Positions 1-64,000 of a stretch of 64,000 nt of DNA are shown in pieces. The notes below the pieces were generated by a model. It was not told the DNA's origin, searched no databases, and saw only the letters and a list, made by a program, of their open reading frames with translations. The DNA lies in sequence record MH752840.1; one strand, given 5' to 3'. Both the position numbers and the translations under genes were made by a program. How positions within the stretch are numbered: position 1 is the first letter of the stretch; each line of letters opens with the position of its first letter. The DNA comes from Escherichia phage vB_EcoM-Pr121LW.

Positions 1-1
1 T

Positions 2-2128
2 AACGGCGTGTTAGGAAGAAACACTGTAGACTCTGATGTTTACGGTGGCACAGATGATAACCCAGATTGGACAACATCCGGATTAAGTTGGTGGGTTGAG
101 TGGTATATAGCATGGGATGGTAATCGCTATTGGGCTAACGGTAGCATAGCTGATAGTGGTCATACGTCTGTAGAGTTTGGCACAATCCAATTACAAGACA
201 AGGGTGTTACAGGCAACCACAAAGTGACCTATTGTGTAAGATTACCTCAAGAGCAGGGTGGATCGGTGATCCCTGCTGGATCCCCTGTAATTGTGAATCC
301 TATAAACGTGGTTGCAGACAATCAAGCCCCAGAGTTGGATGGGGAAGAAATGTGGTGTGACGCTTGTTATCAACTCTACACCTTGACAGGTGAGGAAAAG
401 TATTACACCGCGTTTAAACAGTCTTACAACAAGTTGCTTAATTTCAGTGATATAAACGCTTACGACAAACTGTTTAGAAAGACCACGTTGATTAAGGCAC
501 CATTTACAGATGGTACTTGTCTTGTTGCAGGAACAGTTCCTGTCACGAGCAGAGACAGTGACGGGTATATCAATTTTAGAATGAACGCACGCCAGCCTTG
601 CGAAATAATTCAAAAAGGTACCACCTACAAAATAGGCAGAGATGCTGAAATTGTCATGAATTTCGGAGGAGAGGGGGTTCTGTTCCAGCCACATTTCATC
701 CTTAATGATGGCAACAATAACAAAAAACAGTACAGGATAGGTGTCCCTTTTGGAGGTGCAGAGGTAACAGAAATAGTTGCCAAGGTTACTGATTTCGTAG
801 AGGTAGTTGGTAAAGACGGTAATCCGTACCTCTTACCTAAAGAGGAAAACATTGCCGTGAGCGGTGGTGCCAGTGTTAGTATGCAGTACGATACTGACAT
901 TTACAACCACTCTGACAACTTCACCCGTTGTAATATAGCAAGAGGCAAAGTAACTTTCAATTTTGGAAGAGAGATTTCTTTAAACTCAGTAACTTATCGA
1001 TCAGATGATGAGATGGTAAGGGTCAAATTTCTTGACAAAGATAGGTGGTTATGGTATGCTGATCTATATGCCACTAATGGACAATGGATAACAGAAACTC
1101 TTACTCTAGGAGATTTCAAACTAGATCCGACACAACCTCATCACACTGAAGAAGAGATTAAACCTTTCTTTGCTAATCCTAAGGGACTCACCTCTGTAGA
1201 TTTCAGCCTAAGCGACAGACAGATAGGTAATGGCTTGTTTGATCTATATTGCGTCAACACACTGCCGCAATTCTATATTGCAGATAGGGATGCTTATCTA
1301 ATCTGGTTTAGCGTATGGATGGCAAGCAAGACAGAATCAACCGCTAAGGTTGGTGATTGCTATGTCAGAAACTACAAGCAAGGTGCATACAGGCACACTC
1401 CTGGTGTGTTCCCTGCCGGAAAGGTGATAGATAAGGAAAATTACCTCTTGGAGGAAAAGCCAAATTGGCCATATCCAGGTATGCAATACCCCGCAGTCTA
1501 CTGTATGGGTGCAGAAAACATAGATCGCTATAGGTTGTCAAATACAATAGGCTTTCTGTATGACGCTCAAGTCTGGTATAATAACACATTTAAGACAGAG
1601 GGTCCAGTCGCCTCACGTTATGTATGGCAGAGAGGTAATGAAGGATTAACTGGTTGGTGGGAGATGGTAGATAACTCTAAGCTCCAGTCAAGATCTTTTG
1701 TTGCTGCGTGCCGCACAATCTATGAGCTCAAGAAACATAAAGAACCTGTTGATGAAAGATTATTCCTGTTCTGCCAGAAATGGGCATGGTTCCTCAACAG
1801 ATTCCAGTCATCTCATTCAGGAAATCTACCTACAGACTTTAACACCTCTGGGGGATATTCTTATCAAGACAGAGGAGACAGGATGTGGGTGGTAGGTGAA
1901 TGGCTTGCAGGCTGCTGCTGGCTAGGTCTGTGCGGGTATTCAGAGACAATACCACAAATAGATATTGTTGTAGAAGCCTGTGTGAAGCTACTGCAAAAGC
2001 ACCACTTCATTAATGGTGATAATGTTTTAAACGGCTGCTGGGCAGTTTCTGATCCGGTGGGCTATCACTCTGGCGAAATCCTTCGCGGTCTGGGACTTTA
2101 TGCTCAATACCGTGGATTGTACCTTTAA
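2..2128 (+). CDS. tail-associated structural protein, 5-prime partial
   Basis: Long ORF open to the window edge (first in-frame start seen is GTG at 8); Trp/Gly-rich; directly upstream of tail-fibre gene; no catalytic motif recognised. Confidence 0.5.
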   Translation, partial: NGVLGRNTVDSDVYGGTDDNPDWTTSGLSWWVEWYIAWDGNRYWANGSIADSGHTSVEFGTIQLQDKGVTGNHKVTYCVRLPQEQGGSVIPAGSPVIVNPINVVADNQAPELDGEEMWCDACYQLYTLTGEEKYYTAFKQSYNKLLNFSDINAYDKLFRKTTLIKAPFTDGTCLVAGTVPVTSRDSDGYINFRMNARQPCEIIQKGTTYKIGRDAEIVMNFGGEGVLFQPHFILNDGNNNKKQYRIGVPFGGAEVTEIVAKVTDFVEVVGKDGNPYLLPKEENIAVSGGASVSMQYDTDIYNHSDNFTRCNIARGKVTFNFGREISLNSVTYRSDDEMVRVKFLDKDRWLWYADLYATNGQWITETLTLGDFKLDPTQPHHTEEEIKPFFANPKGLTSVDFSLSDRQIGNGLFDLYCVNTLPQFYIADRDAYLIWFSVWMASKTESTAKVGDCYVRNYKQGAYRHTPGVFPAGKVIDKENYLLEEKPNWPYPGMQYPAVYCMGAENIDRYRLSNTIGFLYDAQVWYNNTFKTEGPVASRYVWQRGNEGLTGWWEMVDNSKLQSRSFVAACRTIYELKKHKEPVDERLFLFCQKWAWFLNRFQSSHSGNLPTDFNTSGGYSYQDRGDRMWVVGEWLAGCCWLGLCGYSETIPQIDIVVEACVKLLQKHHFINGDNVLNGCWAVSDPVGYHSGEILRGLGLYAQYRGLYL

Positions 2129-2163
2129 CATAGGGGGCTGTTTGCCCCCTTTCAGGAGAAAGA

Positions 2164-5100
2164 ATGGCTGATATTAAAGTTGTCAGAATTGAATCTCTTC
2201 CTGCCACTACCGCAGTGACAGAGGATGATTACCTGGTTGTTCAACAACCAGACCTGACCCGTCGTGTAAAAATTGGCGATGTTGTCCATGTGGATGGGAC
2301 TGTTTCTCATGTAATCTCCTTTAAGGAAGGTGGTAAGTTAAACGGCCCAATGGATTTTGCCTACTTCGAAGAGGAAGACCTCTACCTGCGTTGGAAAGGC
2401 GAATTTCCACACACCGTTCCTGCATTGTCTTCACCGTACTCAGATGGTGGGATTACTGACGCTGCATGGATGGTATATACTGATCCGTCCTTAAGGGAGG
2501 AGCTGGAATCTACCATTGGCGCATCCATGATTATGACAGCTGAAGGTCAGTCTGTCCAGGATGTAATGGATGTTACAGTTAAGACCGCCAACGATGCTAA
2601 AGCACTTGCACAGCGGGTAGATTTTGGTACCGTGCACACTGTAGGCGATGTTATTCACCTTGTCAATTTTGTTGGCCCTGCAGTTATTGAAGAGGGAAGA
2701 ACTACTAACTACCCTTCTGTAGCAGCTGGTGAAAAATTCCTGAACGGTGTGGTATCTCGTCGTGATACTACAACTGTTGATGGTATTTTCCGTGGCGCTA
2801 CCTCCGGAGCTATGTATACCATTGCAGTAACCAACGGTGTAGCAACAACAAAAAGAATAGCACTTCGTGATGAATTTAAACGCCTAGAGGCAAACAACCC
2901 AACAAGAACCATTATTCGTGCTGGCGATGATGTAAACACAGCCGGGTACTTGCAGCTTGATGCAACAGGTCGTTGGGGCATGTGGAACCAACAGACATCT
3001 TCATGGCAACCTCTTGCTGTAGAGCAAGGTGGTACAGGTGCCAGAGATGCCGCAGGTGCACGTATTAATTTAGGAACTTTTTATAAACAACGTGCAGCCC
3101 TTGAGGCAAATTTCAATATCAATAATTTGACGGGTAATCAGGATGGTGTATACTACCAGCCGATGACTGCTAATGCAACTGAGGAAAATGGCTACCCTGC
3201 AGGTTCTGGTGCTGGTCACTTAATTGTTTGGCAGAACAATGCTAACGGCGGTGCAGGTTGTCGTCAGGAATACTATCCATTCTCTAACGTAGATGTTTGG
3301 TATTTGAGAACCTATCAGGCCAACACAAATCAGTGGACTGCATGGCAGCCTATGGTCAGACCTCGTAACGATGACACCTTCAGATCTCATATCGGCCTTG
3401 GTAAAAACAACTCACCAGCATTCGGGCACCTTTACTTAGCTCAATACTCTGGAGATGTTAAATCGGCCTCAGGTATTGTACACGGTGACAAGTATAATCG
3501 AGAAGGTACTCTTGAGCATGGATATCGTATCTACTCTGAAGTAAGAAACGATAATAAAGCTTGGTTAACAATACACCTCCATAAGGGAGCTACTGGTGCA
3601 GAAACACATAGATACCTCGGATTCAGAGAGGATGGTGTTTTAGATTGTCCTAAATATATGCAGGTTGGCGATCTAAATGGTCAGCTGGCAAACTGGGGAC
3701 TGGCAGAGTGGATCCGTAGTTCAGGCGCTGAAAGAGGTTTCTGGGGTTCCAAGAAAGCAGCCAAAATGGTTATCTGGGACGGAGGCATGGATGAGTCTGG
3801 TAACGGCACTCTGGAATGGGGTGTTTATAACAACCGGAAGGCCAAGTGGGAACCTTTACCTCAAGCCGCAGGTGGTACTGGAGCTACAACTCTGGCAGAA
3901 GCTCAAAACCTGTTTAGAATACCTATGGCAGCAGGTGTAAAAGATTTCTTAACACTGCCAAGAACAGCAGCCATGGTGGATGGTAAATATTACCCTGTTA
4001 TTGTAAGAACAGATCCGTACTATGCACCAGCTGTTGGTACAGATATTACAATAGTTACAAGATCCTCTTCTGGCAACGATCCTATGAACTGCGCAACACT
4101 CCAGTGTCATTACAGAACTGGTGGTTGGACAGACCGTGGAGACTCTTTTACTGGTGTTATAAACTTCTACCAGAACGAAAGAGCAATACTTGGTTGTGTT
4201 GCTCCTACTCGCGGAAAACAAGAGTATGTTGCTTTTTATGTAGAGGCCAGAGCTTTCCCAGTAAGCGTATATACAAGCCGAAACGTGCTTGAGGTATTTA
4301 CCAGGGAAAATGACTGGCAGGTAGGGAATGTAACTGACAATCAGGACGGTGTTAAGTTTTGTGCTCCGTTAGAGTCAGCAGACTTAAATCTTGCGATAAA
4401 GGGTGATAATGTAACTAACACCAGATCTCTTGCGGAGTTTAAAGGAACATCAGGTTTTTACACAGGCGGTGGTACTCAGTGGCACTACATCGGCACACCT
4501 GAACGCTATGCGGTCATGAGTAAAATGACCATGCCTAAAGTTGAGCTGTGGGCAGATGGTATCGACTACCTATGCCCTGGTAGCCAGACCACAAGGAAAG
4601 CACTGTTCTCTAATGCTGGATTCCAGGCAGCATCTGAAGGTACAGAGGACTTAATTAACAACACATTTACTTCCAAATGCGGCAAGGGTGCAGGTCTGAA
4701 AGGCCAGTCAGAGTTCAGGTCTACCCCAGAGGCTGGACAGGTAATTGTCAGAGATGTTGTTGGTTCTGCACATAAATTCTTTAACTTCAACAAAGACGGC
4801 ACATTCTACCCTCCTGGAGGTTATGTTTGCCAGACAGGTGCGGATTGGAACAATCAGTTTGGTAACACGAACCCGTCAAAAATAATGGCTGGTAATGTTA
4901 ACGGACCTGAAGGTTCCATGGTTGTAGCAGGGTTGTCGGTCGGTTTTTCTGGAAATTATGCATTCCAGATGGCTGGTCGTCTTGATCAGTTATACACTAG
5001 GTCTATTGAGGGTGGCAATCACAGAGCGTGGAACAAGGTAATCCAACACCGTGGTCAGGGCCTAGGGACAAACGATCTTAATGACTACAAGGGCGATAGA

Positions 5101-5970
5101 GAGGGTTTTTATCATCAAGAGGCCAACTCTCAAGCCACACCTGAGAGAAACTACCCATGCGGACAGGCAGGTACTCTCCTTATCTATAGAAACTATGCTA
5201 ACGTTCCAGAGAGTTGCGTACAGGAATATACAACATATCTTGGAGAAAAATTCCTGCGTTATGGAACAACGATAGGTGGTGTTTTCACATGGGGCCATTG
5301 GCAGCAGCTTGGTGGTAAGGGTATCACTTTAAAAACTCAAGGGTCCAATCTTGAACCTGAGTTCACAATACACACAGGTGGCGGTACTGATGTTACCAAC
5401 ACTTCAAACATGCCTTCTAATACAGGCAGGTTGTACTATTGGGGTAATGGCGCGGATAGGAAGAATGTGCTGGAGTTCCAGATAAGTGATGACTCAACAG
5501 CCGCCAGCTGGGTATTCCACTGTGGAGCTAAGACAGATGAGGCTAAATCAAGATATTTTGCTGTCAACGGCACGGTAGAATGTACCACTGTTAGCCAAAG
5601 TTCCGATAGAGACCTGAAGGATAATATAGAGGTCATACCTAACGCTCTGGAAGCAATTAGAAAGATGAAAGGCTATACCTACACCTTGAAAGAGAATGGT
5701 ATGCCTTATGCAGGCGTGATTGCTCAAGAGGTTATGGAAGCATTGCCAGAGGCAGTAGGATCTTTCGTGAAAAGGAAGGAAATAGAAGGTCCTACTCAAG
5801 ACGGTACTCCTCTGATGACCGAGGAAAGGTTCTATAACGTTGACTACGCAGCCGTAACAGGCTTGCTTGTCCAGGTTTGCAGGGAGCAGGATGATAAAAT
5901 AACTGCCCTTGAGGAGCAGGTTAAAAAATTAACGGAGGTTGTTACTGGGTTGCAAGAGAAACTGAAGTAA
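2164..5970 (+). CDS. long tail fibre protein with C-terminal intramolecular chaperone (peptidase S74-like) domain
   Basis: 1268-aa ORF with RBS aggagaaaga-ATG; C-terminus SDRDLKDNIEV...GYTYTLKENG...coiled coil matches the self-cleaving chaperone domain of L-shaped/endosialidase-type fibres; terminator follows. Confidence 0.75.
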   Translation: MADIKVVRIESLPATTAVTEDDYLVVQQPDLTRRVKIGDVVHVDGTVSHVISFKEGGKLNGPMDFAYFEEEDLYLRWKGEFPHTVPALSSPYSDGGITDAAWMVYTDPSLREELESTIGASMIMTAEGQSVQDVMDVTVKTANDAKALAQRVDFGTVHTVGDVIHLVNFVGPAVIEEGRTTNYPSVAAGEKFLNGVVSRRDTTTVDGIFRGATSGAMYTIAVTNGVATTKRIALRDEFKRLEANNPTRTIIRAGDDVNTAGYLQLDATGRWGMWNQQTSSWQPLAVEQGGTGARDAAGARINLGTFYKQRAALEANFNINNLTGNQDGVYYQPMTANATEENGYPAGSGAGHLIVWQNNANGGAGCRQEYYPFSNVDVWYLRTYQANTNQWTAWQPMVRPRNDDTFRSHIGLGKNNSPAFGHLYLAQYSGDVKSASGIVHGDKYNREGTLEHGYRIYSEVRNDNKAWLTIHLHKGATGAETHRYLGFREDGVLDCPKYMQVGDLNGQLANWGLAEWIRSSGAERGFWGSKKAAKMVIWDGGMDESGNGTLEWGVYNNRKAKWEPLPQAAGGTGATTLAEAQNLFRIPMAAGVKDFLTLPRTAAMVDGKYYPVIVRTDPYYAPAVGTDITIVTRSSSGNDPMNCATLQCHYRTGGWTDRGDSFTGVINFYQNERAILGCVAPTRGKQEYVAFYVEARAFPVSVYTSRNVLEVFTRENDWQVGNVTDNQDGVKFCAPLESADLNLAIKGDNVTNTRSLAEFKGTSGFYTGGGTQWHYIGTPERYAVMSKMTMPKVELWADGIDYLCPGSQTTRKALFSNAGFQAASEGTEDLINNTFTSKCGKGAGLKGQSEFRSTPEAGQVIVRDVVGSAHKFFNFNKDGTFYPPGGYVCQTGADWNNQFGNTNPSKIMAGNVNGPEGSMVVAGLSVGFSGNYAFQMAGRLDQLYTRSIEGGNHRAWNKVIQHRGQGLGTNDLNDYKGDREGFYHQEANSQATPERNYPCGQAGTLLIYRNYANVPESCVQEYTTYLGEKFLRYGTTIGGVFTWGHWQQLGGKGITLKTQGSNLEPEFTIHTGGGTDVTNTSNMPSNTGRLYYWGNGADRKNVLEFQISDDSTAASWVFHCGAKTDEAKSRYFAVNGTVECTTVSQSSDRDLKDNIEVIPNALEAIRKMKGYTYTLKENGMPYAGVIAQEVMEALPEAVGSFVKRKEIEGPTQDGTPLMTEERFYNVDYAAVTGLLVQVCREQDDKITALEEQVKKLTEVVTGLQEKLK

Positions 5971-5977
5971 CTGTTTT

Positions 5978-6004
5978 GCCCTCGCTTCGGCGGGGGCTTT
6001 TTTG
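5978..6004 (+). terminator. rho-independent terminator
   Basis: gccctcgcttcggcgggggc hairpin followed by tttttt. Confidence 0.7.
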
Positions 6005-6010
6005 TTTGTA

Positions 6011-6039
6011 TTGCGTATTAACTCAAAATCTGGTAAAAT
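6011..6039 (+). promoter_or_regulatory. sigma70-type promoter (TTGCGT-17-TAAAAT, TG-extended)
   Basis: -35/-10 hexamers with 17-nt spacer; shares caaaatNtggtaaaata with promoter at 11409. Confidence 0.5.
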
Positions 6040-6070
6040 AACTATCATGATTGTTTAACCTGGAGGCACA

Positions 6071-6661
6071 ATGTTTTTATGGGAAAGGCCTAGATACCTT
6101 CCAGATATTAGATTGGAGCTGCTGGCAGATATTGTTACGTTTAAAAGTCCGTTTACAGGTAAAACGCAAAAAGTAACCTATGCCACACCTAACTGGAAAG
6201 GCACTTTGACGGTTTCCAATATCAGCGAGTCACAGTTGCTAGAGCTTAAGAGCTTTGTTGATCAGGTGTATAAAGATGGGAACATATTTCTCATTAAAAC
6301 TTACGGTCACTCAGTAACAGCTAATGAGCCAATCGCCCTTGGGCCTACTGGTAACGACGATTTTTTGAAGACGGTTGGGTGGGAGCCAAACAGAGACATA
6401 GCTAGAGCTGGGGATAAAATATCTGTCAATGATGAATTGAAAGTGGTAACAGCTCCAGTACGCAGCGATGGTGTTGGGTCTGCTGTTATAAGCATATCTC
6501 CAAGACTTAGAAAACCTATTGCCGCAGGGGATACTATGAAGATAATAACTCAATCCCCAAAGGGTAGGTTTCATATCAGAGATATTTATAAAATTAAGCA
6601 AAAAGTCGATGCTATGCAAAAAGGTGATAATATAGTTATCAACTTCTTTGAGGATTTCTAA
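6071..6661 (+). CDS. minor tail protein (tail-tip complex)
   Basis: ORF after terminator and promoter, RBS ggaggcacaATG; position upstream of K-like and J-like genes. Confidence 0.5.
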   Translation: MFLWERPRYLPDIRLELLADIVTFKSPFTGKTQKVTYATPNWKGTLTVSNISESQLLELKSFVDQVYKDGNIFLIKTYGHSVTANEPIALGPTGNDDFLKTVGWEPNRDIARAGDKISVNDELKVVTAPVRSDGVGSAVISISPRLRKPIAAGDTMKIITQSPKGRFHIRDIYKIKQKVDAMQKGDNIVINFFEDF

Positions 6662-6662
6662 G

Positions 6663-7214
6663 ATGATTAGAGCGCCATTAGATAATTTATTTCTTGAGAA
6701 GCTGGAGCTTGATGGTGTTGAGATCTTAATTGCTGCAAAGCTAGAGCTACCGACAGGGACTGTCAGGGTGTGCTCAGGCACTGGTGTTGTAGTAATTGAG
6801 GGTCAACATTTTATAGGGATAGGTGGATCAGCAACATTAACTGCTGTGTCTGAGAAAGATGCCACCAACTTCGGATCTGTGGTAGCAACATTGAACGGGT
6901 TTGATCCTAAGTATGTTGGTGATCTACTGAAGACGGAGTATTCTGGTTGTCGTGCCACGTTGTACATTACCGCTATGGAGAATGGTCTGCCTGTTACAAC
7001 TAATGGTTTGTTTGACGGCCTTATAACAGATATGGCTATTCAGACAGGTGAGAACAGTGCTTTGTCCATATCCATCTCTTCCATCTTCAACAGTTGGTTA
7101 AGAGGTTTTCCTTATCGGTACACGGAGGAAAGCCACAGCTCAAGAAACGATAATGACAGATTTTTTAAATATGTGGATCAGGTGGCGAGCCGCCCGATCA
7201 TTTGGGAGGTTTAA
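6663..7214 (+). CDS. minor tail protein (tail-tip complex)
   Basis: ATG at 6663 with RBS gagga, coupled to upstream stop; synteny with lambda-type tip genes. Confidence 0.5.
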   Translation: MIRAPLDNLFLEKLELDGVEILIAAKLELPTGTVRVCSGTGVVVIEGQHFIGIGGSATLTAVSEKDATNFGSVVATLNGFDPKYVGDLLKTEYSGCRATLYITAMENGLPVTTNGLFDGLITDMAIQTGENSALSISISSIFNSWLRGFPYRYTEESHSSRNDNDRFFKYVDQVASRPIIWEV

Positions 7215-7639
7215 TGAGCACACATCCTCGTTTAGTAGATTGGCAAGAAAGATTGTGGAAAGTGTTTGACGAAGAGGCCACCATACCTTTTGAATGGGGA
7301 TTCCACGATTGTTGCACCTTTGCAGCCAAGTGTGTTGATGCCCAGTACGGAACAGATTTTCTTTCTAACTTCGAAGGAACGTATAAAACAGAGTTGGAAA
7401 GCAAAAGATGGTGCATGCTCCGTTTCAAAACCACACACCTGCCTACTATTTTTGATCTCTTTATGACTCGGCTGGATACTCATAAACAGGTTCAGCGTGG
7501 AGATATTGTCATTTTCGAAGGTCTGAACGGGCTCACCGCTGGTGTGTTCTGGAACAACCAGATTTGGGCGAAAGGTGATAAAGGGGTCTTTATGTTCGAC
7601 ATGAAAGATTCTATCGTTGTTGATGTCTGGAGGTATTAA
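7214..7639 (+). CDS. tail assembly protein, NlpC/P60-like (lambda K-like)
   Basis: ATG overlaps upstream stop (TAATG); FHDCCTF cysteine motif resembles NlpC/P60 active site; immediately upstream of J-like gene. Confidence 0.5.
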   Translation: MSTHPRLVDWQERLWKVFDEEATIPFEWGFHDCCTFAAKCVDAQYGTDFLSNFEGTYKTELESKRWCMLRFKTTHLPTIFDLFMTRLDTHKQVQRGDIVIFEGLNGLTAGVFWNNQIWAKGDKGVFMFDMKDSIVVDVWRY

Positions 7640-10600
7640 TGCCAATTGCAATGATTGATAACATCGTTGCTTCTGCAAGATCTTCAAGTTATGACTGGAA
7701 CGCATCCAAGGCAGCTCTGGCTGACAGCCTGAACACTGTTACCACCAGAACTCTGGATAAGATTTTTGAGGGCAACAAATCTTACAGAAGTCAGCAAGAT
7801 AGACAAAAGCTTCTCAGATCTTCTGCTGCACCCTGCTCTGTAGTGTATGGGAAGACACGCACGTCTGGGCTGCTTGCGTTTTTGGAGCAGGACAGAGACA
7901 GAACCCTCCATTGTGCCATTGTTCTTGCTAATCATCCTCTGGAAGGTATAGAAGACATACTCATCGACGGTAATCCTATTTCCTCGTATGGAGATCTGGT
8001 ATCGTGGGAGCTACATAACGACAGAAAAACATCTGATCCTTTCATGGGTACACACTGCCCATCGTGGTCACCAGATATGATAGGCAGAGGTATCAGTTGG
8101 CTGCGTGCCAGCTTCAAGTTTGACCCCAGTAAGTTTCCTTTTGGGTTGCCAAACGTTACACTGGTCAAGGTTGGTAAAAAATGCTATGACCCCCGCATCA
8201 GTAAAGAGGTGTATACCAATAACGCGGCCTTGGTGATCCTGGACTATTTAAGAACGTACCTTAAATGTCCTGACGAAACCATCAACTGGGAGTCCTTTAG
8301 GGAGGCTGCCAATATATGCGACGAGGCGGTAAAAAACGCTGACGGAACCAGTGAGCGACGTTACACCATTAACGGTGAGTTTGACATGGATGAGGCCCCA
8401 GCAAGTATTATGGCAGAAATGCTGAAAGCTTGCGGTGCAGACCTTAGTTATGTTGCTGGTAAGTATGGTTTGCTGGTTGGTGCATACTATGGCCCAGCAA
8501 CAATGACACTGAGTGAGGATTGTGTCTGTGGTGAGGTCAAGATCTATCCGGAAGCCTCCTTTGACAAGAGATCCAACACAATAACTGGCAGATTCACTAG
8601 TCCGACCAAAGGGTATTCTGAAACAGATTTTCCATCAGTGTTTGTCCCAGAGTGGATAGAGAAGGATGGAGAAAGAAAGATAATTGATATAGACTATCGC
8701 TTTGTTACCAGTCCTTATCAAGCTCAGCGTGTTTCTGCAATCTTCTTAAGACGTGCTAGAGCTGGCAGGATTATTGAAGTCACCTGCAATATGCGAGGTT
8801 TTAAATTTAAACCTGGCCGTTACGTTACAATGGACCTTCCAAGTATTGGTATAGTAGGCCAAGAAATGAGGGTTCTTGAATGGGAGTTCACCAAAAAGGG
8901 CGGTGTCAAGGTAAAACTTCGTCAAGATGCTAAAGAGTGGAATGATGCCACAGGGCAACTTCCGGATTCTGGTGATGTAGATATTCCGATATCTCCATCT
9001 GGTGTAGCTCAACCGCAAAACTTCAGATATTCCGTTCTCCAAGCCGGGGAAGTAACTCACGGTGTTTTGGCTTGGGACAACGTTGGAACTTACGCTCAAA
9101 ATATTGTGCAGGTAAGAAAGAACGGAGAGATTGTTTGGACAGCACAGACAGTTGAGCAGTTTGTCCGAGTAGAAGGCTTGACCAAAGGATCATACACAGC
9201 AACCGTGGTTGCAACATCTTATAAAGGTGGTGTATCTCCAGAAGCGTACTGCGAGTTCAACATTCAGGCACCTGAAGCTCCTGTTTCTGTGGAGGTTAAG
9301 CAGGGATACTTTGCTATTACCCTGATCCCGCACAGCAGAGACTTGGCTAGTGTAAGCACCCAGTACGACTTTTGGACATCTGGGATGACAAGATTGCCAG
9401 ATACCAGTGATGTAACAGTTACTTCAAAAGCCACTCGTATGGGTGTTGGTTCAACTTGGACATCTGAAGGTCTGCAGAACGATAAGATTTATTACTGGTA
9501 TATCAGGACAACAAATGCTTTTGGTTCATCTGCTTTTGTGGAGTGTGCAGCCCACTGTTACACATCCATAGAAGATCTTATGCCACAGATTGATGCTGAG
9601 TTCAAAAAGACAGAGACTTATAAAGAGCTTACCGCCAATCTTGATAATGCAGTCAAGGAAATGGATAAAAATGTTGGTGCAGTCAATGACCGTGTTACTA
9701 GCATTTTTGAAGAGCTTGGGGATACAATAGAGGGTGTTGTCAGAGAGACGACAGAAAAATTTACAGGGGTTAATGGAGAAATTTCTGCCCTTAACAGTAA
9801 GCTGGTAGCAGCTCAGCAATCCTTTGACGATAAACTTGCAGCAGAGTCTGGTAGGCTTGGGTCACTAATCGAGACAACAAATAGATCAACCGTTGATCTT
9901 GTTAATCGTAAAACTCAAGCATTGAGTGAGCAAATAACTGCAACTCAAGGTGCTCTGCGGGAAGAGTTGAAGAACACTGAGAGCAAACTTAACTCCTCTA
10001 TTCAAGAAACCAACAAGGCAACAACCGATCTGCTAAATAAGACAACGGAAGCTATTAAGCAGGATCTGGTGGCAGCTACAGGGAAGATCACCAAGCTGGA
10101 AGATGATGTGCAGAAAGAGGTTGCCAATCTGCAAGCATCTATTCAAGAAACTAATAGTACAACAGTTGATCTTGTTAATAATACAGCCACAGCGATCCGT
10201 CAAGAACTTACCTCTGCAAAACAAGAAATTGTTGACGAAATGGGTAATATTGATGAGCTCAGGGCTACAGTATCTAATACCTCTAAAGCTGTAACAACAC
10301 TTGAGGGTAAAATAGATGCTCAGTGGGGAGCTAAGATTCAGGTTGACAGCCATGGTAATAAATATGTGGCAGGTATCCAGCTGGGCATGGAGGGGTCTGG
10401 AGGACAAGTTCAATCATACTTCATGGTTAGTGCAAACAACTTTGCGGTATACAACCCCGGAAATGGAACAGCAACCCTTGCTTTCGCAATCAAGAACAAC
10501 CAAGCGTTCTTGAAAGACGCTTTTATAGAGAATGGCACGATCTCCTCTGCCAAGATCGCACAAGAAATTTCGTCAAACAACTACGATGGCAACGGGTACC

Positions 10601-11058
10601 ATAAATACGGTTGGTATATTAACAAGAACGGGCATGCCCAATTTATGGATGTGTGGGTGAAAGGCAACATCAACGCCAGTTCTGGTAACTTCACAGGGGC
10701 AGTTAATGCCACCAGTGGTACCTTCCGTGGAGATGTTTATGCCAATAATGGTAGCTTTAGAGGCACCATAGATGCAACCGGAGGTACATTCCGTGGTCGT
10801 GTAGAAGCTTCTGTTATCCGTGCTAACCAGTTCGAAGGTGCAATTGTTGCACACAGGACTTACGGAGATTGTGCTCCAGTGCATAACTCCCAGCAGAGGG
10901 TTTGCCGTTGGAGGTGGAGATACGTAGATAACGTTTCAGGTCAAGGTAAGAACGTAACATTCTTCTTTAAACTGAACGGTACTCGTGCCAACTCCCAACT
11001 AAATGCGTGGATAGCTGGTCATCAACTCCTTGCTGGCAAGAAGTACGGGAACGGATAA
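7639..11058 (+). CDS. tail-tip host-specificity protein (lambda J-like), truncated by stop at the junction of a 127-bp tandem duplication
   Basis: 1139 codons; motifs QGYFAITLIPH, QYDFWTS, YYWYIRTTNAFGSSAFVE, KYVAGIQLGMEG recalled as lambda J-like; stop TAA 11056-11058 sits exactly at repeat junction. Confidence 0.65.
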   Translation: MPIAMIDNIVASARSSSYDWNASKAALADSLNTVTTRTLDKIFEGNKSYRSQQDRQKLLRSSAAPCSVVYGKTRTSGLLAFLEQDRDRTLHCAIVLANHPLEGIEDILIDGNPISSYGDLVSWELHNDRKTSDPFMGTHCPSWSPDMIGRGISWLRASFKFDPSKFPFGLPNVTLVKVGKKCYDPRISKEVYTNNAALVILDYLRTYLKCPDETINWESFREAANICDEAVKNADGTSERRYTINGEFDMDEAPASIMAEMLKACGADLSYVAGKYGLLVGAYYGPATMTLSEDCVCGEVKIYPEASFDKRSNTITGRFTSPTKGYSETDFPSVFVPEWIEKDGERKIIDIDYRFVTSPYQAQRVSAIFLRRARAGRIIEVTCNMRGFKFKPGRYVTMDLPSIGIVGQEMRVLEWEFTKKGGVKVKLRQDAKEWNDATGQLPDSGDVDIPISPSGVAQPQNFRYSVLQAGEVTHGVLAWDNVGTYAQNIVQVRKNGEIVWTAQTVEQFVRVEGLTKGSYTATVVATSYKGGVSPEAYCEFNIQAPEAPVSVEVKQGYFAITLIPHSRDLASVSTQYDFWTSGMTRLPDTSDVTVTSKATRMGVGSTWTSEGLQNDKIYYWYIRTTNAFGSSAFVECAAHCYTSIEDLMPQIDAEFKKTETYKELTANLDNAVKEMDKNVGAVNDRVTSIFEELGDTIEGVVRETTEKFTGVNGEISALNSKLVAAQQSFDDKLAAESGRLGSLIETTNRSTVDLVNRKTQALSEQITATQGALREELKNTESKLNSSIQETNKATTDLLNKTTEAIKQDLVAATGKITKLEDDVQKEVANLQASIQETNSTTVDLVNNTATAIRQELTSAKQEIVDEMGNIDELRATVSNTSKAVTTLEGKIDAQWGAKIQVDSHGNKYVAGIQLGMEGSGGQVQSYFMVSANNFAVYNPGNGTATLAFAIKNNQAFLKDAFIENGTISSAKIAQEISSNNYDGNGYHKYGWYINKNGHAQFMDVWVKGNINASSGNFTGAVNATSGTFRGDVYANNGSFRGTIDATGGTFRGRVEASVIRANQFEGAIVAHRTYGDCAPVHNSQQRVCRWRWRYVDNVSGQGKNVTFFFKLNGTRANSQLNAWIAGHQLLAGKKYGNG

Positions 11059-11180
11059 CGTTTCAGGTCAAGGTAAGAACGTAACATTCTTCTTTAAACT
11101 GAACGGTACTCGTGCCAACTCCCAACTAAATGCGTGGATAGCTGGTCATCAACTCCTTGCTGGCAAGAAGTACGGGAACG
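10927..11180 (+). repeat. perfect 127-bp direct tandem duplication (copy 1 10927-11053, copy 2 11054-11180)
   Basis: Both copies identical base for base when read from the sequence; 127 is 1 mod 3 so the downstream reading frame shifts. Confidence 0.9.
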
Positions 11181-11365
11181 CCAACGATGGCATGTGTGCA
11201 ATTGGGATAACAGGTCTAGGTGAACAAACTATAGACATTATTATTGAAATCTACACCCCGTGGTCAACGTCAAACGTGACAGGTGTCACAATCTCCTGTC
11301 CCACTGTGATCGTTAGTCGTTCTAACTCAAGCTTCCAGGGACCTTGGAACGAGTCTCACGACTAA
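11054..11365 (+). other. displaced C-terminal coding segment of the J-like gene (+1 frame relative to 7639 ORF)
   Basis: Copy 2 is read in the same codon phase as copy 1 and continues 61 codons to a stop at 11365; deleting one copy fuses 7639..11365 into one ORF of about 1200 codons. Confidence 0.6.
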
Positions 11366-11372
11366 CCTTTAA

Positions 11373-11400
11373 AGCCCCGCTTCGGCGGGGTTTATTTTTA
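11373..11400 (+). terminator. rho-independent terminator
   Basis: ccccgcttcggcgggg hairpin followed by tttattttt. Confidence 0.75.
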
Positions 11401-11408
11401 TGCTCAGA

Positions 11409-11437
11409 TTGACTATTGTTACAAAATTTGGTAAAAT
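11409..11437 (+). promoter_or_regulatory. sigma70-type promoter (TTGACT-17-TAAAAT)
   Basis: Hexamers with 17-nt spacer; same core as promoter at 6011. Confidence 0.55.
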
Positions 11438-11470
11438 ACCTTGTAGAGATTTTCATACCGGAGGAGTGAC

Positions 11471-12961
11471 GTGGCTAAGTATGGATTGACAGAGGCTGGT
11501 TTCGTTATACCAACCCTAAATGACCTAATCGTTGAAACTAAGCAAAGCCTGATCCGTGCTTTTGGCGAAAACTTCAACGTACAGAGTAACTCCGTTGCAG
11601 ATAAGCTGACCACTATCTTCAACGAGCGAGAGTATCAACTTATTCTTATGGCAGCATCTGTATACGCATCACAGACGCTGTATGGGGCAGAAGGTATTTA
11701 CCTAGACGAACTTCTTGGAAGACGGGGTATTTACCGAAGAGGCCGTTCTAAATCATCAGGTACCTGCCAGTTGACGATCAACACAACTGTTCCGTACAAT
11801 ATGATTTACGATTCCAAAACTTATACGTTGGATAGTGGCAACTTTGTTCTTAGCAATGATGTGCAAGTAGCAGGGAATCTTATTGCTCACAGAATAAATG
11901 CTCCAGACCTAAGGATTGGTAAATACAACTTTCAAATTACCAACCAGACAGATGGAAGTATCAAAACAAAAAGTCTGGTTTTAACAGATAAGGCTCTGGA
12001 CTCTTCTGATCTGCCAAGCTTTTACGGAGAGATTAAGCAATTCATTGTCGATAATACAACTCTGTTGAACGACGATTTGATTCAGATCGATATGTTGACA
12101 GGAACGTTGTGGATAGGGTACAATTCGAATCTTGACCAAGTTGGACTTAATAGTAGGGTAGATTTCAGAGTATCCCCGATTGTAGGGGAAAGAACTATCA
12201 CCCTAGATGTTATCGCTAACGAGGCTGGTGAGCTGTCAAGAGAGGCAGAAACCGTGACAACAATGTCACCTACTCCCAGTGGATTTATCAAGCTTACCAA
12301 CCGAGAAAGATTCAATGAGGGAAGGGATGTTGAGAAAGACTCAGAGTACCGCTTAAGAGCTTCCAGCACAAAACAGTTAACATCTAAGGCTACCCGTCCT
12401 GCAATCCTTAGCGCTGTAAGCGAGGTGAAAGGTGTTGAGAAAGTGAGAGTGTTCTCTAACAATACCGATAAAACTGATGCTAAAGGTATACCTCCTTACA
12501 AGTTCCAAGTGGTTGTGTTTGGTGGTGCAACAGAGGACATTTGCCAAGCACTTTACCAAACTATAGCCTGTACGAACAGGACTTATGGTAATATTTTCTA
12601 CGATGTAACTACATCTGACGGTCAAACTGAAAGAATTTATTATTCCAAGGCAAATACCTACCGCCTGGATGTAAGAATTACCTACTCCGGTGCTGCGCTT
12701 TCCACAACCGAAAAAGATGCCATTGTAGAGGCTCTTTTGCAGGTTGTTAACGGACTGGATGTTGCAGATACGTTGTACAATATCCAATTGGTCGGTGCTG
12801 CATCTGCTGCTGTGTCGATAGGTAGATTTAATAGACTGGTAATTCAAGTTAAACCTGTGGGTGCTTCTGATGAAGCTTACACTGCAAACGATATTGTTGC
12901 AAACATGACCGAGGTGTTTGACCTCGATGAAAGTAATATAACTTTCCAACAAACTATTTAG
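11471..12961 (+). CDS. tail/baseplate structural protein
   Basis: 496-aa ORF, GTG start after RBS ggaggag, behind terminator and promoter; late-module context. Confidence 0.5.
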   Translation: MAKYGLTEAGFVIPTLNDLIVETKQSLIRAFGENFNVQSNSVADKLTTIFNEREYQLILMAASVYASQTLYGAEGIYLDELLGRRGIYRRGRSKSSGTCQLTINTTVPYNMIYDSKTYTLDSGNFVLSNDVQVAGNLIAHRINAPDLRIGKYNFQITNQTDGSIKTKSLVLTDKALDSSDLPSFYGEIKQFIVDNTTLLNDDLIQIDMLTGTLWIGYNSNLDQVGLNSRVDFRVSPIVGERTITLDVIANEAGELSREAETVTTMSPTPSGFIKLTNRERFNEGRDVEKDSEYRLRASSTKQLTSKATRPAILSAVSEVKGVEKVRVFSNNTDKTDAKGIPPYKFQVVVFGGATEDICQALYQTIACTNRTYGNIFYDVTTSDGQTERIYYSKANTYRLDVRITYSGAALSTTEKDAIVEALLQVVNGLDVADTLYNIQLVGAASAAVSIGRFNRLVIQVKPVGASDEAYTANDIVANMTEVFDLDESNITFQQTI

Positions 12962-12972
12962 GGCGGTGAGAT

Positions 12973-13659
12973 ATGGCAGAGATTAAGTCGGATGTTAACC
13001 ACATCCACACTCTGCCAGATTTTGTTCAGGGGGGTCTTGACTACCTGCCTGGAGATTTTCTGGCTGAGAAGGTTAATTTAGTCACATTCTTAACCGTGTA
13101 CCTTAAAAGGTTGGAGGATGTTGATAAGATGCTGGTAGGTTTGGCTGAAGGAAGATTGCTTAACAATGCCAGCGGAAGATACCTTGACGAAGTTGGTAAT
13201 CAACTCGGTATTCTTAGGAATGGACTTTCAGATGCTGATTTTCGTGCCACACTAATTATTCAGCAGGCCGCAGCATCAAGGGGCGGGACTCGCGAAGATG
13301 TCATCTCCACCTTGCGACAATTGTTCGGAAGAGACAATTTCGATACGTGGAAAGGAGACAACTTCAGGTTTGACATAAATATTAGAAAAACTTGCTTTGA
13401 CATATTGCAGTCTATTGATCAGATCTTAGACATGCTACCACTGCCTTGTCATTTGCGTCTTACAGAATCGCAAGGGCAAGCTTTTGGTTTTGAAGGTGAC
13501 TCTACAGCTCTTGGCTTCGGATCAGTGTGGGAAGAAAACCAATTCGGAGTTGGTGGGCTGGCTACTTTGCTGTATGTTCCTGACGTAAGACCTGATTGGG
13601 ACACCACAACCATTTATTGTGAAAGCATTACAGTAAACGCAACTAGACAGGAGGGTTAA
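12973..13659 (+). CDS. structural protein (tail-associated)
   Basis: 228-aa ORF, RBS ggtgag, tightly packed in late operon. Confidence 0.45.
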   Translation: MAEIKSDVNHIHTLPDFVQGGLDYLPGDFLAEKVNLVTFLTVYLKRLEDVDKMLVGLAEGRLLNNASGRYLDEVGNQLGILRNGLSDADFRATLIIQQAAASRGGTREDVISTLRQLFGRDNFDTWKGDNFRFDINIRKTCFDILQSIDQILDMLPLPCHLRLTESQGQAFGFEGDSTALGFGSVWEENQFGVGGLATLLYVPDVRPDWDTTTIYCESITVNATRQEG

Positions 13660-15731
13660 TGGCAACAGCTGTTTTTAAACCTTACCGTGATTACTCTACA
13701 ATGGCTGCACGGTTTCATTACCGCACAGTTCAGGATACTGCCGTTCCTGGTAGGGATTATGATCATGTTGAGGGCGATATAACTATCCCAGTTGGGGCAA
13801 CCAGTATTGAGATTCCAGTGGAAATTGTTGACAAATTACCCAACAGGTTACCAAGAAGCTTCTTTATGGAGTTTTCATCAAAATCTCAAGGGGTGATGAT
13901 TGGAACACAAAGGGCGAAATGCACAATAGTTTCAGATGAGAATCTTGACAGGATATCTTGGGATACTGTCGAGGAGAGAATGTTTCACCCAAGATATTGG
14001 GTTACAACTACTCAGCAGACTGAAAGTACCTGTATTGTTGCAGATGACAACTGTTGTATTAACCGTTTAGTGTCAAGAACATATGGAGGTATGGCTGGGT
14101 GCATTTGGGAAACAGTTGACAAGTATGACCATTTCGGTATTGGGTTTGATGATCACTATGAGATGAGAAACACCAAGCTTTGGTTCAGAATGTCAATAAC
14201 CAATGCCAGCAACTTCTCCACTCCTGAAAAGATGATTATGACTGTAGACCTTGTTGATGGTACAATCATCTATGTTCCTTTAGCTCAATATGCTGTCAGC
14301 ATCTCAGAGGATAAGAATGTTGCAGAGATTCATATTGATTTCGAGGACTGCGTCGGGATGGATCAGAACAACAACATGATGGGTGTTGATCCTCGACAGG
14401 TGAGAAGAATTTTAATACCGCTTATGCCTAAAGACTGGGTAAGTAATAGCACAGACCCGAGAACGGAAAATGTAGAGTGTGAGTTGCGCCTAGATCTGCT
14501 TCAGCCAGACACGGGCTGGAAAATGATGCAACTTAACAATATTCAGGTTAAAGAGCACGACGTTGGGATCTGCACCGCATATGACGATATGTGGAACGTA
14601 TCTCCTTTAAGGGTGTTGAACAATATCAAGCGTCTGGGCTATACCGGAACCATAAACCATTATGTTGGTATGAGTCATTATTATGACTACACATGGTCAG
14701 GAACCCAATGGTCTATAAACAGAACAGGGGCGCTAAACGCTGCAGCTTATAAATGGCATGATGATTTTATGTACAATGCCAAACGACATAACTTCGACGT
14801 TATGCAGTCTGTAAGTTTTGAGCTTTACAGCGATGCCTGCCCGTTGGAATGGACCCAAAGAGACTGGAATGATAACTACGCTAAAACAGGATATACACCT
14901 TGTAGCTACCTCCTGTCTCCAACCATTGAAGAGGGTATGAATTTCCTTACTGCAGTATTTAAGAATTTTGCATCAGCCGCTATGAGAAACAACCTGCCAG
15001 TGATTATGCAGGTTGGTGAACCGTGGTGGTGGTACAATACCGATACTCGTAGACCTTGTATTTATGATTACCCTACAAAACAGGCGTTTTATGATGAGAC
15101 AGGCGAGTATGCCTTAGATATTGGGACTATTGACGATCCTAAAACTGGAGGTGTTTACGACAAGTATGTAGCATTTTGTCGTGGTAAGCTTGGCGCTCGT
15201 ATTGCGGCTATTTCAAAGGCAATAAAGGCGCATGCTGCATCAGCTAAGATGACAGCTCTGCTGTTTTTCCCAACCATTATGGAAACCGAACTTACGCAAA
15301 AGCTTAACCTTGCTGACCAATATAAAAAAGAAGCAGGTGCTCTTGATTTCTTCTGCACTGAGTGCTACGATTGGGTGATGCAGGGAGGTATTGAAAAGGC
15401 AAAAGAGTCTGTAAACATACCTATCGTTAAGTTAGGTTGGCAACCGTCTGAAATACAATACCTTGCAGGGTTCGTTCCTAGTAAAGAGCTTGCTCCGGTA
15501 TATGGATACGACCCAACTAGGAATTACCAAGAATTTTTATGGAGATGTATTTGCGGAAACATGGCAACTATAGAGTATAGATACCCTGAGGTAAAACAGT
15601 ATGTGTGGGCATACCCGCAAGTAATGTCTGACAGCATCACTGTTACCGCTAGAGATTCTACCGTGCTTCATATGGGGCAGGTTGCTCTGAAAGGGTATGT
15701 AGAAGATGTTGTCCCGCCAGACTTCTCATAA
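13659..15731 (+). CDS. structural protein with Calx-beta-like motif
   Basis: 690 aa; N-terminal DTAVPGRDYDHVEGDITIPVGATSIEIPVEIVD resembles Calx-beta repeat; start overlaps upstream stop. Confidence 0.5.
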   Translation: MATAVFKPYRDYSTMAARFHYRTVQDTAVPGRDYDHVEGDITIPVGATSIEIPVEIVDKLPNRLPRSFFMEFSSKSQGVMIGTQRAKCTIVSDENLDRISWDTVEERMFHPRYWVTTTQQTESTCIVADDNCCINRLVSRTYGGMAGCIWETVDKYDHFGIGFDDHYEMRNTKLWFRMSITNASNFSTPEKMIMTVDLVDGTIIYVPLAQYAVSISEDKNVAEIHIDFEDCVGMDQNNNMMGVDPRQVRRILIPLMPKDWVSNSTDPRTENVECELRLDLLQPDTGWKMMQLNNIQVKEHDVGICTAYDDMWNVSPLRVLNNIKRLGYTGTINHYVGMSHYYDYTWSGTQWSINRTGALNAAAYKWHDDFMYNAKRHNFDVMQSVSFELYSDACPLEWTQRDWNDNYAKTGYTPCSYLLSPTIEEGMNFLTAVFKNFASAAMRNNLPVIMQVGEPWWWYNTDTRRPCIYDYPTKQAFYDETGEYALDIGTIDDPKTGGVYDKYVAFCRGKLGARIAAISKAIKAHAASAKMTALLFFPTIMETELTQKLNLADQYKKEAGALDFFCTECYDWVMQGGIEKAKESVNIPIVKLGWQPSEIQYLAGFVPSKELAPVYGYDPTRNYQEFLWRCICGNMATIEYRYPEVKQYVWAYPQVMSDSITVTARDSTVLHMGQVALKGYVEDVVPPDFS

Positions 15732-15743
15732 TCAGGAGATAAA

Positions 15744-16784
15744 ATGTCAAAACCTAGTTTTCCATTAGAGATTTGGGCAGAGGAGGATCAGGTTCTGCCT
15801 AACACCCACAGACAGAACAGGCTACGCCCGATTGATGATTTGTGGAGAAAAGGTTGGGATCTTGGTCAAAAGCCCTCATGTGAAGAACTTAACTATATTT
15901 TCAATATGCTCGGAACTTGGGCAAAATATATTGCTGACGAGCAGATCCCCGCTCAAGAAGGCCGTTATCTGGTACGCGATAATAACTTGAGTGATCTTTT
16001 GAACATTCCTGTTGCCCGTAGAAACCTTGGGATTATTACTAAGGAAGAGGCAGACGCCAGGTATGTAAAAGTTACAGGTGATACAATGACAGGCCCACTG
16101 GGTTTGCAACGTATCAACTTTAAAGCTGCCGAGACAGATAAGGCTTGGATAGAGACAACTATTGGCCCAGATAAGACAACTCTCGACTTTGGGTTAAGTG
16201 ATAATACCGGGTCGTTTGATGATGGTGGTACATCTACAGTAGATGCGTTTCGTTGGAGATTCCAGCCAACTCAACCGGATATCAATCCGGAGTTCACTTT
16301 GATGTACCTTAACGCGATCACGGCTAACCGTGCGCTGTTGAAAGTGATAGGCAATGTTGAAGTTGTCGATAACATGAGGTGCAATAACCTTACTATCAGC
16401 AATACAGCAACATTCACCAACTGTAATGTGGCTAGTCAGTTGACGGCTGGGTCAGTGTATGTTAATGGTGGTACAAGTTGTGACAGTATGGTTGTAAGAA
16501 GTCAGCACTGTGTTGTCGGTAACAGAAATGTGGTGCGCTCTGTGAATGGAGTGACGGCTAACGGTAACGGTGATGTAACAATCACTATCCCGCAGACAGG
16601 TGTGCAAGACATCAGAATCGGTGCAAGACTTGTTGACGGCGTTTCTGAATCTCCAATTCGCAACGGCTACGTTGTCACAGGCTGGCATTTCGGTGACAAA
16701 AAAGAGATGCGTGGTTCAACCTACTGGGCAGGACCTTTACAAAAACTTGTAAATGGTCAATGGATCACTGTTAATTATGCATAG
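15744..16784 (+). CDS. tail fibre protein (paralog 1)
   Basis: 346 aa; paralog of 17799..18842 along full length; followed by Tfa chaperone gene. Confidence 0.6.
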   Translation: MSKPSFPLEIWAEEDQVLPNTHRQNRLRPIDDLWRKGWDLGQKPSCEELNYIFNMLGTWAKYIADEQIPAQEGRYLVRDNNLSDLLNIPVARRNLGIITKEEADARYVKVTGDTMTGPLGLQRINFKAAETDKAWIETTIGPDKTTLDFGLSDNTGSFDDGGTSTVDAFRWRFQPTQPDINPEFTLMYLNAITANRALLKVIGNVEVVDNMRCNNLTISNTATFTNCNVASQLTAGSVYVNGGTSCDSMVVRSQHCVVGNRNVVRSVNGVTANGNGDVTITIPQTGVQDIRIGARLVDGVSESPIRNGYVVTGWHFGDKKEMRGSTYWAGPLQKLVNGQWITVNYA

Positions 16785-16798
16785 ATCGGAGGACTAGC

Positions 16799-17383
16799 AT
16801 GAAAATACTTCAAGAGTTTAAACTTTACCAACCGGGATCTGGCGAATACCACCCTAACAAGGGAACCAAGGAGCTGACCCCTCAAGAGGTTGAGGATTAC
16901 ACCGCATACACTGGGTATTTTTTACGTAATGATGATGGCGATTGGTATGTGCAGTCACGAACATTGCGACAAGAAAATCCGGGTTGTATCTTCCTACTTG
17001 TTGACGAGAAGGGAATTCTTAAGACATCTACAGAAGAACCTGATGCCCTATGGCCTGCTCCAGGTCTTCGTGTGGTTATCGCCAAAAAAGAAGAGGTACC
17101 AGAAAACATTATGCTTCACCACGACGCTTTGCGTTTAGTTGGTGATGAATTTGTCACAGACAATGAATTCTTTGTTCAACAGGCAGAGGGTGTCATAGAG
17201 ACAGAACTTGCTTGGGCTACTGCTAGAATTGGTGCCTATCAAGACATGATTGACCTTGAATATGATCTTACTGATGACCAGAAACGTAACATCAGAGATT
17301 TGAAAATGTACAGGGTAAAACTTCTTGAAATAGATACATCTAAAGCCCCTGACATTTTCTTCCCGGAGCGACCTACCCTCTAA
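16799..17383 (+). CDS. tail fibre assembly protein (Tfa-like chaperone)
   Basis: C-terminus KMYRVKLLEIDTSKAPDIFFPERP matches conserved Tfa motif (lambda Tfa ...YRVLLNRVDTSTAPDIEWP). Confidence 0.7.
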   Translation: MKILQEFKLYQPGSGEYHPNKGTKELTPQEVEDYTAYTGYFLRNDDGDWYVQSRTLRQENPGCIFLLVDEKGILKTSTEEPDALWPAPGLRVVIAKKEEVPENIMLHHDALRLVGDEFVTDNEFFVQQAEGVIETELAWATARIGAYQDMIDLEYDLTDDQKRNIRDLKMYRVKLLEIDTSKAPDIFFPERPTL

Positions 17384-17394
17384 GAGGAGGTGTT

Positions 17395-17709
17395 GTGGAG
17401 TTGGATTTGGCGGCATTGTACGGTATCTGCATGGGTACCGTTGTCCCGATCTGTGTATGGGCTTTCAACCAGTGGCACACCAAATGGAAAGGCATTTCCA
17501 AGAGGTTGGATGAACTGGAGAAAGACCTCATCTTAGTGAAAAACAGTATGGTTACAAAAGATAAACTTGATTCCGTTATCGAGACCCGGTTAAGCAAGCT
17601 AGAGGCCGATATTAACGACCTTAAGCAGGATGTCAGGACAGATGTCTCCGGTATCCGAGCTGATGTACAAAAGATTTTGCACATGCTCGTAGAGCATAGT
17701 AAAAGGTAA
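17395..17709 (+). CDS. membrane-anchored coiled-coil protein (i-spanin-like or fibre-associated)
   Basis: GTG start with RBS gaggagg; N-terminal TM helix LAALYGICMGTVVPICVWAF followed by heptad-rich helix. Confidence 0.4.
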   Translation: MELDLAALYGICMGTVVPICVWAFNQWHTKWKGISKRLDELEKDLILVKNSMVTKDKLDSVIETRLSKLEADINDLKQDVRTDVSGIRADVQKILHMLVEHSKR

Positions 17710-17798
17710 ACAAAGGTCAGGACGGAAAGGACTCCGTTCTTGCATTTTGTTCACTAAAGTGTTAAAATAGTCCTAAGGAATTTTCTCAGGAGAACGTG

Positions 17799-18842
17799 AT
17801 GACTAAACCAGTTATCCCTCTTGATATTTGGGCCAATCAGGATGTTGTGCTTGAAAATACGGGAGAATTGAATAAGTCCCAACCAAAAAAAGAAGAGAGA
17901 CTGAAAGGTTGGGATATGACACAAAGAGTGGCATGTGAAGTTGTTAACTTTGAACTTCACATGCTTTCTGCGTGGTTAAAGCATTTAACAGAAGATGTTG
18001 TCCCAGGATGGGATAATAGATTCTTAAGGGTCACTAATAATCTGGCAGACGTTCCAGACAAAGCTGCTGCACGTCAAGTTCTCAATGTATACTCGCCTGA
18101 AGAAATGGATGACCTTTATGTTGACAAGGCTGGAGACACAATGATCCAGACTCAAACTTTAGGTCTTCAAAGAATCGAGTTTGCATCCGCGTCAACAGAC
18201 AATGCGGCGATATACACCACCATAACTTCAGACAAGACGATGATGGATTTCTGGATTATGGACAACATCGGTGGTGCTGACGGCACAGACCTTGATGATC
18301 CCTCTCACCAAATAGACGGTTTCCGTTGGAGATTTCAACCTTCTGGTGGGCAGCCTGTGTTTTCAGCTATGAAGCTCAATGCTATAACTGCCAACCGTGC
18401 AAGACTGGCTATCCAAGGAAATCTTGAATGCAACGACGCAAAAAGTTCCTCTACAAATGCCAATGCAGCTACTATACCAAGAGCCACTGTTAATGGACAA
18501 CAATCCTGTGGAAGCGCTCAAATAGGTGGAAGAGTTGATTGCAACGATGAAACCGTCAGGGGCCAATATGCAACAGTTGGTGGAAGAAACGTGGTCCGCA
18601 GGGTAAATGGTAACAGCGCAGACGGTAGTGGTAACCTTACTATCCCTATGCCCAGCAGAGGGGTTGATGATGTGAGGATAGCAAACCGTTTCAAAACCAC
18701 CTACAGAGAGTCAAGAGTCTACCCTGGACATGTGATGTGCTCGGGTAACTACGCTTATAAACACCCTTATCAAGGTGATTACTGGACAGGTGCTATCCAA
18801 AAACTTGTAAATGGTCAATGGATCACTATATCTTATGCTTAA
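17799..18842 (+). CDS. tail fibre protein (paralog 2)
   Basis: 347 aa from ATG 17799; N-terminus TKPVIPLDIWANQD and C-terminus QKLVNGQWITISYA parallel paralog 1; last 30 nt before the final codons identical to 16741-16770. Confidence 0.6.
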   Translation: MTKPVIPLDIWANQDVVLENTGELNKSQPKKEERLKGWDMTQRVACEVVNFELHMLSAWLKHLTEDVVPGWDNRFLRVTNNLADVPDKAAARQVLNVYSPEEMDDLYVDKAGDTMIQTQTLGLQRIEFASASTDNAAIYTTITSDKTMMDFWIMDNIGGADGTDLDDPSHQIDGFRWRFQPSGGQPVFSAMKLNAITANRARLAIQGNLECNDAKSSSTNANAATIPRATVNGQQSCGSAQIGGRVDCNDETVRGQYATVGGRNVVRRVNGNSADGSGNLTIPMPSRGVDDVRIANRFKTTYRESRVYPGHVMCSGNYAYKHPYQGDYWTGAIQKLVNGQWITISYA

Positions 18843-18853
18843 AAAGAGGGTAA

Positions 18854-19120
18854 ATGAAACTAACTCAGTTTTTATGGGGACTGGTTGCGGCATCTGATGA
18901 CCCTACGAAAGTGTCCCAATCTAAGCTATGGTCAAACATAGGTATGGCGGTGATGACTGGGGTGTTTATTCATATGGGGTATAATGATACGCTTCCTGAA
19001 TGGTATGCGTGGATATATGCGCCTTCGGTAGCTTGCCCCCAGCTTATTAGCAAATTCATCTCGCTCCGGTGGGGTTGCCAGCACCCTGACCACGTTAAAA
19101 ACGAAGAGCAAAAAGCTTAA
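18854..19120 (+). CDS. small membrane protein
   Basis: 88 aa, hydrophobic segment IGMAVMTGVFIHMGY; RBS agagggtaaATG. Confidence 0.4.
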   Translation: MKLTQFLWGLVAASDDPTKVSQSKLWSNIGMAVMTGVFIHMGYNDTLPEWYAWIYAPSVACPQLISKFISLRWGCQHPDHVKNEEQKA

Positions 19121-19129
19121 GGAGAGATC

Positions 19130-20875
19130 ATGGCGCAAGACATGACAAGCTTTGAGCAGGCGGTAGATCAAGTAATTGTTGATTCTGAACGTTTGCACCT
19201 GATTGTCAACGGTAACGCTGTGGATGAGGTTGTCGTAGAGGATGGGACCACCATCCCTACGGTACGAAAAGCCATGCTTGACACCCTTTATTTTAAAACG
19301 CCGCCGATCCCTTGGGCGTATGGTGCATCCACAACAGTTTTTAACCAGCTATATGAGTTTAAAGGGGACACAGGGCCCCAGTGGTGGTACGCTCCCGCAG
19401 CATCAAAATCTAACCCGGTTAGAATGCCAGCAGATCCTTCACAATCCCCAAACTGGAGATTATATACTGACTCTGCAGTAATGGCAAAATACTACGCAAA
19501 ACTTAACAGCCCAAGGTTCGAAGGTGACCCGCGAGCACCTACACCCCCAATGGACGATAAGTCAGAGTCTATAGCAAACACAGAGTTTGTTGTTGACTAT
19601 GTTGATAGCATATTTAAAGCCATGGAGGGGATGAAAGTTACTGTAGGATCTTTGGTGGTAAAAGGTCTTACAGAACTCGCTAACACCATAGTTGGTGGCA
19701 CCCTTACCTTACATGGACCTGTTAATGGGGCAGATTCTACTGCACGCTTTAGGAATCTAATCCTCACGGCAAATACTTCTACACTTACTTTTGCGTGGAG
19801 CGATCCTAAGCATGCAGACTGGAGAAGTACAGAGCTGCAACCTCATGAAGTGTCCACCCACAGGGTTATAGCTGACACTATAACTTCTGGGAAACCAGTG
19901 GCTAATAATAACGATGTACATTTTGATGGTCTGGGTAATAACTTTTTTGACTACGTGTACATTCGTGGTAATGCCATGAAGGCAGCAACCGAACCGACAT
20001 TGCAGGTCGATGGGACCACCAGGGTTAAGAACCTTGAGGTGACAGGTACCGTTACAGGGATAACCTACTCTGTTGATGGCACCATGATCTACCCTAGCTA
20101 TATCGAAAGCACGGGTGATGCATTGATAAATGGCGATTTGGAGGTTGGCGGGTCTGTAGTTATTCGAGGTACAGCCTCTATCCAAAATATAGCTCTGAAT
20201 ACTCTAAGGGTCAATGAGCGTGCAACTTTTGAAGGAGAAGGGCTTACAGCCAATAAAGGTACAATTACCGAGCTGACCTCCACCACTTTGACTGCAACAA
20301 CTGCAAACTCTGAAAACTGCAACATTACCAGAAACTTGCAGGTAAATGGAGATGTTAGTTTAAACGCCGCAGGGACTGGCACCACCTACCTTCACAATCT
20401 TGAAATATCCGGCACAGTGACCGGGTGGCTGCCAGACTTCTCTAATGTCAACTTTGTCTGTAATGGTATTAACTCCAGTGGTAAGATAACCACCTCTCAA
20501 GAAATTGAGGCTGGTAAAACCATCACTGCCCCTACTTTCCACGCAGGGAAGGTAGATTTCGATTTAGAGGAGGTTGACGCGTCCAGTGGGACATGGACAC
20601 CTAACGGGCAGGCCAGTATGTATGTTGTCCACGCTAAAGGGGATTTTACAATAGGGCAGTGGCCTGGGACATCAGCGGAAGATAAACCTTATCCATTTAC
20701 TGCGGTTATCTATGTAATTCAGGATGCTGTAGGTCACAACGTGACTTTGCACGATAAGTATGCTATCCTGTCGGCAACACCTGTTATTAACAACAAGGCT
20801 AACAGTGTTACCTTGCTGCAATTAACGTATTGTGGTGTTGGTGATATCGTAGATGTAGTAATTGCACAACGTTAA
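19130..20875 (+). CDS. tail fibre/tailspike-like protein
   Basis: 581 aa, RBS aaggagagatcATG, late-module position; repetitive Gly/Thr-rich beta-like sequence; terminator follows. Confidence 0.5.
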   Translation: MAQDMTSFEQAVDQVIVDSERLHLIVNGNAVDEVVVEDGTTIPTVRKAMLDTLYFKTPPIPWAYGASTTVFNQLYEFKGDTGPQWWYAPAASKSNPVRMPADPSQSPNWRLYTDSAVMAKYYAKLNSPRFEGDPRAPTPPMDDKSESIANTEFVVDYVDSIFKAMEGMKVTVGSLVVKGLTELANTIVGGTLTLHGPVNGADSTARFRNLILTANTSTLTFAWSDPKHADWRSTELQPHEVSTHRVIADTITSGKPVANNNDVHFDGLGNNFFDYVYIRGNAMKAATEPTLQVDGTTRVKNLEVTGTVTGITYSVDGTMIYPSYIESTGDALINGDLEVGGSVVIRGTASIQNIALNTLRVNERATFEGEGLTANKGTITELTSTTLTATTANSENCNITRNLQVNGDVSLNAAGTGTTYLHNLEISGTVTGWLPDFSNVNFVCNGINSSGKITTSQEIEAGKTITAPTFHAGKVDFDLEEVDASSGTWTPNGQASMYVVHAKGDFTIGQWPGTSAEDKPYPFTAVIYVIQDAVGHNVTLHDKYAILSATPVINNKANSVTLLQLTYCGVGDIVDVVIAQR

Positions 20876-20883
20876 TATATCTA

Positions 20884-20910
20884 ACCGCTCCTGACGGGGC
20901 GGTTTTCTTA
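20884..20910 (+). terminator. rho-independent terminator
   Basis: accgctcctgacggggcggt hairpin followed by tttt. Confidence 0.65.
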
Positions 20911-20923
20911 TCTGGAGAACACA

Positions 20924-23900
20924 ATGCTTCCAATCCCTTTGCTAAAACTTGGTCGTCATTTCCTCGATAAGAGGGGTGGAATTAAGGAACTTGCTGTTCT
21001 GTCATACCCAATAGACAACAGTGATGGTACAAGCAATACAGTATCCTATGTAAATAGCTTAGCTATACTTTTTGATGATGGTCAGCTTAATATTACTGGC
21101 TATAATAGGTTCGGAGAGTGTCGGACTGGAGATCTTGATACAATAAACTATCCTAATGAGGCAGCTTGGAACGTAGACCATGTTTGGAGAGCTGACCGTG
21201 CATTTGTAATCCGCACATTCGATAATAAATTTTTCTATATTGGTTGCACAGCTGGTCTTATCGGATCTGAGGCAGCAGGTGGAAACGATGTTTGTGTCAG
21301 AGAGTGGACACCTTTGCCGGAACAGATTGTAACAGGGTTGCATTTGGACACCCATCCTGAGAGACTTGTTGAAGTAATGGGTGGCGTAAACAATACAGTG
21401 TGGGTAATTGCTGCACCAGAGGCTGATGGTATGCTTCACCTGTACGGCTCTGGCAATAATACTTACGGCTCTCTTCATGTTGACAAAAATCAACACGCTA
21501 CTCCAGTTAAGATTGGTGAAACATCTGAAAGTCCAGAGACAGGTCCTTGGAAAAATCCAAGAATTAATTGTGAAGTTCATGACAACTCGGTTATTTTTGG
21601 TGGTCCTAACGGATTCTGGATTGCAGGTTACGATTTCTTAAGAAATAACAGCAAAAACGCACTAGTTTATCCAGCCGAGCATGTGACTCTTGACCAGTTT
21701 AAAGGCATCCCAGTGGGCGAGACATGGAAAGGGTTCATGTGTGGGCCTAATGGTGCAATTATAGCCACAGAAAGGATGCACAAACCTGATGACCAACAGC
21801 TTGTTAATGTGTTTTATGGTCAGGATGTTTGGGGTGACGACACGTGGAGAAGCCTTAACATCACCTATACCCATGAAGTAATTATGGCTCGCGGGTACGG
21901 GACTAGTGGAATTTTCTTCAATAATGGTACAAAACAGTACCGTGGTTTCTCCAGAAACCTGTGTAACGATATTGGTGCTCAATCTGCTAATAATAATCCT
22001 AGGGCCAATTTTATTCATTACAGAGCGCTGGCAACAGCTAAGTTTGTTGAACAGACAGAGCCAGTAAGCTGGACAGAAAGCGTTTATTTTCAAGGGATCC
22101 ACAGGGAAGGTTTCTTAGGCACATTTTGTGTGGTAAATGGAAAGCTTTGGTGGTCAGGAATACCACGTGGTAGTTTTTCAGGATCTAATAACCTCTTTGG
22201 CGGCAGACTTAACAGCCAAGGGTTCACAGAGATTCCGGAGAATTGGTATAAAAATGTCCCGGTAGATAGCTGGGGTATCGAAGACATCTTTGATGTCAAT
22301 GGTGTGAGCAATGCTAGCAACATTTACATTGGAGATACTGTCAAGATGAAATTGAAACCTCAGCCGGAGGGTGCTACGTTCATTATTGACAAGATTGAGT
22401 TGGTAAATGCTGCAGGCACTGTTGTTACAGATGCAAACTATCAGTTCTCCACTAACTGGAACCATGGTGGTGCTAACGAAGTTGTGGTTACCCAGTATAA
22501 CCGTAACATCAACAGACGTGGTTTGTATTCTATCAAGATCACCTACCATGACAAGCATGGCACTGGAAGAACCTATACGACAAGGACTTTGAACTGGAAC
22601 ACTATAGTTCCTGCGTATCCGTCCGACGGCAAGTGGCATACCGTTGGTAGAAACAAGCAGTTCCATGTTAACGATACTGTATACTTTGGGCTGAATGGGA
22701 CCCAGCCTGCAGTAGAAGGGGATACATCGTATATGGTCAGACTCCACAGAATGGATGCTGGATCAGTCACTTATGATGTGACCCAAGAGATCTACGATCA
22801 AAGACGCGCCACGTATGACAATATTGTGAAAACACAAGCCTTGTGGGAGTTCAATCCCAATGGCAAGGGTGGTAAAATGTTGCAGGTTAATGAGCAGAAC
22901 GGAACGTCGTTGACTGTTCACGAACACCCAGACCCTTGGCCTGATCCTGGAAAACCTCACCCGGGAGCTCGTACACTGAAAATTGTCAGCCATGATGCAG
23001 GATATTTCGGAATACGCTGGGAAGCCACAGTAAGATATGCCGACGGGACAACAAACAACATAGGGATCACCCTTGGTGGCACTAGTGAGGATAACTCACT
23101 GAAAATTGCCTATACCCCTAGAGGCATCTCTATTGATAATATGGATGTTGTTCGCAACGGTTACGGTGATGTAAATGTCAAAGTTACTCTTGGTGAACAT
23201 CTCGGTGGGGAAAGGATCATCATGTATGCCTTTGATCATGATCCTCGCACCAACGGAACCTATGCAAATCAGGCGTGGAGTTACCTGATAAATGCACCTG
23301 AGCCGAATACTAAAGAGTTTTATTACGGTATGAAGCGGGATGTGTGCAAGAAAACAGGGACACATGATTGGATTGCTATCTGCGTTAAAGATGAACGAAC
23401 CGCTTGGGACGAGCCTGTTAACCGATGGTTCATAGGGATTCCCACCAGAAGTGATAAGTATGTCGCAGAATATATTGTGTGCATGGGCGGCACCAACCTG
23501 AACTTGTGTTGGAACGAGGATGCAAATAAATACTCTGATTATGACTATATGAGGGATATCTCTTGCAATCAGTGGTTTAGCCAATCAACAGGTTACCCTC
23601 CAAGACAGGCGAGAGTAAACCCTGCAATCTTCACAGACACGCAGGTTTTCTTGACAAAACAGGCCAACGAGGTTCAGACATTCAAGAATAAATACGATCC
23701 TAACAAGTGGTTCTACAACTGTTACGGCGCATTTTTCTGGGGACCTGGTGAGTTACCTGGTGGAGGATCTTGCTTGAATGAGGCAACTTACGCCAGTGAC
23801 TACATCATGGGGCAGGTCAAGAAGTATAAGATAATCCCCGGTCCTGAGACTTTGGGCAATGCCGTTGACCCTTATATCATCATGACTGCACTGAGATCAA

Positions 23901-26560
23901 ACATGGATGGGACATCCATGTCCATGCAAATTCCGGTAACAAACGGATACAAACGTGTTGTGATGATCATTAAGTGCGACCTGATAGGTAAACAAGTTCT
24001 TGCAGAAAACGGGACATCCACACATCCTTTTGAGATCGCTCTACACTATCAGTTTGCTGACTCACCTTTTGCAGGGGATAAGAGAATATCTGATACAGAC
24101 GCACAGCGTTGTAAGAAAGTATTGTTGGGTGCAGGTTGGTGGTGGTATGAGTTTGATTTAACAGATAAATTCACCGACACGTCTAAAGTTGTAACAGGAC
24201 TTCGTCTAGACTTTGGCGAGAACATGCACAAAGCTGTTTGTGATGGCACCTATGGTGACCCTACAATATACCTAAAATATGTTTCTTTTGAGCATCCGGA
24301 AGATGTTGTCTACGGTCCAAAACTGAGATTGTTTGGCAGCTGGATTGCAAAAGATAGGGTAGGTATGGGTAAGAAGGTAAGAGGGTTCTTGGTTGATGCA
24401 GGAACAGAAGACATGCTGGTTAATGCAGTATGGCCTGAATTACCTGGGACTCAGTGGGACAACTCAGCCAAATCTGTAAACTGGTTTAACATTCATAGGG
24501 CCATGTGGACCACTAACTGCTACTTGTGGAGAGAGCTTAACGATCAGGCCTTTGGCTTCAGCGATGGTAGAAGGATGGCGATCATTTGCTGGACAACACT
24601 GCAAAGATGTTATGACCATAACTATGAGATTGGAGGCAGGGAATGGAAAAATATCAGGGACAGAATCATAACCAATTTTGCAGACGACAACGGTGGCGGA
24701 GCACATAACTTTGGCACAAGCCGACTCATCCATTTGAACGGATCCTCAGCCTACAAGAAAGAAGGATACTCTGGGTCCATGATTGAGTGGGGTCTGGTAA
24801 AAGATGCTCGTGTGTTGATGGGTCAGCAACTTGCTGCTGCAATAGGGCCGAACGCAGTACAATCTGTTAAACCAGCGTGGTTCGATATCCCATTATGGTC
24901 ATCTGGAACACCAGGAACTGCTGCAATCAACCCTGCCACTGGGGATTTGGAAATCTCCTGGGAAGACTTGAAGCAGGTCGGTGGTTGGGACAAAACAGGG
25001 TATCAGGTTCAGTGGTGGAGAGCTGACGGATCTTTAGCCGCTGATGAGTTTGTTAAGGACAATTTCTACACCATGTCCTCTGCAAAAGCACAGGAATTGT
25101 TCGGTCAGGCAACTCCGTCAACGATCACCATGTCCATGTGCTGTAAAGACAACAGGACTGGAGCTTTGGGGCCAAGGGTTGCTAAGGTTTTCTCAGGTAT
25201 TAAATGGAATCCCTCTGTTCAAAGTGTTTCATGGAAGCAAATAGGTGATAACAAGCTGCTAGTTACCCCCGCCTGTCAGTTCAACGCAACTCTTAACGTT
25301 GATCCTGCTGCTGCGGCAAACTCAGCTAAAGCTTCTGACTTCTCTGTGTCTAACACTGCTATGGCAGATGTGAGGAAGATTGACACGCTGAACGCCAGAA
25401 TTACCTGTAAAAACACTTATGGCACATTCCAGATCATCAACAACTTCACAGATGCTGATTCTAAGGTAGTGAGGACAGCAAGCCAGACTCTGAGTTTAGG
25501 AACTCTGGCCTATGCAGCCCTGATCACTGAACAGTCGGCAACACTCCAAGGAGGTGGTGTAGGCAAGTCTATTACAACACCTGTGTGGAAGCCAAATGAG
25601 TGGGTTGTGTTTGATTTGACTGTGGACTTCTCCAGTGATAATAACTGGACATGGGTAAGGGATTGCTTGTCACAACTGATGGGTGGTCCAAGCTCCGTTA
25701 GTGATAGCCACGACTCCACTGACCCGAGTGTGTTTCAGGTGGGTAAAACTCACCCGGAGACTGGAGCAACTTTGCCTGACAGGAAGTATGCTTTGGTTTG
25801 CATCTCTTACGGAAAAGCAGATGTCACCTTCTCAGGAACACACACTTATAACGGTACATATAACTTCTCAAGGAAGTATAGTCTCAAGGCAGGGAACATT
25901 ATAGATGAGGTTGGTCCGTTATATAACCCTGGCAACGGGATAGGGATTGTAGGCGGCAAACTGCAGATGCAGGAACCTTCTATTACTCCTTCCAACGTGT
26001 CTGGGATCAGGAAGACTTGGGAAAGTAACAATACTGGCATCGCAACTGTGGATGCTACCACCGGACTGGTAACATTTAAAGCTCCCGGTGATGTCACTAT
26101 AACGTTTATAGTTACTGATGATGCAGGGCGCAAAACGTCTTCAACATCTTTTACTGTCAAACAGATGGCACCACAGTGGAGAATGTGGATAGGTACAGCA
26201 ACAAACGGGGCATACCCTAATCCGGCAGGTACTTCTGGTATGAAGACTTTCTCTACAAGCGAACCGATGGAGTACGGCAGCGGTCCTAAGGTAGGACAGA
26301 TGGTATACTTTGGTGCGTATATTCCTGAAATTATAGGGCTTCCGAGAAGTCAGCTTCAGTTGCTGTTTGGGGCTGGTGTTGACGATCTTGCCACTTTCGG
26401 GTATAGCGACAACATCGAGGCTGCAAGGAGTTCAGGATGGGTAGGGTTCAGAATGGAGTCTGGAAAGGAAGGCAGGATTCTAGGGACAGCCTCTATAGGT
26501 GTTATGTTCCCTGGTGACCAGCAGTATCGCCTGAAAGCCTACGCAACTTTCTCTCTTTAA
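20924..26560 (+). CDS. large structural protein (1878 aa) with Ig-like Big_2-type domain
   Basis: Longest ORF in window; near C-terminus ITPSNVSGIRKTWESNNTGIATVDATTGLVTFKAPGDVTITFIVTDDAGRKTSSTSFTV resembles bacterial Ig-like group 2 domain; ends at bidirectional terminator. Confidence 0.6.
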   Translation: MLPIPLLKLGRHFLDKRGGIKELAVLSYPIDNSDGTSNTVSYVNSLAILFDDGQLNITGYNRFGECRTGDLDTINYPNEAAWNVDHVWRADRAFVIRTFDNKFFYIGCTAGLIGSEAAGGNDVCVREWTPLPEQIVTGLHLDTHPERLVEVMGGVNNTVWVIAAPEADGMLHLYGSGNNTYGSLHVDKNQHATPVKIGETSESPETGPWKNPRINCEVHDNSVIFGGPNGFWIAGYDFLRNNSKNALVYPAEHVTLDQFKGIPVGETWKGFMCGPNGAIIATERMHKPDDQQLVNVFYGQDVWGDDTWRSLNITYTHEVIMARGYGTSGIFFNNGTKQYRGFSRNLCNDIGAQSANNNPRANFIHYRALATAKFVEQTEPVSWTESVYFQGIHREGFLGTFCVVNGKLWWSGIPRGSFSGSNNLFGGRLNSQGFTEIPENWYKNVPVDSWGIEDIFDVNGVSNASNIYIGDTVKMKLKPQPEGATFIIDKIELVNAAGTVVTDANYQFSTNWNHGGANEVVVTQYNRNINRRGLYSIKITYHDKHGTGRTYTTRTLNWNTIVPAYPSDGKWHTVGRNKQFHVNDTVYFGLNGTQPAVEGDTSYMVRLHRMDAGSVTYDVTQEIYDQRRATYDNIVKTQALWEFNPNGKGGKMLQVNEQNGTSLTVHEHPDPWPDPGKPHPGARTLKIVSHDAGYFGIRWEATVRYADGTTNNIGITLGGTSEDNSLKIAYTPRGISIDNMDVVRNGYGDVNVKVTLGEHLGGERIIMYAFDHDPRTNGTYANQAWSYLINAPEPNTKEFYYGMKRDVCKKTGTHDWIAICVKDERTAWDEPVNRWFIGIPTRSDKYVAEYIVCMGGTNLNLCWNEDANKYSDYDYMRDISCNQWFSQSTGYPPRQARVNPAIFTDTQVFLTKQANEVQTFKNKYDPNKWFYNCYGAFFWGPGELPGGGSCLNEATYASDYIMGQVKKYKIIPGPETLGNAVDPYIIMTALRSNMDGTSMSMQIPVTNGYKRVVMIIKCDLIGKQVLAENGTSTHPFEIALHYQFADSPFAGDKRISDTDAQRCKKVLLGAGWWWYEFDLTDKFTDTSKVVTGLRLDFGENMHKAVCDGTYGDPTIYLKYVSFEHPEDVVYGPKLRLFGSWIAKDRVGMGKKVRGFLVDAGTEDMLVNAVWPELPGTQWDNSAKSVNWFNIHRAMWTTNCYLWRELNDQAFGFSDGRRMAIICWTTLQRCYDHNYEIGGREWKNIRDRIITNFADDNGGGAHNFGTSRLIHLNGSSAYKKEGYSGSMIEWGLVKDARVLMGQQLAAAIGPNAVQSVKPAWFDIPLWSSGTPGTAAINPATGDLEISWEDLKQVGGWDKTGYQVQWWRADGSLAADEFVKDNFYTMSSAKAQELFGQATPSTITMSMCCKDNRTGALGPRVAKVFSGIKWNPSVQSVSWKQIGDNKLLVTPACQFNATLNVDPAAAANSAKASDFSVSNTAMADVRKIDTLNARITCKNTYGTFQIINNFTDADSKVVRTASQTLSLGTLAYAALITEQSATLQGGGVGKSITTPVWKPNEWVVFDLTVDFSSDNNWTWVRDCLSQLMGGPSSVSDSHDSTDPSVFQVGKTHPETGATLPDRKYALVCISYGKADVTFSGTHTYNGTYNFSRKYSLKAGNIIDEVGPLYNPGNGIGIVGGKLQMQEPSITPSNVSGIRKTWESNNTGIATVDATTGLVTFKAPGDVTITFIVTDDAGRKTSSTSFTVKQMAPQWRMWIGTATNGAYPNPAGTSGMKTFSTSEPMEYGSGPKVGQMVYFGAYIPEIIGLPRSQLQLLFGAGVDDLATFGYSDNIEAARSSGWVGFRMESGKEGRILGTASIGVMFPGDQQYRLKAYATFSL

Positions 26561-26571
26561 CAAGCGGTAAA

Positions 26572-26601
26572 TAAAAAGGGGCCAAATGGCCCCTTTCTTT
26601 T
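26572..26601. terminator. bidirectional terminator between convergent operons
   Basis: aaaaaggggccaaatggcccctttcttttt: GC hairpin flanked by A-run and T-run. Confidence 0.75.
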
Positions 26602-26606
26602 TATAA

Positions 26607-26807
26607 TTAGTAATATTCCCAACACGACCCATCTTCAGACGGCTGGACACGCTTGCCTTCATGATCGACATAGGTGTAACCGCAACCTTCGCAGATAACA
26701 GGTGCCGCATAACCTTCCTTCCACTGATCTTCTGTGATCAATCCTTCCAGATCTCTACAGTTAAAACCAAACAACTCTTCAGAACAATCTTTGCAAAAAT
26801 CAGCCAT
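26607..26807 (-). CDS. small zinc-ribbon protein
   Basis: 66 aa with CxxC ... CxxC spacing (CKDC / CEGC). Confidence 0.45.
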   Translation of the reverse strand: MADFCKDCSEELFGFNCRDLEGLITEDQWKEGYAAPVICEGCGYTYVDHEGKRVQPSEDGSCWEYY

Positions 26808-26810
26808 TTC

Positions 26811-27257
26811 TCAGTCCTCGCATTTAACAAATTTTTCTACAGATCCGCCAAGCACAGCTTGTTGCTTGATGGCACTTGCTTCATCATAGTGGATAGACTT
26901 ATGTTCCGTACCTCCAAACTTACCTGTGTGGAAGGTGTGCACCCAAATCTCTTTAGGAAGGGATTTATTCTCTTCCTCCACCAACTCCCACATACCCCAC
27001 AAGTGATCTGTGATATCTTTGATGAAATATCCCTCTCCTAGGTTTGTATTCACACTATAGGCCGATTCGTGATTTCCGCAAATATAACGGAAGGCAGTGT
27101 ACTCTTTTCCTGGTGTGAAGTGGGTATCCATTAGTATAGCTGTTAAAGAATAAGGGTCTCGAAAGCCCAAGAACTTTAGTTTAACAATTTCGACATTTAC
27201 ATCTGCAAGATTGTCCATGACGATCTCCTCTGTTTGGTTGGTGAGATAATCATACAT
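26811..27257 (-). CDS. hypothetical protein with GNHE motif (degenerate calcineurin-like phosphoesterase?)
   Basis: 148 aa; ICGNHES and later HTFHTG resemble metallophosphatase motifs III and the GH motif, but motifs I and II are absent and an in-frame stop lies upstream. Confidence 0.35.
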   Translation of the reverse strand: MYDYLTNQTEEIVMDNLADVNVEIVKLKFLGFRDPYSLTAILMDTHFTPGKEYTAFRYICGNHESAYSVNTNLGEGYFIKDITDHLWGMWELVEEENKSLPKEIWVHTFHTGKFGGTEHKSIHYDEASAIKQQAVLGGSVEKFVKCED

Positions 27258-27382
27258 AGATCTGATGTTAGGGTCAAGCTTAATTTTAAACTATTTTGGA
27301 GAGGTATTTTGTTCAGGAGGGTAATCACATAGGATAGGGCAATTTATGAAGGCACAGGCCTCTTTTGAGGCCTTAAAATCGA

Positions 27383-27763
27383 TTATGACACTTTGACGTA
27401 GCGCTCCGACAGAGCTGGAAAGCCAAAAGCAGTACCTATACTACCGTATGCTACCCACCATTGAAGTTCATCGTGACACCATTTTCCGATCAGGAAGGTG
27501 CTGGGGTAGCGGGTCAGTATTTTGGCATAAGCTTTAGGGTCTGCATCCTCTGGGATAATGATGCTTGGAACATCTTTGTTATGACCACAGCAGCAGTTTA
27601 GAGTTTTCAGTCCTGCCGCCCATAGACTCATGATAGGCTTAGCCATGCACTTATCAAGGCACACACGTTTTTTGCCGTCTCGAAGTTTTTTAGGCACATC
27701 AACGATAACATTTGGATGCTTGGCACCTTTCACTTTCCAATTATAGGATTTACACTTGCACAT
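27383..27763 (-). CDS. Cys-rich hypothetical protein
   Basis: 126 aa with CKC, CLDKC and CCCGH clusters, probable metal-binding. Confidence 0.45.
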   Translation of the reverse strand: MCKCKSYNWKVKGAKHPNVIVDVPKKLRDGKKRVCLDKCMAKPIMSLWAAGLKTLNCCCGHNKDVPSIIIPEDADPKAYAKILTRYPSTFLIGKWCHDELQWWVAYGSIGTAFGFPALSERYVKVS

Positions 27764-27796
27764 CGTTTAATCAGTCTCCATCTAGAAAGCAATACT

Positions 27797-27967
27797 TTAC
27801 TTAAAATCTTTGTCACCTATTACGATTGCACGAATCCACTCATTGTGATGTTCAATGGCGGTAAGGTGTAACATAATGTAGTGATTGTCATTACTAAACA
27901 CGGTGCGGTAAGCTTTAGCAGCACCATGATATAACTTCCACATCAGGTAATGATATCTTCGCCTCAT
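27797..27967 (-). CDS. small hypothetical protein (56 aa)
   Basis: Hand-translated ORF MRRRYHYLMWKLYHGAAKAYRTV... filling the gap between flanking minus-strand genes; below 60-aa track cutoff. Confidence 0.3.
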   Translation of the reverse strand: MRRRYHYLMWKLYHGAAKAYRTVFSNDNHYIMLHLTAIEHHNEWIRAIVIGDKDFK

Positions 27968-27972
27968 GGCTC

Positions 27973-28443
27973 TTACTCCGGTTCAGGATCTGGGTAATCT
28001 TCAATAATAAAGGTCCATCCGTTCCGCTTAGCCTCAGACTTATACTCAATCTCCTTCATTGCGAACTCTAACTGATTTTTAGCCGGAATACATGCCGGAG
28101 AATCATCAATCCAAATATCCGGGTAGATATCAAACTGCGCCAGATAGGCTGCCTTCTGAACACCGCCAGTATAAAACACACCAACATCGAGCTCCTTGCG
28201 CCAATACTCAATGTCCACGTTGTCTTGAGTGATGAATCGGGAAGTCACAAGGTATACTGTCCACCCTTCCTTTTTCAAGTCCCTAATCAGGCGGGAGAAG
28301 ATGAAAGGACTCGCATTAAATGTTCCATCAAAGTCAATGGCAATGATGTGTGTGCCGTGGCGAGTCTCGTATGGATTGCTTGTGGTAAGATTACTGTAGT
28401 TAAAAGGAACTTCTTCCCCGCAGTAGCTGTAGTCCATATTCAC
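27973..28443 (-). CDS. HAD-superfamily phosphatase / nucleotidase
   Basis: Motif I IAIDFDGTF (DxDGT), motif II VYLVTSR, motif IV IWIDDSP. Confidence 0.6.
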   Translation of the reverse strand: MNMDYSYCGEEVPFNYSNLTTSNPYETRHGTHIIAIDFDGTFNASPFIFSRLIRDLKKEGWTVYLVTSRFITQDNVDIEYWRKELDVGVFYTGGVQKAAYLAQFDIYPDIWIDDSPACIPAKNQLEFAMKEIEYKSEAKRNGWTFIIEDYPDPEPE

Positions 28444-28715
28444 ACCTTCTCGTTGATAAATTTACGGGCGGTTTGGTGAGTTGTTTCTGCTGTCTTCAGA
28501 ATGATATTAATTTTATTGTCAAGATCATTCATCTCTGCAGTTAATTCAGGAATCTCTCCAGCATGCATAGTGAAATCATACATAGACATGCCCAGAATCT
28601 CATTGATGCGACGGTTGCATTCTGCAGCACGCTGGTTCATTTTCCAAGCTAACACCAAAGCCTCCTGCGTAGCCTCTAGTGCAAAATCTAATACGTCTGC
28701 CTCTTCTTTCGTCAT
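28440..28715 (-). CDS. hypothetical protein
   Basis: 91-aa ORF, start overlaps upstream stop in operon. Confidence 0.45.
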   Translation of the reverse strand: MTKEEADVLDFALEATQEALVLAWKMNQRAAECNRRINEILGMSMYDFTMHAGEIPELTAEMNDLDNKINIILKTAETTHQTARKFINEKV

Positions 28716-28773
28716 CTCAGTCTCTCCTGTTGTATTGTTGGTAGGTGTATGAATACCTTATAACTCACCTTTT

Positions 28774-29340
28774 TTATTCAAACTGCAATAGTAAGTCCAC
28801 CACCGCGCTAGGTCTGTCAACAAATTCCCCAGGTCCACATGCCCACAGAGGGTATCCGTCCACATACCGCCAAATCCAACCTGCAGTGTGGAGTTCGAGC
28901 AGGGCAGTACCGTCCTTACTGTCAACCACTCTTTCCCACAGTGTTGGGCAGCGAAGCTTGAGAATCGGATCACCTCCCTTATACCCGTCCATGTAGATAC
29001 CTATTGCAAAGTTCAGCATCATCTTTTTGTGCACTGATCTCTTACTGAGGGTGCTCATCACTTCCTCTTTGTGAATGTTTGTAAGCTTCTCTTTGGCTAC
29101 CCGCAGATCGTTGCAACCATTGTTCAGCAGATCTTCCAGACACTTGATCCGGAGGTCGTGAATGTCTTTGTCGTGTACCGTTGGCACAGGGTCGTAGCGG
29201 TATAGCACTGTTGATACAAGGTTGCTCGGGTGTGGGTCTGACAGCAACCCATAACCCCAATACTCTTCTGTATCTGAAAGGACAAGACACCCAATGTCTC
29301 TGTCAAGCTTTCCTGTGTTGTAAGCCACATTGACCGCCAT
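28774..29340 (-). CDS. hypothetical protein
   Basis: 188-aa ORF in minus-strand operon. Confidence 0.45.
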   Translation of the reverse strand: MAVNVAYNTGKLDRDIGCLVLSDTEEYWGYGLLSDPHPSNLVSTVLYRYDPVPTVHDKDIHDLRIKCLEDLLNNGCNDLRVAKEKLTNIHKEEVMSTLSKRSVHKKMMLNFAIGIYMDGYKGGDPILKLRCPTLWERVVDSKDGTALLELHTAGWIWRYVDGYPLWACGPGEFVDRPSAVVDLLLQFE

Positions 29341-29342
29341 GA

Positions 29343-29588
29343 CTATAGCTCCACTAGCAAAGTGCTTTCAAAGTGCCGTTCATGCAGACCGTTGTAAGGG
29401 ACCACTTCCACAACACCATCACGGACATACGGGGCCATCATCGTGGTATAATCTCCAAACGGGTTGGTATTGTCACTAACCACAACCACCTTCTGCCCTT
29501 CCTTAGCAGAGTGCCAAATAGATCTACACTTCATCAGGTGTTCGAGAGCTCCAGGTAAAATTTTGTTACGTTCTTTACGGGTCTTCAT
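29343..29588 (-). CDS. hypothetical protein
   Basis: 81-aa ORF, tightly spaced in operon. Confidence 0.4.
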   Translation of the reverse strand: MKTRKERNKILPGALEHLMKCRSIWHSAKEGQKVVVVSDNTNPFGDYTTMMAPYVRDGVVEVVPYNGLHERHFESTLLVEL

Positions 29589-30034
29589 AACAGATATAGC
29601 TCCTTATGAAAGTGGTCTTTTAATTTCTCACTGAGAAACTTCTTGATACCTTCCTCTAAAGTGTTTTCGATGTAGTCCAGCTTAACTGCTTCGATGGACA
29701 TATCATAGATTGCCAGCTCTAAGCTGTCAAGTCCCATCATAGCATGAACCATAAGATTTTCATCTTCAGATACATTCAGGGGACTTCCTATAACATCTGG
29801 AGGCAGAATAGTTTCCCAATTATTCTGGGTGGTAGTTCTCCCGCCATCTACTTTACGGCGCAGTTCGAATGTGTTCTTAGTGTAGAACACTTCATAAGAA
29901 ACGATACGACTGTCACTCTCATAATAAACGAAGTTCAGGTAGGAGCCTAGCCGCAGTCGGCAAACTTCTACCCCAAACCATTGTTTCTTATAAGAATTCA
30001 GGCTAATGCTGTCGCATTCACGCTTGCTCAACAC
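29585..30034 (-). CDS. hypothetical protein
   Basis: 149-aa ORF, overlapping stop/start with neighbour. Confidence 0.45.
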   Translation of the reverse strand: MLSKRECDSISLNSYKKQWFGVEVCRLRLGSYLNFVYYESDSRIVSYEVFYTKNTFELRRKVDGGRTTTQNNWETILPPDVIGSPLNVSEDENLMVHAMMGLDSLELAIYDMSIEAVKLDYIENTLEEGIKKFLSEKLKDHFHKELYLL

Positions 30035-30050
30035 GGCTATCTCCTTTTTG

Positions 30051-30284
30051 TTAATCTTCGTAAATCAGGATTTCTGCTTTAGGTTTTCGTGCTTTCAAGT
30101 CCAGCTCTATCCAGTGCACCATGGCTGTTTCAAGAAAAACAGCTTGGATGCATCCGTCCTCAGCGTGCCCCACCAACATAACAAGATCTTCACCTTCATC
30201 ATCTGCATCACGAACATACAGAATCTCTCCAGATTCAAAGTCTTTCACAACCTGATTGCTGGATAATTTACGAATTTTTGCCAT
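30051..30284 (-). CDS. hypothetical protein
   Basis: 77-aa ORF in operon. Confidence 0.4.
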   Translation of the reverse strand: MAKIRKLSSNQVVKDFESGEILYVRDADDEGEDLVMLVGHAEDGCIQAVFLETAMVHWIELDLKARKPKAEILIYED

Positions 30285-30285
30285 A

Positions 30286-30549
30286 TCAGAAACCCTCTAA
30301 AAAGCTCTTGTAGAAAATAATTTCAGTGTCCACACCTGTCACGATCTTATCGTTTCGGATCTCATCTGTGAGGTAGGTATCGAAACGTAGTACTTGTGTG
30401 GTATTGTCACACATCCACTCAGCTGTGACCATAGCGAAAATCTTAGCATCTTCATTATCTGGTGTGAATGTTACCACCTCGCCGCATTTAAACTTTTCGA
30501 TAGGTTGTGTGTTAGCTTTCGGTTCTGCAATAGTGATTTTCGTGGTCAT
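30286..30549 (-). CDS. hypothetical protein
   Basis: 87-aa ORF in operon. Confidence 0.4.
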   Translation of the reverse strand: MTTKITIAEPKANTQPIEKFKCGEVVTFTPDNEDAKIFAMVTAEWMCDNTTQVLRFDTYLTDEIRNDKIVTGVDTEIIFYKSFLEGF

Positions 30550-30809
30550 TGCTCTTCCTCCATAGTTTCACCAAATACTTCGATACGAGCATCGAGCTCG
30601 GTTGCTTTCAGCTCCCCAACAAAATATTTTAGTTCTTTCTCGTCCAGATCGTAAGCCCACACACAAGAAGAACATGCCACAATCAGTAGCGTAGATACAC
30701 GACCTGGCTCTGTGATCATGCTCACAATGGTTCCCACAGGGAACGTGTTGATAGCTTTTTTAACTGGGCGTTCAGCTTTAATTACTACCTCTGTTGCCAT
30801 AAATAACAT
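30546..30809 (-). CDS. hypothetical protein
   Basis: 87-aa ORF, overlapping stop/start. Confidence 0.4.
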   Translation of the reverse strand: MLFMATEVVIKAERPVKKAINTFPVGTIVSMITEPGRVSTLLIVACSSCVWAYDLDEKELKYFVGELKATELDARIEVFGETMEEEQ

Positions 30810-30815
30810 CCTCTC

Positions 30816-32297
30816 TTACTTAGCGTACTCGATTAATTCCACAGTTTTACCAAAGCTAGGGATATAATTTTTATTATACCCTTCGGTTAGAACCCATAAA
30901 GTATCGTACTTTTTCCACTTGTTGTCAACAGCCTTTTGTTCAAAGTTATGCTCAAAGTATAGGTCGGTCAGGACGATGACATCTTTTGCATTCGGTATGT
31001 TAGCATCCAGATACTCGAACACGCAAGCAGCTGTTGTGCCCCATGTTGAGTGGACCTCATAGTTGATCATCTCGTCTATGTTGCCGCGAGTGTATACTTT
31101 AACCTCTCCAACCTCAGTTGACCAACAGAACATTGTAACCTTAAACTCTTTATACAGATTGCACAATCCTGTGATTTCATTGAACATTTTCTTTAAAGTT
31201 CTTTGAGAGATCGAGCCAGAAACGTCCAAAGCCACCACAATATCTATAGTGTTTTCCGGATTACGACCAGGAACAATAACGTGTTGGTTCTTGTTTATAG
31301 CTCCGACTTTTCGCATTGTGCTGGTCAAAGACCCAGATCGGCGACCAGGTTTTCTGTAGGTCAGTTCGGCCTTTCTTTTAGACAACATACGCTGCTTGAT
31401 GATGTCTATATAATTGATTACAGGCTTACCTCTATTCTTGACAAACTCACGAACCGCCTCAGGGCAACGACCTCCGGAAGCTTGCATTGCTGCCTCAAGC
31501 ATGTCACCAGAGTCCTGCATGGCCTGATCTTTATCAGATTGGCTGATTACAGGTTGTGGCTGATCATACCCCATCGCCTTTCCAAGATCATCACTAGTGC
31601 CACCGTTACCACTCATGTGATCGTCGGTTTGTCGTTTATCTCCTTGAGAGTTCTCGCCTTTACCGCTCTTACTTTTACCGTTATTCTGATCTCTTTGCTT
31701 ATCAAGAACTGCATAAACGTTCTCAGCAATCCATCCATGAAACTTCATGTCGCAGTAGCAGCTGGCTAAGAAGCCAAAAGGCTTACCTTTCACGAACGTA
31801 GTGCTTTTCCCCTTCGGGAAGAAAACACAAGGAGGTTTGCTAAAGTCAACCACAAGGCCTGTGTTGATAACGTGATCACAAGCAATATTGAACAGTTCCG
31901 GCTCAAAGCTTTTACCACGGACCAGGTGATCACAGATAATATGCCCCACCTCATGTGACAGAAGGAAGGCCACCTCTTTCACAGATTTTGGGGAATAGAA
32001 AACTTCAGCCATCTCAAACTGCTCGTCAGTTAGAGAAGCCTTAAGAATAGCCTTGCGTTCATCAGCCAATCCCATAATGAACTCAGGACTGTAATAGATG
32101 CGTTTATGGTCGGTTGCCATGGTGGAGCACCATGTGTGGTTTTCTACGAACTGCAACCCTGACAGTAGTGTGCCATAAAACGGCAGCTTTTCAAGGAGAT
32201 ACATACGTGCAGCCTGCAACATTCTCAGGGCATCATCTTTCTGTGAGGTAATGATTTCTGAACTTCTGCTATCCATTAAAACTCCAGAAGGGGCCAT
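30816..32297 (-). CDS. VWA-domain protein with N-terminal HExxH metallopeptidase-like motif (DUF2201-type)
   Basis: HEVGHIICDH zinc-binding motif in N-terminal half; IVVALDVSGSIS (DxSxS MIDAS) in C-terminal half. Confidence 0.65.
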   Translation of the reverse strand: MAPSGVLMDSRSSEIITSQKDDALRMLQAARMYLLEKLPFYGTLLSGLQFVENHTWCSTMATDHKRIYYSPEFIMGLADERKAILKASLTDEQFEMAEVFYSPKSVKEVAFLLSHEVGHIICDHLVRGKSFEPELFNIACDHVINTGLVVDFSKPPCVFFPKGKSTTFVKGKPFGFLASCYCDMKFHGWIAENVYAVLDKQRDQNNGKSKSGKGENSQGDKRQTDDHMSGNGGTSDDLGKAMGYDQPQPVISQSDKDQAMQDSGDMLEAAMQASGGRCPEAVREFVKNRGKPVINYIDIIKQRMLSKRKAELTYRKPGRRSGSLTSTMRKVGAINKNQHVIVPGRNPENTIDIVVALDVSGSISQRTLKKMFNEITGLCNLYKEFKVTMFCWSTEVGEVKVYTRGNIDEMINYEVHSTWGTTAACVFEYLDANIPNAKDVIVLTDLYFEHNFEQKAVDNKWKKYDTLWVLTEGYNKNYIPSFGKTVELIEYAK

Positions 32298-32309
32298 TGG
32301 CCCCTGTCA

Positions 32310-33353
32310 TTATTTAACGTGTTTGAAAATACCTGCCAACTCGGTCATTGTCATGCGGGTGGTCTTCATAAGATCTGTCATAGCTTTCTCCATAATTGGA
32401 GATACTACCATAAAGTTTCCTTTAGTGAAACCTTTATTCCAGTCGGTCACCAACAGTGGTTTAAGTCCAGCTCCGAGACGTTCACCAGTTAAAGCACAGC
32501 ATTTGCGAATATACGAACTCTTAAATTGGCTGAACGACAGATCAACTTTCATACCTGCATCGTAGAACGTTTGACAATAGAAAGTGTAAGCCTTAGCAAT
32601 CTCAACATCATCAGGCAGTGCAGGAACCTCTTCTGCAATCCCCTCTTCGACCTCCTGAGGCTCTTTTTCCTCTTCAGAGTTCTGTTCTTCAACTTCTTCT
32701 GTCACAGTCTCGTTCACGATGTCTGAAATGTGTTTGTTGGCTGCACGATCAGCCATGAAATTTTTAAAGTCCTGCATTGGTGACATATCTTCTTCCTCTT
32801 CGTCAAATAGTGCTAGTTTATCTTCTTCTGTCCCGTATTGCAAGATGAAATCTTCAAAAGTATAATCACCTTTCAATTTCTCCATACGCTCTTCGCTCAG
32901 GTGGAGCATCATCTGCTGGACAATTTTTCGATCAGTTTTGTCTTTAATCAGGATTGCAGTCTTTTTATCTACCAGACAGTCTTTCAGAGCATTGCACCTC
33001 AACCCTACCACACAACAATTGTCAATTGCGTAAGGACCTTCATCATCTATACGCTCCAAAGATGGGTAGAAAGGATTTCCCAGCCCGTTTTCATCTGTGT
33101 GCATGTCAAAAGGTATAAGGGTATAGTCGCATACTCCATCTCCTAAAAGTTTTTTACCAAATAGGAGGTATTCTTCCCATGACAGGTTGAACTCTATATC
33201 TCGTTTCCGTGCATTATTCTGTTTGCGTCTATATTTTTTAAGCAGGCGCTCTAACTCTTCTGGTGTATAATATTTTTCAAGATTCATGCGTTGTCTCTCG
33301 TGCTCTGTAAGTGAAGAAATCGTATCAATTGTTTCAATAGATGTCAACATCAA
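32310..33353 (-). CDS. hypothetical protein with acidic low-complexity segment; possible degenerate HNH-like region
   Basis: 347 aa; SLERIDDEGPYAIDNCCVVGLRCNALK loosely resembles an HNH core without the catalytic His; EEEEDMS / EEVEEQNSEEEKEPQEVEE acidic stretch. Confidence 0.4.
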   Translation of the reverse strand: MMLTSIETIDTISSLTEHERQRMNLEKYYTPEELERLLKKYRRKQNNARKRDIEFNLSWEEYLLFGKKLLGDGVCDYTLIPFDMHTDENGLGNPFYPSLERIDDEGPYAIDNCCVVGLRCNALKDCLVDKKTAILIKDKTDRKIVQQMMLHLSEERMEKLKGDYTFEDFILQYGTEEDKLALFDEEEEDMSPMQDFKNFMADRAANKHISDIVNETVTEEVEEQNSEEEKEPQEVEEGIAEEVPALPDDVEIAKAYTFYCQTFYDAGMKVDLSFSQFKSSYIRKCCALTGERLGAGLKPLLVTDWNKGFTKGNFMVVSPIMEKAMTDLMKTTRMTMTELAGIFKHVK

Positions 33354-33360
33354 AAACGTG

Positions 33361-33389
33361 TTGACTTTACTCTAAATCTCCGATATAGT
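33361..33389 (+). promoter_or_regulatory. sigma70-type promoter (TTGACT-17-TATAGT) in divergent intergenic region
   Basis: Hexamers with 17-nt spacer upstream of 33430 gene. Confidence 0.55.
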
Positions 33390-33429
33390 GCACCCATTCG
33401 AAAGAAAACTAACATAGGAGCACTTACTT

Positions 33430-34329
33430 ATGGCAAATCTTAACAGTTTTAGTACGCGGTGGAAACAGGACATAACAACCAATCTTTCAGCTGGGGACAT
33501 CCTTTCTGCAATTTACGAGGCTTTAGATGATAAAGCTACTTCAAAAGCGGTTTGTACCAACCCACTAATTCCTGTAGTGATGAAGGTTATTGAGCGTAGA
33601 TTGGTATCTGGGTCTGATAAGTGGACATATTTAGATAATGAAGGACACACCTATTCCAATGGGTATGTCGATATAAAAGTAGAATACGCGGTATCATACC
33701 GCCGGAGCGGTTCTGTAACTTTCAACTTCTCTGGAGGTTTTCGATCTCTGGCTACCTCACCTTTTGTTTCCTCAGAGGAGAAGTATGAGCTGCCATTTCT
33801 TTGGATGATGGCTAACGCGACAGGAAAAACCCCCGTTAGCATCCGAGTAAAATACAACTACAACGGATCTAGTAAGATCTATGCCGAAAGTGTCTCAGCA
33901 AGTTTTTATTTTGTGATGGGGGATGGAATCCTCAAACATATAAAGATGTGCGATATGCATGATGTTATAAATGAAGTGACTGATAAGAATGTTCTAGTGA
34001 AAGACCTCAACAATTTTTATACACCCGGAGACTATTACGTCAGCCGTCCACTGTGCATCTTTAATGCCGCACACCCTCTAGGTGAGTATTTGATCGCCAA
34101 TAGCGATATTGCCAATAACCGCTTCGAGGTAGCAAGAGTTCAGAATGAGGTATTGACATCTTGCAAGAGCGGTGATACGTTTACCGAAGAAGAGATGGGT
34201 GTTTTAGAAATGATGGGATATAAGTGTAGCCTTTGGGTAGATGAGGTGTTTAATGATTGCATCTATGGACAGGATATTTACCCATTAAAGAAGTATACTG
34301 ATACAAGTTTAATTTATGCGAGGGTTTGA
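33430..34329 (+). CDS. hypothetical protein
   Basis: 299-aa ORF, RBS taggag, first gene downstream of promoter 33361-33389. Confidence 0.5.
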   Translation: MANLNSFSTRWKQDITTNLSAGDILSAIYEALDDKATSKAVCTNPLIPVVMKVIERRLVSGSDKWTYLDNEGHTYSNGYVDIKVEYAVSYRRSGSVTFNFSGGFRSLATSPFVSSEEKYELPFLWMMANATGKTPVSIRVKYNYNGSSKIYAESVSASFYFVMGDGILKHIKMCDMHDVINEVTDKNVLVKDLNNFYTPGDYYVSRPLCIFNAAHPLGEYLIANSDIANNRFEVARVQNEVLTSCKSGDTFTEEEMGVLEMMGYKCSLWVDEVFNDCIYGQDIYPLKKYTDTSLIYARV

Positions 34330-34331
34330 CT

Positions 34332-34604
34332 ATGATGAAGGCATGTGGTAATGTATATTACGTCGGTGAACATGTTCAGGCAGACAGTGTGTGGAAATCT
34401 ATTAAGTCCACCACTGACGATGCCTTTCTGAGTGGACTATGTTTCCCCAATCCGGGAGACATCCTCCCTCATCCTGGAGATTTTGTTGTCAACAAGATGG
34501 ACGGTTATACCGTGTGCCTGATGGTTGAAAAAATCTTTTTAGACACTAGACACAATCACCGTCTTGTGTTAAAATTTCAAGAATGTAAAATGACAATTGC
34601 CTAA
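34332..34604 (+). CDS. hypothetical protein
   Basis: ATG 34332 with gaggg 8 nt upstream; track start 34326 is TTG. Confidence 0.4.
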   Translation: MMKACGNVYYVGEHVQADSVWKSIKSTTDDAFLSGLCFPNPGDILPHPGDFVVNKMDGYTVCLMVEKIFLDTRHNHRLVLKFQECKMTIA

Positions 34605-34617
34605 GGAGACCTTACCG

Positions 34618-34974
34618 ATGTCTAAAGTTACTTATCGTGCAGCTATTTACTGCAATGAACACCCAATCAATAATGATGGTCACTGCCTTTTCAAAGAAAA
34701 TCAGTTGGGATGTATTGTCCTCCCTGATGAAGGGGAAGGTTATCTGATTGCATTAACAGGGTTTGAGCCTGAAGCTTTGGAAGCCAATCTGGACTACCTG
34801 GTAGAAGAGGGTGCTGCAGACCTGGTTGCCAATGGCTTCCCCGTAAGCCTTGACGAAGTGGAGCGCTTCATGGGCAATTACCGTGTAGTGCGTGAGTTTA
34901 CTATCGAGGTGGAAACTCCAGAGTGGGGCAGCCATGAAACTAATGCCGAAGAAAAAGAAGAGGGGGTAGAATAA
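34618..34974 (+). CDS. hypothetical protein
   Basis: ATG 34618 with RBS aaggag; track start 34597 is TTG inside upstream gene. Confidence 0.4.
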   Translation: MSKVTYRAAIYCNEHPINNDGHCLFKENQLGCIVLPDEGEGYLIALTGFEPEALEANLDYLVEEGAADLVANGFPVSLDEVERFMGNYRVVREFTIEVETPEWGSHETNAEEKEEGVE

Positions 34975-35231
34975 TGAAAGTGCAGATCTTGACTAATGCC
35001 GAGAAGATGTTTATCGAAGATACACCTTTTGAAGCTGGTGAGCTACAGTTCGTTTATTTTGTTGACTTAGATAAGGTGTTCCCTGCACTGAATCTGGGTC
35101 TGGATGAAGTTCCTCATAAGGTTTTGTGCCAAGTTGTTCGTGCATTAGCGGCAGATGGAGAGTTCCACACCCTTCAAGATGTCCAGACCTACGGGTATCT
35201 TGAACTACAACGAGAAGAAGAGGTGGACTGA
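34974..35231 (+). CDS. hypothetical acidic protein
   Basis: 85-aa ORF, start overlaps upstream stop. Confidence 0.4.
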   Translation: MKVQILTNAEKMFIEDTPFEAGELQFVYFVDLDKVFPALNLGLDEVPHKVLCQVVRALAADGEFHTLQDVQTYGYLELQREEEVD

Positions 35232-35233
35232 TA

Positions 35234-35614
35234 ATGGCCCGGTGGAAGACAACAATTGACCTGCATGATCAGTGGTTAGGACGCATCACTGAAGACGGGA
35301 AACTAGTGGAGTGGGACAATAAGCATGTTAGCGAGTTGGCAAGCATTGTGGCTGGCAAGTTACGCTCCAAGTTCCCTGAACAACTGGATCCTGATAATTC
35401 AAAGTTCGATCCTGAGTTGGAGGATGTTGTATACTACTTCGATACCGTGGATGACTACGATGCGTGGTTTGCAGCACGGGAGCTTTACCCACAAGGCTCT
35501 GCTATGCGCCAGATGGAAGAAGATTATCCTCCGTGCGAGCAATTTAATAGCGCAATGACTTGCCTCTACGATTGGGCAGATAAGAACCTTGTCTGGATTC
35601 GGACTGCATTTTAG
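35234..35614 (+). CDS. hypothetical protein
   Basis: 126-aa ORF, RBS aggtgga. Confidence 0.45.
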   Translation: MARWKTTIDLHDQWLGRITEDGKLVEWDNKHVSELASIVAGKLRSKFPEQLDPDNSKFDPELEDVVYYFDTVDDYDAWFAARELYPQGSAMRQMEEDYPPCEQFNSAMTCLYDWADKNLVWIRTAF

Positions 35615-35658
35615 TGGGCAGGAATGGCGGCAAGGATGCTGCTTAAGGAGTAGTAGAG

Positions 35659-35928
35659 ATGTTATACCAGCAATATGAACTTCGTGCAGAAAAAGAGTTA
35701 AATTTTGACAAAGATATTCACAGATATTATTATGGGAAAGTTAGAGGGCAAGCAAGAAAGTGTACTCCAACACTCTTTTATGCCAGCAGACGACTAGCGC
35801 CAGAAGAGGCAACAGCAGAAAGGGTTGCGTACAACTGGAGAGTCACGTATGATATTGACAGATCCGATGTGATATCTGTTTTGGAAAACTTTGAAAACAC
35901 TTACACACAAGTAGAGGACTTTTACTAA
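35659..35928 (+). CDS. hypothetical protein
   Basis: 89-aa ORF, RBS aaggag. Confidence 0.4.
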   Translation: MLYQQYELRAEKELNFDKDIHRYYYGKVRGQARKCTPTLFYASRRLAPEEATAERVAYNWRVTYDIDRSDVISVLENFENTYTQVEDFY

Positions 35929-37112
35929 TGTCAAGAAACGTATTTGAAAGTGGTCAAATCACTGTCCGTGAGTTGCCAGCTATCATTCAGTTTGCCCAGC
36001 GTCATAACCGATCTGTCCTGATTTTAGGACCAATGGGCGTGGGAAAGAGCCAAGTGATGAAGCAGATCGCCGATAATATGTTCGGTGAGCGAGATGATAA
36101 CTTGGTTGACGTGCGACTGTCAGATAAAGATCCTGCCGACTTATCTGGGCTACCTATCCCTGTAGAAGCGGATGGAACTACACGTACAGTATTTGCAATT
36201 CCAGAATTTTGGCCTGCGGATCCTGACTGGAGCGGAATTATCTTTCTGGATGAGCTCACTCATGCAGATAACTACCTGCAAAAGGTTGCAATGCAAATTA
36301 TGCTCGACCACAAGTGCGGTACCTATGCATTCCCTAAGGGTTCTGTTTTTGTGGCTGCTGGTAACCGTTCTACAGATGGTGCGGTTCTTTCGGCGCTCGA
36401 AGCCCCTCTGGCTAACCGTTTTATCATTGTAGAAGTTACAAGCAATGCAGAGGTGTTTATTGAGGACTACGCATTCCTTAATGGGGTGCACTCCTCTGTA
36501 ATTGGATATCTGAAAAGAGTTCCATCAGCTATCGATAATTATGAGGCCATGGCTGAGATTAATTGTCCATCTTTTGCCACACCACGATCTTGGGTTGCTG
36601 CATCTGATATCTTGCACGATTTTGACAGCGGTATTATTTCTGACGCTATGGCCCGTGTTCTTCTGCAAGGTGCTATCGGTCACACTGCAGCGGTAGAGAT
36701 CTGGACTTACCACACCAAGAAACGCAACTTACCGGAAATCGGTCGGATTATGGCAGGAGGTTGCAAAGAATATGTAGGTCCTAAACAGCCAGACATCTTG
36801 TGGATTCTTGGATCTGAAGGCTGTATCGCTATTCGTAATATGATGGAAAATGCAAGTATCTCCGACGAAGATCTTGTTAGCTGTGTGGCAAACTTCCTCG
36901 ATTTCCTTTGGGAAAACTTCAAGGACGAGAACCGAGATTTTGTATTCTCGGTCTTTATGGCGATGATGAAACCTAATGCCTTAGGAAATGCCTTGCTTAT
37001 CGGTAAAGGTCGTGACAAGATTGTTGCTCAGCTGATCAAAGCATACCCAAACCTGATGAAGATTGTAAAAGAGTTTGGTGAAGAGTTTAGCGCCATTTTG
37101 GCTAAAGCTTAA
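35928..37112 (+). CDS. AAA+ ATPase, MoxR/AAA_5-like
   Basis: Walker A LILGPMGVGKSQV and Walker B IIFLDELTHAD; size and layout typical of MoxR-type ATPases. Confidence 0.65.
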   Translation: MSRNVFESGQITVRELPAIIQFAQRHNRSVLILGPMGVGKSQVMKQIADNMFGERDDNLVDVRLSDKDPADLSGLPIPVEADGTTRTVFAIPEFWPADPDWSGIIFLDELTHADNYLQKVAMQIMLDHKCGTYAFPKGSVFVAAGNRSTDGAVLSALEAPLANRFIIVEVTSNAEVFIEDYAFLNGVHSSVIGYLKRVPSAIDNYEAMAEINCPSFATPRSWVAASDILHDFDSGIISDAMARVLLQGAIGHTAAVEIWTYHTKKRNLPEIGRIMAGGCKEYVGPKQPDILWILGSEGCIAIRNMMENASISDEDLVSCVANFLDFLWENFKDENRDFVFSVFMAMMKPNALGNALLIGKGRDKIVAQLIKAYPNLMKIVKEFGEEFSAILAKA

Positions 37113-37121
37113 GGAGGTTGT

Positions 37122-37502
37122 ATGGCTAAAGTAGGTAAGCGGGGGAACTACCTGGTGATATTGACCGAGGAGCCGGAGAAGGAGTATGAATGCAGCTCCA
37201 CTTGCGTGATCGATATCCGAGAAAAAGATGTAGATGAAATCTGGTTTAAAATATTGGACGCTTGCGATAGCAGTGATTATTTCTTCATCTATGTCAACGA
37301 TAAGGCTGGGTTCTTCCATGACGACGGAGAGTTGCCGTATGAAATCTATGAACTTGTAGAGGCTTGCCATCGTGGAGATGCGGAGTTGTTTGGCTTACGG
37401 CTGAAAAGCGGTAAATTCTTCTATCAAGATGAGTGCATGAATCTTCATAACTTTGTAGAGGGAACTTGCAACGATGGAGAGATTTTGGCACACTACGATT
37501 AA
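37122..37502 (+). CDS. hypothetical protein
   Basis: 126-aa ORF, RBS aaggagg; followed by terminator. Confidence 0.45.
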   Translation: MAKVGKRGNYLVILTEEPEKEYECSSTCVIDIREKDVDEIWFKILDACDSSDYFFIYVNDKAGFFHDDGELPYEIYELVEACHRGDAELFGLRLKSGKFFYQDECMNLHNFVEGTCNDGEILAHYD

Positions 37503-37514
37503 TTTCTAAGACCA

Positions 37515-37541
37515 CCCCGCTTCGGCGGGGATTTTCTATTT
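37515..37541 (+). terminator. rho-independent terminator
   Basis: ccccgcttcggcgggg hairpin (identical to the one at 11375) followed by attttctattt. Confidence 0.7.
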
Positions 37542-37550
37542 GGAGTTATT

Positions 37551-38051
37551 GTGAAAATTAAGATCTTTGCTATTATTTTGAGCGCATTTTTATCGCTGCC
37601 TGTTGTTGCAGCACCAAAACAAAAAGTATACCATACTTGCAAGCCATCAGATACTAAGGAAAACATTCTAGCATGCAATATCTACAGGGAAGCTAGAGGG
37701 GATGGCACGATGGGTATGCTGGCATCTGGGTTTGCCACCCTAAACAGGAAATCTCATCCCAAATACCCAGACACTATAAGAAAGATTGTCTACCAACCTA
37801 ATCAGTTTTCGTGGACAAACTACGGCAAAACTTTTAAGGTGACAGAAAAAGATTCATGGGATCACGCTAAAAGTCTTGCAAAGATGCTTCTAAAGGTCTA
37901 TAATAACAACCATGTTGCATACATGGCTATGGATATAACAGGTGGAGCAACACACTACCATACAACCAAAGTACGACCGAAATGGGCAAAAAAGATGCAG
38001 AGGACAGCTCAATTCGGGAGCCATATCTACTACAAGGAGCGCAATAAATGA
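37551..38051 (+). CDS. secreted cell-wall hydrolase (SleB/Hydrolase_2-like)
   Basis: N-terminal signal peptide MKIKIFAIILSAFLSLPVVAAP; NIYREARGDGTMGMLASGFATLNRKSHPKYPDTIRKIVYQPNQFSW matches Hydrolase_2 core. Confidence 0.55.
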   Translation: MKIKIFAIILSAFLSLPVVAAPKQKVYHTCKPSDTKENILACNIYREARGDGTMGMLASGFATLNRKSHPKYPDTIRKIVYQPNQFSWTNYGKTFKVTEKDSWDHAKSLAKMLLKVYNNNHVAYMAMDITGGATHYHTTKVRPKWAKKMQRTAQFGSHIYYKERNK

Positions 38052-40030
38052 TCGTAAACAGTAATGAAACTAAAGCGGTACTGACCGGGAATATGGAGGT
38101 AACCAGGGGATCAATTTCTCTGAACAAAGAGACTTTTGGGCTAATCATTAAAGGGATTTACGAAGATAAGGTGCTGGCAAGCTGCCGTGAACCAATCTTC
38201 AATGCTGTGGACTCTCATGTTGAGTCTGGACGTGGTGATGTACCGATCATCATTCACTCTCCTACAGACCTTGAACCATACTTCTTTGTACAGGACGTTG
38301 GATTGGGCATGTCAGAAGAGATGGTCCGCAACACTTTCATGAACCTCGGGGAGTCAACCAAGCGCAACAGCAACGCTCTGGTAGGTAATAAAGGTGTTGG
38401 TTCAAAGGCTCCGTTCAGCATGGTGGACACTTTCGATGTGATCAGCGTGCATAACGGTGTTGAAAGCACATATCTATTGTTCTTGGATCAGGGTATCCCA
38501 AACGTTACCAAGATCCGCGAGCGGAAGACTGAAGAGCACAACGGGGTAAAAGTTCAGTTCCATGTTAAGAAAGAGCATGTCCTGAAATATCGCACTGCTA
38601 TTGCATCGTGCTTACGCTATGCGAAGTTTCCGTTCACCGTCACCGATCCCATGACCAGTAAGATGTTAGAAGGTGACAAGGTTGAGGCACAGTATCGTTA
38701 CGAGAAGGATGGCTGGAAAATGACCATCCTGAAAGGTTATACCAGTTCTGATGAGAGCCGTGTTGTGATGGGTCACCAACCTTACCGCTCTAAGTTCCTG
38801 GAGACATTGACCGATTACCCTGCAATCTGCGTGGAAATTCCTATTGGGGATTGCAATATTAACCCTGGGCGTGAATGGACCATAGAGGGCCATGACGACG
38901 GTGGATTCCAGGATCGCCTGGAGGCCTTTGTCAAAGAAGGTATACGTCTTCGCGGGGCAGAAGTTGTTGCAGAACTGGAGACGGCAAAAACCTCCGCAGA
39001 AGCACGTGAAATGATGAAGAATAGTGGTGTGTTCGGACACATCTTCGGCAAAAACTTTATGTGGAACCGTTGGGAAGAAACAGGGCTTGGTGACTTAGGC
39101 GATTGTGAAATTTTCGCTGGCGGCTTAAATAAGGGCCGCATAGGCTATGCTCGTTACGGAAAGTCGGAGTTCTTACGAGGTGTATACCTTGTATTTAACG
39201 ACGGAGACGGCAAATATAACCGGAATAAGTGTAACTACTTAAGCGAGATCACCGGACGCAACGTTTTCTATTGCCGTAACACGGATCTGGTGGAAGAGTT
39301 TAAAGAAGCGGCACACCACCCGTTCTTTGCAGATACGGTCAAATTGTTATCAGAACTCCCTCGCCGACCTGTCAAGAAAGGTGAAACAAAAACTCGTTAT
39401 GAGCCAGGCTATTGGGTTAAAAAACTTGAGAAGGATGGTTACTTCCGCCGTGAGCGTATTACTAAGGCAGAGTTCCGGAAGATTAAACACTGCATCCCTT
39501 ATGAGGGTGATATCCAACGTGGAAGTTGTTGGCTGGGGCAGATGAGTAACATCTACCAGCAAAATTATGACCGTGTGCGTGCGGCACTTCAGATTCCTGA
39601 AGGTGAAGATCTGTACCTGGTATCAGAATCTCGTCTGCTTTGGACTGGTCCTGATTGCCAGTATGTTACAGAGAAAAATGTGGAACATTTGTTGAAAGAG
39701 GACGCCTGGCAATTCTTACTGACTCGCGCAGCAAATGAAACTTCATATGACAGCCTGTATAGACAATTAGGGAAAATTATCCCCATGCAAGATTTTGGAA
39801 ATTATCGGCCACATTTCCACAAGTGGGAAGGTAACACCGCGTGGAAGCACAGTGAGCTAAATCATCGTGCCAAAATCTTAATCGCTAACCGAGTCAAGTG
39901 CGGGAAGGCCTATATTGCAAGATTGGAAAAGAAATATCCGCTTTTGAAGCATGTGGGCTTGAAATATTGGGACACTCCTGCTATGATTGAATACCGTGAA
40001 CTGATCGACGCAAAGAATAACACCAAATAA
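38048..40030 (+). CDS. rIIA: rIIA-like protein with GHKL-type ATPase motifs
   Basis: N-box-like EPIFNAVDSH, G1-like VQDVGLGMSEEM, G2-like GNKGVGSKAPF; 660 aa; adjacent to rIIB-like gene. Confidence 0.55.
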   Translation: MIVNSNETKAVLTGNMEVTRGSISLNKETFGLIIKGIYEDKVLASCREPIFNAVDSHVESGRGDVPIIIHSPTDLEPYFFVQDVGLGMSEEMVRNTFMNLGESTKRNSNALVGNKGVGSKAPFSMVDTFDVISVHNGVESTYLLFLDQGIPNVTKIRERKTEEHNGVKVQFHVKKEHVLKYRTAIASCLRYAKFPFTVTDPMTSKMLEGDKVEAQYRYEKDGWKMTILKGYTSSDESRVVMGHQPYRSKFLETLTDYPAICVEIPIGDCNINPGREWTIEGHDDGGFQDRLEAFVKEGIRLRGAEVVAELETAKTSAEAREMMKNSGVFGHIFGKNFMWNRWEETGLGDLGDCEIFAGGLNKGRIGYARYGKSEFLRGVYLVFNDGDGKYNRNKCNYLSEITGRNVFYCRNTDLVEEFKEAAHHPFFADTVKLLSELPRRPVKKGETKTRYEPGYWVKKLEKDGYFRRERITKAEFRKIKHCIPYEGDIQRGSCWLGQMSNIYQQNYDRVRAALQIPEGEDLYLVSESRLLWTGPDCQYVTEKNVEHLLKEDAWQFLLTRAANETSYDSLYRQLGKIIPMQDFGNYRPHFHKWEGNTAWKHSELNHRAKILIANRVKCGKAYIARLEKKYPLLKHVGLKYWDTPAMIEYRELIDAKNNTK

Positions 40031-40040
40031 GGAGACAGCT

Positions 40041-41246
40041 ATGATTTTCATCTACGAACATTTCAAAACTCGTAAAGAAGCACGCGACCGCCGTGCAGAA
40101 CTTGAGAAGAAGGGTTTCACATGTGCTATTGAGAAAGGTACTACAACATGGACACTGGCAGTAGGTGCCCCAGAGCTGTTTGATCCTGACCGAGACAGTG
40201 TCTGCTATACCCGTGAGGATTTTGAAACCCGCGAAGAGGCCCGTTTATTCCGCTACGGACTGGAAGACAACGGTAAGTACGCCATGATCTTAGATTCAGG
40301 AGAAGGTTCCGTTAAACGTTGGAGTGTGGTATACCCACTGTGCGTTGTTCACGGTGTGGGGTTCACTGGAGTAGCAATCAAGTCAGAAGAACCTTCAGTA
40401 GAAGTCAAAGATCCGGTGCTGGAGGTGGTAAGCAGTGTTTCTCAACAACAGACTCGAAGCATAGAGCCTTTAGTAGTTATTTGTGGAGAACTTCTCCAAA
40501 TCACCTGCAACGAAGGTATTTTTGAAATTCGCCGCAGTGAAAGTGAAGAAGTTTACCAGAAAGTCTTCGACCATATCTCTGTTCAGAAATATGACGAGGC
40601 AATTGGTGAAATCCTTGTCTGGTTGGAACGCAAGAATGAGTTCACTACACTTGCAGACAACCTGATTATGAAAGATGGTAAGCTCTATTACTACGGTGTA
40701 GAGATGCAATCTACCATTGCAAAGAAAATTGAGGAAGATTATGTAGATGGAACACTGGACGACCGATATGTTAAATTCCTTGTCCGTCTGCTACGCAACC
40801 CGTCTGCAAAATCTGTGAACATGCTCTACGATTTCATGCAGGCTAATGACATCCAGGTTGCAGAAGATGGTCGAATCATTTGCTATAAAGGGGTTCAGTT
40901 TAACGGAGGCAAGTGGGTGGATTGGCACAGCGGTAAAGTTCCACAATACCAGGGTGCTTTTGTATCCATGCCTCGTAACTTTGTAGAAGATGATCCGGAA
41001 GCTGCGTGTTCTTATGGCCTGCACTGCGCCAGCAAAGAGTATGCAGCTGGCTATGGCACCGTAATGATGGTTATGGTTGACCCTGCGGATGTGGTTAGTG
41101 TGCCATACCAACACAACAGTGCTAAGTGCCGTGCATGCCGCTACGAAATCGTAGCAGCACCGGAATCACGCAAAGATGGCGATCCGATTGAATACGTAGT
41201 TGACCGTGATGGTAACATCATCGACATTATCTACGAGGAGGCGTAA
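40041..41246 (+). CDS. rIIB: rIIB-like protein
   Basis: C-terminal half (RLLRNPSAKSVNMLYDFMQANDIQVAEDG..., SYGLHCASKEY, VDPADVVSVPYQHNSAKCRACRYEIV) parallels T4 rIIB as recalled from memory. Confidence 0.5.
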   Translation: MIFIYEHFKTRKEARDRRAELEKKGFTCAIEKGTTTWTLAVGAPELFDPDRDSVCYTREDFETREEARLFRYGLEDNGKYAMILDSGEGSVKRWSVVYPLCVVHGVGFTGVAIKSEEPSVEVKDPVLEVVSSVSQQQTRSIEPLVVICGELLQITCNEGIFEIRRSESEEVYQKVFDHISVQKYDEAIGEILVWLERKNEFTTLADNLIMKDGKLYYYGVEMQSTIAKKIEEDYVDGTLDDRYVKFLVRLLRNPSAKSVNMLYDFMQANDIQVAEDGRIICYKGVQFNGGKWVDWHSGKVPQYQGAFVSMPRNFVEDDPEAACSYGLHCASKEYAAGYGTVMMVMVDPADVVSVPYQHNSAKCRACRYEIVAAPESRKDGDPIEYVVDRDGNIIDIIYEEA

Positions 41247-42616
41247 TGGAAAAAGGGCAGTATGACGTAGGCACAGATGCTGCCCTCATTGCAATCATGA
41301 GCGGTGAGAATGTCTTCGTTTCAGGACCCGCAGGTTGTGGGAAGACGTATCTCATCAACATGATCCAGTCCATGTATGGAGACTCTTGCATAACGGTTGC
41401 CCCGACAGGGGTAGCCGCATTAAACGTTAATGGAGCAACAGCACACCGAACATTCGATCTTGCAGCAGGTGTGAGCATGGAGTCGGACTGGACTGCAATA
41501 AGGGCAAAAACAGCAAAGCCTTTGAAAAGCAAGGCATTTACCATCCTAATTATCGATGAAATCTCTATGATCCGTGCTGATAAGTTTATAGAGATGGATA
41601 GGAAACTCCGCTTCCTTCGAAAAAATGACAAACCTTTCGGAGGCATACAGGTCATATTGTTTGGCGATTTTTACCAAGCACCTCCTGTTGTCTCTTCTAT
41701 GGAGAAGGAAGCCTACTTCAACTTCTACCATACGGACCTGTGTTGCTATACCGAATCTTGGAAAGAGCTTGACCTCCACAACATAGCCCTAGTAGATCAG
41801 TTCCGACAGGAGTCTATTCGATTTGCCACAATGCTCAACTGTGTTCGTGAGGGTCGTCGCATAAAAGAGGTTGTAGCAGAACTTAATGCTCGTTGTTACA
41901 AAGGCGGTGTACCAACAGACGCTCTCACAATTTGCGCCACCAACAAACAAGCGGAGGAAGTGAACAGAAGGTTCTATGATGCCATCAACGCCCCAGAAAA
42001 GGTATACACTGGTGAAATGAAGGGTAAGTTTCCCTCCACCCTGCCAGTTGAGCAGGAGATGAAGTTGAAAATTGGCATGAAAGTTATGATAACCGCCAAC
42101 GATGTTGACCCGACGCACAAAGTACCTTATTATGTTAACGGAACACGTGCCACAATTGTTAAATTTAAGAACAAGGCGGTGGTGGTAGAGCTTGAAGATG
42201 GAACACAGGTTGACATAGAACAGAGGTTGTGGGAGAATAACGAGTATAAGCCATCTCAAAGATACAACATTGCAGAAAGGAAGATGGAGAAGTTTATAGA
42301 GAGGGTAGTGATTGGATCATACAAGCAACTTCCTCTGAAATCTGGGTATGCCGTAACATCTCATAAAAGTCAAGGACTTACGCTAGATTGTTACAACCTG
42401 GACCTTGGAAAGAACGGAGCTTTCTCTCCTGGGATGACGTATGTTGCTTTGAGTCGAGTTAAGACAATACAAGGGATAAACTTGTTGCGTCCACTAAGAG
42501 AAGTTGATATTATTGTTGACCCGCGAGTCGTAGAGTTTTACAATACAACATTCCCTGACTTAGACAAAATTGTCAGGAAAGATTTTGAAACCAGAGCAGA
42601 AGAGGGGGACGTATGA
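41246..42616 (+). CDS. SF1B DNA helicase (PIF1/Dda/RecD-like)
   Basis: Walker A VSGPAGCGKTYL, Walker B ILIIDEISM, C-terminal SH3-like region; 456 aa. Confidence 0.7.
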   Translation: MEKGQYDVGTDAALIAIMSGENVFVSGPAGCGKTYLINMIQSMYGDSCITVAPTGVAALNVNGATAHRTFDLAAGVSMESDWTAIRAKTAKPLKSKAFTILIIDEISMIRADKFIEMDRKLRFLRKNDKPFGGIQVILFGDFYQAPPVVSSMEKEAYFNFYHTDLCCYTESWKELDLHNIALVDQFRQESIRFATMLNCVREGRRIKEVVAELNARCYKGGVPTDALTICATNKQAEEVNRRFYDAINAPEKVYTGEMKGKFPSTLPVEQEMKLKIGMKVMITANDVDPTHKVPYYVNGTRATIVKFKNKAVVVELEDGTQVDIEQRLWENNEYKPSQRYNIAERKMEKFIERVVIGSYKQLPLKSGYAVTSHKSQGLTLDCYNLDLGKNGAFSPGMTYVALSRVKTIQGINLLRPLREVDIIVDPRVVEFYNTTFPDLDKIVRKDFETRAEEGDV

Positions 42617-42954
42617 GTTTGTGGAGAAATATAGTTAACTACGTGTGTGGCAATCCAACTCCTGAAGAGAAGGATGTTGTGATTCACGATTTTACTAAAA
42701 GATCTCGTGAAAAAGACCTGCTGCTAACAAAGGTGGTTGATAAAGATCCTGCAGTCGGGGACTGGGCAGGTTTTGCGTTTACATCGGACAAATACACCTT
42801 TAACAAAGGTGACTATCTTGTTGTAGATTTTAACGAAGACATTGAGGGTGCTGAACCTTACTATCAGACCCTTATTATTGCAGGGTGCGTTGATCTCTCT
42901 GCAGGAATGCACAGTTTGATTCTTTTTGAGCTTGACTCTGAAGACCTTCAGTAG
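42613..42954 (+). CDS. hypothetical protein
   Basis: 113-aa ORF, RBS gaggggga, start overlaps upstream stop. Confidence 0.4.
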   Translation: MSLWRNIVNYVCGNPTPEEKDVVIHDFTKRSREKDLLLTKVVDKDPAVGDWAGFAFTSDKYTFNKGDYLVVDFNEDIEGAEPYYQTLIIAGCVDLSAGMHSLILFELDSEDLQ

Positions 42955-43014
42955 TAAGATGTTAGTCTAAAGGGGAGGCACTCCTCCCCACAAAAACTAA
43001 GGAAGCACTAAACG

Positions 43015-43317
43015 ATGAAACGTTATAAACCATACACTTTTGAAATCGATTTCGAACTTGACGATATGTTTACTGTGGAAGCTCAAGCAGTTGTCCAGTT
43101 GCCAGACTCGGAGTGCCGTGACTCTGATGTTGACTATTACGGATTTAGACAAATTACCGATGTGCGTGTTTACCACAACGGTGAAGAGGTGGACTTCCAC
43201 CAACTACCAAACGATATGCGCCACTCAATTTACAAACGTGCAGCCCGTGAACTAGAGTCCTATCTGGATGCAGCGACGACAGCAGCTGCATTTGCTGAAG
43301 AAGTTGGAGGTTTCTGA
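43015..43317 (+). CDS. hypothetical protein
   Basis: 100-aa ORF, RBS aaggaag. Confidence 0.4.
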   Translation: MKRYKPYTFEIDFELDDMFTVEAQAVVQLPDSECRDSDVDYYGFRQITDVRVYHNGEEVDFHQLPNDMRHSIYKRAARELESYLDAATTAAAFAEEVGGF

Positions 43318-43712
43318 TGATTACAGGTGTAAAGATTATCCAATACCACTTAACCAAATTGGAAGATGCTGAAAAAGAGCTTGCAGAAGTTCTGAATAGT
43401 GGATATACTTTGCTATCATGCGCCTGCTCAGATACCTACGCTGTGTGGACACTTACCCGGAAGGAAGAGCCTGCATGGGTCTTGGTGCCAAACCCTAAGA
43501 TTATTAGTGAGGTGGATGACTACCCTCAGGACGGCCTGTCAGAAGACTGGGAAGTATGGGAAGGTGGTGAAAACCCTGCACCAGGTAAGTGGGTAAAATA
43601 TAAACTACGTAGTGGTGCACAGTACGCTGACTACTCTGATAACCTAGACTGGAGTCATTCTTCACTAGGATCGTCTGCAAGTTCATATGATATCGTTGCT
43701 TTTCAGGAATAA
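43317..43712 (+). CDS. hypothetical protein
   Basis: 131-aa ORF, RBS ggaggt. Confidence 0.4.
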   Translation: MITGVKIIQYHLTKLEDAEKELAEVLNSGYTLLSCACSDTYAVWTLTRKEEPAWVLVPNPKIISEVDDYPQDGLSEDWEVWEGGENPAPGKWVKYKLRSGAQYADYSDNLDWSHSSLGSSASSYDIVAFQE

Positions 43713-43724
43713 GGAGAAGGTGGT

Positions 43725-44207
43725 ATGTCAGATTTTATGTGGAAAGTTGGTTATTCCTCCCCTGAAATGTGTAAGGCCTGTTTTGTGAAAATAGGTCGCG
43801 AAGATATCGACAAAGTGATCCTTAAGTTTCGTGATGTGGCTGTGATCGGCAACCGAGTGCTTAAGCACTTAAAGAATCTGAAGCTCACCAAAAAGAAATT
43901 CTTCGGACTTTTCGAAGAGAAAGTTGATGCTTGGACCCATTGCATTCAGGAAGCTAAATCTCACTACAGTGCTATCGTTACCCCAGAACGGGTAGCCAAG
44001 ATGGAAGGACTCATCAACAGCACAGAGTTTGAGTGTCTGAAAGCTGCACTCGATAGTTATCCGAAATGCCTCAAGCACTTGGACAAGTATGTAGAAAAGG
44101 ATGGGGAAATGTATCTCACCCTGGACGCATACTATGAGATGCAAGAAATTTTAAATTTAGATTTGACATTGGTATCCACCGAGTATACAATAGGTATCCG
44201 GGTTTAA
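43725..44207 (+). CDS. hypothetical protein
   Basis: 160-aa ORF, RBS aaggagaagg; terminator follows. Confidence 0.4.
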   Translation: MSDFMWKVGYSSPEMCKACFVKIGREDIDKVILKFRDVAVIGNRVLKHLKNLKLTKKKFFGLFEEKVDAWTHCIQEAKSHYSAIVTPERVAKMEGLINSTEFECLKAALDSYPKCLKHLDKYVEKDGEMYLTLDAYYEMQEILNLDLTLVSTEYTIGIRV

Positions 44208-44213
44208 CACTAG

Positions 44214-44240
44214 GCCCTGCCCGAAAGGGTGGGGCTTTTT
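44214..44240 (+). terminator. rho-independent terminator
   Basis: gccctgcccgaaagggtggggc hairpin (with G-U pairs) followed by ttttt. Confidence 0.7.
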
Positions 44241-44258
44241 GCATTAGGAGACAGCAAA

Positions 44259-45023
44259 TTGAAATTTATCTACAAAGAACACTACCACAAAGGTGTTGTG
44301 TGGAGTCTATTTGACGGGTCTGGTGGTGCAGTCATTGACTGGGCAAAAGCTGGGTACCTGTGCCTGTGCTTTAATGCAGAAGGTGCTGATCACGGCAGTT
44401 ATGCAGAGGTGATAACCGATCATCCCAACATTCACTATGTGGATTATTGGATTGACCCATGGTTCCCTCAGGAAACTTTTTGCATGTACCCAGCTCCAGA
44501 CTTTATTCTTGCATTTCCTCCGTGCACGCATTTAGCGGTATCAGGTGCTGCACATTTTAAGAAAAAGCTGGCTAAGGACCCTATGATCCAAATTAATGCT
44601 GTAAAGGATGCTCGGGTTGCGGAAGAGCTGGGAGAGATTTACGATTGCCCGTGGCATGTAGAGAATCCTGTAGGTGTTATGTCCACACTGTGGCGCAAAC
44701 CTGATTACCGTTTTCATCCTTCTGACTATGGCGGGTATTTACCGGAGGATGATGTAAACCCTTGGTTTCCTGAATTTATAGCTCCACGCGATGCCTATCC
44801 AAAAATAACTTGCGGCTGGATAGGTAATGGATTTATAATCCCGGCCACAAAACCTGTCCCGCAAATAGTTGACGCGGTTAGCGGGTATTCCATGCAACAC
44901 GCTAAGCTAGGTGGAAAAAGTGCAAGGACGAAGATGATTCGAAGCCTCACACCCCGTGGCTGGGCAAAAGCCGTATTCTTAGCAAACGAGCCTGTAGTAA
45001 GGAGCAGAATTAATGGGAAGTAA
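44259..45023 (+). CDS. DNA cytosine-5 methyltransferase-like protein (short form)
   Basis: Motif I-like LFDGSGGAVIDWAKAG, motif IV-like FPPCTHLAVSG, motif VI-like HVENPVGV; start ambiguous (TTG 44259 after RBS aggag, or GTG 44229 inside terminator). Confidence 0.4.
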   Translation: MKFIYKEHYHKGVVWSLFDGSGGAVIDWAKAGYLCLCFNAEGADHGSYAEVITDHPNIHYVDYWIDPWFPQETFCMYPAPDFILAFPPCTHLAVSGAAHFKKKLAKDPMIQINAVKDARVAEELGEIYDCPWHVENPVGVMSTLWRKPDYRFHPSDYGGYLPEDDVNPWFPEFIAPRDAYPKITCGWIGNGFIIPATKPVPQIVDAVSGYSMQHAKLGGKSARTKMIRSLTPRGWAKAVFLANEPVVRSRINGK

Positions 45024-47091
45024 ATTTATGGCATCTGCATATAACCGTTTCGGTGAGCCAAACCCGAAAGCAACTAAGTATAAAAGTGGGGGAAGTGTGA
45101 AACGAGACTATCGTGATGAAAAAGAAGTTGAAACTGTAGAGACTGTTTTAGAAAATACTAAAATCGTCCCTGTCCCACAACAAAATATTGGTCTGATGGC
45201 TGCACAATATTTTGGTGTGCGATCAGCATTGTCCCAAGAAGACGGTGTGACAGTTACTGCAACATATTTCCCATATTACGACCGCTACGGGAATCTGTCC
45301 GGTTTCAAAAAGCGTGACTGGACGATCCCCAAAGAGCAACGTGGGCACTTTACGACGGTTGGGATCGTAAAGGCTAACTCCCAGATGTTTGGGCAAAAGC
45401 TGTGTGCATCTTCTAACAACCGTAAGCAGATTAACGTTTGTGAGGGGGAAGGCGATGTTATTGCAGCATGGCAGGCTGCATATCAGATACAAGTAAAAGG
45501 GATTCTCACCAACGCTAAAGCCCCGGCAAAGGTGAAACAGTGGGCTAAAGAGGTCCAGGACGGGATCGATGCAGTTATCAACGGGGGTGATCTGGCAGGA
45601 AAACCCTGCCTACCTTTTGTTGGAATTAACTGTGGATGTGCAAACGCAGTAGATACTTTTGCAAACAATGAGAAATTTATCCGTAGCTACGGAACAGTGG
45701 TCCTTGCAATGGACAACGATGCAGCTAACGAGGTAGAGAAGCAAAAACACGTTATCAAAGGTGTTGAAGCCACACATAATATCGCGGCATTTTTGATGGC
45801 TGATAACGTTTACCACGTGGAATACCCCAGCGAGGTAAACGATCCTGACGGTGTAAAAGATATCCGTGACATGCTGAAGGCTAAAAAGCTGGAAGATATT
45901 GTCAACATGTTCCGTCACCCAGTCAAATATGTGCCCGATGCTGTATCTGATTTAGAAGACTTCTCCATTGAATCTCTTCGTAAGAAGACTTCTAATGGCG
46001 TAGATATCAGCGCGGAGTTCCCTAAATTACAGAAGATGCTGAAAGGACTCCACAAAGGCACCTTGATGATGCTGACAGGCCCATCTGGCGGTGGTAAAAC
46101 AACTGTAGCCAAGAAACTAGAGCACTGCATTGCAAAATACTTGATGGATCCGACATGCCCTAAAGCCGATGATTATGAAGAGGATGATCGCCTGTGTCTG
46201 ATTCACCTTGAAGAGGACCCTGAGGAAGCAATTAACTCTCTGTACGCCAACCAGTTGGGGTTTGATGTTAAAGAGTTTGTTGAAGACCCTAGTCAGTTCC
46301 TGACTGATCAGGAGCATGCTGAGATTCACCAATCTTGGGCCAAGGCTGGAAAAATCAAAGTGTTCAAGCATTTTGGGTCTATTCCTGTAGATGAGTTGAT
46401 CACTAAGCTTAAACAAATGGTGTGTCTGTATCACTGCCGTTACATTGTGCTGGATCACCTGTCCATGGTAATTTCAGGGCTTAATGTTAAGGATGAGCGC
46501 AAAGAACTTGACATGGCTATGACGCAACTAGCCGCGTTCTGTAAGCAGTTTAATGTATTTATCTTGGTGATCGCTCACCTGAAACGCACAGAGATTGTGC
46601 CTCCAAAGGACAAGGATGGGAATCCGTTACCTTTCTGGTATCCTGTACGAAAAGAGAACCTTCGGGGTAGTGCCGGATTGGAGCAACTTAGCTGGGTAGT
46701 TGTTGGGGTGGAGGCAGAAGAGATGGTGGATCGTTCCCGTGGACGTGTCCGACTGGTAGGTCTTAAAAACCGCCCAGCAAAAACGTTAGGCATTGCGGAT
46801 ACCTTAGTTATGGATCCCCACACAGGTAAGTTCCATGATGCCAGCAACTGGTACTGGGACAAAGAAATGCAGATGTTCACAGACGGCGAAGGTGGGGAAG
46901 TTGTTTGGAGACCTCAAGCTATGTTTGAGGATCAAGAGCACGCAGTTGTAGAAACACCTGTAGGTAGGGTTGTGGCTGATAAGGTTGTAACTCCTACTGT
47001 TAACCCTGTTGACACACAGGAAGACCTTCCGTATGATGATCCGTCCTCTGACCCTGTTCCTGGCTTTGAAGACGATGAAACACCTTTTTAA
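45013..47091 (+). CDS. bifunctional DNA primase / DnaB-family helicase
   Basis: Toprim-like EGEGDVIAAW in N-half; Walker A MLTGPSGGGKTT and helicase motifs in C-half; 692 aa. Confidence 0.75.
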   Translation: MGSKFMASAYNRFGEPNPKATKYKSGGSVKRDYRDEKEVETVETVLENTKIVPVPQQNIGLMAAQYFGVRSALSQEDGVTVTATYFPYYDRYGNLSGFKKRDWTIPKEQRGHFTTVGIVKANSQMFGQKLCASSNNRKQINVCEGEGDVIAAWQAAYQIQVKGILTNAKAPAKVKQWAKEVQDGIDAVINGGDLAGKPCLPFVGINCGCANAVDTFANNEKFIRSYGTVVLAMDNDAANEVEKQKHVIKGVEATHNIAAFLMADNVYHVEYPSEVNDPDGVKDIRDMLKAKKLEDIVNMFRHPVKYVPDAVSDLEDFSIESLRKKTSNGVDISAEFPKLQKMLKGLHKGTLMMLTGPSGGGKTTVAKKLEHCIAKYLMDPTCPKADDYEEDDRLCLIHLEEDPEEAINSLYANQLGFDVKEFVEDPSQFLTDQEHAEIHQSWAKAGKIKVFKHFGSIPVDELITKLKQMVCLYHCRYIVLDHLSMVISGLNVKDERKELDMAMTQLAAFCKQFNVFILVIAHLKRTEIVPPKDKDGNPLPFWYPVRKENLRGSAGLEQLSWVVVGVEAEEMVDRSRGRVRLVGLKNRPAKTLGIADTLVMDPHTGKFHDASNWYWDKEMQMFTDGEGGEVVWRPQAMFEDQEHAVVETPVGRVVADKVVTPTVNPVDTQEDLPYDDPSSDPVPGFEDDETPF

Positions 47092-47149
47092 TGTTTAACC
47101 AAGAGTGGGAGGGGTAGTACAACCGCCTCCCCTTTAAGGAGAACACTTT

Positions 47150-49927
47150 ATGAGTATGTATAGCTTCGATTTTGAGGCCTCTGGGCTTTTGGAAGATCCA
47201 GACCTTTATTATCACTGCGGCCTGTTTAAAGCGTTGAATAAGAACCGTTTTATGCTGTTCCTTCCTCTGAATGACCGCACACACTACTCCGAGGAGGATA
47301 TAGAGAAGGCTAAGAACTTTATTCTGGCAAAGAAAACTCTTTATAAGGATTTTGAAGTTCGCATAGCAGATTTTTCGGAGTTGGAAGGTTGGCTTACAGG
47401 AAATTCTGACTGGTCACCAACAGCTTTGAACTGCCATAACTGCTACAGTTATGACTTTATGCTGATGGAGAGATTGTCCGGTATTCATTTTGATATGTTC
47501 CGTGACCCTAAGTGTATGGGGACTATCAACGACCACCAGGTTAATCTGTTTGATACGTTGGCGATGAGCCGAATCTTGTGGCCTGATCGCCCTTTACCAA
47601 AAGGTTGTCCGGACTCTGTATTCAACCCGGTTACTAAGAAAATGCAGCCTGTTGGTCCTCACGGACTTATGGCATGGGGCTACGCCCTTGGTAACCAGAA
47701 AGTTCAAATTGATGACTGGCGCGATCTTCCGTTGTGGAAGTATGTGGATCGTGTATTCGAGGACGTTATCATCCAGGAGCTGCTCTGGAAAGAGCTGGTA
47801 GCGGAATCAAAAGGTGTATTCTACGGCAAATCTGACATGCAGAACTTTATGTACGATCCTGCCAAAGAGAAGCCGAAAGGGTTCAAGAAGATCACCTGGA
47901 AGAACGCATTACGCCGAGGCATGCTGCAGCACTTCCTGATGGAACTGCAGGCCCGTCAGGGTGTGTATTTTGACATAGATGGAGCTATTGCTTTACGTGA
48001 CCGTTGCGATGCGTGGATGAAAGAAATCGCTGATCGTGTTGAACCTCAACTTCCTTTAAAAGAGTTATCAATATCTCAGCGGCCCAAGTTCCCTGAAAAG
48101 CCGTTTAACCAAGACGGGACAATCTCTAATAATGGTTGGAAATGGTTAAAAGATAAGCTTGGCTATCCTGTAGACATGAGCGCTTTAGATTTCAAATCCC
48201 CGCCTAAGCGAGCATTTACCTCTACAGGAGATGTCAGCAAGATGGGGATAAAATGGTGTGAAGAGATGGGCTGCAAAGACCCCGATAAGATGGCTGATTT
48301 CTTGAGAGGCTATATTAAGGGCACTTCCACACCTCACCCTTTGCCTAAAGAGCTGATGGATCAGGCAATAAGTGATCTACAGCAGAAGCGAATGCCGGAC
48401 TGCAAGATACCTATGAAAATCAGCAATCAGGACGACATTAAGCGGTATCTGATCAGTGCTGGCTGGCTACCGACAATGTGGAGAACTAAGGATGTAACTA
48501 AAGATAGCAAGAAGAAAGCTCTACCTGATGCGGATGTTGATGCACGAGTATATGCATATATGGACGAGCTTTTAGAGTCAGAGTATTGTGACCTGATTAT
48601 CAACTTCTGGAACAAAACTGATGCCAAGTTCCAGACAACTGTGCACAAGTTCCGAAGCTTTCCTAACTCTGAAAGGATTAAAAAGGAAGTATTCGGGAAA
48701 ATACGTAGAAAAGCCAGAGCACTTATTACTTCTCCGCAACTGAAAGATACGTTTGGACACCTGTGTCCGAATCTTGAAAAATTGAACGGAGAGATGGCTA
48801 AAGATATCGTCTTGTGGTTATCATTGCGAAACCGCAGATCAGTCCTTGACCCAATCAAGGAGGATAAGGTTGATACTGGTCTTCTTAATCACCCACGTTT
48901 GAAGATTGACCATAAGCTTCCTGCTAAAAGCTCTGGATTAACAAACACTTCCAGACAGAAACACAGTATTTGTGCAAACATGCCTAAACCATCCCCCAAA
49001 GTGGTTATGGGTAAAGAGATGCGCAGTCTGTGGGGTGTTCCTCCTGGATACTTTCAGATCGGTATTGACGGGTCCAACTTAGAGCAGCTTATCGGGGCTT
49101 GGGGTGCCTTTGAGTTCGACAACGGCTTGTATTATGATGTTGTAAGTAACGGGGACGCACACCAAAACAATGCTGAGGCATATACAAAAGTAGCAGGCAG
49201 AGAGGTGTCTCGTAACGACGGTAAACCTATCACGTATGGGGTTATGTACGGGGCACAAAAAGATAAAGTTGCAGATATGCTGGACATCTCTCCAGAGTTG
49301 GGACAAAGGGTAATCGATGCACTCTGGGATGCCAACCCTGGTCTCAAGGGGCGCAAAGAGGATCTGGAGAAATTCTGGGAAGCAACTGGTAAGAAGTTTA
49401 TCTACTCTTTTGATGGTCATGCTATCTGGACCAGATCTAAACACTCTTTACTTAATGCATACCAACAGAATGGTGGTGCATCGCTGTGTGACTTAGTTGG
49501 GATACTTATGCACCACCAGATGGTGAAGCGTGGGTGGTACGATGAAGGTGTTCGTCGTATTATCTATTACCATGATGAGTACCAACTTCAGGTCCCTGAC
49601 ACTCCTAAGTATAAGACTGTGTACACCTTCGACACAATTGAAGAACTGGAAGCATTTAAGGCAGAGCAGGAGGCCAAACTTCATGTGTTCGACGGTCATA
49701 AGTACAAAAAGGCACGCAAGGATGAGGACGGAAACGAAGTGGTTGACAGAGACGGAAACACGGTGTACGATCCTATCCTGAACGATGACGGAAAGCTTGA
49801 ACTTATCTGGAGCCCTGTGGGTGAAATGGTGGTGCATTGCTTCTGGCAAGCTTCTAAAATGATGGGAGTCCCGTTCCAGATCACAGGTGAATACTTGTGT
49901 GGTCGTAACTGGGGTGATTGTCACTAA
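47150..49927 (+). CDS. family A DNA polymerase with 3-prime to 5-prime exonuclease domain
   Basis: Exo I-like FDFEASG; motif A IDGSNLEQL; motif B RNDGKPITYGVMYG; motif C YYHDEYQL; 925 aa. Confidence 0.8.
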   Translation: MSMYSFDFEASGLLEDPDLYYHCGLFKALNKNRFMLFLPLNDRTHYSEEDIEKAKNFILAKKTLYKDFEVRIADFSELEGWLTGNSDWSPTALNCHNCYSYDFMLMERLSGIHFDMFRDPKCMGTINDHQVNLFDTLAMSRILWPDRPLPKGCPDSVFNPVTKKMQPVGPHGLMAWGYALGNQKVQIDDWRDLPLWKYVDRVFEDVIIQELLWKELVAESKGVFYGKSDMQNFMYDPAKEKPKGFKKITWKNALRRGMLQHFLMELQARQGVYFDIDGAIALRDRCDAWMKEIADRVEPQLPLKELSISQRPKFPEKPFNQDGTISNNGWKWLKDKLGYPVDMSALDFKSPPKRAFTSTGDVSKMGIKWCEEMGCKDPDKMADFLRGYIKGTSTPHPLPKELMDQAISDLQQKRMPDCKIPMKISNQDDIKRYLISAGWLPTMWRTKDVTKDSKKKALPDADVDARVYAYMDELLESEYCDLIINFWNKTDAKFQTTVHKFRSFPNSERIKKEVFGKIRRKARALITSPQLKDTFGHLCPNLEKLNGEMAKDIVLWLSLRNRRSVLDPIKEDKVDTGLLNHPRLKIDHKLPAKSSGLTNTSRQKHSICANMPKPSPKVVMGKEMRSLWGVPPGYFQIGIDGSNLEQLIGAWGAFEFDNGLYYDVVSNGDAHQNNAEAYTKVAGREVSRNDGKPITYGVMYGAQKDKVADMLDISPELGQRVIDALWDANPGLKGRKEDLEKFWEATGKKFIYSFDGHAIWTRSKHSLLNAYQQNGGASLCDLVGILMHHQMVKRGWYDEGVRRIIYYHDEYQLQVPDTPKYKTVYTFDTIEELEAFKAEQEAKLHVFDGHKYKKARKDEDGNEVVDRDGNTVYDPILNDDGKLELIWSPVGEMVVHCFWQASKMMGVPFQITGEYLCGRNWGDCH

Positions 49928-49976
49928 TGTAAACTATCAGCACAGGGAGGTGCTGTCAAGCAAAGAGGAAACTTTT

Positions 49977-50261
49977 ATGGTAGTAGAACCAACAAAAACA
50001 TTTACATCCATGACTATTCCTGTTATTATGCAGGTGGAGTGTGTTCAGGTATCTCAAGTGTGGCCTGGCACCAAAATCCCAACAGGGCCTGATTTCTTTC
50101 AGGTTGGGAAAGTGTACAATGTCTGGAAGGCACCAGATTGTTACCCTTTCATTAAAGATGACCGTGGGATGCTGTGGTACCTTGGAAATGACTTGACACT
50201 GCACCTTGGGAATACTATTATTGCAGTATTCAGACTTAACAAGAAGGAGACCGATCAATGA
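49977..50261 (+). CDS. small protein, paralog family member
   Basis: ATG 49977 with RBS aagagga; shares FxxGKxY ... KDDxGxxWY motif with neighbours. Confidence 0.4.
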   Translation: MVVEPTKTFTSMTIPVIMQVECVQVSQVWPGTKIPTGPDFFQVGKVYNVWKAPDCYPFIKDDRGMLWYLGNDLTLHLGNTIIAVFRLNKKETDQ

Positions 50262-50485
50262 CGACTTTGGTTAAAGCTACCTTTGTAGAAGAAAAGATGA
50301 CAGACCTGTCATTCTTTAAAGAAGGAAAGACCTACGAGGTTTATTACGATAAAGCTCGTGCAAACAAAATGATTAAAGACGAGGAAGGGGTTGCCTGGTA
50401 TATCTCTCACCTGGCAAACGGTGAGTATCATATCTACGGGACCACTTTGCTTGCCAAGTTTGTAGTTGTTGAAGAGGACCTATGA
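50258..50485 (+). CDS. small protein, paralog family member
   Basis: FFKEGKTYEVYY ... IKDEEGVAWYI. Confidence 0.4.
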   Translation: MTTLVKATFVEEKMTDLSFFKEGKTYEVYYDKARANKMIKDEEGVAWYISHLANGEYHIYGTTLLAKFVVVEEDL

Positions 50486-50676
50486 AAGCAAAGTATCTTG
50501 CTGAAGGTATGAATAGGTATTTTACCCTTGGTGAAGAATATTGGCCCTTTACAAACAACGGCGATGTCTACGTGAAAGATAATTTCGGCACGCCGTGGTT
50601 TCTGCACTCTAATGGGCTGGGATACTCTATTTACTGCGGTGCAGTGAACAACACAACTCTTGCAGAGTTCGTTTAG
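50482..50676 (+). CDS. small protein, paralog family member
   Basis: FTLGEEYWPF ... VKDNFGTPWFL. Confidence 0.4.
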   Translation: MKAKYLAEGMNRYFTLGEEYWPFTNNGDVYVKDNFGTPWFLHSNGLGYSIYCGAVNNTTLAEFV

Positions 50677-50686
50677 AGGAGGTAGG

Positions 50687-51058
50687 ATGCTAGTAAAAGG
50701 TACCCACACAGTCAAACAACGTATTGAAGTTGAGATTGATGACTGTGAGCTGAAGCATATTTTACGGTCATGCTCCAACGTTTTGCTCCTTAGTATTCTT
50801 CAGGAGCGAGCGGAGAACGAGTTCTTAAATGCATTGGCAGGCCGTCCAGGTGACTTTTGTGTGCGTAAGCGTGGTGACAACAAGTCATGGTTGTGGGAAA
50901 TCGATGCCGACTGGGATTACCACAAAAATGAGGGCATAGATGAGCCTATTCGTGAACTGACGGACAAAGAGATTCAGATGTACAATGAAGTTTGTCATTG
51001 GGCAACACGCCAACAAATTTACCTAGACCCTGTGTGGCTGATTGAAAATAGCCATTGA
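50687..51058 (+). CDS. hypothetical protein
   Basis: ATG 50687 with RBS gaggagg; track start 50660 overlaps upstream gene. Confidence 0.4.
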   Translation: MLVKGTHTVKQRIEVEIDDCELKHILRSCSNVLLLSILQERAENEFLNALAGRPGDFCVRKRGDNKSWLWEIDADWDYHKNEGIDEPIRELTDKEIQMYNEVCHWATRQQIYLDPVWLIENSH

Positions 51059-51134
51059 CAAGAAGTAAGATTAGATATAAGATGCTTCACACAAACAAAG
51101 CGTTGATTTTTAAATAACTAAGGAGACTGCCAAG

Positions 51135-51389
51135 ATGAAAATTACTTTGAAGCCAGAATGCGTTGCAAATGACCGAGCTTTTAAAGATTGCACAGTCGGT
51201 GCAATCTATGAAGCAGAGTTTTGTGAGAACCCTCTGGTAAAAGCCCTTCTGGAAGAAGGGGCCCCTTTATCACAAGAAGAGATTGATGAGCTGGAAAACT
51301 CAGCACAGTGCCTTACCTTTAAAGATGATGAAGGAGACTCTGTCTGGTGCACTGTTAATGAGGTAGTTTTTGTAAAACCTGAACATTAA
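51135..51389 (+). CDS. small protein, paralog family member
   Basis: AFKDCTVGAIYEAEF ... FKDDEGDSVWCT; paralog of 51453 ORF. Confidence 0.4.
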   Translation: MKITLKPECVANDRAFKDCTVGAIYEAEFCENPLVKALLEEGAPLSQEEIDELENSAQCLTFKDDEGDSVWCTVNEVVFVKPEH

Positions 51390-51392
51390 TAC

Positions 51393-51430
51393 TTGACAAC
51401 AGTGATAGGGCCTAATATAATGGCCCTATC
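51393..51430 (+). promoter_or_regulatory. consensus sigma70 promoter (TTGACA-17-TATAAT) embedded in 9-bp perfect inverted repeat
   Basis: -35 51393-51398, -10 51416-51421; palindrome gatagggcc (51404-51412) / ggccctatc (51422-51430) centred on the -10. Confidence 0.6.
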
Positions 51431-51452
51431 AAAACGAAAGGGGACCACAGCA

Positions 51453-51725
51453 ATGACCAAACAATATCAACGAATTAAAGCCAAGGTTAAGCCAGACTAT
51501 CTGGAGAAAGACTCTGCTTTTCGGGACTGCACAGCCGACAAAGTTTACACAGGGGCCGTCCTGTTGAACGATGAACTTGAAGTAGATATTCTGGGTAAAG
51601 AGGCCACTATTAAGGACGACCAAGGCGATTATGTTTGCTGCACCACACGTGAGCTAGAAATCTTAGAATACTTCGGTGAAATCTTCACCTCTCTTGATGA
51701 TTACTTAGATGATGAGGAAGCGTGA
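51453..51725 (+). CDS. small protein, paralog family member
   Basis: ATG 51453 with RBS aaagggga; AFRDCTADKVYTGAV ... IKDDQGDYVCCT. Confidence 0.4.
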   Translation: MTKQYQRIKAKVKPDYLEKDSAFRDCTADKVYTGAVLLNDELEVDILGKEATIKDDQGDYVCCTTRELEILEYFGEIFTSLDDYLDDEEA

Positions 51726-52114
51726 TGAAAAATATTTGGGATATCAATATCTTTGAAGCCTCTAAGCTTGATGGTGCTGATGGAGTGATTATGGTATCTG
51801 ATGGCAAGGCAACACTAACTTCCGGAGATATCATCTATGCCTTGGACGAGCTGGCGCTTCTGAAATCTACCGGTAACACTCTAGAGGAGCGTCTTCAAGG
51901 CTTCGCCTTCAAAGAAGGTACAAATACAGCCATGATGTGCACCACACGGACAGTTCAGATGGGTAACGGTGTCTATATGATTATTGCTGTGTGTCCTAAA
52001 TTCAGCAACGTCAACAAAGATGATGCTGACGCGGTGAACGATGTGGTTGTTCTCTTCGTGGGTGACGCTATGGCAGATCTGATGAATGCAGGGGAAGCAG
52101 CAAATGAAGACTGA
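51725..52114 (+). CDS. hypothetical protein
   Basis: ATG 51725 overlapping upstream stop (GTGATG). Confidence 0.4.
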   Translation: MKNIWDINIFEASKLDGADGVIMVSDGKATLTSGDIIYALDELALLKSTGNTLEERLQGFAFKEGTNTAMMCTTRTVQMGNGVYMIIAVCPKFSNVNKDDADAVNDVVVLFVGDAMADLMNAGEAANED

Positions 52115-52406
52115 AAACATCACCCCAGCAGGGTTCTTAAAAGTATACCGTGAACTGCTGTATACTACAGAGGACAGTGTTCTAGAGTATCCAGAATATC
52201 TCTTGCTGTATAAGTATCTGCAGGAGGCTGGTGAAAATCTGCCAGTTAGTGCAGAAGGCGGTCCGAACTGGGTATACAGCGCATGGAGAAAGGTTGACAT
52301 TATCCCAGACCCAGGCAAAGATATGGTAGTTTGGCAGCTTATCAACAACATCGGGATTCCAATCTTTGATGAAGCTGTTAAAATCTATTTTGAACTTGAC
52401 GATTAA
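52104..52406 (+). CDS. hypothetical protein
   Basis: ATG 52104; track start 52086 overlaps upstream gene. Confidence 0.4.
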   Translation: MKTENITPAGFLKVYRELLYTTEDSVLEYPEYLLLYKYLQEAGENLPVSAEGGPNWVYSAWRKVDIIPDPGKDMVVWQLINNIGIPIFDEAVKIYFELDD

Positions 52407-52423
52407 TATCAGGAGACCTTAAG

Positions 52424-52669
52424 ATGACTGAAGTAGTTGCTCGCGCAGGACAGAAAGTACGTTGTGTTGAAGTAGGTTTTGGTGGCAAAGGGTGTCAAAA
52501 CTTGACTCAAGGTAAGGAATACGCTGTTATCTCTGGTGGTGGCGACGAAAGTATTGTGTTCGAGGGCCACATCCTGGATGCTGAAAACTTTGAAATCTTT
52601 GACGACGATGGGGATCCGATCACCTGCCTGCTGGACGGGAATTGGGGAACTTTCGAAGTGATTGGCTAA
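52424..52669 (+). CDS. small protein, paralog family member
   Basis: LTQGKEYAVIS ... FDDDGDPITCLL; RBS aggagacc. Confidence 0.4.
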   Translation: MTEVVARAGQKVRCVEVGFGGKGCQNLTQGKEYAVISGGGDESIVFEGHILDAENFEIFDDDGDPITCLLDGNWGTFEVIG

Positions 52670-52752
52670 CAAATACCTATTGTAATTTACAGAAGGGGAT
52701 GCTAAAATAGTGTCTCCTTCTATGTTGTTCAAATAAAATCGGAGATTCCATA

Positions 52753-53118
52753 ATGGAACAAATGAACGATCAAGAGTCGGTTGCGATGAACGAGCAAGAA
52801 CAACCTCAAGAATTTTTCTTAGGGTTAAGTAAAGATCAAGTGTCTCTTTTGCTAGTGCTTTCTTCTTTCATGGGAAGACTTCAGGAGCTCACACAACAAC
52901 CGGAGGCTGAACAATTATTTCAGGCTCTGCGTGAAGAAGAAAAATATCGTCGTTTGGACTATGCCTTAGGTTGGGTAGCTCAACAACGAGATATGCTAAT
53001 GGCCCTCTCTGGGACCACAAGTTTTGCAATGGGCCTATTGGCTCAAGTTCAGGACAAATTAATTCAAGCAGGGTTTGCACACACGGCAAACACTAACGAA
53101 GAACAAGGAGACAAATAA
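52753..53118 (+). CDS. hypothetical protein
   Basis: 121-aa ORF, RBS cggaga, immediately upstream of SSB. Confidence 0.4.
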   Translation: MEQMNDQESVAMNEQEQPQEFFLGLSKDQVSLLLVLSSFMGRLQELTQQPEAEQLFQALREEEKYRRLDYALGWVAQQRDMLMALSGTTSFAMGLLAQVQDKLIQAGFAHTANTNEEQGDK

Positions 53119-54344
53119 TGAGCGTTATTCAACAATTTGCTAACCCGATGAATCCGCGTGAAACTGTTTTACTGGCTCACGGTATGATCAAGCGTGTTAG
53201 CATCAAACCTATTAAAGGAGCTGATCCTGCAACAGGTATTAAAACCACCGTGTGGCAAGGTAAGAAAATTGAATCCAGCCACACCATCTCTTTACTGATT
53301 TCTGAACTGGATTCCTCTGATAACCTACTTCAAGGCGGTGAAGAAGTCTGGATCAGCATGGGTGATAAGCTGCTTAAACCTGGCCATCAAGACTCTGTCT
53401 CTGTTAAGATTGATGACAAGTGGGAAACCGTAACGCCAGGATGGATCGTAAATATTCCTTTGAAGGCAAACGAGCATAACGGTAAGACCTATTACAAAGG
53501 CTCACTGGCTAAGATGGTCAAGCTGGGTGCAGGAGAGGCTCCAGCAGCGACTCAGCAGCAAAAACAGCAACAAGGTGCACAATCACAAGGCCAGAAGCAG
53601 AAACCTCAGCAGAATGCCAATCAGGACGTTTTACGCATCTATGGCGATGTGACTCAGATTGTTGGCAACGTGGTTACTGTTAATGACCACAAGATCGGCG
53701 AAGGTGCTATGGTTGTCACGGATGAGCAGCTTAAAGACCTGGTGGTAGGTGGTCGTGTTGCAGCCATTGTTGACAAAGACACCGGAAACATTATCAGTGG
53801 TTTCAAAGCCTATCCACCTAAGGCAGAGAACGGCACCCAAGGTTCTGGTGGCAAGCGTAAATCCTCTTACGACCCTATTGGTGTGGAGACTGGGCATAGC
53901 ATCAATGCGTTGCAAATCATCCTGGATCGCGGGTTTAAGGTAGACGACCCACTAGGTGTGGCTAAAGCACTGCACGTAGTCACCATTGAGCTTAAGAAAG
54001 AGTATGCTCAAGCCACCAACCGAACTGAAGATGAAGTAGGTGCCAGTGTCGGTAATGCGGTGTTGAACGCTTGTCGCCGTATTGACAAGAAAACGAAAGT
54101 TGATGATTTTGCAGCGGCAATTACTGCAGAAGCAAAAGATGTGTTGACTAATCTGGCTGAGCCGTTGTACGATTGGATCAAGAACGGTGCTGGGTCAACT
54201 GACCATCAAGAACCTCAGGCTGCCAAACAGGAAGCAGCTCCACAGCAAAACACTGTAGACGCTCCTCCTGTAAATGATGGGGAAGACGACCCGATGGATC
54301 AGAATCCAGCACAGTACGCCTTTGATGATGACATCCCCTTCTAA
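53118..54344 (+). CDS. ssb: single-stranded DNA-binding protein with acidic C-terminal tail
   Basis: C-terminus ends YAFDDDIPF, matching the DDDIPF partner-binding tail of bacterial SSB; Gln-rich linker; replication-module context. Confidence 0.6.
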   Translation: MSVIQQFANPMNPRETVLLAHGMIKRVSIKPIKGADPATGIKTTVWQGKKIESSHTISLLISELDSSDNLLQGGEEVWISMGDKLLKPGHQDSVSVKIDDKWETVTPGWIVNIPLKANEHNGKTYYKGSLAKMVKLGAGEAPAATQQQKQQQGAQSQGQKQKPQQNANQDVLRIYGDVTQIVGNVVTVNDHKIGEGAMVVTDEQLKDLVVGGRVAAIVDKDTGNIISGFKAYPPKAENGTQGSGGKRKSSYDPIGVETGHSINALQIILDRGFKVDDPLGVAKALHVVTIELKKEYAQATNRTEDEVGASVGNAVLNACRRIDKKTKVDDFAAAITAEAKDVLTNLAEPLYDWIKNGAGSTDHQEPQAAKQEAAPQQNTVDAPPVNDGEDDPMDQNPAQYAFDDDIPF

Positions 54345-54359
54345 CATCTAGTTAACATA

Positions 54360-54389
54360 GCCCTGCCCGAAAGGGTGGGGCATTTTTGT
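54360..54389 (+). terminator. rho-independent terminator
   Basis: gccctgcccgaaagggtggggc hairpin (same as 44214) followed by atttttgt. Confidence 0.7.
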
Positions 54390-54406
54390 ATAAGGAGATC
54401 TGAAAA

Positions 54407-54823
54407 ATGACATTAGAAGATATCATTGTTAAACCTGAGAACTATGACCAATACAACCTGTCAACTCAATCTGTAGACCTTGGATGCGCCACAGTCAGTG
54501 CGTGGCTGGTTAACGGAAAAGAGCTGGACAAGTGCTTAGAAGCTCACATGTCTGTTAACAAGTTTCTGGATGAAAATACTCACTGGCTTGAGGGTGCTGG
54601 AGTATATGCTTCATGGTTGGAGAGCATGGGCTTTGACTATCAATCTGATGAAGGGTGGTGGAGCTATCTAGCTATCTGTCCAGAAACACTGCAATGCTTC
54701 ATGAAATATTCTGAAGATTTGGAGTACCGGGCGGTGGTTGATAGTGCTATTGCCCGTTATAGCCGTAAACCTTTTTCCCACGACATTAAAACTGTGGAAG
54801 AGTTTGTTGAAGTTTTCTGTTGA
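54407..54823 (+). CDS. hypothetical protein
   Basis: 138-aa ORF, RBS aaggagatc after terminator. Confidence 0.4.
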   Translation: MTLEDIIVKPENYDQYNLSTQSVDLGCATVSAWLVNGKELDKCLEAHMSVNKFLDENTHWLEGAGVYASWLESMGFDYQSDEGWWSYLAICPETLQCFMKYSEDLEYRAVVDSAIARYSRKPFSHDIKTVEEFVEVFC

Positions 54824-54918
54824 CACAGGTTGAAAGGTGTGCAATTATAACTTCATAGACTGGAGGACGTGATGAACGAAGAAAACTGGGATGTATAACT
54901 AACAGGAGGCCACTGCCC

Positions 54919-55116
54919 ATGATTTATCGAATCCGTGTAAGAGAAGATGCACCAGGCTGTTACTTTGACTGGCGTGGGTGGTGGTTTCTCCACCCAATGG
55001 ATGGACTCACAGATAGAATGCTGGATGCTGCCTTTTATACAGATACCGACATAGAATATAATCTCTATCTGAAAGACGGTATAGATAACGGCCTGTTTGA
55101 AGCAATTCCTGTGTAA
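54919..55116 (+). CDS. hypothetical protein
   Basis: 65-aa ORF, RBS aggagg. Confidence 0.35.
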   Translation: MIYRIRVREDAPGCYFDWRGWWFLHPMDGLTDRMLDAAFYTDTDIEYNLYLKDGIDNGLFEAIPV

Positions 55117-55184
55117 GAGACTGTGATAGCTATGTTTTATGATCTTCCTGTAGCACCACCACCTGTTGAACCCGGAGAACTAAG

Positions 55185-55610
55185 ATGATCTATGAAATGC
55201 CAAAACTGATTCATGACGATGCCCAAAACGCTCACACCATTATTATGGGTAAGCGCATGGATATTATTTGTCATAAAGATTTCTGGGAAGGGAGTTACTT
55301 CACGGAATATTTTGGTAAACTGGATAATGGTCTGCTGATCCAGTTCTACACCGATGCGGAAAACAATATCTGCTGGGAGTTCGAAACTGAAGATATCCAT
55401 AAACTTTTCACCTTCCTAGGTATTAAGGTTGAGGCCAAGTTCGAAGAAGGTGAGTGCGACGATTGTGGATTCTACGAGGTAACAGATTTCTATCTCCCAA
55501 GTGGTGAGAACCTTTACTATGAAAGCCACTTCGGCAACTCAAATATGCCACAAGGTTGGGATGAGTTTTTTGAAATTGTGGAAGAGGAGCTGGCATACCG
55601 TGATTATTGA
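55185..55610 (+). CDS. hypothetical protein
   Basis: 141-aa ORF, RBS ggagaa. Confidence 0.4.
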   Translation: MIYEMPKLIHDDAQNAHTIIMGKRMDIICHKDFWEGSYFTEYFGKLDNGLLIQFYTDAENNICWEFETEDIHKLFTFLGIKVEAKFEEGECDDCGFYEVTDFYLPSGENLYYESHFGNSNMPQGWDEFFEIVEEELAYRDY

Positions 55611-56058
55611 TACTGTAGAGGGAGATTTAATCTCCCTTTTTAAGAGCGGCGCTGGTCACCTGATCCACGGTTGTAACTGCTTCCACACAATGGGCAAGGG
55701 GATAGCAAAACAGATTGCCCGTGAGTTCCCTCAAGCATTGGCAGCTGACAAAGAGACCAGACATGGTTGCCTAAGTAAACTGGGTGCGTTCTCCCGATGG
55801 GAGCACTTATCTCCGAGAGGTATTGTCTACGGAATCAATCTGTATACTCAGTTCTACCCAGGACCTAATGCTGAATATTTCTCAATCCTGAAAGGCTTTG
55901 AGCTAGTCAATGAGGTATTCAGTGGATCGACTTTACCATTCTACATCCCTAAGATCGGGTGCGGCATAGGCGGTTTGAAGTGGGAGCACGTAGAGGACGT
56001 TATTAACCTTGCCACTTTTGATATGAATATTATCGTGGTGGAGTACAAAAAGTGTTGA
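55600..56058 (+). CDS. macro-domain protein (Macro_2-like, ADP-ribose binding/processing)
   Basis: GTG 55600 with RBS gaggag 12 nt upstream; HGCNCFHTMGKGIAKQI and IPKIGCGIGGL match macro-domain phosphate-binding loops. Confidence 0.6.
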   Translation: MIIDTVEGDLISLFKSGAGHLIHGCNCFHTMGKGIAKQIAREFPQALAADKETRHGCLSKLGAFSRWEHLSPRGIVYGINLYTQFYPGPNAEYFSILKGFELVNEVFSGSTLPFYIPKIGCGIGGLKWEHVEDVINLATFDMNIIVVEYKKC

Positions 56059-56083
56059 CAGCGGGTTTTTGAGATGGTATAGT
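56055..56083 (+). promoter_or_regulatory. sigma70-type promoter (TTGACA-17-TATAGT)
   Basis: Hexamers with 17-nt spacer. Confidence 0.5.
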
Positions 56084-56111
56084 CACCACAACGATTGAGA
56101 GAGGGAGCACT

Positions 56112-56282
56112 ATGGAGACTAAAATCTTAATTCTGGCTGTGATAGATACAACCGAAGGGGCTGTGTTCGAATCTGCAGGAGGGTATTTCTACCTACCCTA
56201 CGGAAAAAGAACTGCTGAACCAGGTAAAGATTCAATCATCAAAGTGTTCCCGTGTGCTTTCTGGCTGGATATTTTGGTATAA
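56112..56282 (+). CDS. small hypothetical protein (56 aa)
   Basis: Hand-translated; follows promoter 56055-56083 and RBS gagagggag. Confidence 0.3.
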   Translation: METKILILAVIDTTEGAVFESAGGYFYLPYGKRTAEPGKDSIIKVFPCAFWLDILV

Positions 56283-56308
56283 GATTGCAGAGGATTTGGG
56301 AGAGAATT

Positions 56309-56503
56309 ATGAGAAACAAGAGAGAGCTTTACTCTGGCGAGTGGATAAACGATCAACAGGTTGGAGAGGTAACCTGCTTCCGGTGTTTTACTCGGTACAA
56401 TCTTAAAACTGCACCAAAAAGTGTTCCAAAGACTGATGGTTATTACATAAAAGAGCCTCATTGCCCGAAATGTAAATGCCGAGTATACTGGAGTAACCTG
56501 TAA
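56309..56503 (+). CDS. small zinc-ribbon protein
   Basis: ATG 56309 with RBS ggagaga; CFRC ... CPKCKC cysteine pairs. Confidence 0.4.
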   Translation: MRNKRELYSGEWINDQQVGEVTCFRCFTRYNLKTAPKSVPKTDGYYIKEPHCPKCKCRVYWSNL

Positions 56504-56507
56504 AAGA

Positions 56508-56535
56508 TTGACATCTGAAAACTGCGGTGTATAAT
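56508..56535 (+). promoter_or_regulatory. sigma70-type promoter (TTGACA-16-TATAAT)
   Basis: Consensus hexamers with 16-nt spacer. Confidence 0.6.
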
Positions 56536-56566
56536 ACAAACATAAACTAGCAGAGAGGGATATATT

Positions 56567-56758
56567 ATGGTAATTTTTAATCGAGACGGTATCATAGTCA
56601 GGCAGCACCCATTCCTTGAATACTATCAAATTGAGCAATGGTGCTACGGAGATTGCAGTCACTCCTATGGGCAAAGTTGGGGATATCGCACAGTTTTTGA
56701 ATCAACAGACCTTGACAAAGTAAGACAGAAAGTTTTAGAACTTATTAACAACAAGTGA
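56567..56758 (+). CDS. hypothetical protein
   Basis: 63-aa ORF behind strong promoter 56508-56535 and RBS gagaggga. Confidence 0.4.
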   Translation: MVIFNRDGIIVRQHPFLEYYQIEQWCYGDCSHSYGQSWGYRTVFESTDLDKVRQKVLELINNK

Positions 56759-56768
56759 GTATCGTGCC

Positions 56769-57101
56769 ATGGTAACATTGGAAAGACGTAAAGCTATCGC
56801 CGCCACACTGGCAGACATCTTTTGGGATTGCAACTTAAAAGATACCCGAAATTGTGGCGCATCTGTAGATGTATTATTCCCACGGCCTACCATTGTTGCA
56901 ATGGGAAACCTGTCAAACGTAGTGTACGGAGCATGGGACAAAGAAGGTGGATTCTATATCTGGCAACCTGACTACGGAGCCTGGAAAGAGGTAAGGGGTG
57001 CGGTTGACTTTGGGCCTACAAGTGCTAAGATGGATGGCTGGGAAATTTATGTTGGAAACGACATGAAGCTGAAAGGCGAGATTGTTTACTGGTTGCCTTA
57101 A
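56769..57101 (+). CDS. hypothetical protein
   Basis: 110-aa ORF. Confidence 0.4.
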   Translation: MVTLERRKAIAATLADIFWDCNLKDTRNCGASVDVLFPRPTIVAMGNLSNVVYGAWDKEGGFYIWQPDYGAWKEVRGAVDFGPTSAKMDGWEIYVGNDMKLKGEIVYWLP

Positions 57102-57121
57102 GAACGTGCAGGAGATAAAGT

Positions 57122-57367
57122 ATGAACAAAGGGTGGACATTCGTAGACGGCGTTAAAAACATGCCTCTTGGAAAGTATATTGTAGCCATGGCAGATGAGA
57201 ATGGCAAGGTGGATTTCGGAGTTTGCGAGGTTGTTCTTGCAGGATCTGGCGACTATGTGCACAAAACTGGGATAATTAACGGTCATTTCTACTTTGATTA
57301 CAACCCTGTTGTGGCGTATATGGCTATGCCAGAGTTTAAGTTCCCAAAGGAGGGTGCTGATGTTTAA
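57122..57367 (+). CDS. hypothetical protein
   Basis: 81-aa ORF, RBS aggagataaag. Confidence 0.4.
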   Translation: MNKGWTFVDGVKNMPLGKYIVAMADENGKVDFGVCEVVLAGSGDYVHKTGIINGHFYFDYNPVVAYMAMPEFKFPKEGADV

Positions 57368-57557
57368 GCTTAAATCCGCATGGAACATTGCTGTAGGTGA
57401 CGAGATCCGTATTCCCGGTGGAGAAACTATTATGAAGATATCTCGTATCGAGTATGAAGGTGACCGTGTATTCCACATCTTTGCAGAAGATGGTCGAGAA
57501 ATTTATATACAGGCAGGCTCTCACATCTATATCCGTAAGAAAGGGGACGACAAATGA
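57360..57557 (+). CDS. hypothetical protein
   Basis: ATG 57360 with RBS aaggaggg, overlapping upstream stop. Confidence 0.4.
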   Translation: MFKLKSAWNIAVGDEIRIPGGETIMKISRIEYEGDRVFHIFAEDGREIYIQAGSHIYIRKKGDDK

Positions 57558-57886
57558 CAGAGATCATCGTTTCAACTGCAGGGTATGTATTCCTGACAAT
57601 CATTGCGCTGGCTATTCTGGTGGCGGTGTATGGATTTGTTATCCTGCCTATTCTTGAGACATTTAGTTTGTGTCGGTGTTGGAGAAAAGCTTACGGACCA
57701 CAACCGTGGAAAGACTGGTTCCATTTGGTGCGTATAGCGTTCTCTTATGCCTATGACCACTCTAGCAGTGCATGCGTAACCGGGTACCATGCCTACAACT
57801 GGAACTGGGAAGGGTTGGGGAGATGGACTGTTACAAAAACTATACCCTTACGGTTGTACAAAGGAAAGAACAAACTGGGCACCTGA
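57554..57886 (+). CDS. membrane protein
   Basis: Hydrophobic segment YVFLTIIALAILVAVYGFVILPIL; last gene before non-coding region. Confidence 0.45.
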   Translation: MTEIIVSTAGYVFLTIIALAILVAVYGFVILPILETFSLCRCWRKAYGPQPWKDWFHLVRIAFSYAYDHSSSACVTGYHAYNWNWEGLGRWTVTKTIPLRLYKGKNKLGT

Positions 57887-58901
57887 TATTTTAAGTTATC
57901 AGGTTCCCAGAGATCAGGAGGATTTCTAAAATGGATTTCCTCCTTTTGATATTTCACCGGACCAGATATTTTAAAATTCTTAGAAAATCAGAAAATGGAT
58001 CGAAAACTAAAATGGATTTTTTCAACACAGGCGCGGAAAATTGTGCCAATCTATCTAGCCGTTTGCACCATATTCGAAATCACCGTTCCAGATTTCCCAC
58101 ACATACACACCTCCCCGCCATACCTTTCTCCACTCACTCTTAGTGATTTATGACGGAAAACCCATCACTATCAGTGAGTTGCGGTACAATTTTTCCAGTA
58201 CTCGATCTACTTTTCATTTCATGGTTTGGATTTTCTGAAAATTTTTCTCGATAAATTTCTCAGTACTCGATCTGTTTTTCGTTTTCTGAATCGGATTTTC
58301 TGGAAATCGTTCCGGCTCTCGACCTGAAATTTTTGGGGACGAAATCGATTTTTCGTTTTCAGAAATGGATTTTTAAAATTTCTATATGGGAATATTTTAT
58401 GGGGTACTGTTTTATAGGAAATTGTTACGGATGGTAATTAGCATGCTAATTAAATTTATTAAATGCGAGGAGTTCTCATTTAGAATTTTGAATGATAATC
58501 ATTCTCGTTTGCAGAATAACGGGCAGGCCCGGTGATTGTCTCCCGGCCCCTACTGCCCCGGCTTGCTATTATAGTAACACACAGGACAAAGAAAGCAAGA
58601 AGTTTTTGCATAAATTTTTAGACGATAATGATAATCGTTCTCATTTCATGCAGCGCCCATCCCCGGTGGTTGTCTCCCCCGTCACCGGTGCCTGCCGTCC
58701 TTTCGATAGGTATATTGTGCCACCTGGCGGGGCCGCTGTCAACACTTTTCAAAAAATTTTTCTAACCTGATGCGCTAACCGCTGCAACCTGGCGGGGCCA
58801 GCCTGGCAGTACCTAACTGACCAGGTAGGAGAGAATGAAGGCTTGTAAACCTGGTGGGCCTATGCTATAGGATAGGTAACAATTGAAGAGGAGGTACAAA
58901 A
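57887..58901. other. about 1-kb non-coding region with several families of short direct repeats
   Basis: Four aaaatggat copies, two cagtactcgatct copies, two tttcgttttc copies, two gataatcNttctcNttt ... cccggtgNttgtctccc units (58493-58565, 58623-58700), two cctggcggggcc copies; no ORF with credible coding character. Confidence 0.6.
57916..57955 (+). terminator. hairpin aggagga / tcctcct with T-rich tail (possible terminator)
   Basis: 7-bp stem with 15-nt loop followed by tttgatattt; just after last replication-module gene. Confidence 0.35.
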
Positions 58902-59078
58902 ATGAAAGGTAATATAATCCCCCTGGAAAATGTAGCTATTAATGACGCTGAGGCTATCGCCCTGGTTGAAAAGGCTATGGCGGGAGCGTTGGAACATAAA
59001 GAAGAGTACGAAAAAATGATGGTTAACCTGGCAGGGGCGGCGGCTGGAGAATTCTGCCCAAAAAATAATTTTACATAA
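58902..59078 (+). CDS. small early protein (58 aa)
   Basis: Hand-translated MKGNIIPLENVAIND...; RBS gaggagg 6 nt upstream; below track cutoff. Confidence 0.4.
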   Translation: MKGNIIPLENVAINDAEAIALVEKAMAGALEHKEEYEKMMVNLAGAAAGEFCPKNNFT

Positions 59079-59081
59079 TGG

Positions 59082-59110
59082 TTGACAGCTCGGATAGTTC
59101 TTGTTATTCT
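59082..59110 (+). promoter_or_regulatory. early promoter (TTGACA-17-TATTCT)
   Basis: Hexamers with 17-nt spacer. Confidence 0.5.
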
Positions 59111-59162
59111 TATCCTCGCAAGGTGAACAACACCACACTAATTAACAAAGAGGATAAAAATC

Positions 59163-59360
59163 ATGAACGCATACGGAATCAAAGTACGTCGCAACACTCG
59201 CCAGGTGGTCACCGACCAAGTGATTTGCCGGGTGGATGTAACCATCAACAACGGGCAAGGCCTTTATAAATTTCGTCGCGGTCATAGCTATACCCTGCAA
59301 CAGCTTAACCGTTGCGCCCTGACAAAAGGTCAGATCAACCACTGGTTTAATAAAAAATAA
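59163..59360 (+). CDS. small basic early protein
   Basis: 65 aa; own promoter 59082-59110 and RBS agaggataaaaatc. Confidence 0.45.
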   Translation: MNAYGIKVRRNTRQVVTDQVICRVDVTINNGQGLYKFRRGHSYTLQQLNRCALTKGQINHWFNKK

Positions 59361-59363
59361 ATA

Positions 59364-59392
59364 TTGACATATAGTCTGACACAAAATATACT
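59364..59392 (+). promoter_or_regulatory. early promoter (TTGACA-17-TATACT)
   Basis: Hexamers with 17-nt spacer, A-rich upstream. Confidence 0.6.
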
Positions 59393-59424
59393 GAAATCAC
59401 AAAAGACACTAAGAGGATAAAATC

Positions 59425-59823
59425 ATGAAAACCACAACCTTTAATTTTGATAATGCCGACTTCTCTTTTTCTGATGTCAAGAACTGCCGCCGTGATCGTG
59501 GATTTTACAAGGCTTATAATCTGGTGGGCCTGGACGATGACAATAATTTGCACGAAGTAGCTGAGATCCGGTATTATGCCGCCTCCAGCGGTAACACTCA
59601 TTATTGCGTCTTTTGGATGCACGACAGCAAGAACAACAAGTACGGTTATACTGGTGGCAAGGCGAGCGGTCACGGTTATGATAAGGCCAATGCAGCACTT
59701 GAAAGCGCGTTAAATGCTATGGGGATCACTGCCAACGGCTGGATCTATGAAGATGAGTTTTTGTCAGCACTTGCTGCCCACCTGGGGTATAAAAAGCACA
59801 TTGTGACATGCGCCCACGAATAA
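59425..59823 (+). CDS. early protein, unknown function
   Basis: 132 aa; own promoter 59364-59392 and RBS. Confidence 0.5.
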   Translation: MKTTTFNFDNADFSFSDVKNCRRDRGFYKAYNLVGLDDDNNLHEVAEIRYYAASSGNTHYCVFWMHDSKNNKYGYTGGKASGHGYDKANAALESALNAMGITANGWIYEDEFLSALAAHLGYKKHIVTCAHE

Positions 59824-59838
59824 AAAAAAAAAAAATTA

Positions 59839-59866
59839 TTGACACGCTGCAAAATTAAAGTAAACT
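59839..59866 (+). promoter_or_regulatory. early promoter (TTGACA-16-TAAACT) with upstream A-tract
   Basis: Hexamers with 16-nt spacer; a14 run at 59822-59835. Confidence 0.55.
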
Positions 59867-59876
59867 AGACACAAAA

Positions 59877-59895
59877 GGCGGGAATGTTTCCCGCC
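59877..59895 (+). promoter_or_regulatory. 5-prime UTR stem-loop
   Basis: ggcgggaatgtttcccgcc, 7-bp GC stem about 10 nt after the -10. Confidence 0.5.
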
Positions 59896-59914
59896 AACAC
59901 AAAGGAAAAAGATC

Positions 59915-60310
59915 ATGAATAAGAACGTACGCCGCATCATGAACGAACTGGCAAACGATGAAAAAATTATTGATATGCATTTGGTCAACATTTGCCGCCG
60001 TTGTGTAACATATAACAACCGCGCCGCAAAAGCGCGTGAGATGAACGCAAAAGGCACCTTAAAGCCCTTTCAGGTGGTTGTAAAATCTATAGCTAATGCA
60101 GCAGGCCAGGCGCATGACCACAACAACGAGAGCACTAATATTGATCCGTCTTACGTAATGAAACGGATCCGGACTTGCAAGAATAAAGAGCAGGTGTATA
60201 ACGTCATAGATTGGCTGGACTCCATGGGCGATGTGGTTTATAATAGGTTTTCTGCAGCTATCGAGATCCAGCTTGACAGACTGGACGGGAAAGTACTGAA
60301 AACTTACTGA
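59915..60310 (+). CDS. early protein, unknown function
   Basis: 131 aa; own promoter 59839-59866 and 5-prime UTR hairpin. Confidence 0.5.
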   Translation: MNKNVRRIMNELANDEKIIDMHLVNICRRCVTYNNRAAKAREMNAKGTLKPFQVVVKSIANAAGQAHDHNNESTNIDPSYVMKRIRTCKNKEQVYNVIDWLDSMGDVVYNRFSAAIEIQLDRLDGKVLKTY

Positions 60311-60311
60311 G

Positions 60312-60358
60312 TTTATTTTTAGATGGCCTTGACTCCAGGGCCATCAATAAAGTAAACT
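60312..60358 (+). repeat. 47-bp intergenic cassette, copy 1
   Basis: tttatttttagatggccttgactccagggccatcaataaagtaaact; T-run, inverted repeat gatggcc/ggccatc, TTGACT-18-TAAACT promoter-like hexamers. Confidence 0.7.
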
Positions 60359-60389
60359 AACCACAGTTGAGCGGAAAGGGGGCTTAAAG

Positions 60390-60509
60390 ATGAGTACTAC
60401 ACGCCAGCACACAAAGGTAACTATTATCGTTTGCATCATTGGTTACATCCTGGCGCAAATGTTGATGGGTAGCGCCAACGGTATCGCAAAATTTTTCTTA
60501 AACTTTTAA
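60390..60509 (+). CDS. small hydrophobic peptide (39 aa)
   Basis: Hand-translated MSTTRQHTKVTIIVCIIGYILAQMLMGSANGIAKFFLNF; RBS aaaggggg; downstream of repeat-cassette promoter. Confidence 0.3.
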   Translation: MSTTRQHTKVTIIVCIIGYILAQMLMGSANGIAKFFLNF

Positions 60510-60537
60510 TTGACAAGCTAACTTAGATCAGTATACT
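60510..60537 (+). promoter_or_regulatory. early promoter (TTGACA-16-TATACT)
   Basis: Hexamers with 16-nt spacer. Confidence 0.6.
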
Positions 60538-60587
60538 AAACACATAAACGGGAAAACTTCCCAGAACACACAAAAGGAGAAAACACC

Positions 60588-60929
60588 ATGACTACTATGA
60601 CCGCCGCAGAAAAAGCTATGCAGATCGCTGCGCTGAAAAAACAGATCGCAGACCTTGAGAACAAGATCGATAACTTTGAAATCGACGAGGACAAGTACGA
60701 CGAAAACTATGATGAATGGTTAGACGAGATCTACGGCGAAATTATGATCGGAAACATTTCTTTTCTTCCGTCGCGTATCCTCAAGGAGCTAGATCCTATC
60801 GCTTACCGCTGCGGATTTAGCGACTACATCGACAGCCTGGATATTGAGGACGATGAAGAATACCAGGAATTGCAGACAGAGCTTGAAGAAGTGAAAGAAG
60901 AGCTTTCAGAGCTGGAAGAAAACGAGTAA
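60588..60929 (+). CDS. acidic early protein
   Basis: 113 aa, strongly acidic C-terminal half; own promoter 60510-60537. Confidence 0.5.
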   Translation: MTTMTAAEKAMQIAALKKQIADLENKIDNFEIDEDKYDENYDEWLDEIYGEIMIGNISFLPSRILKELDPIAYRCGFSDYIDSLDIEDDEEYQELQTELEEVKEELSELEENE

Positions 60930-60930
60930 A

Positions 60931-60977
60931 TTTATTTTTAGATGGCCTTGACTCCAGGGCCATCAATAAAGTAAACT
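60931..60977 (+). repeat. 47-bp intergenic cassette, copy 2 (identical to 60312-60358)
   Basis: Exact repeat read from sequence; a degenerate third copy lies at about 61264-61315. Confidence 0.7.
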
Positions 60978-61018
60978 TTACACTGTTAACACTGAACTAA
61001 TACAGAGGAGTTAAAACC

Positions 61019-61264
61019 ATGGCCGCACTAATTACCAAATATTACGCCCCTACCAACACCAAAAGCGCCCGTATCATGGTAAAAGGCTTCGGACGTAAAA
61101 AGGTTTACACCTGGGATTATTCCCTAGACATGGAAGACAACTACACCAACGCGATGACCGATTTTATTAACGAGCTGAATACGCGGATCTTAACAAATTA
61201 TAAAATTACCGACATTGCTTATATAGGTGAAGGCGGGATCTGTTTTGTAGGCATTGTGAAATAG
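61019..61264 (+). CDS. early protein, unknown function
   Basis: 81 aa; RBS agaggag; downstream of second repeat cassette. Confidence 0.5.
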   Translation: MAALITKYYAPTNTKSARIMVKGFGRKKVYTWDYSLDMEDNYTNAMTDFINELNTRILTNYKITDIAYIGEGGICFVGIVK

Positions 61265-61339
61265 TTATTTTTTCGGTGGTCCTTGCTGCAGGGCCATCTA
61301 TAAAGATAATTTACTAACACCATGAAAGGAGAAAGTAAC

Positions 61340-61693
61340 ATGATCAGCGGGGCTAGTTTTATTATTGGCGCTATTGCTACGGCTTTAATTGTAAACAAGA
61401 TCCAGGATAAAAAGGAAAGAGGAAGTACCGCCCTTGCAGAATATCCATTTTGGACATTCAACGATAACGAAGATTATATTGTAAAGTATAAAAATAAAGA
61501 AGGTTACCAAGTAACACCGCGACCGATCCCTGCTTACAAGATGCAGGAAACACTATACCGCCTGGAGGCGGGGGGCGCAAAAATTGTAGACTTTTGGGGA
61601 TACGATCACACAGATCAGGAAGCTATAAAGCGACGTATCAGGGCTATTCAGGCCAATATTGAAGTTAGCAAGGGGGGAATATATGAAGATTAA
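61340..61693 (+). CDS. membrane-anchored early protein
   Basis: ATG 61340 with RBS aaaggagaaag; N-terminal hydrophobic ISGASFIIGAIATALIV. Confidence 0.45.
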   Translation: MISGASFIIGAIATALIVNKIQDKKERGSTALAEYPFWTFNDNEDYIVKYKNKEGYQVTPRPIPAYKMQETLYRLEAGGAKIVDFWGYDHTDQEAIKRRIRAIQANIEVSKGGIYED

Positions 61694-61880
61694 TTTTGAG
61701 AAAATTGTAAAGCGATCTCATGATTCCGAAGAGCTGCCGGAACGCCGCCAGCGTAACAATAAACTGAATAAGCCAAAAAGATTTGGGAAGATCTGGCGGA
61801 ATCATTATGATCGTAAATTGCCGGGCCTCCTTTTGGAACGTGAACGGCAGGCGGAACGATACCGCCACAAAGGCAACTAA
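61683..61880 (+). CDS. small basic protein
   Basis: ATG 61683 overlapping upstream gene; Arg/Lys-rich; terminator follows. Confidence 0.4.
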   Translation: MKINFEKIVKRSHDSEELPERRQRNNKLNKPKRFGKIWRNHYDRKLPGLLLERERQAERYRHKGN

Positions 61881-61888
61881 CAACCAAC

Positions 61889-61917
61889 GCCCCGCCATAG
61901 TGCGGGGCTTTTTATTT
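61889..61917 (+). terminator. rho-independent terminator
   Basis: gccccgccatagtgcggggc hairpin followed by tttttattt. Confidence 0.7.
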
Positions 61918-62039
61918 CTATCCTACGAATAGCGCCCCTGGTTGGCCCTGTAAGCGCCAAAAAGCCCCCCCACCTATGCAATCGCCCCCTTTAACCTGAA
62001 AACATCGCCCAGGGCCGTTTTATGGCGTTAAAAATATCA

Positions 62040-62067
62040 TTGACATCGTCAACAGGTTAGCTATACT
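62040..62067 (+). promoter_or_regulatory. early promoter (TTGACA-16-TATACT)
   Basis: Hexamers with 16-nt spacer. Confidence 0.6.
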
Positions 62068-62099
62068 AACCACATCAAAGAGAGAAAGGAGTAAACGCC

Positions 62100-62360
62100 A
62101 TGCGTAAATTAAAAAATTTTGATAAAGTTGATGTTATCCTGAATAATTTCTACTACTGCAACAACAAGGCTATTTGGTGGCGTGATAGTTCCACCGATAA
62201 AGTCAAGGCGCGCTTTCTTCAGGGGCATTGGCAAGGCCGCCCAGTGATTAAAATCATGGGGCAATTGGTAGCGTTTAAAAATTGCCGCCGTGTTGATGAC
62301 GTTGAGGAGATTTTAAACATTTTGCGCCACAATAATTTAAAAAATAGTGTTGACAAGTAA
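62100..62360 (+). CDS. early protein, unknown function
   Basis: 86 aa; own promoter 62040-62067 and RBS aaaggag. Confidence 0.5.
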   Translation: MRKLKNFDKVDVILNNFYYCNNKAIWWRDSSTDKVKARFLQGHWQGRPVIKIMGQLVAFKNCRRVDDVEEILNILRHNNLKNSVDK

Positions 62361-62377
62361 ATCTCAATAAGTATAAT
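62350..62377 (+). promoter_or_regulatory. early promoter (TTGACA-16-TATAAT)
   Basis: Consensus hexamers; -35 overlaps stop codon of upstream gene. Confidence 0.65.
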
Positions 62378-62387
62378 TAAACACACA

Positions 62388-62406
62388 GGCGGGAAAACTT
62401 CCCGCC
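62388..62406 (+). promoter_or_regulatory. 5-prime UTR stem-loop
   Basis: ggcgggaaaacttcccgcc, near-identical to hairpin at 59877. Confidence 0.5.
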
Positions 62407-62434
62407 ACCAACAAAGAAAACAGGAGAAAATATC

Positions 62435-63058
62435 ATGACCACCGTTAACATTACCACAGGTTACAATTTATCTTTCGACGTGCTGACCGACGAACAAAAA
62501 GAAAAAGCCGTTGAAATGGTCCGCGAAAGAGAAGAACACAGCGGGGATAACTTTTTTGCAGAAAGTGTAATTGAATACTATAAAGAATATGTTTTTCCAG
62601 AGTACGGGCTTGAAGATACAGATGTACATTGGTCCGGCTTTTGGTGCCAGGGCGACGGCGCGTCAATTAGCGCTGAAAATGTAAACTTAGAAAAATTCTT
62701 GCGTAAAGTCAAGTCTTTGACTAAATTCCGCTCAATTCGTCACTTGTTCGGCACAATGCACGATGGCGAGCTATCCGCAAGCGTTGAGCGTATCCCGTTT
62801 AGCCATTATCACCACGAAAACACAATAGGCGGGTGCATCGATACCAATTGGCTAGACCTGACCACCAAGCAAGAGGATAAAGTTGAAGAGCTGGAAGAGC
62901 TGATCACCGAGACGGTACGGGAGCTATCCCGCAAGGTTTACGTAGACCTGGAGCAAGCCTATCTTGAACAATTCACTACCGAAAACCTGATCGGCCTTAT
63001 CGAGGCCAATGATTGGCGGTTTGATGTGGATGAATATGGCGAGATGACTTTTTCATAA
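62435..63058 (+). CDS. early protein, unknown function
   Basis: 207 aa; own promoter 62350-62377 with UTR hairpin; RBS caggag. Confidence 0.5.
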   Translation: MTTVNITTGYNLSFDVLTDEQKEKAVEMVREREEHSGDNFFAESVIEYYKEYVFPEYGLEDTDVHWSGFWCQGDGASISAENVNLEKFLRKVKSLTKFRSIRHLFGTMHDGELSASVERIPFSHYHHENTIGGCIDTNWLDLTTKQEDKVEELEELITETVRELSRKVYVDLEQAYLEQFTTENLIGLIEANDWRFDVDEYGEMTFS

Positions 63059-63066
63059 ATAAAGTG

Positions 63067-63094
63067 TTGCAATAACCTAAAAACCTGCTATATT
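63067..63094 (+). promoter_or_regulatory. early promoter (TTGCAA-16-TATATT)
   Basis: Hexamers with 16-nt spacer. Confidence 0.5.
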
Positions 63095-63103
63095 AAAACT
63101 CAA

Positions 63104-63127
63104 GGGGGGCAAGACGTTTGCCCCCCC
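63104..63127 (+). promoter_or_regulatory. 5-prime UTR stem-loop
   Basis: ggggggcaagacgtttgccccccc GC-rich hairpin just after the -10. Confidence 0.5.
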
Positions 63128-63151
63128 ACACAAAACAAAGAGGAAAACATC

Positions 63152-63532
63152 ATGAAAAACACTACTAAAGCTATTGACACCGTCATGTTTAACCTGGTTA
63201 CCTTTCGCGAGGATATGAAAGATCTTCCACGTGAAACAGTGTGCGATCACATTGAAAACTATCGCAAACTAATCAAAGAGTTGCCTTTAAAACGTGACCA
63301 GTATGCGGCTAACGCTATGCTCAACGCCATGATCAAAAAGATGATTCAGTGTGATTTAACCATGGCCTATGATTATGCAGGTGGTCGTTTTGCAGTATAC
63401 AATCAGCCCGTGCCTGGTATGGGCACCACCGAAGAATTGCACGCGCTCAATCTAAAACAAGACGTGTGGGATAGTATGCCCCGCGTGGTGGTGTGGGCAG
63501 AAAGCGGAAAGATTTACGGCGATAATTTTTAA
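63152..63532 (+). CDS. early protein, unknown function
   Basis: 126 aa; own promoter 63067-63094 with UTR hairpin; terminator follows. Confidence 0.5.
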   Translation: MKNTTKAIDTVMFNLVTFREDMKDLPRETVCDHIENYRKLIKELPLKRDQYAANAMLNAMIKKMIQCDLTMAYDYAGGRFAVYNQPVPGMGTTEELHALNLKQDVWDSMPRVVVWAESGKIYGDNF

Positions 63533-63542
63533 TCAGGTAACA

Positions 63543-63568
63543 GGCGGCATATTTGCCGCCTTATTGTT
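63543..63568 (+). terminator. rho-independent terminator
   Basis: ggcggcatatttgccgcc hairpin followed by ttattgtt. Confidence 0.65.
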
Positions 63569-63596
63569 AAACAGAACTGCAAAAGAGGTACATAGA

Positions 63597-63968
63597 ATGG
63601 AATTTATTATTTTGGCTGTATTGGTTGCCTTGTTTAACGCCTGGATCGCTGGCAAGATAGGTAGATCCGCCTTTTTATGGTTTATTATATCTATTTTCCT
63701 GGGGGTGGTTGCAACTATTGTATTGGTTATCCTTGCAATTGTTGACAAGGGGAATAATAGAAAGGGTAAAGTATTTTCAGACCTGTACGACGCTCAAACG
63801 TTTGTCAACGCCTATTATAGTGATCTTCCAGTCTCCCTACGCTGCAGCCTGGCACAACAGGTTTTTGATGAGGCTAAAACCAGAGATCAAGCCCACGAGA
63901 TATGTTTAACTGAGGCGGATCGCCTATTTGAGAGGAATAGAAAATATGTGGGCCAACCGTTTAAATAA
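63597..63968 (+). CDS. membrane protein
   Basis: ATG 63597 with RBS aaagagg; two hydrophobic helices. Confidence 0.45.
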   Translation: MEFIILAVLVALFNAWIAGKIGRSAFLWFIISIFLGVVATIVLVILAIVDKGNNRKGKVFSDLYDAQTFVNAYYSDLPVSLRCSLAQQVFDEAKTRDQAHEICLTEADRLFERNRKYVGQPFK

Positions 63969-64000
63969 TGCCACGTTAATTAATCCCTTTAGTGAAGATT

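Follow-up and report, generated by a model that had tools for sequence, protein, structure and literature searches.

The 64-kb window analyzed here (the whole stretch of 64,000 nucleotides, from which all coordinates are counted) derives from a Vequintavirus, an rV5-like myovirus, and is 97% identical to phage isim. Positions 57887–58901 form a conserved non-coding control region that sets a terminal block of small early genes, ~11 kb in length, apart from the remaining genome in rV5-like phages. The placement given in the initial annotation, with the replication module on one side and the early genes on the other, is roughly right, as the genes for primase-helicase and DNA polymerase are 8–13 kb upstream and, downstream, sigma-70 promoters drive small ORFs. 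That annotation also found no credible ORF spanning the region, and comparative data bear this out: the ORFs are lost outside the genus while DNA motifs persist, and indels shift the frame of rV5 ORF198 in phage Alma. Phage isim and several other records carry no annotation here. Over 13 Vequintavirus genomes, identity in the core (58200–58790) is 92–99.7%, compared with 82–93% for the flanking ORFs. We found no publications on 57887–58901, and searches of the literature returned nothing relevant on Fur boxes of this phage group, on transcriptomes of the subfamily or on a replication origin.

From left to right, the region comprises a terminator pair, short repeats on one strand (GATATTT and AAATGGATTT), a variable spacer, three direct repeats of ~70 bp, predicted Fur boxes, a GC hairpin element and a predicted leftward sigma-70 promoter. 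The same order of modules recurs in Seunavirus, Certrevirus, Mydovirus, ABPH49, TH18, Phapecoctavirus, Citrobacter phage Tr1, Stephanstirmvirinae and one Aeromonas phage. In Vequintavirus, the module consisting of Fur box, hairpin and promoter is present twice, in tandem. All five families of short repeats described in the initial annotation are present and non-random, and each pattern is absent elsewhere in the window on that strand. That annotation did not include the Fur boxes, the terminators, the leftward promoters or the use of the CCTGGCGGGGCC copies as promoter spacers.

The left boundary is marked by a bidirectional terminator pair. A hairpin with arms at 57875–57888 and 57897–57910, followed on the minus strand by UUUGUUCUUUCC, is a candidate terminator of leftward transcripts, as judged from the inverted repeat and from folding. 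The hairpin and the stop codon of the preceding ORF (57554–57886) overlap. In other Vequintaviruses, this position is taken by a hairpin that differs in sequence and likewise has a U-rich tail on the minus strand. Immediately to its right, a predicted Rho-independent terminator of the upstream plus-strand operon (57916–57947; AGGAGGA-loop-TCCTCCT-TTT) contains one copy of AAAATGGATTT in its loop and is kept in 13 of 13 Vequintaviruses, with compensatory changes in the stem.

These hairpins overlap or fall within a block of short plus-strand repeats (57885–58024), consisting of GATATTT at 57885, 57948 and 57965 and AAAATGGAT(TT) at 57928, 57992 and 58009. The latter three are the only plus-strand copies of AAAATGGAT in the window; the fourth aaaatggat copy described previously proved to be a variant, AAATGGAT, at 58363. 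Positions 57975–58024 are 98% identical over the 13 genomes. Equivalent repeats, namely three to four copies of GATATTTG together with AAAT..ATTT repeats, occupy the same position in FENT2, ABPH49, phiTE, KpS8, CR3, KaOmega, SSE121 and TH18. Orientation bias extends further to the right, with six copies of GGATTT on the plus strand and none on the minus strand in 57887–58480, compared with 0.26 expected (P = 3e-7). Tandem Repeats Finder returned only a trivial 12-bp repeat. The C-rich spacer that follows (58025–58187) has a GC skew of about −0.25 and an imperfect inverted repeat at ~58131–58180. It is only 71–78% identical within Vequintavirus, with indels, and relatives have a spacer of similar size and unrelated sequence.

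To the right of the spacer is an iteron-like array of three long direct repeats (58188–58400, plus strand), with units starting near 58188, 58253 and 58313/58327. Each unit contains CTCGAYC (58201, 58266 and 58318), TTTTC runs, a GGATTTT box and the A/T tract GAAAATTTTTC; three of the four plus-strand copies of CTCGAYC in the window fall in the region. A repeat search groups the 65/74-bp copies as one family with three members, 47–60 nt long and 74–77% identical. Two repeat pairs reported earlier belong to this array. Both copies of CAGTACTCGATCT are present (58196 and 58261), spaced by 65 bp rather than the 67 bp given, and the tttcgttttc pair corresponds to TTTCGTTTTC at 58277 and 58351. The array is 96–99% identical within Vequintavirus. 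Five other lineages also have exactly three units, with their spacing conserved (75/67, 78/63 and 68/65). Stephanstirmvirinae have three units at the same place with a different sequence. Because the sequence of the repeats varies between subfamilies while their number, spacing and position are constant, we infer that the array binds a phage-encoded protein. Consensus searches found no sigma-70 promoters within the three repeats. A CRISPR-like array was considered and rejected, as complete 70-bp units are repeated and there are no unique spacers.

The right end of the array runs into easily melted DNA. A nearest-neighbor stability scan identified 58364–58463 as the least stable 100-bp duplex of the window, making it a candidate DNA-unwinding element, and a perfect 18-bp palindrome, TAATTAGCATGCTAATTA, lies inside it at 58435–58452. 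The least stable 300 bp of the window (58205–58504) also has the lowest GC content (0.31).

The next elements are predicted binding sites for the host iron regulator Fur. Fur box 1 (AATGATAATCATTCTCGTT; 58491–58509) has the 7-1-7 core TGATAAT-C-ATTCTCG and Fur box 2 (GATAATGATAATCGTTCTC / AATGATAATCGTTCTCATT) is at 58624–58645. Both match the palindrome AATGATAATnATTATCATT at 17 of 18 positions (starting at 58491 and 58627), and these are the only boxes in the 64 kb that match at 15 or more of 18. In addition, 58624–58642 matches the 19-bp Fur consensus GATAATGATAATCATTATC at 17 of 19 positions, the only such match in the window, where 0.03 are expected. Fur box 1 is invariant in 13 of 13 Vequintaviruses, is kept in every related genus and has 16 consecutive nucleotides in common with the E. 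coli fhuA promoter/operator. A degenerate Fur-like box found by consensus scan at 58462–58480 (AATGCGAGGAGTTCTCATT; 14/18) is the counterpart of a strong box, AATGAGAAnnnTTCTCATT, in related genera, and relatives have arrays of two to five adjacent boxes. The two strong boxes lie in the two imperfect ~75-bp units noted previously, which share GATAATCnTTCTCnTTT (58494 and 58630) and CCCGGTGnTTGTCTCCC (58528 and 58662) and start ~135 bp apart. Thus the earlier suggestion of an operator array holds in that both units contain near-consensus boxes, but these are predicted sites for host Fur, not for a phage early regulator. A plus-strand promoter (TTGAAT-18-CAGAAT) that would overlap Fur box 1 was rejected, since its −10 is not conserved across genera.

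Each Fur box is followed by a GC-rich element and a predicted leftward promoter, both read on the minus strand. GC-rich element 1 (58510–58567; ..GCAGAATAACGGGCAGGCCCGGTGATTGTCTCCCGG..CTGCCCCGG), recognized from conservation and folding, would form the 5′ end of a putative leftward transcript, with GAGACAAUCACC in a hairpin loop. It is 98–99.7% identical within Vequintavirus, and its core ACAAnCAC is invariant across genera. The adjoining promoter, P_L1 (58568–58599), was recognized by reading the sequence: its −35 is TTGCTT (58599–58594) and its −10 is TACTAT/TATAAT (58576–58568). P_L1 scores below the threshold of our promoter scan; an aligned TTGnnn-16/17-TAnnnT, often with TGn, is found in every related genus. 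Upstream of P_L1 is a UP-element-like A/T tract (AAAAATTTATGCAAAAAC on the minus strand; 58600–58623), and the early-promoter consensus of Certrevirus, AAAA(N3)TGTTGAC(N17-19)TATAAT, likewise includes UP-like A tracts (PMC7344957). In relatives, a further candidate site for a host factor, tandem GTAAA-N5-GTAAA, directly precedes the leftward promoter.

GC-rich element 2 (58646–58713; ..CCCGGTGGTTGTCTCCCCCGTCACCGGTG..) was identified by repeat search as a duplicate of element 1. It is 99% identical across the genus, and its minus-strand fold has a z score of −2.1. The second leftward promoter, P_L2 (58714–58765), emerged from the promoter scan with a score of 10/12 plus an extended −10. It consists of TTGACA (58742–58737), a 17-bp spacer containing the first copy of CCTGGCGGGGCC, TGg-CACAAT (58719–58714) and an A/T tract (58746–58765). 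Across the genus, the −35 is invariant and the −10 is CACAAT or CAAAAT. As described in the initial annotation, CCTGGCGGGGCC occurs twice, at 58723 and 58788; the second copy is in a less conserved stretch (58786–58802) that is possibly a weak leftward promoter (TTGCAG-17-TAGAAA) and is deleted in phage Alma. A tentative first rightward early promoter (58843–58871; TTGTAA-17 with TGc-TATAGG) precedes the ribosome-binding site and ATG at 58902. It was found by reading the sequence, is weak by consensus and is not in the promoter-scan list, and its spacer is a third CCTGGyGGGCC-like copy. Its −35 is deleted in three members of the genus, indicating that this promoter is dispensable or replaced there.

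What could this arrangement do? Most likely, the 1-kb gene-free stretch is a replication origin or control hub, and not a spacer or a packaging site. Our best single guess, made tentatively from the sequence, is a transcription-activated replication origin in which leftward transcription is gated by Fur. The array and the A+T-rich segment would jointly constitute the origin. From P_L1 and P_L2, the host RNA polymerase would pass over the Fur boxes and proceed leftward into the array. By analogy with T4 oriF/oriG, the T7 primary origin and ColE1, such transcription may melt the duplex or provide primers for synthesis. The boxes would lie at about +55 to +85 relative to each start, where iron-bound Fur could gate the transcription by host iron status, and the transcripts would stop at the hairpin at 57910–57875.

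In favor of an origin, as the initial annotation had proposed, are the oriented iteron-like repeats and the presence here of the window's least stable duplex, into which the promoters would fire; against it, no initiator gene adjoins the region and sites for DnaA and IHF are not enriched in consensus scans. Pfam and PHROGs searches of the flanking proteins identified no initiator, DNA-binding family or known function. GC skew does not change sign in the region and follows gene orientation; it is therefore uninformative as to an origin. A skew analysis in the rV5 genome paper also found no origin (PMC3606486). A search of plasmids for a shared origin returned nothing beyond a phage genome that had been deposited as a plasmid. 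A further argument against an origin is that the injection-stop region of phage T5 is equally origin-like, yet is not the T5 origin (10.1101/866236). One perfect DnaA box was noted by eye, in ABPH49 only.

Like the iteron origins of lambda (ori), P1 (oriR) and plasmids F, RK2 and R6K, the region has direct repeats in one orientation, phased A/T tracts and an adjacent, easily melted A+T-rich segment. Its repeat sequence co-varies with lineage, as expected of an initiator and its sites, and in related genera the repeats contain GATC, as do those of P1 oriR and oriC. However, there are exactly three units of 65–78 bp here, compared with four to nine units of 19–22 bp, and the region differs from those origins also in its lack of a neighboring initiator gene and of DnaA-box enrichment. 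The likeness to T4 oriF/oriG, the T7 primary origin and ColE1 RNA II is of another kind: one or two strong promoters point toward an A+T-rich unwinding region located 100–350 bp from them in the direction of transcription, and the transcript may have a structured 5′ end. Here, in contrast, a repeat array and Fur boxes are interposed between promoter and A+T-rich DNA, the R-loop or primer is hypothetical, and the promoters are of the host sigma-70 type rather than served by a phage-modified or phage-encoded polymerase.

How might Fur contribute? The boxes do not overlap the −35 or −10 of the conserved leftward promoters and lie ~55–85 nt downstream, a position that is unusual for Fur repression. 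As in the operators of the enterobacterial Fur regulon (fhuA and iucA), the matches are nearly complete (17/18 and 17/19), there is a 7-1-7 palindrome, 16 consecutive nt are identical to the fhuA promoter, and the arrays in relatives recall the two to five adjacent boxes of strongly Fur-bound promoters. Unlike members of that regulon, the predicted boxes are in a virulent phage, in a gene-free region and downstream of a promoter rather than over its −35 and −10. A further cluster of three Fur-like boxes is within the first 165 bp of the terminal repeat. It is conceivable, if on the unlikely side, that large virulent enterobacterial phages have incorporated Fur into both the conserved control region and the terminal repeat, such that leftward priming transcription, replication or even DNA entry, the last in the manner proposed for DnaA in T5, is gated by the iron status or by phage DNA that titrates Fur as it replicates.

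It is also possible, though we rather doubt it, that the region is purely a hub of transcriptional control with no role in replication. On this view, an early or middle regulator of the phage would act at the repeats, which would form its operator or enhancer array, and the Fur boxes would be iron-sensing operators; the two together would set the output of divergent early promoters, for example to shut off early transcription or insulate the early block. In favor of such a hub, no features of the region are clearer than its promoters, UP-like tracts and terminators; a box for a host regulator is present, and relatives have the tandem GTAAA-N5-GTAAA, which presumably resembles a CpxR box. Lineage-specific repeat sequences would suit any phage DNA-binding protein, not an initiator alone. 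However, no conserved ORF follows the leftward promoters in Vequintavirus, so that it is not obvious what product would be regulated. The repeats are also on the downstream side of these promoters and 450–700 bp from the rightward promoter, and the latter is deleted in some members of the genus, while the array is invariant.

An improbable alternative is that the region is the inner boundary of a first-entering DNA segment, at which host Fur bound to the incoming DNA would pause or checkpoint entry until early proteins are made. The precedent is the injection-stop signal of phage T5, a 1.2-kb untranslated region at 7.9% of the genome that is more conserved than ORFs, and contains 66-bp direct repeats, palindromes and eight boxes for host DnaA (10.1101/866236). 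In phage HdK5, the control region is 11,184–12,166 bp from the left end of the 139,328-bp genome (8.0–8.7%), and 28 small ORFs lie between the terminal repeat and the region. The two systems are alike in consisting of 1–1.2 kb of untranslated DNA ~8% from a genome end, conserved above nearby ORFs, with direct and inverted repeats, palindromes and a cluster of boxes for a host protein. In both, a second cluster is nearer the end: the Fur-like boxes of the terminal repeat here, DnaA boxes in T5, whose signal is Repeat Region 3 of the left terminal repeat. As a hint only, Vequintaviruses and T5-like phages are both among the groups sensitive to daunorubicin (PMC13250531). Against this explanation, the boxes differ (DnaA in T5, predicted Fur here, where DnaA boxes are not enriched); T5 is a siphovirus with a 10-kb terminal repeat, whereas this myovirus has one of 459 bp; the same architecture is found in genera with unmapped ends; and the agreement in percentage distance may be coincidence. 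The literature searched contains no report of two-step DNA transfer for Vequintavirinae.

We also consider it unlikely that the locus is primarily one for a non-coding RNA, in which leftward RNAs from P_L1 and P_L2 would act through a conserved 5′ stem-loop as regulatory or decoy RNAs and the DNA repeats would be repeats within the RNA. Conservation of the leftward promoter and the leftward terminator at the far end are consistent with such an RNA. The loop motif of the predicted stem-loop, GAGACAAWCACC (GAGACAATCACC loop), is invariant across genera, and in relatives the closing stem by the P_L1 start pairs at 69 of 72 positions on the minus strand compared with 60 of 72 on the plus strand, with two compensatory pairs. 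A covarying hairpin is also present in another conserved GC-rich element, the second of its kind, in relatives. However, within Vequintavirus the stem is in a different register, RNAalifold gave no consensus structure for the GC-rich hairpin element, and for the longer segment of relatives it scored both strands alike, giving no strand call. Rfam searches at E ≤ 1 found no match in 56500–60500 or in five related loci, and most z scores of single-sequence folds fall within −1 to +1. The perfect 7-1-7 palindromes and strand-oriented short repeats resemble DNA sites for dimeric or oriented proteins rather than RNA helices. The structured RNA raised in the initial annotation is therefore weakly supported, by the compensatory stem near the leftward promoter and the better minus-strand pairing in related genera. 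A link to the pseudo-ToxI RNA of phiTE was rejected, as the phiTE locus contains no ToxI-like sequence.

It is very unlikely that the region is a neutral spacer or a set of unrecognized small protein genes (rV5 ORF197–199 and a minus-strand ORF of 43 amino acids at 58480–58611 with a hydrophobic N terminus). Some records do annotate ORFs here, and the 43-amino-acid ORF is open in most members of the genus. However, the DNA is conserved above the neighboring genes, and this conservation extends to genera with none of these ORFs; ORF198 is broken by indels, and the variable part (58025–58200) carries 1-nt indels; and P_L1 lies inside the 43-amino-acid ORF, whose ATG is not preceded by a Shine-Dalgarno sequence. 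Least probable of all, and rejected, is a packaging (pac/cos) site, as also suggested initially, or the physical genome terminus, for which there is just the general likeness of repeat-rich non-coding DNA to terminase-binding regions: Vequintaviruses have defined direct terminal repeats of 458–459 bp (PMC7471380, PMC6563267). In the records of HdK5, Gotham and ECP2309, the 459-bp repeat is found at both ends. Nothing in the 64-kb window matches it; it lies ~11 kb further on, beyond the window, at 10.7–11.4 kb from the control region in every record compared.

Phages of the rV5-like group and their relatives are widely used in therapy and biocontrol, and we know of no replication origin or early regulation described for the rV5-like phages. 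What had been a box labeled "non-coding" is now resolved into conserved parts with individually testable coordinates. If the Fur boxes function, a strictly lytic phage would sense host iron, which would matter for applications of these phages in infected tissue and in the iron-poor gut. If the region instead acts as the T5 signal does, two-step DNA entry would extend to a group of myoviruses. It is also conceivable that Fur-gated phage programs are widespread and overlooked, as many near-perfect Fur boxes occur in unrelated viral contigs, often directly after consensus sigma-70 promoters.

The window is assigned to Vequintavirus, rV5-like myoviruses with genomes of ~138 kb; positions 57500-59300 share 97% identity with Escherichia phage isim and 88-95% with ~120 other records. 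Upstream plus-strand genes encode rIIA/rIIB, a Dda-like helicase, a DNA methyltransferase, a primase-helicase (45013-47091) and DNA polymerase (47150-49927), followed by plus-strand small ORFs of unknown function, the last of which stops at 57886. Downstream lie small ORFs, early genes according to the rV5 annotation, with consensus sigma-70 promoters called ahead of them by promoter scan (59082, 59364). The rV5 genome map shows a grey "non-coding" box here, and skew analysis gave no origin (PMC3606486). We propose that 57887-58901 is an origin or control region of the phage with predicted operators for host Fur. The literature searched describes neither this region nor Fur boxes in such phages, and it maps no origin.

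The initial annotation saw no credible ORF here, and comparison agrees that the region is non-coding: its ORF annotation is inconsistent from record to record, rV5 ORF198 is frame-shifted by indels in phage Alma (indels also occur in the variable part), and none of its ORFs is found in related genera that retain the DNA motifs. A 43-aa minus-strand ORF (58480-58611; MQKLLAFFVLCVTIIAS...) with a hydrophobic N terminus is open in most Vequintaviruses; it lacks a Shine-Dalgarno sequence, contains the predicted leftward promoter P_L1, is absent from other genera and is probably spurious. The short repeats reported earlier are all present, each confined to this place within the 64-kb window, although some details change. 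AAAATGGAT, thought to occur four times, has three exact copies, the fourth being AAATGGAT; the two copies of CAGTACTCGATCT are spaced 65 bp apart rather than ~67 bp; and the two "75-bp units" exist, with starts 135 bp apart. Longer copies group into one family with three members of 47-60 nt. Among the short motifs, enrichment is strong and restricted to one strand: GGATTT occurs six times on the plus strand and never on the minus strand in 594 bp (0.26 expected, P = 3e-7), and 3/4 of the window's plus-strand copies of CTCGAYC fall in the region.

The region is more strongly constrained than the surrounding genes. Among 13 aligned Vequintaviruses, 57925-58025, 58200-58400, 58425-58600 and 58620-58790 show 92-99.7% identity versus 82-93% for the flanking ORFs, with just 64-78% at 57850-57925, 58025-58200 and 58800-58875. 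BLAST across genera reaches only a 73-bp piece (58472-58544). Direct reading of the loci shows that Seunavirus (LNA4, FENT2, SSE121), Certrevirus (phiTE, CR3, KaOmega), Mydovirus (KpS8), ABPH49 and TH18 arrange their parts in the order found here. First comes the end of a plus-strand operon, with three to four copies of GATATTTG and then short AAAT..ATTT repeats after it; past a variable spacer, three ~70-bp direct repeats lead to one to five Fur-like boxes, then to a GC-rich element whose core is GGTGwTTGTCTC and finally to a leftward sigma-70 promoter. In Phapecoctavirus, Citrobacter Tr1 and an Aeromonas Plateaulakevirus, the triple repeat, the Fur boxes and their position are retained, with fewer other parts confirmed. 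The architecture, as these sequences indicate, is far older than the genus. In most relatives, this promoter is followed by another GC-rich element that is conserved and by a second leftward promoter, in some cases also by a small leftward ORF, and only then do the rightward early genes begin; Vequintavirus lacks this extra part and instead carries the Fur box–element–promoter module in two tandem copies.

The repeat array (58188-58400) has three units in every lineage compared, with start-to-start spacings of 75/67, 78/63 or 68/65 bp elsewhere; here they are 65 bp, then 52-74 bp. GGTnCTCGATCG, a TTTTC run, ATCGTATT and GAAAAAATTTTT recur in every unit; Stephanstirmvirinae have three ~70-bp units in the same place with unrelated sequence (ATTTAAAGTTTTT..AAAACCAAAATnTAAAGTTT). 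Since number, spacing and position are constant and sequence is lineage specific, the array resembles binding sites co-evolving with a phage-encoded protein, and we infer that it binds such a protein. An upstream phage gene (44229-45023) encodes a DNA methyltransferase (PHROG 757), and GATC forms the core of the repeats in related genera (CTCGATCG, GATCGTATT), so array methylation may matter. The array is situated in the window's least stable DNA: in a duplex-stability scan of the 64 kb, no 300-bp stretch was less stable or lower in GC (0.31) than 58205-58504, and no 100-bp stretch was less stable than 58364-58463; the unstable A+T-rich stretches next in rank are at 6531-6730 and 59348-59447, the latter among early promoters.

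Two predicted minus-strand promoters point into this DNA. P_L2 (58742 to 58714; TTGACA-17-TGgCACAAT) was called by the promoter scan and agrees with the Certrevirus early-promoter consensus (PMC7344957). P_L1 (58599 to 58568; TTGCTT-16-TACTAT/TATAAT) scored under the scan threshold and is aligned with TTGnnn-16/17-TAnnnT, often plus TGn, in every related genus. Two of three "CCTGGCGGGGCC"-type copies are GC-rich promoter spacers, one inside P_L2 and the other, CCTGGTGGGCC, inside a tentative rightward promoter (58843-58871). At the left edge, a conserved hairpin with compensatory stem changes (57916-57947) and a T-run make up a plus-strand terminator. A second hairpin (57875-57910), followed on the minus strand by a U-rich tail, is a candidate leftward terminator; the other Vequintavirus subgroup has a hairpin of different sequence in the same role. 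Together, the leftward promoters and this hairpin predict leftward RNAs of ~690-830 nt without a conserved ORF.

The "75-bp units" open with AATGATAATCATTCTCGTT (58491) and AATGATAATCGTTCTCATT (58627), each with 17 of 18 bases in agreement with the palindromic Fur consensus; no other box in the window reaches 15/18. Fur box 1 (58491-58509) has 16 consecutive bases in common with the E. coli fhuA promoter, as confirmed in Escherichia, Shigella, Salmonella and others, where the 18-mer ATAATCATTCTCGTTTAC lies 32 bp ahead of the start codon of fhuA; fhuA is repressed by Fur. Fur box 2 (58624-58645) agrees with 17 of the 19 positions in the classical E. coli 19-mer (0.03 chance matches expected) and adjoins the A/T tract upstream of P_L1. 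A degenerate third box at 58462 is the counterpart of a strong box in relatives, which have up to five in a row. By sequence, the boxes are Fur consensus sites and predicted operators; they do not overlap the conserved promoters, lying ~55-85 nt downstream of the leftward starts.

What might this arrangement do? The best fit, which we hold tentatively, is a replication origin that leftward transcription would activate or prime and that host Fur could gate by controlling this transcription. Repeats, melting DNA, promoters pointing into it, Fur consensus boxes and terminators all point this way. We go no further because flanking proteins include no initiator, the ~70-bp unit length is atypical of iterons, the region shows no enrichment of DnaA or IHF sites and GC skew is uninformative. 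A purely transcriptional role, compatible with an origin, would explain much of the same evidence and is possible, if doubtful.

A non-coding RNA role, also compatible with an origin and also explaining much of its evidence, seems unlikely. The structured RNA suggested earlier is weakly supported: Rfam gave no match for the region or five related loci, RNAalifold no consensus structure for the GC element, and fold z-scores are weak except in Certrevirus (~-3). However, a six-pair stem would join the predicted P_L1 transcript 5′ end to the bases that immediately precede the Fur box. In the non-Vequintavirus rows, its pairing is preserved in 69 of 72 minus-strand cells versus 60 of 72 on the plus strand, and two pairs show compensatory changes and G-U intermediates; in Vequintavirus the stem is in a different register. 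These data lend modest support to structure at the 5′ end of a leftward transcript, or in the matching single strand of DNA.

A separate hypothesis, to which we give little weight, is that the region is an analogue of the T5 injection-stop signal. That signal occupies 1.2 kb of untranslated DNA, 7.9% into the T5 genome, and is more conserved than nearby ORFs, with 66-bp direct repeats, palindromes and eight host DnaA boxes; it is described as oriC-like, yet T5 origins lie elsewhere (10.1101/866236). In HdK5 (MK373780), our region lies 8.0-8.7% from the left end, and the 28 small ORFs filling the intervening space are all transcribed toward the end. Whereas T5 has DnaA boxes, the rV5-like region has predicted Fur boxes in the equivalent place. 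A second cluster of three Fur-like boxes (HdK5 10-28, 126-144 and 144-162; 16, 16 and 15 of 18) sits within the first 165 bp of the 459-bp Vequintavirus terminal repeat, so the 11-kb early-gene block has Fur-type boxes at either end. The parallel cautions against calling every such region an origin.

The packaging site once considered is ruled out, since the direct terminal repeat of Vequintaviruses (458-459 bp; PMC7471380, PMC6563267), identical at the start and end of the HdK5 record (459 bp), terminal also in the Gotham and ECP2309 records and conserved in 119 records, always lies 10.7-11.4 kb right of the region (window orientation; records compared) and has no match inside the window, which places the expected physical end at ~70,000, past the window.

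Several further observations concern relatives. In most related genera, a tandem TCTTTACAnnTCTTTACAAA (minus strand GTAAA-N5-GTAAA), a putative CpxR box, lies just upstream of the leftward promoter -35 (for example, loci L004 2630-2650, L141 1613-1633, L008 2650-2670); it is absent from the window. Relatives also have a highly conserved ~75-nt element (CTACCGGCGATCCACCTTCC..GTTAGCCCCGCCTTTTCGCCGTGGGGTGGCG; for example, L004 2666-2739, L141 1650-1723, L007 2692-2760), absent from Vequintavirus and without an Rfam match, that contains an ACCWGG/CCYGGU hairpin with covarying pairs, variable loop length and G-U pairs favoring the plus strand. In one Vequintavirus, 241Ecol014PP, an HNH endonuclease gene (PHROG 953; 163-807 of the locus) has been inserted directly upstream of the non-coding region in place of the usual small ORFs. 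Approximately 16-18 "Campylobacter phage" records (MG0656xx) share 90-99% identity with this E. coli phage genus, and the 137.6-kb record CP057073.1 is a Vequintavirus genome entered as an E. coli plasmid; mislabeling seems likely in both cases. Finally, the exact 19-mer AATGATAATCATTCTCRTT occurs in at least 120 stretches of very diverse viral contigs (IMG/VR loci L009-L128; for example, L010, L013, L041, L100, L112 and L122), among the matches listed often in 2-4 tandem copies (arrays in L012, L029, L039, L058, L082 and L110), and in several unrelated contigs ~12 nt after a perfect TTGACA-17-TATAAT promoter. Judging from these matches, strong Fur-type operators seem to be widespread in phage genomes.

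Follow-up and report, generated by a model that had tools for sequence, protein, structure and literature searches.

Promoter-hairpin cassettes and a repeated two-part RNA hairpin in the early-gene region of an rV5-like phage

We analysed a 64,000-nt stretch of Escherichia phage vB_EcoM-Pr121LW (MH752840.1; hereafter, the window). By sequence it belongs to an rV5-like phage (Vequintavirus), and 122 phage records, all of Vequintavirus type, match the region considered here at 90-96% identity. Between 59.0 and 63.6 kb, eleven small ORFs lie downstream of ten sigma70-like promoters, accompanied by three strong hairpins, an exact 47-bp repeat that has a third, degenerate copy, and two canonical terminators (Table 1). 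The ORFs of the region fall into PHROG families of unknown function, none of them matches Pfam above the curated cut-off, and no - strand genes occur anywhere in 33-64 kb. On re-reading the sequence, all features described in the initial annotation were found in place.

Table 1. Features of the early-gene region (window coordinates; spacing in nt between -35 and -10 hexamers)
Feature	Position	Strand	Energy (kcal/mol)	z	Remarks
sigma70-like promoter TTGACA-17-TATTCT	59082..59110	+			gene 59163; rV5 P195A
sigma70-like promoter TTGACA-17-TATACT	59364..59392	+			gene 59425; rV5 P195
sigma70-like promoter TTGACA-16-TAAACT	59839..59866	+			gene 59915; rV5 P194; A-run before
Hairpin GGCGGGAAUGUUUCCCGCC	59877..59895	+	-14.6	-4.3	begins 11 nt after -10
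Element copy E1	60312..60358	+			two-part RNA hairpin 60312-60356 with embedded promoter
Promoter TTGACT-18-TAAACT	60329	+			within E1; -35 at 60329, -10 at 60353
sigma70-like promoter TTGACA-16-TATACT	60510..60537	+			gene 60588; rV5 P192
Weak 5-bp remnant of GGCGGGAA..TTCCCGCC hairpin	60550..60562	+	-5.5	-1.7	
Element copy E2	60931..60977	+			47 nt identical to E1
Promoter TTGACT-18-TAAACT	60948	+			within E2
Element copy E3	61265..61309	+	-16.5	-3.4	two-part hairpin like E1/E2
Canonical intrinsic terminator	61889..61916	+	-15.9	-4.5	7-bp GC stem, then TTTTTATT
C-rich, G-poor, unstructured spacer	61917..62030	+			41 C, 22 G in 114 nt
sigma70-like promoter TTGACA-16-TATACT	62040..62067	+			gene 62100; rV5 P186
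Consensus promoter TTGACA-16-TATAAT	62350..62377	+			gene 62435; rV5 P185
Hairpin GGCGGGAAAACUUCCCGCC	62388..62406	+	-14.6	-5.6	begins 11 nt after -10
Promoter TTGCAA-16-TATATT with TGn (extended -10)	63067..63094	+			gene 63152
Poly-G/poly-C hairpin	63104..63126	+	-18.7	-4.3	begins 10 nt after -10
Intrinsic terminator	63542..63569	+	-16.2	-5.3	rV5 t184

A scan of 58.0-64.0 kb returned 27 promoter-like sites, compared to 12.8 +/- 3.4 in shuffles. The intergenic + strand sites lie 31-57 nt upstream of start codons, counted from the last base of the -10 to the ATG, and their hexamers are conserved in 11 aligned genomes. It had been proposed that nearly every gene has its own near-consensus promoter; the promoters are there, but an exact TTGACA with a 16-17-nt spacer precedes only six of the eleven genes. 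Six promoters were known before, P185, P186, P192, P194, P195 and P195A being predicted in Table S4 of the rV5 paper (Kropinski et al. 2013, PMC3606486); they and rV5 t184 correspond to the features so labelled in Table 1. That source omits the 47-bp element, the 63067 promoter, the 61889 terminator and the promoter-proximal hairpins, and holds no discussion of recombination at promoters. The remaining promoters are annotated in the GenBank record of phage Gotham, in which PhagePromoter annotation covers them all, including those of the 47-bp element and at 63067. In the searchable literature, no Vequintavirus has transcript data; transcription starts, promoter activity and a 5' location of the hairpins are thus predicted.

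Downstream of promoters 59839, 62350 and 63067, a strong hairpin adjoins the predicted transcription start. Of the 64,000 + strand positions of the window, only 41 are the start of a strong perfect-stem hairpin, and three were seen in the 5-nt slot after the ten promoters where about 0.03 would be expected. The earlier description of such hairpins as the usual companion of a promoter was nonetheless overstated: they follow three promoters, with a weak 5-bp version at 60550, and since only three or four of ten promoters carry one, the hairpin is not obligatory. Cassettes 59839, 60510 and 62350 have in common their -10-proximal sequence, the GGCGGGAA..TTCCCGCC hairpin and a CA-rich leader; the -10 context TAAAGTAAACT is common to promoter 59839 and the 47-bp element, and the leader after promoter 59364 is short and unstructured. 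Across the window, isim, rV5_ev146, KKE7M and UAB_1, at least 11 cassettes carry at least seven unrelated hairpin sequences, each of which begins 10-14 nt (most often 11) past the -10. Among aligned genomes the stems are conserved and the loops vary, the loop at 59877 being flipped (TGT/ACA) between genomes. Two one-sided stem variants retain pairing in + strand RNA only: GGUGGG in hairpin 62388 of one relative (an IMG/VR contig), through a G.U pair, and GGCGGGG..U in ECML-10.

These variants bear on the possibility that the GC hairpins are transcription terminators, stopping either read-through on the + strand or antisense transcription on the - strand before it reaches the early promoters. 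The EdH4 and Alma records annotate them so, and the stem-loops of the PeSL ("promoter-early stem-loop") cassettes of T4-like phages are reported to terminate transcription in a reporter assay. On the - strand, U-rich tracts follow all three hairpins, which the scan reports as terminator-like, a score that arises because the CA-rich stretch between -10 and hairpin becomes a U-rich tail there; that strand is, however, gene-free across 33-64 kb. On the + strand no U tract lies 3' of any of the promoter-proximal hairpins: no T occurs in the first 8 nt beyond each stem (AACACAAA, ACCAACAA, CACACAAA), compared to 6-7 T in the true terminators, and a CA-rich leader follows hairpin 59877. The 10-14-nt distance, fixed despite unrelated hairpin sequences, points to a function tied to transcription start rather than to the end of the upstream gene. 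We therefore regard termination as an unlikely role, and the view that these hairpins are not + strand terminators, contrary to the annotation in some records, is new.

Between E1 and E2 the 47-bp repeat is exact, and a longer match of 57 nt has 93% identity; the third copy is 65% identical, and the core inverted repeat has two matches compared to none expected. E1 and E2 each begin 2 nt after a stop codon, of genes 59915 and 60588, respectively, and the two-part hairpin generally sits 1-3 nt after stop codons. It folds at -20.2 kcal/mol (z -5.1), with 97-99% of cells paired compared to 37-57% with the partners slid. Three pairs are changed on both sides (UA/CG, UA/GU/AU/GC and AU/UA/CG), in few independent events, much of the covariation being difference between paralogous copies; E3 maintains the hairpin through G.U pairs and swapped pairs. 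In a covariance model, the + strand reaches about 74 bits compared to about 41 for the - strand; the model also detects copies in divergent contigs, none of which was used in building it; these have apical loops of 5-21 nt and a further compensated pair (CG to UA), and several have no -35 or -10. Rfam gave no match for the two-part hairpin. A weak embedded promoter occurs in three of four genomic copies. The third element copy also holds a weak promoter site; its -35 is degenerate (TTGCTG in the window, TGGTNG in 17 other genomes read).

Two readings of the inverted repeat GATGGCC/GGCCATC had been offered, as an operator and as an RNA-processing site. As a DNA operator, it would let a dimeric phage or host regulator occlude or activate the flanked -35, and the palindrome does straddle that hexamer in copies 1, 2 and 4, with arms almost invariant in 120 genomes. 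Yet the arm-to-arm distance ranges from 4 to 21 nt across family members, eight more base pairs with compensatory changes lie outside the repeat, differences in the arms are G.U-compatible on the + strand only (the model scoring that strand about 30 bits higher), and copy 3 and the divergent copies retain the arms where there is no -35 to regulate. An operator is thus very improbable, and the RNA-level proposal fared better: the longer two-part hairpin, its G.U pairs and its compensatory changes fit the + transcript only. By these sequence comparisons, the 47-bp element is a conserved two-part + strand RNA hairpin that persists in divergent relatives without the embedded -35, which is new here.

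At the RNA level, the two-part hairpin might instead be an attenuator or terminator of upstream read-through rather than a processing or stability element. Its position 1-3 nt past stop codons and the UUUA after copies 2-4 would suit this, and a PeSL stem-loop lowered a lacZ reporter as strongly as rrnB T1. However, the GC-rich upper stem runs into an A-rich strand (AAUAAAG), at its base the full hairpin closes with an A-U helix and at most 3 U come after it, and the element is absent from the terminator scan output on both strands. Genes downstream of E1-E3 have weak or no promoters of their own, so efficient termination would silence them, and we consider attenuation unlikely. Read-through termination was the role first proposed for PeSL stem-loops.

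The cassettes also mark where related genomes differ. L004, magaca, phiWec189 and ime lack the 619-bp unit that separates E1 from E2 and have one clean element at the junction, E2 being the recombination partner of E1. YP-6 lacks the 207-aa gene, with its deletion junctions at promoters 62350 (left) and 63067 (right) and the join within AGTGTTG at the two -35 boxes. The indel at promoter 62040 has three alleles (three extra ORFs, a 22-bp remnant, or neither), and in ECML-10 a patch of cassette 62350 is converted to the 60510 type. KKE7M and UAB_1, both Justusliebigvirus, carry a module matching window 60509-60975 (96.6% identity) in place of a different gene; the KKE7M crossovers lie within promoter 60510 on the left (shared TTGACAAGATAACTAAAATC) and within E2 on the right (AATAAAGTAAAYT). 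As read from these alignments, indels and gene swaps break within cassettes, and one module exchange joins two phage subfamilies, connecting Vequintavirus and Justusliebigvirus; both observations are new. rV5_ev146 lacks several kb (window 59909-60401, plus everything from 61829 almost up to rV5 promoter P168, a site past the end of the window), which suggests that the missing parts are dispensable. Two deletions, in rV5_ev146 and ECML-10, have one end inside coding sequence.

In the four clean events, all eight endpoints fall within or about 2 nt from promoter or element cores, which make up roughly a third of intergenic DNA. Selection against disrupted genes alone would bias surviving breakpoints to intergenic DNA. 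The repeats could in principle be neutral leftovers of tandem duplication, with incidental hairpins and with breakpoints found there only since disrupted genes were purged; the cassettes are indeed clearly paralogous, and survival of intergenic breakpoints is expected under selection. This account is highly improbable, given the concentration of endpoints at the cores, the conserved stems with variable loops and compensatory changes, the constant hairpin position across cassettes of unrelated sequence, and the identical architecture in two subfamilies. The repeats provide homology for deletion, insertion, conversion and exchange of modules, and the proposal that the region is built from duplicated regulatory cassettes is borne out by the paralogy of 59839, 60510 and 62350 and by cassettes being the breakpoints of gene gain, loss and swap.

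The region is probably a hyperplastic early-gene 'ORFanage' of self-contained expression modules, the PeSL design in another lineage. Each module comprises a predicted host sigma70 promoter with an A/T-rich tract upstream; in about one third of cases a GC-rich hairpin so close to the start that just about 2-5 nucleotides of the transcript would be unpaired ahead of it; an unstructured, CA-rich leader carrying a strong Shine-Dalgarno sequence; and one or two small ORFs. Modules are separated by true intrinsic terminators (61889, 63542) or by the repeated 45-nt two-part hairpin, the core of the 47-bp element, directly 3' of stop codons. The hairpins are conserved as + strand RNA structures, and we infer functions in mRNA 5' protection and in intercistronic processing or stabilisation. 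Promoter-proximal hairpins most likely protect early mRNAs against 5'-end-dependent decay (RppH, RNase E). Stabilising 5'-terminal stem-loops are found in the E. coli ompA 5' UTR, the phage T7 phi10 leader and synthetic 5' hairpins; these share with the cassettes a strong hairpin a few nucleotides from the (here predicted) 5' end, then an unstructured leader and a Shine-Dalgarno sequence, but here the hairpin occurs on a subset of promoters only. The two-part hairpin is most likely a processing or stabilising site on read-through transcripts, and may, with somewhat less than an even chance, be an RNase III-type site or a 3'-end barrier. RNase III sites between the phage T7 early genes (R0.3, R0.5, R1, R1.1 and R1.3) likewise recur as hairpins between the cistrons of an early transcription unit of several genes, with two helices flanking a small asymmetric internal loop just past stop codons; in contrast, only 16-18 bp are paired here, the sequences are unrelated, and cleavage is putative. 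At 18 bp, the interrupted helix falls short of classic RNase III substrates in length, which counts against this part of our reading.

By analogy, the promoter/hairpin layout matches that of PeSL cassettes, known from RB49/phi1, T4/PST and KVP40/nt-1 (Arbiol et al. 2010, PMC2839356; Comeau et al. 2014, PMC4122927). Both combine a sigma70-consensus early promoter, an A/T-rich upstream tract, a stable stem-loop (often poly-G/poly-C) that overlaps the -35 or adjoins the -10 downstream, and a Shine-Dalgarno sequence with ATG; both cluster in small-ORFan regions, and the breaks of indels and replacements between close relatives fall inside both (PMC2839356, PMC4122927). Here, however, the lineage is that of Vequintavirinae and Stephanstirmvirinae, the stem-loops have no terminator tails and canonical terminators stand separately, and the stem-loops include a class, the conserved two-part RNA hairpin, that shows covariation and persists without a promoter. 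For PeSL cassettes, experiments demonstrated mini-circles and terminator activity (PMC2839356, PMC4122927); the cassettes described here are predicted from sequence.

The C-rich stretch, previously listed as unexplained, can in part be accounted for. Both the stretch and its four CGCCC motifs are present, and it resolves into a terminator, an unstructured spacer and then a promoter. The first CGCCC is the 5' arm of the intrinsic terminator (61889-61908 plus TTTTTATTT), which is annotated as such in EdH4 and Alma and had gone unrecognised in the initial annotation; of the four motifs, three are not conserved among 11 genomes and one is. The spacer after this terminator might load Rho and is a tentative candidate for a rut-like backstop. 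It occurs as a single copy per genome, in Vequintavirus only, and over 61917-61996 the stretch has 33 C compared to 13 G, about 3.5 sd above the window mean.

Between 58.9 and 64.0 kb, 122 phage records match the window by BLAST at 90-96% identity, all of them Vequintavirus (rV5-like) coliphages. Annotated relatives carry 12-15 "hypothetical proteins" in series on a single strand here, and the region lies within the rV5 transcription unit "10-1-238-164". Its ORFs are assigned to PHROG families of unknown function, none of the ten ORFs tested against Pfam exceeded the curated cut-offs, and a search of 57.5-64 kb with all Rfam families in E-value mode returned a single sub-threshold chance match (Clostridium-PBP, 34 bits against a 94-bit cut-off). 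Every feature reported by the initial annotation of this region was present where it had been placed, and the sections that follow concern how those features are best read.

A consensus scan of 58-64 kb returned 27 promoter-like sites, compared with 12.8 ± 3.4 in shuffled sequences; the better ones are intergenic, lie on the + strand and leave 31-57 nt between the end of the -10 and the start codon. Nearly every gene had been credited with a near-consensus promoter, and an exact TTGACA with a 16-17-nt spacer does serve 6 of the 11 genes, the others having weaker promoters or none. Table S4 of the rV5 genome paper (PMC3606486) already contains P185, P186, P192, P194, P195, P195A and the terminator t184, and the Gotham GenBank record holds PhagePromoter predictions at every cassette, including the 47-bp element and the equivalent of promoter 63067. 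In the searchable literature, we found no transcriptome or start-site map for Vequintavirus or phi92. We also considered TAAAGTAAACT as a genome-wide special promoter class and rejected it: its three exact copies occur in this region only, and one-mismatch matches are at chance level.

Features of the early region and related sites (window coordinates unless another genome is named; promoters are given by the start of the -35)
Feature	Position	Strand	Remarks
Promoter	59082	+	consensus scan; rV5 P195A
Promoter	59364	+	consensus scan; rV5 P195
Promoter	59839	+	consensus scan; rV5 P194
Promoter	60329	+	consensus scan
Promoter	60510	+	consensus scan; rV5 P192
Promoter	60948	+	consensus scan
Promoter	62040	+	consensus scan; rV5 P186; with A-tract, third part of C-rich stretch
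Promoter	62350	+	consensus scan; rV5 P185
Promoter	63067	+	consensus scan
47-bp element E1	60312	+	
47-bp element E2	60931	+	
47-bp element E3	61265	+	
Canonical terminator	61889-61916		first part of C-rich stretch
C-rich, G-poor spacer			114 nt, 41 C / 22 G; unstructured, z -1.1
Terminator	63542	+	rV5 t184
Further cassette	42932-43017		TTGACT-17-TAAGAT, hairpin GGGGAGGCACTCCTCCCC 12 nt past -10, CA-rich leader, ATG 43015
Further cassette	downstream in isim		
Further cassette	rV5 promoter P168		
Further cassettes	KKE7M and UAB_1		Justusliebigvirus
Promoter 62040, allele 1	IMG/VR contig, MiataMamis		two promoter copies around three extra ORFs
Promoter 62040, allele 2	rV5, typing phage 14, ECML-10, SophiaRose		22-bp insert remnant
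Promoter 62040, allele 3	window		one clean promoter
(A)ACCTGGCGGGGCC sites	58721, 58786, 58848, 59025, 61938		also 8978 in sequence L001 and loops in L026, L027, L034

Strong hairpins come after three of the promoters (at 59877, 62388 and 63104, with -14.6 to -18.7 kcal/mol and z between -4.3 and -5.6) and a 5-bp remnant after a fourth, 60510, so that the description of promoters as "usually" followed by a hairpin was overstated (3-4 of 10). Chance can hardly account for the placement itself: of the 64,000 + strand positions of the window, only 41 begin a strong perfect-stem hairpin, and a 5-nt slot behind each of ten promoters would be expected to catch about 0.03 of them, compared with the three seen. 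Because these hairpins begin 10-11 nt past the -10, the usual start about 7 nt after it (start positions being predicted) would leave 2-5 unpaired nucleotides at the 5' end. The predicted start is followed in order by the hairpin, a CA-rich leader almost without U and a strong Shine-Dalgarno sequence. This arrangement is repeated elsewhere with unrelated hairpin sequences and an offset from the -10 of 10-14 nt, mostly 11; a further promoter-plus-hairpin match at 43229 was dropped, as it lies inside a coding gene.

Among 11 aligned genomes, the hairpin stems are conserved and the loops are variable or flipped (TGT/ACA), and both one-sided stem changes preserve pairing in the + strand RNA only. 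In the EdH4 and Alma records the post-promoter hairpins are annotated as "terminators". On the + strand, a GC-rich hairpin followed by a U-rich tract is found at 61889 and 63542, which are real terminators with 6-7 T in the 8 nt past the stem, and not at 59877, 62388, 63104 or E1-E3. Since there is no T in the 8 nt past each promoter-proximal stem, these hairpins are not + strand intrinsic terminators. Read on the - strand, 59877, 62388 and 63104 do score as terminator-like, yet 33-64 kb is without a - strand gene. Stem-loops that begin some 0-4 nt from the 5' end protect the ompA and T7 leaders, and our best reading, by analogy, is that the promoter-proximal hairpins would be 5'-terminal protective stem-loops of this kind. 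As a separate observation, the loops of hairpin 59877 (59885-59887, TGT/ACA) and of terminator 61889 (61896-61901, CATAGT/ACAATG) are reverse-complemented between genomes with their stems unchanged, a pattern that reads as the signature of template-switch inversion in quasi-palindromes.

The 47-bp repeat proved exact in E1 and E2, and the third copy, E3, is 65% identical. The RNA of the element adopts a two-part hairpin fold (-20.2 kcal/mol, z -5.1) in which an 8-bp A-U lower stem, formed by the T-run with AAAGUAAA, is separated by a 2x3 internal loop from a 10-bp GC upper stem closed by a tetraloop; the third copy retains the fold through G.U pairs (-16.5 kcal/mol). Across 25-26 distinct copies, 97-99% of cells are paired, and sliding the partners lowers this to 37-57%. 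In the lower stem, three pairs are altered on both sides (UA/CG, UA/GU/AU/GC and AU/UA/CG), and several upper-stem pairs switch between Watson-Crick and G.U. A covariance model scores about 74 bits on the + strand and about 41 on the - strand, matches only the three copies within the window, and finds at least five copies outside its building set in a divergent lineage of IMG/VR and ENA contigs, which came from pattern scans of IMG/VR and a metagenome collection that added a few contigs. The family numbers four copies per Vequintavirus genome and at least five in the divergent lineage, where apical loops span 5-21 nt and a further pair is compensated (CG to UA). Several of these divergent copies have neither a -35 nor a -10 and still lie 1-3 nt past a stop codon. 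On comparative grounds, the conserved core of the element is a + strand RNA hairpin, which overlaps a promoter in some copies. That embedded promoter looks real, because the loop bases completing TTGAC never change in copies 1, 2 and 4 of Vequintavirus whereas their neighbors do, and because the element of KKE7M, a Justusliebigvirus, has a -10 followed by a 5' hairpin at the standard offset.

The inverted repeat had been put forward as a candidate operator or RNA-processing site. An operator is unlikely, as the spacing of the arms varies and the pairing is strand-asymmetric; by sequence, a terminator was rejected for either strand, there being no U tract after the element. The most economical guess is a processing or stabilizing site on read-through transcripts. 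Set against the roughly two turns with an internal loop of an RNase III site of the T7 early type, the helix offers 8 bp, the 2x3 loop and a further 8-10 bp, or 16-18 bp. A more ambitious possibility, to which we assign a rather low likelihood, is that the two-part hairpin is an undescribed composite: an intercistronic signal for RNA processing or stability at which RNase III or a phage nuclease would cut, able to carry a promoter and serving as a portable recombination linker. Such a linker would move ORFs within and between phage subfamilies, possibly via excised circles.

Comparison of relatives places indel and replacement junctions inside the cassettes. In four clean events both ends fall in promoter or element cores, and a conversion tract joins paralogous cassettes (in ECML-10, a patch of cassette 62350 is converted to the 60510 type). 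The 619-bp E1-E2 unit, comprising two genes, is missing from an IMG/VR contig, magaca, phiWec189 and ime, where the junction consists of the E1 upstream flank, one element and the E2 downstream flank. In YP-6 the 207-aa gene is absent and the two sides meet within AGTGTTG, where promoters 62350 and 63067 have their -35 boxes; promoter 62040 exists as three alleles. We regard KKE7M, which belongs to another subfamily, as the most telling case: it is 96.6% identical to window 60509-60975 with no similarity on either side, and the module stands where its own relative UAB_1 has a different gene. The left crossover lies inside the shared promoter TTGACAAGATAACTAAAATC and the right one inside the shared -10 region AATAAAGTAAAYT. 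BLAST with the whole promoter-hairpin cassette reached no other genera; the cross-genus spread was established by reading the KKE7M and UAB_1 loci. In two more deletions, of rV5_ev146 and ECML-10, a CA-rich leader is fused to coding sequence that resembles it. All DNA between window 61829 and a point shortly before rV5 promoter P168, beyond the window end, is likewise missing from rV5_ev146, so this part of the region, as a minimum, is dispensable. Judged by these junctions, the cassettes are recombination sites. Apparent insertions of ~700 bp in the BLAST table were an artefact, the fourth element copy beyond the window end having been joined on.

The closest known system is the promoter-early stem-loop (PeSL) of T4-like phages, which combines a sigma70 early promoter, an AT-rich tract and a stem-loop in one of several positional classes (upstream of the promoter, over the -35 or the -10, between the two, or shortly past the -10); PeSL cassettes cluster among ORFans and mediate modular shuffling (PMC2839356, PMC4122927). 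Each sequence-level defining feature is also present here: near-consensus TTGACA/TATAAT-type hexamers with an AT-rich tract 5' of the -35 (A- or T-runs such as 59822-59835 and 60312-60320), a stem-loop that either encloses the -35 (E1/E2) or follows the -10 (59877, 62388, 63104), an intergenic setting among the small ORFans of a variable region, with a Shine-Dalgarno sequence and start codon at the end (repeated AAAGGAGAAAA..ATG), and the recombination junctions. For PeSLs, terminator activity and mini-circles excised through recombination between flanking cassettes have been demonstrated experimentally; the stem-loops here show no U tract on the + strand. The searchable literature describes PeSLs for T4-like phages, with passing mention for a few other groups and none for rV5-like phages. 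To this kind, the comparison adds a conserved family of two-part intercistronic hairpins and a documented promoter-to-promoter swap between subfamilies. The idea of regulatory sequences as recombination linkers that shuffle accessory genes is thereby widened beyond T4-like phages, with a clean and recent gene swap between two coliphage subfamilies used in therapy and typing. The analysis also corrects annotation, in that hairpins labelled terminators sit 3' of promoters without terminator tails and two small rV5 ORFs have been placed in spacer DNA that is non-coding. What emerges is a set of compact, insulated expression cassettes, made up of promoter, 5' hairpin, CA-rich leader and Shine-Dalgarno sequence, alongside an intercistronic hairpin that is conserved; both may be reused in phage engineering and are candidates for mRNA stabilization and processing.

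The C-rich stretch, previously singled out as an unexplained element, resolves into a terminator, a spacer and a promoter. The spacer occurs once per genome and in Vequintavirus only, and was rejected as a structured RNA (z of -1.1 for the + strand and -1.3 for the - strand). The four CGCCC motifs noted there are present; a binding array was rejected because three of them vary among genomes; one of the four forms the terminator stem, and AGCGCCCCTGGTTGGCCC is the sole other motif that is conserved. Compared with a rut-type site (~80 nt, C-rich, G-poor and unstructured), the spacer holds 33 C and 13 G in 80 nt, ~3.5 sd over the window mean, and by composition we suggest, with low confidence, a candidate Rho-loading site backing up the terminator. 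The strongest C-rich, G-poor + strand stretch of the window is 58059-58138 (34 C / 6 G in 80 nt), non-coding and ~170 nt past the last upstream gene (ORF end 57886), and is, as is 61917-61996, a possible place for Rho to load. In rV5, gp182 and gp183 (ORF187/188; rV5 5384-5607, window ~61900-62030) are annotated within the spacer, between terminator and promoter; as most other records are non-coding there, they are probably spurious.

The 207-aa ORF (62435-63058) has DNA relatives at 67-73% identity over ~260 nt in jumbo coliphages (121Q and relatives) and phage TH18, and an IMG/VR query with the protein gave two close loci only; this gene, also the one deleted in YP-6, seems to be an accessory gene that has travelled widely. 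Over 58900-64000, 17 records named "Campylobacter phage" (MG0656xx), most with C. jejuni given as host, share 91-95% identity with Vequintavirus genomes of E. coli; mislabelling of the host, or carry-over of the phages from E. coli, is the probable explanation.

Within the ~1-kb non-coding region 5' of the early genes lies a near-consensus Fur box, GATAATGATAATCGTTCTC (58624-58642, 17 of 19 positions of the 19-bp consensus), with a weaker copy at ~58489-58507. There were two matches (both strands of one site) against 0.03 expected, and the box, almost invariant among 11 Vequintavirus genomes, overlaps a possible promoter, TTGCAT-N18-GATAAT; the GC-rich blocks after it showed no significant structure (z about -0.2). 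The motif (A)ACCTGGCGGGGCC, which contains a CCWGG (Dcm) site, has three window matches against 0.22 expected and forms the apical loop of the two-part hairpin in the divergent lineage; several small deletions in relatives (YP-6, Alma, typing phage 14) lie between its copies. Finally, at 58188-58373 a ~65-nt repeat stands in three tandem copies with recurring AAATGGATT and CTCGATCT motifs, within the conserved non-coding DNA that the rV5 paper draws as a grey "non-coding" box; these repeats look iteron-like and could mark a replication origin.
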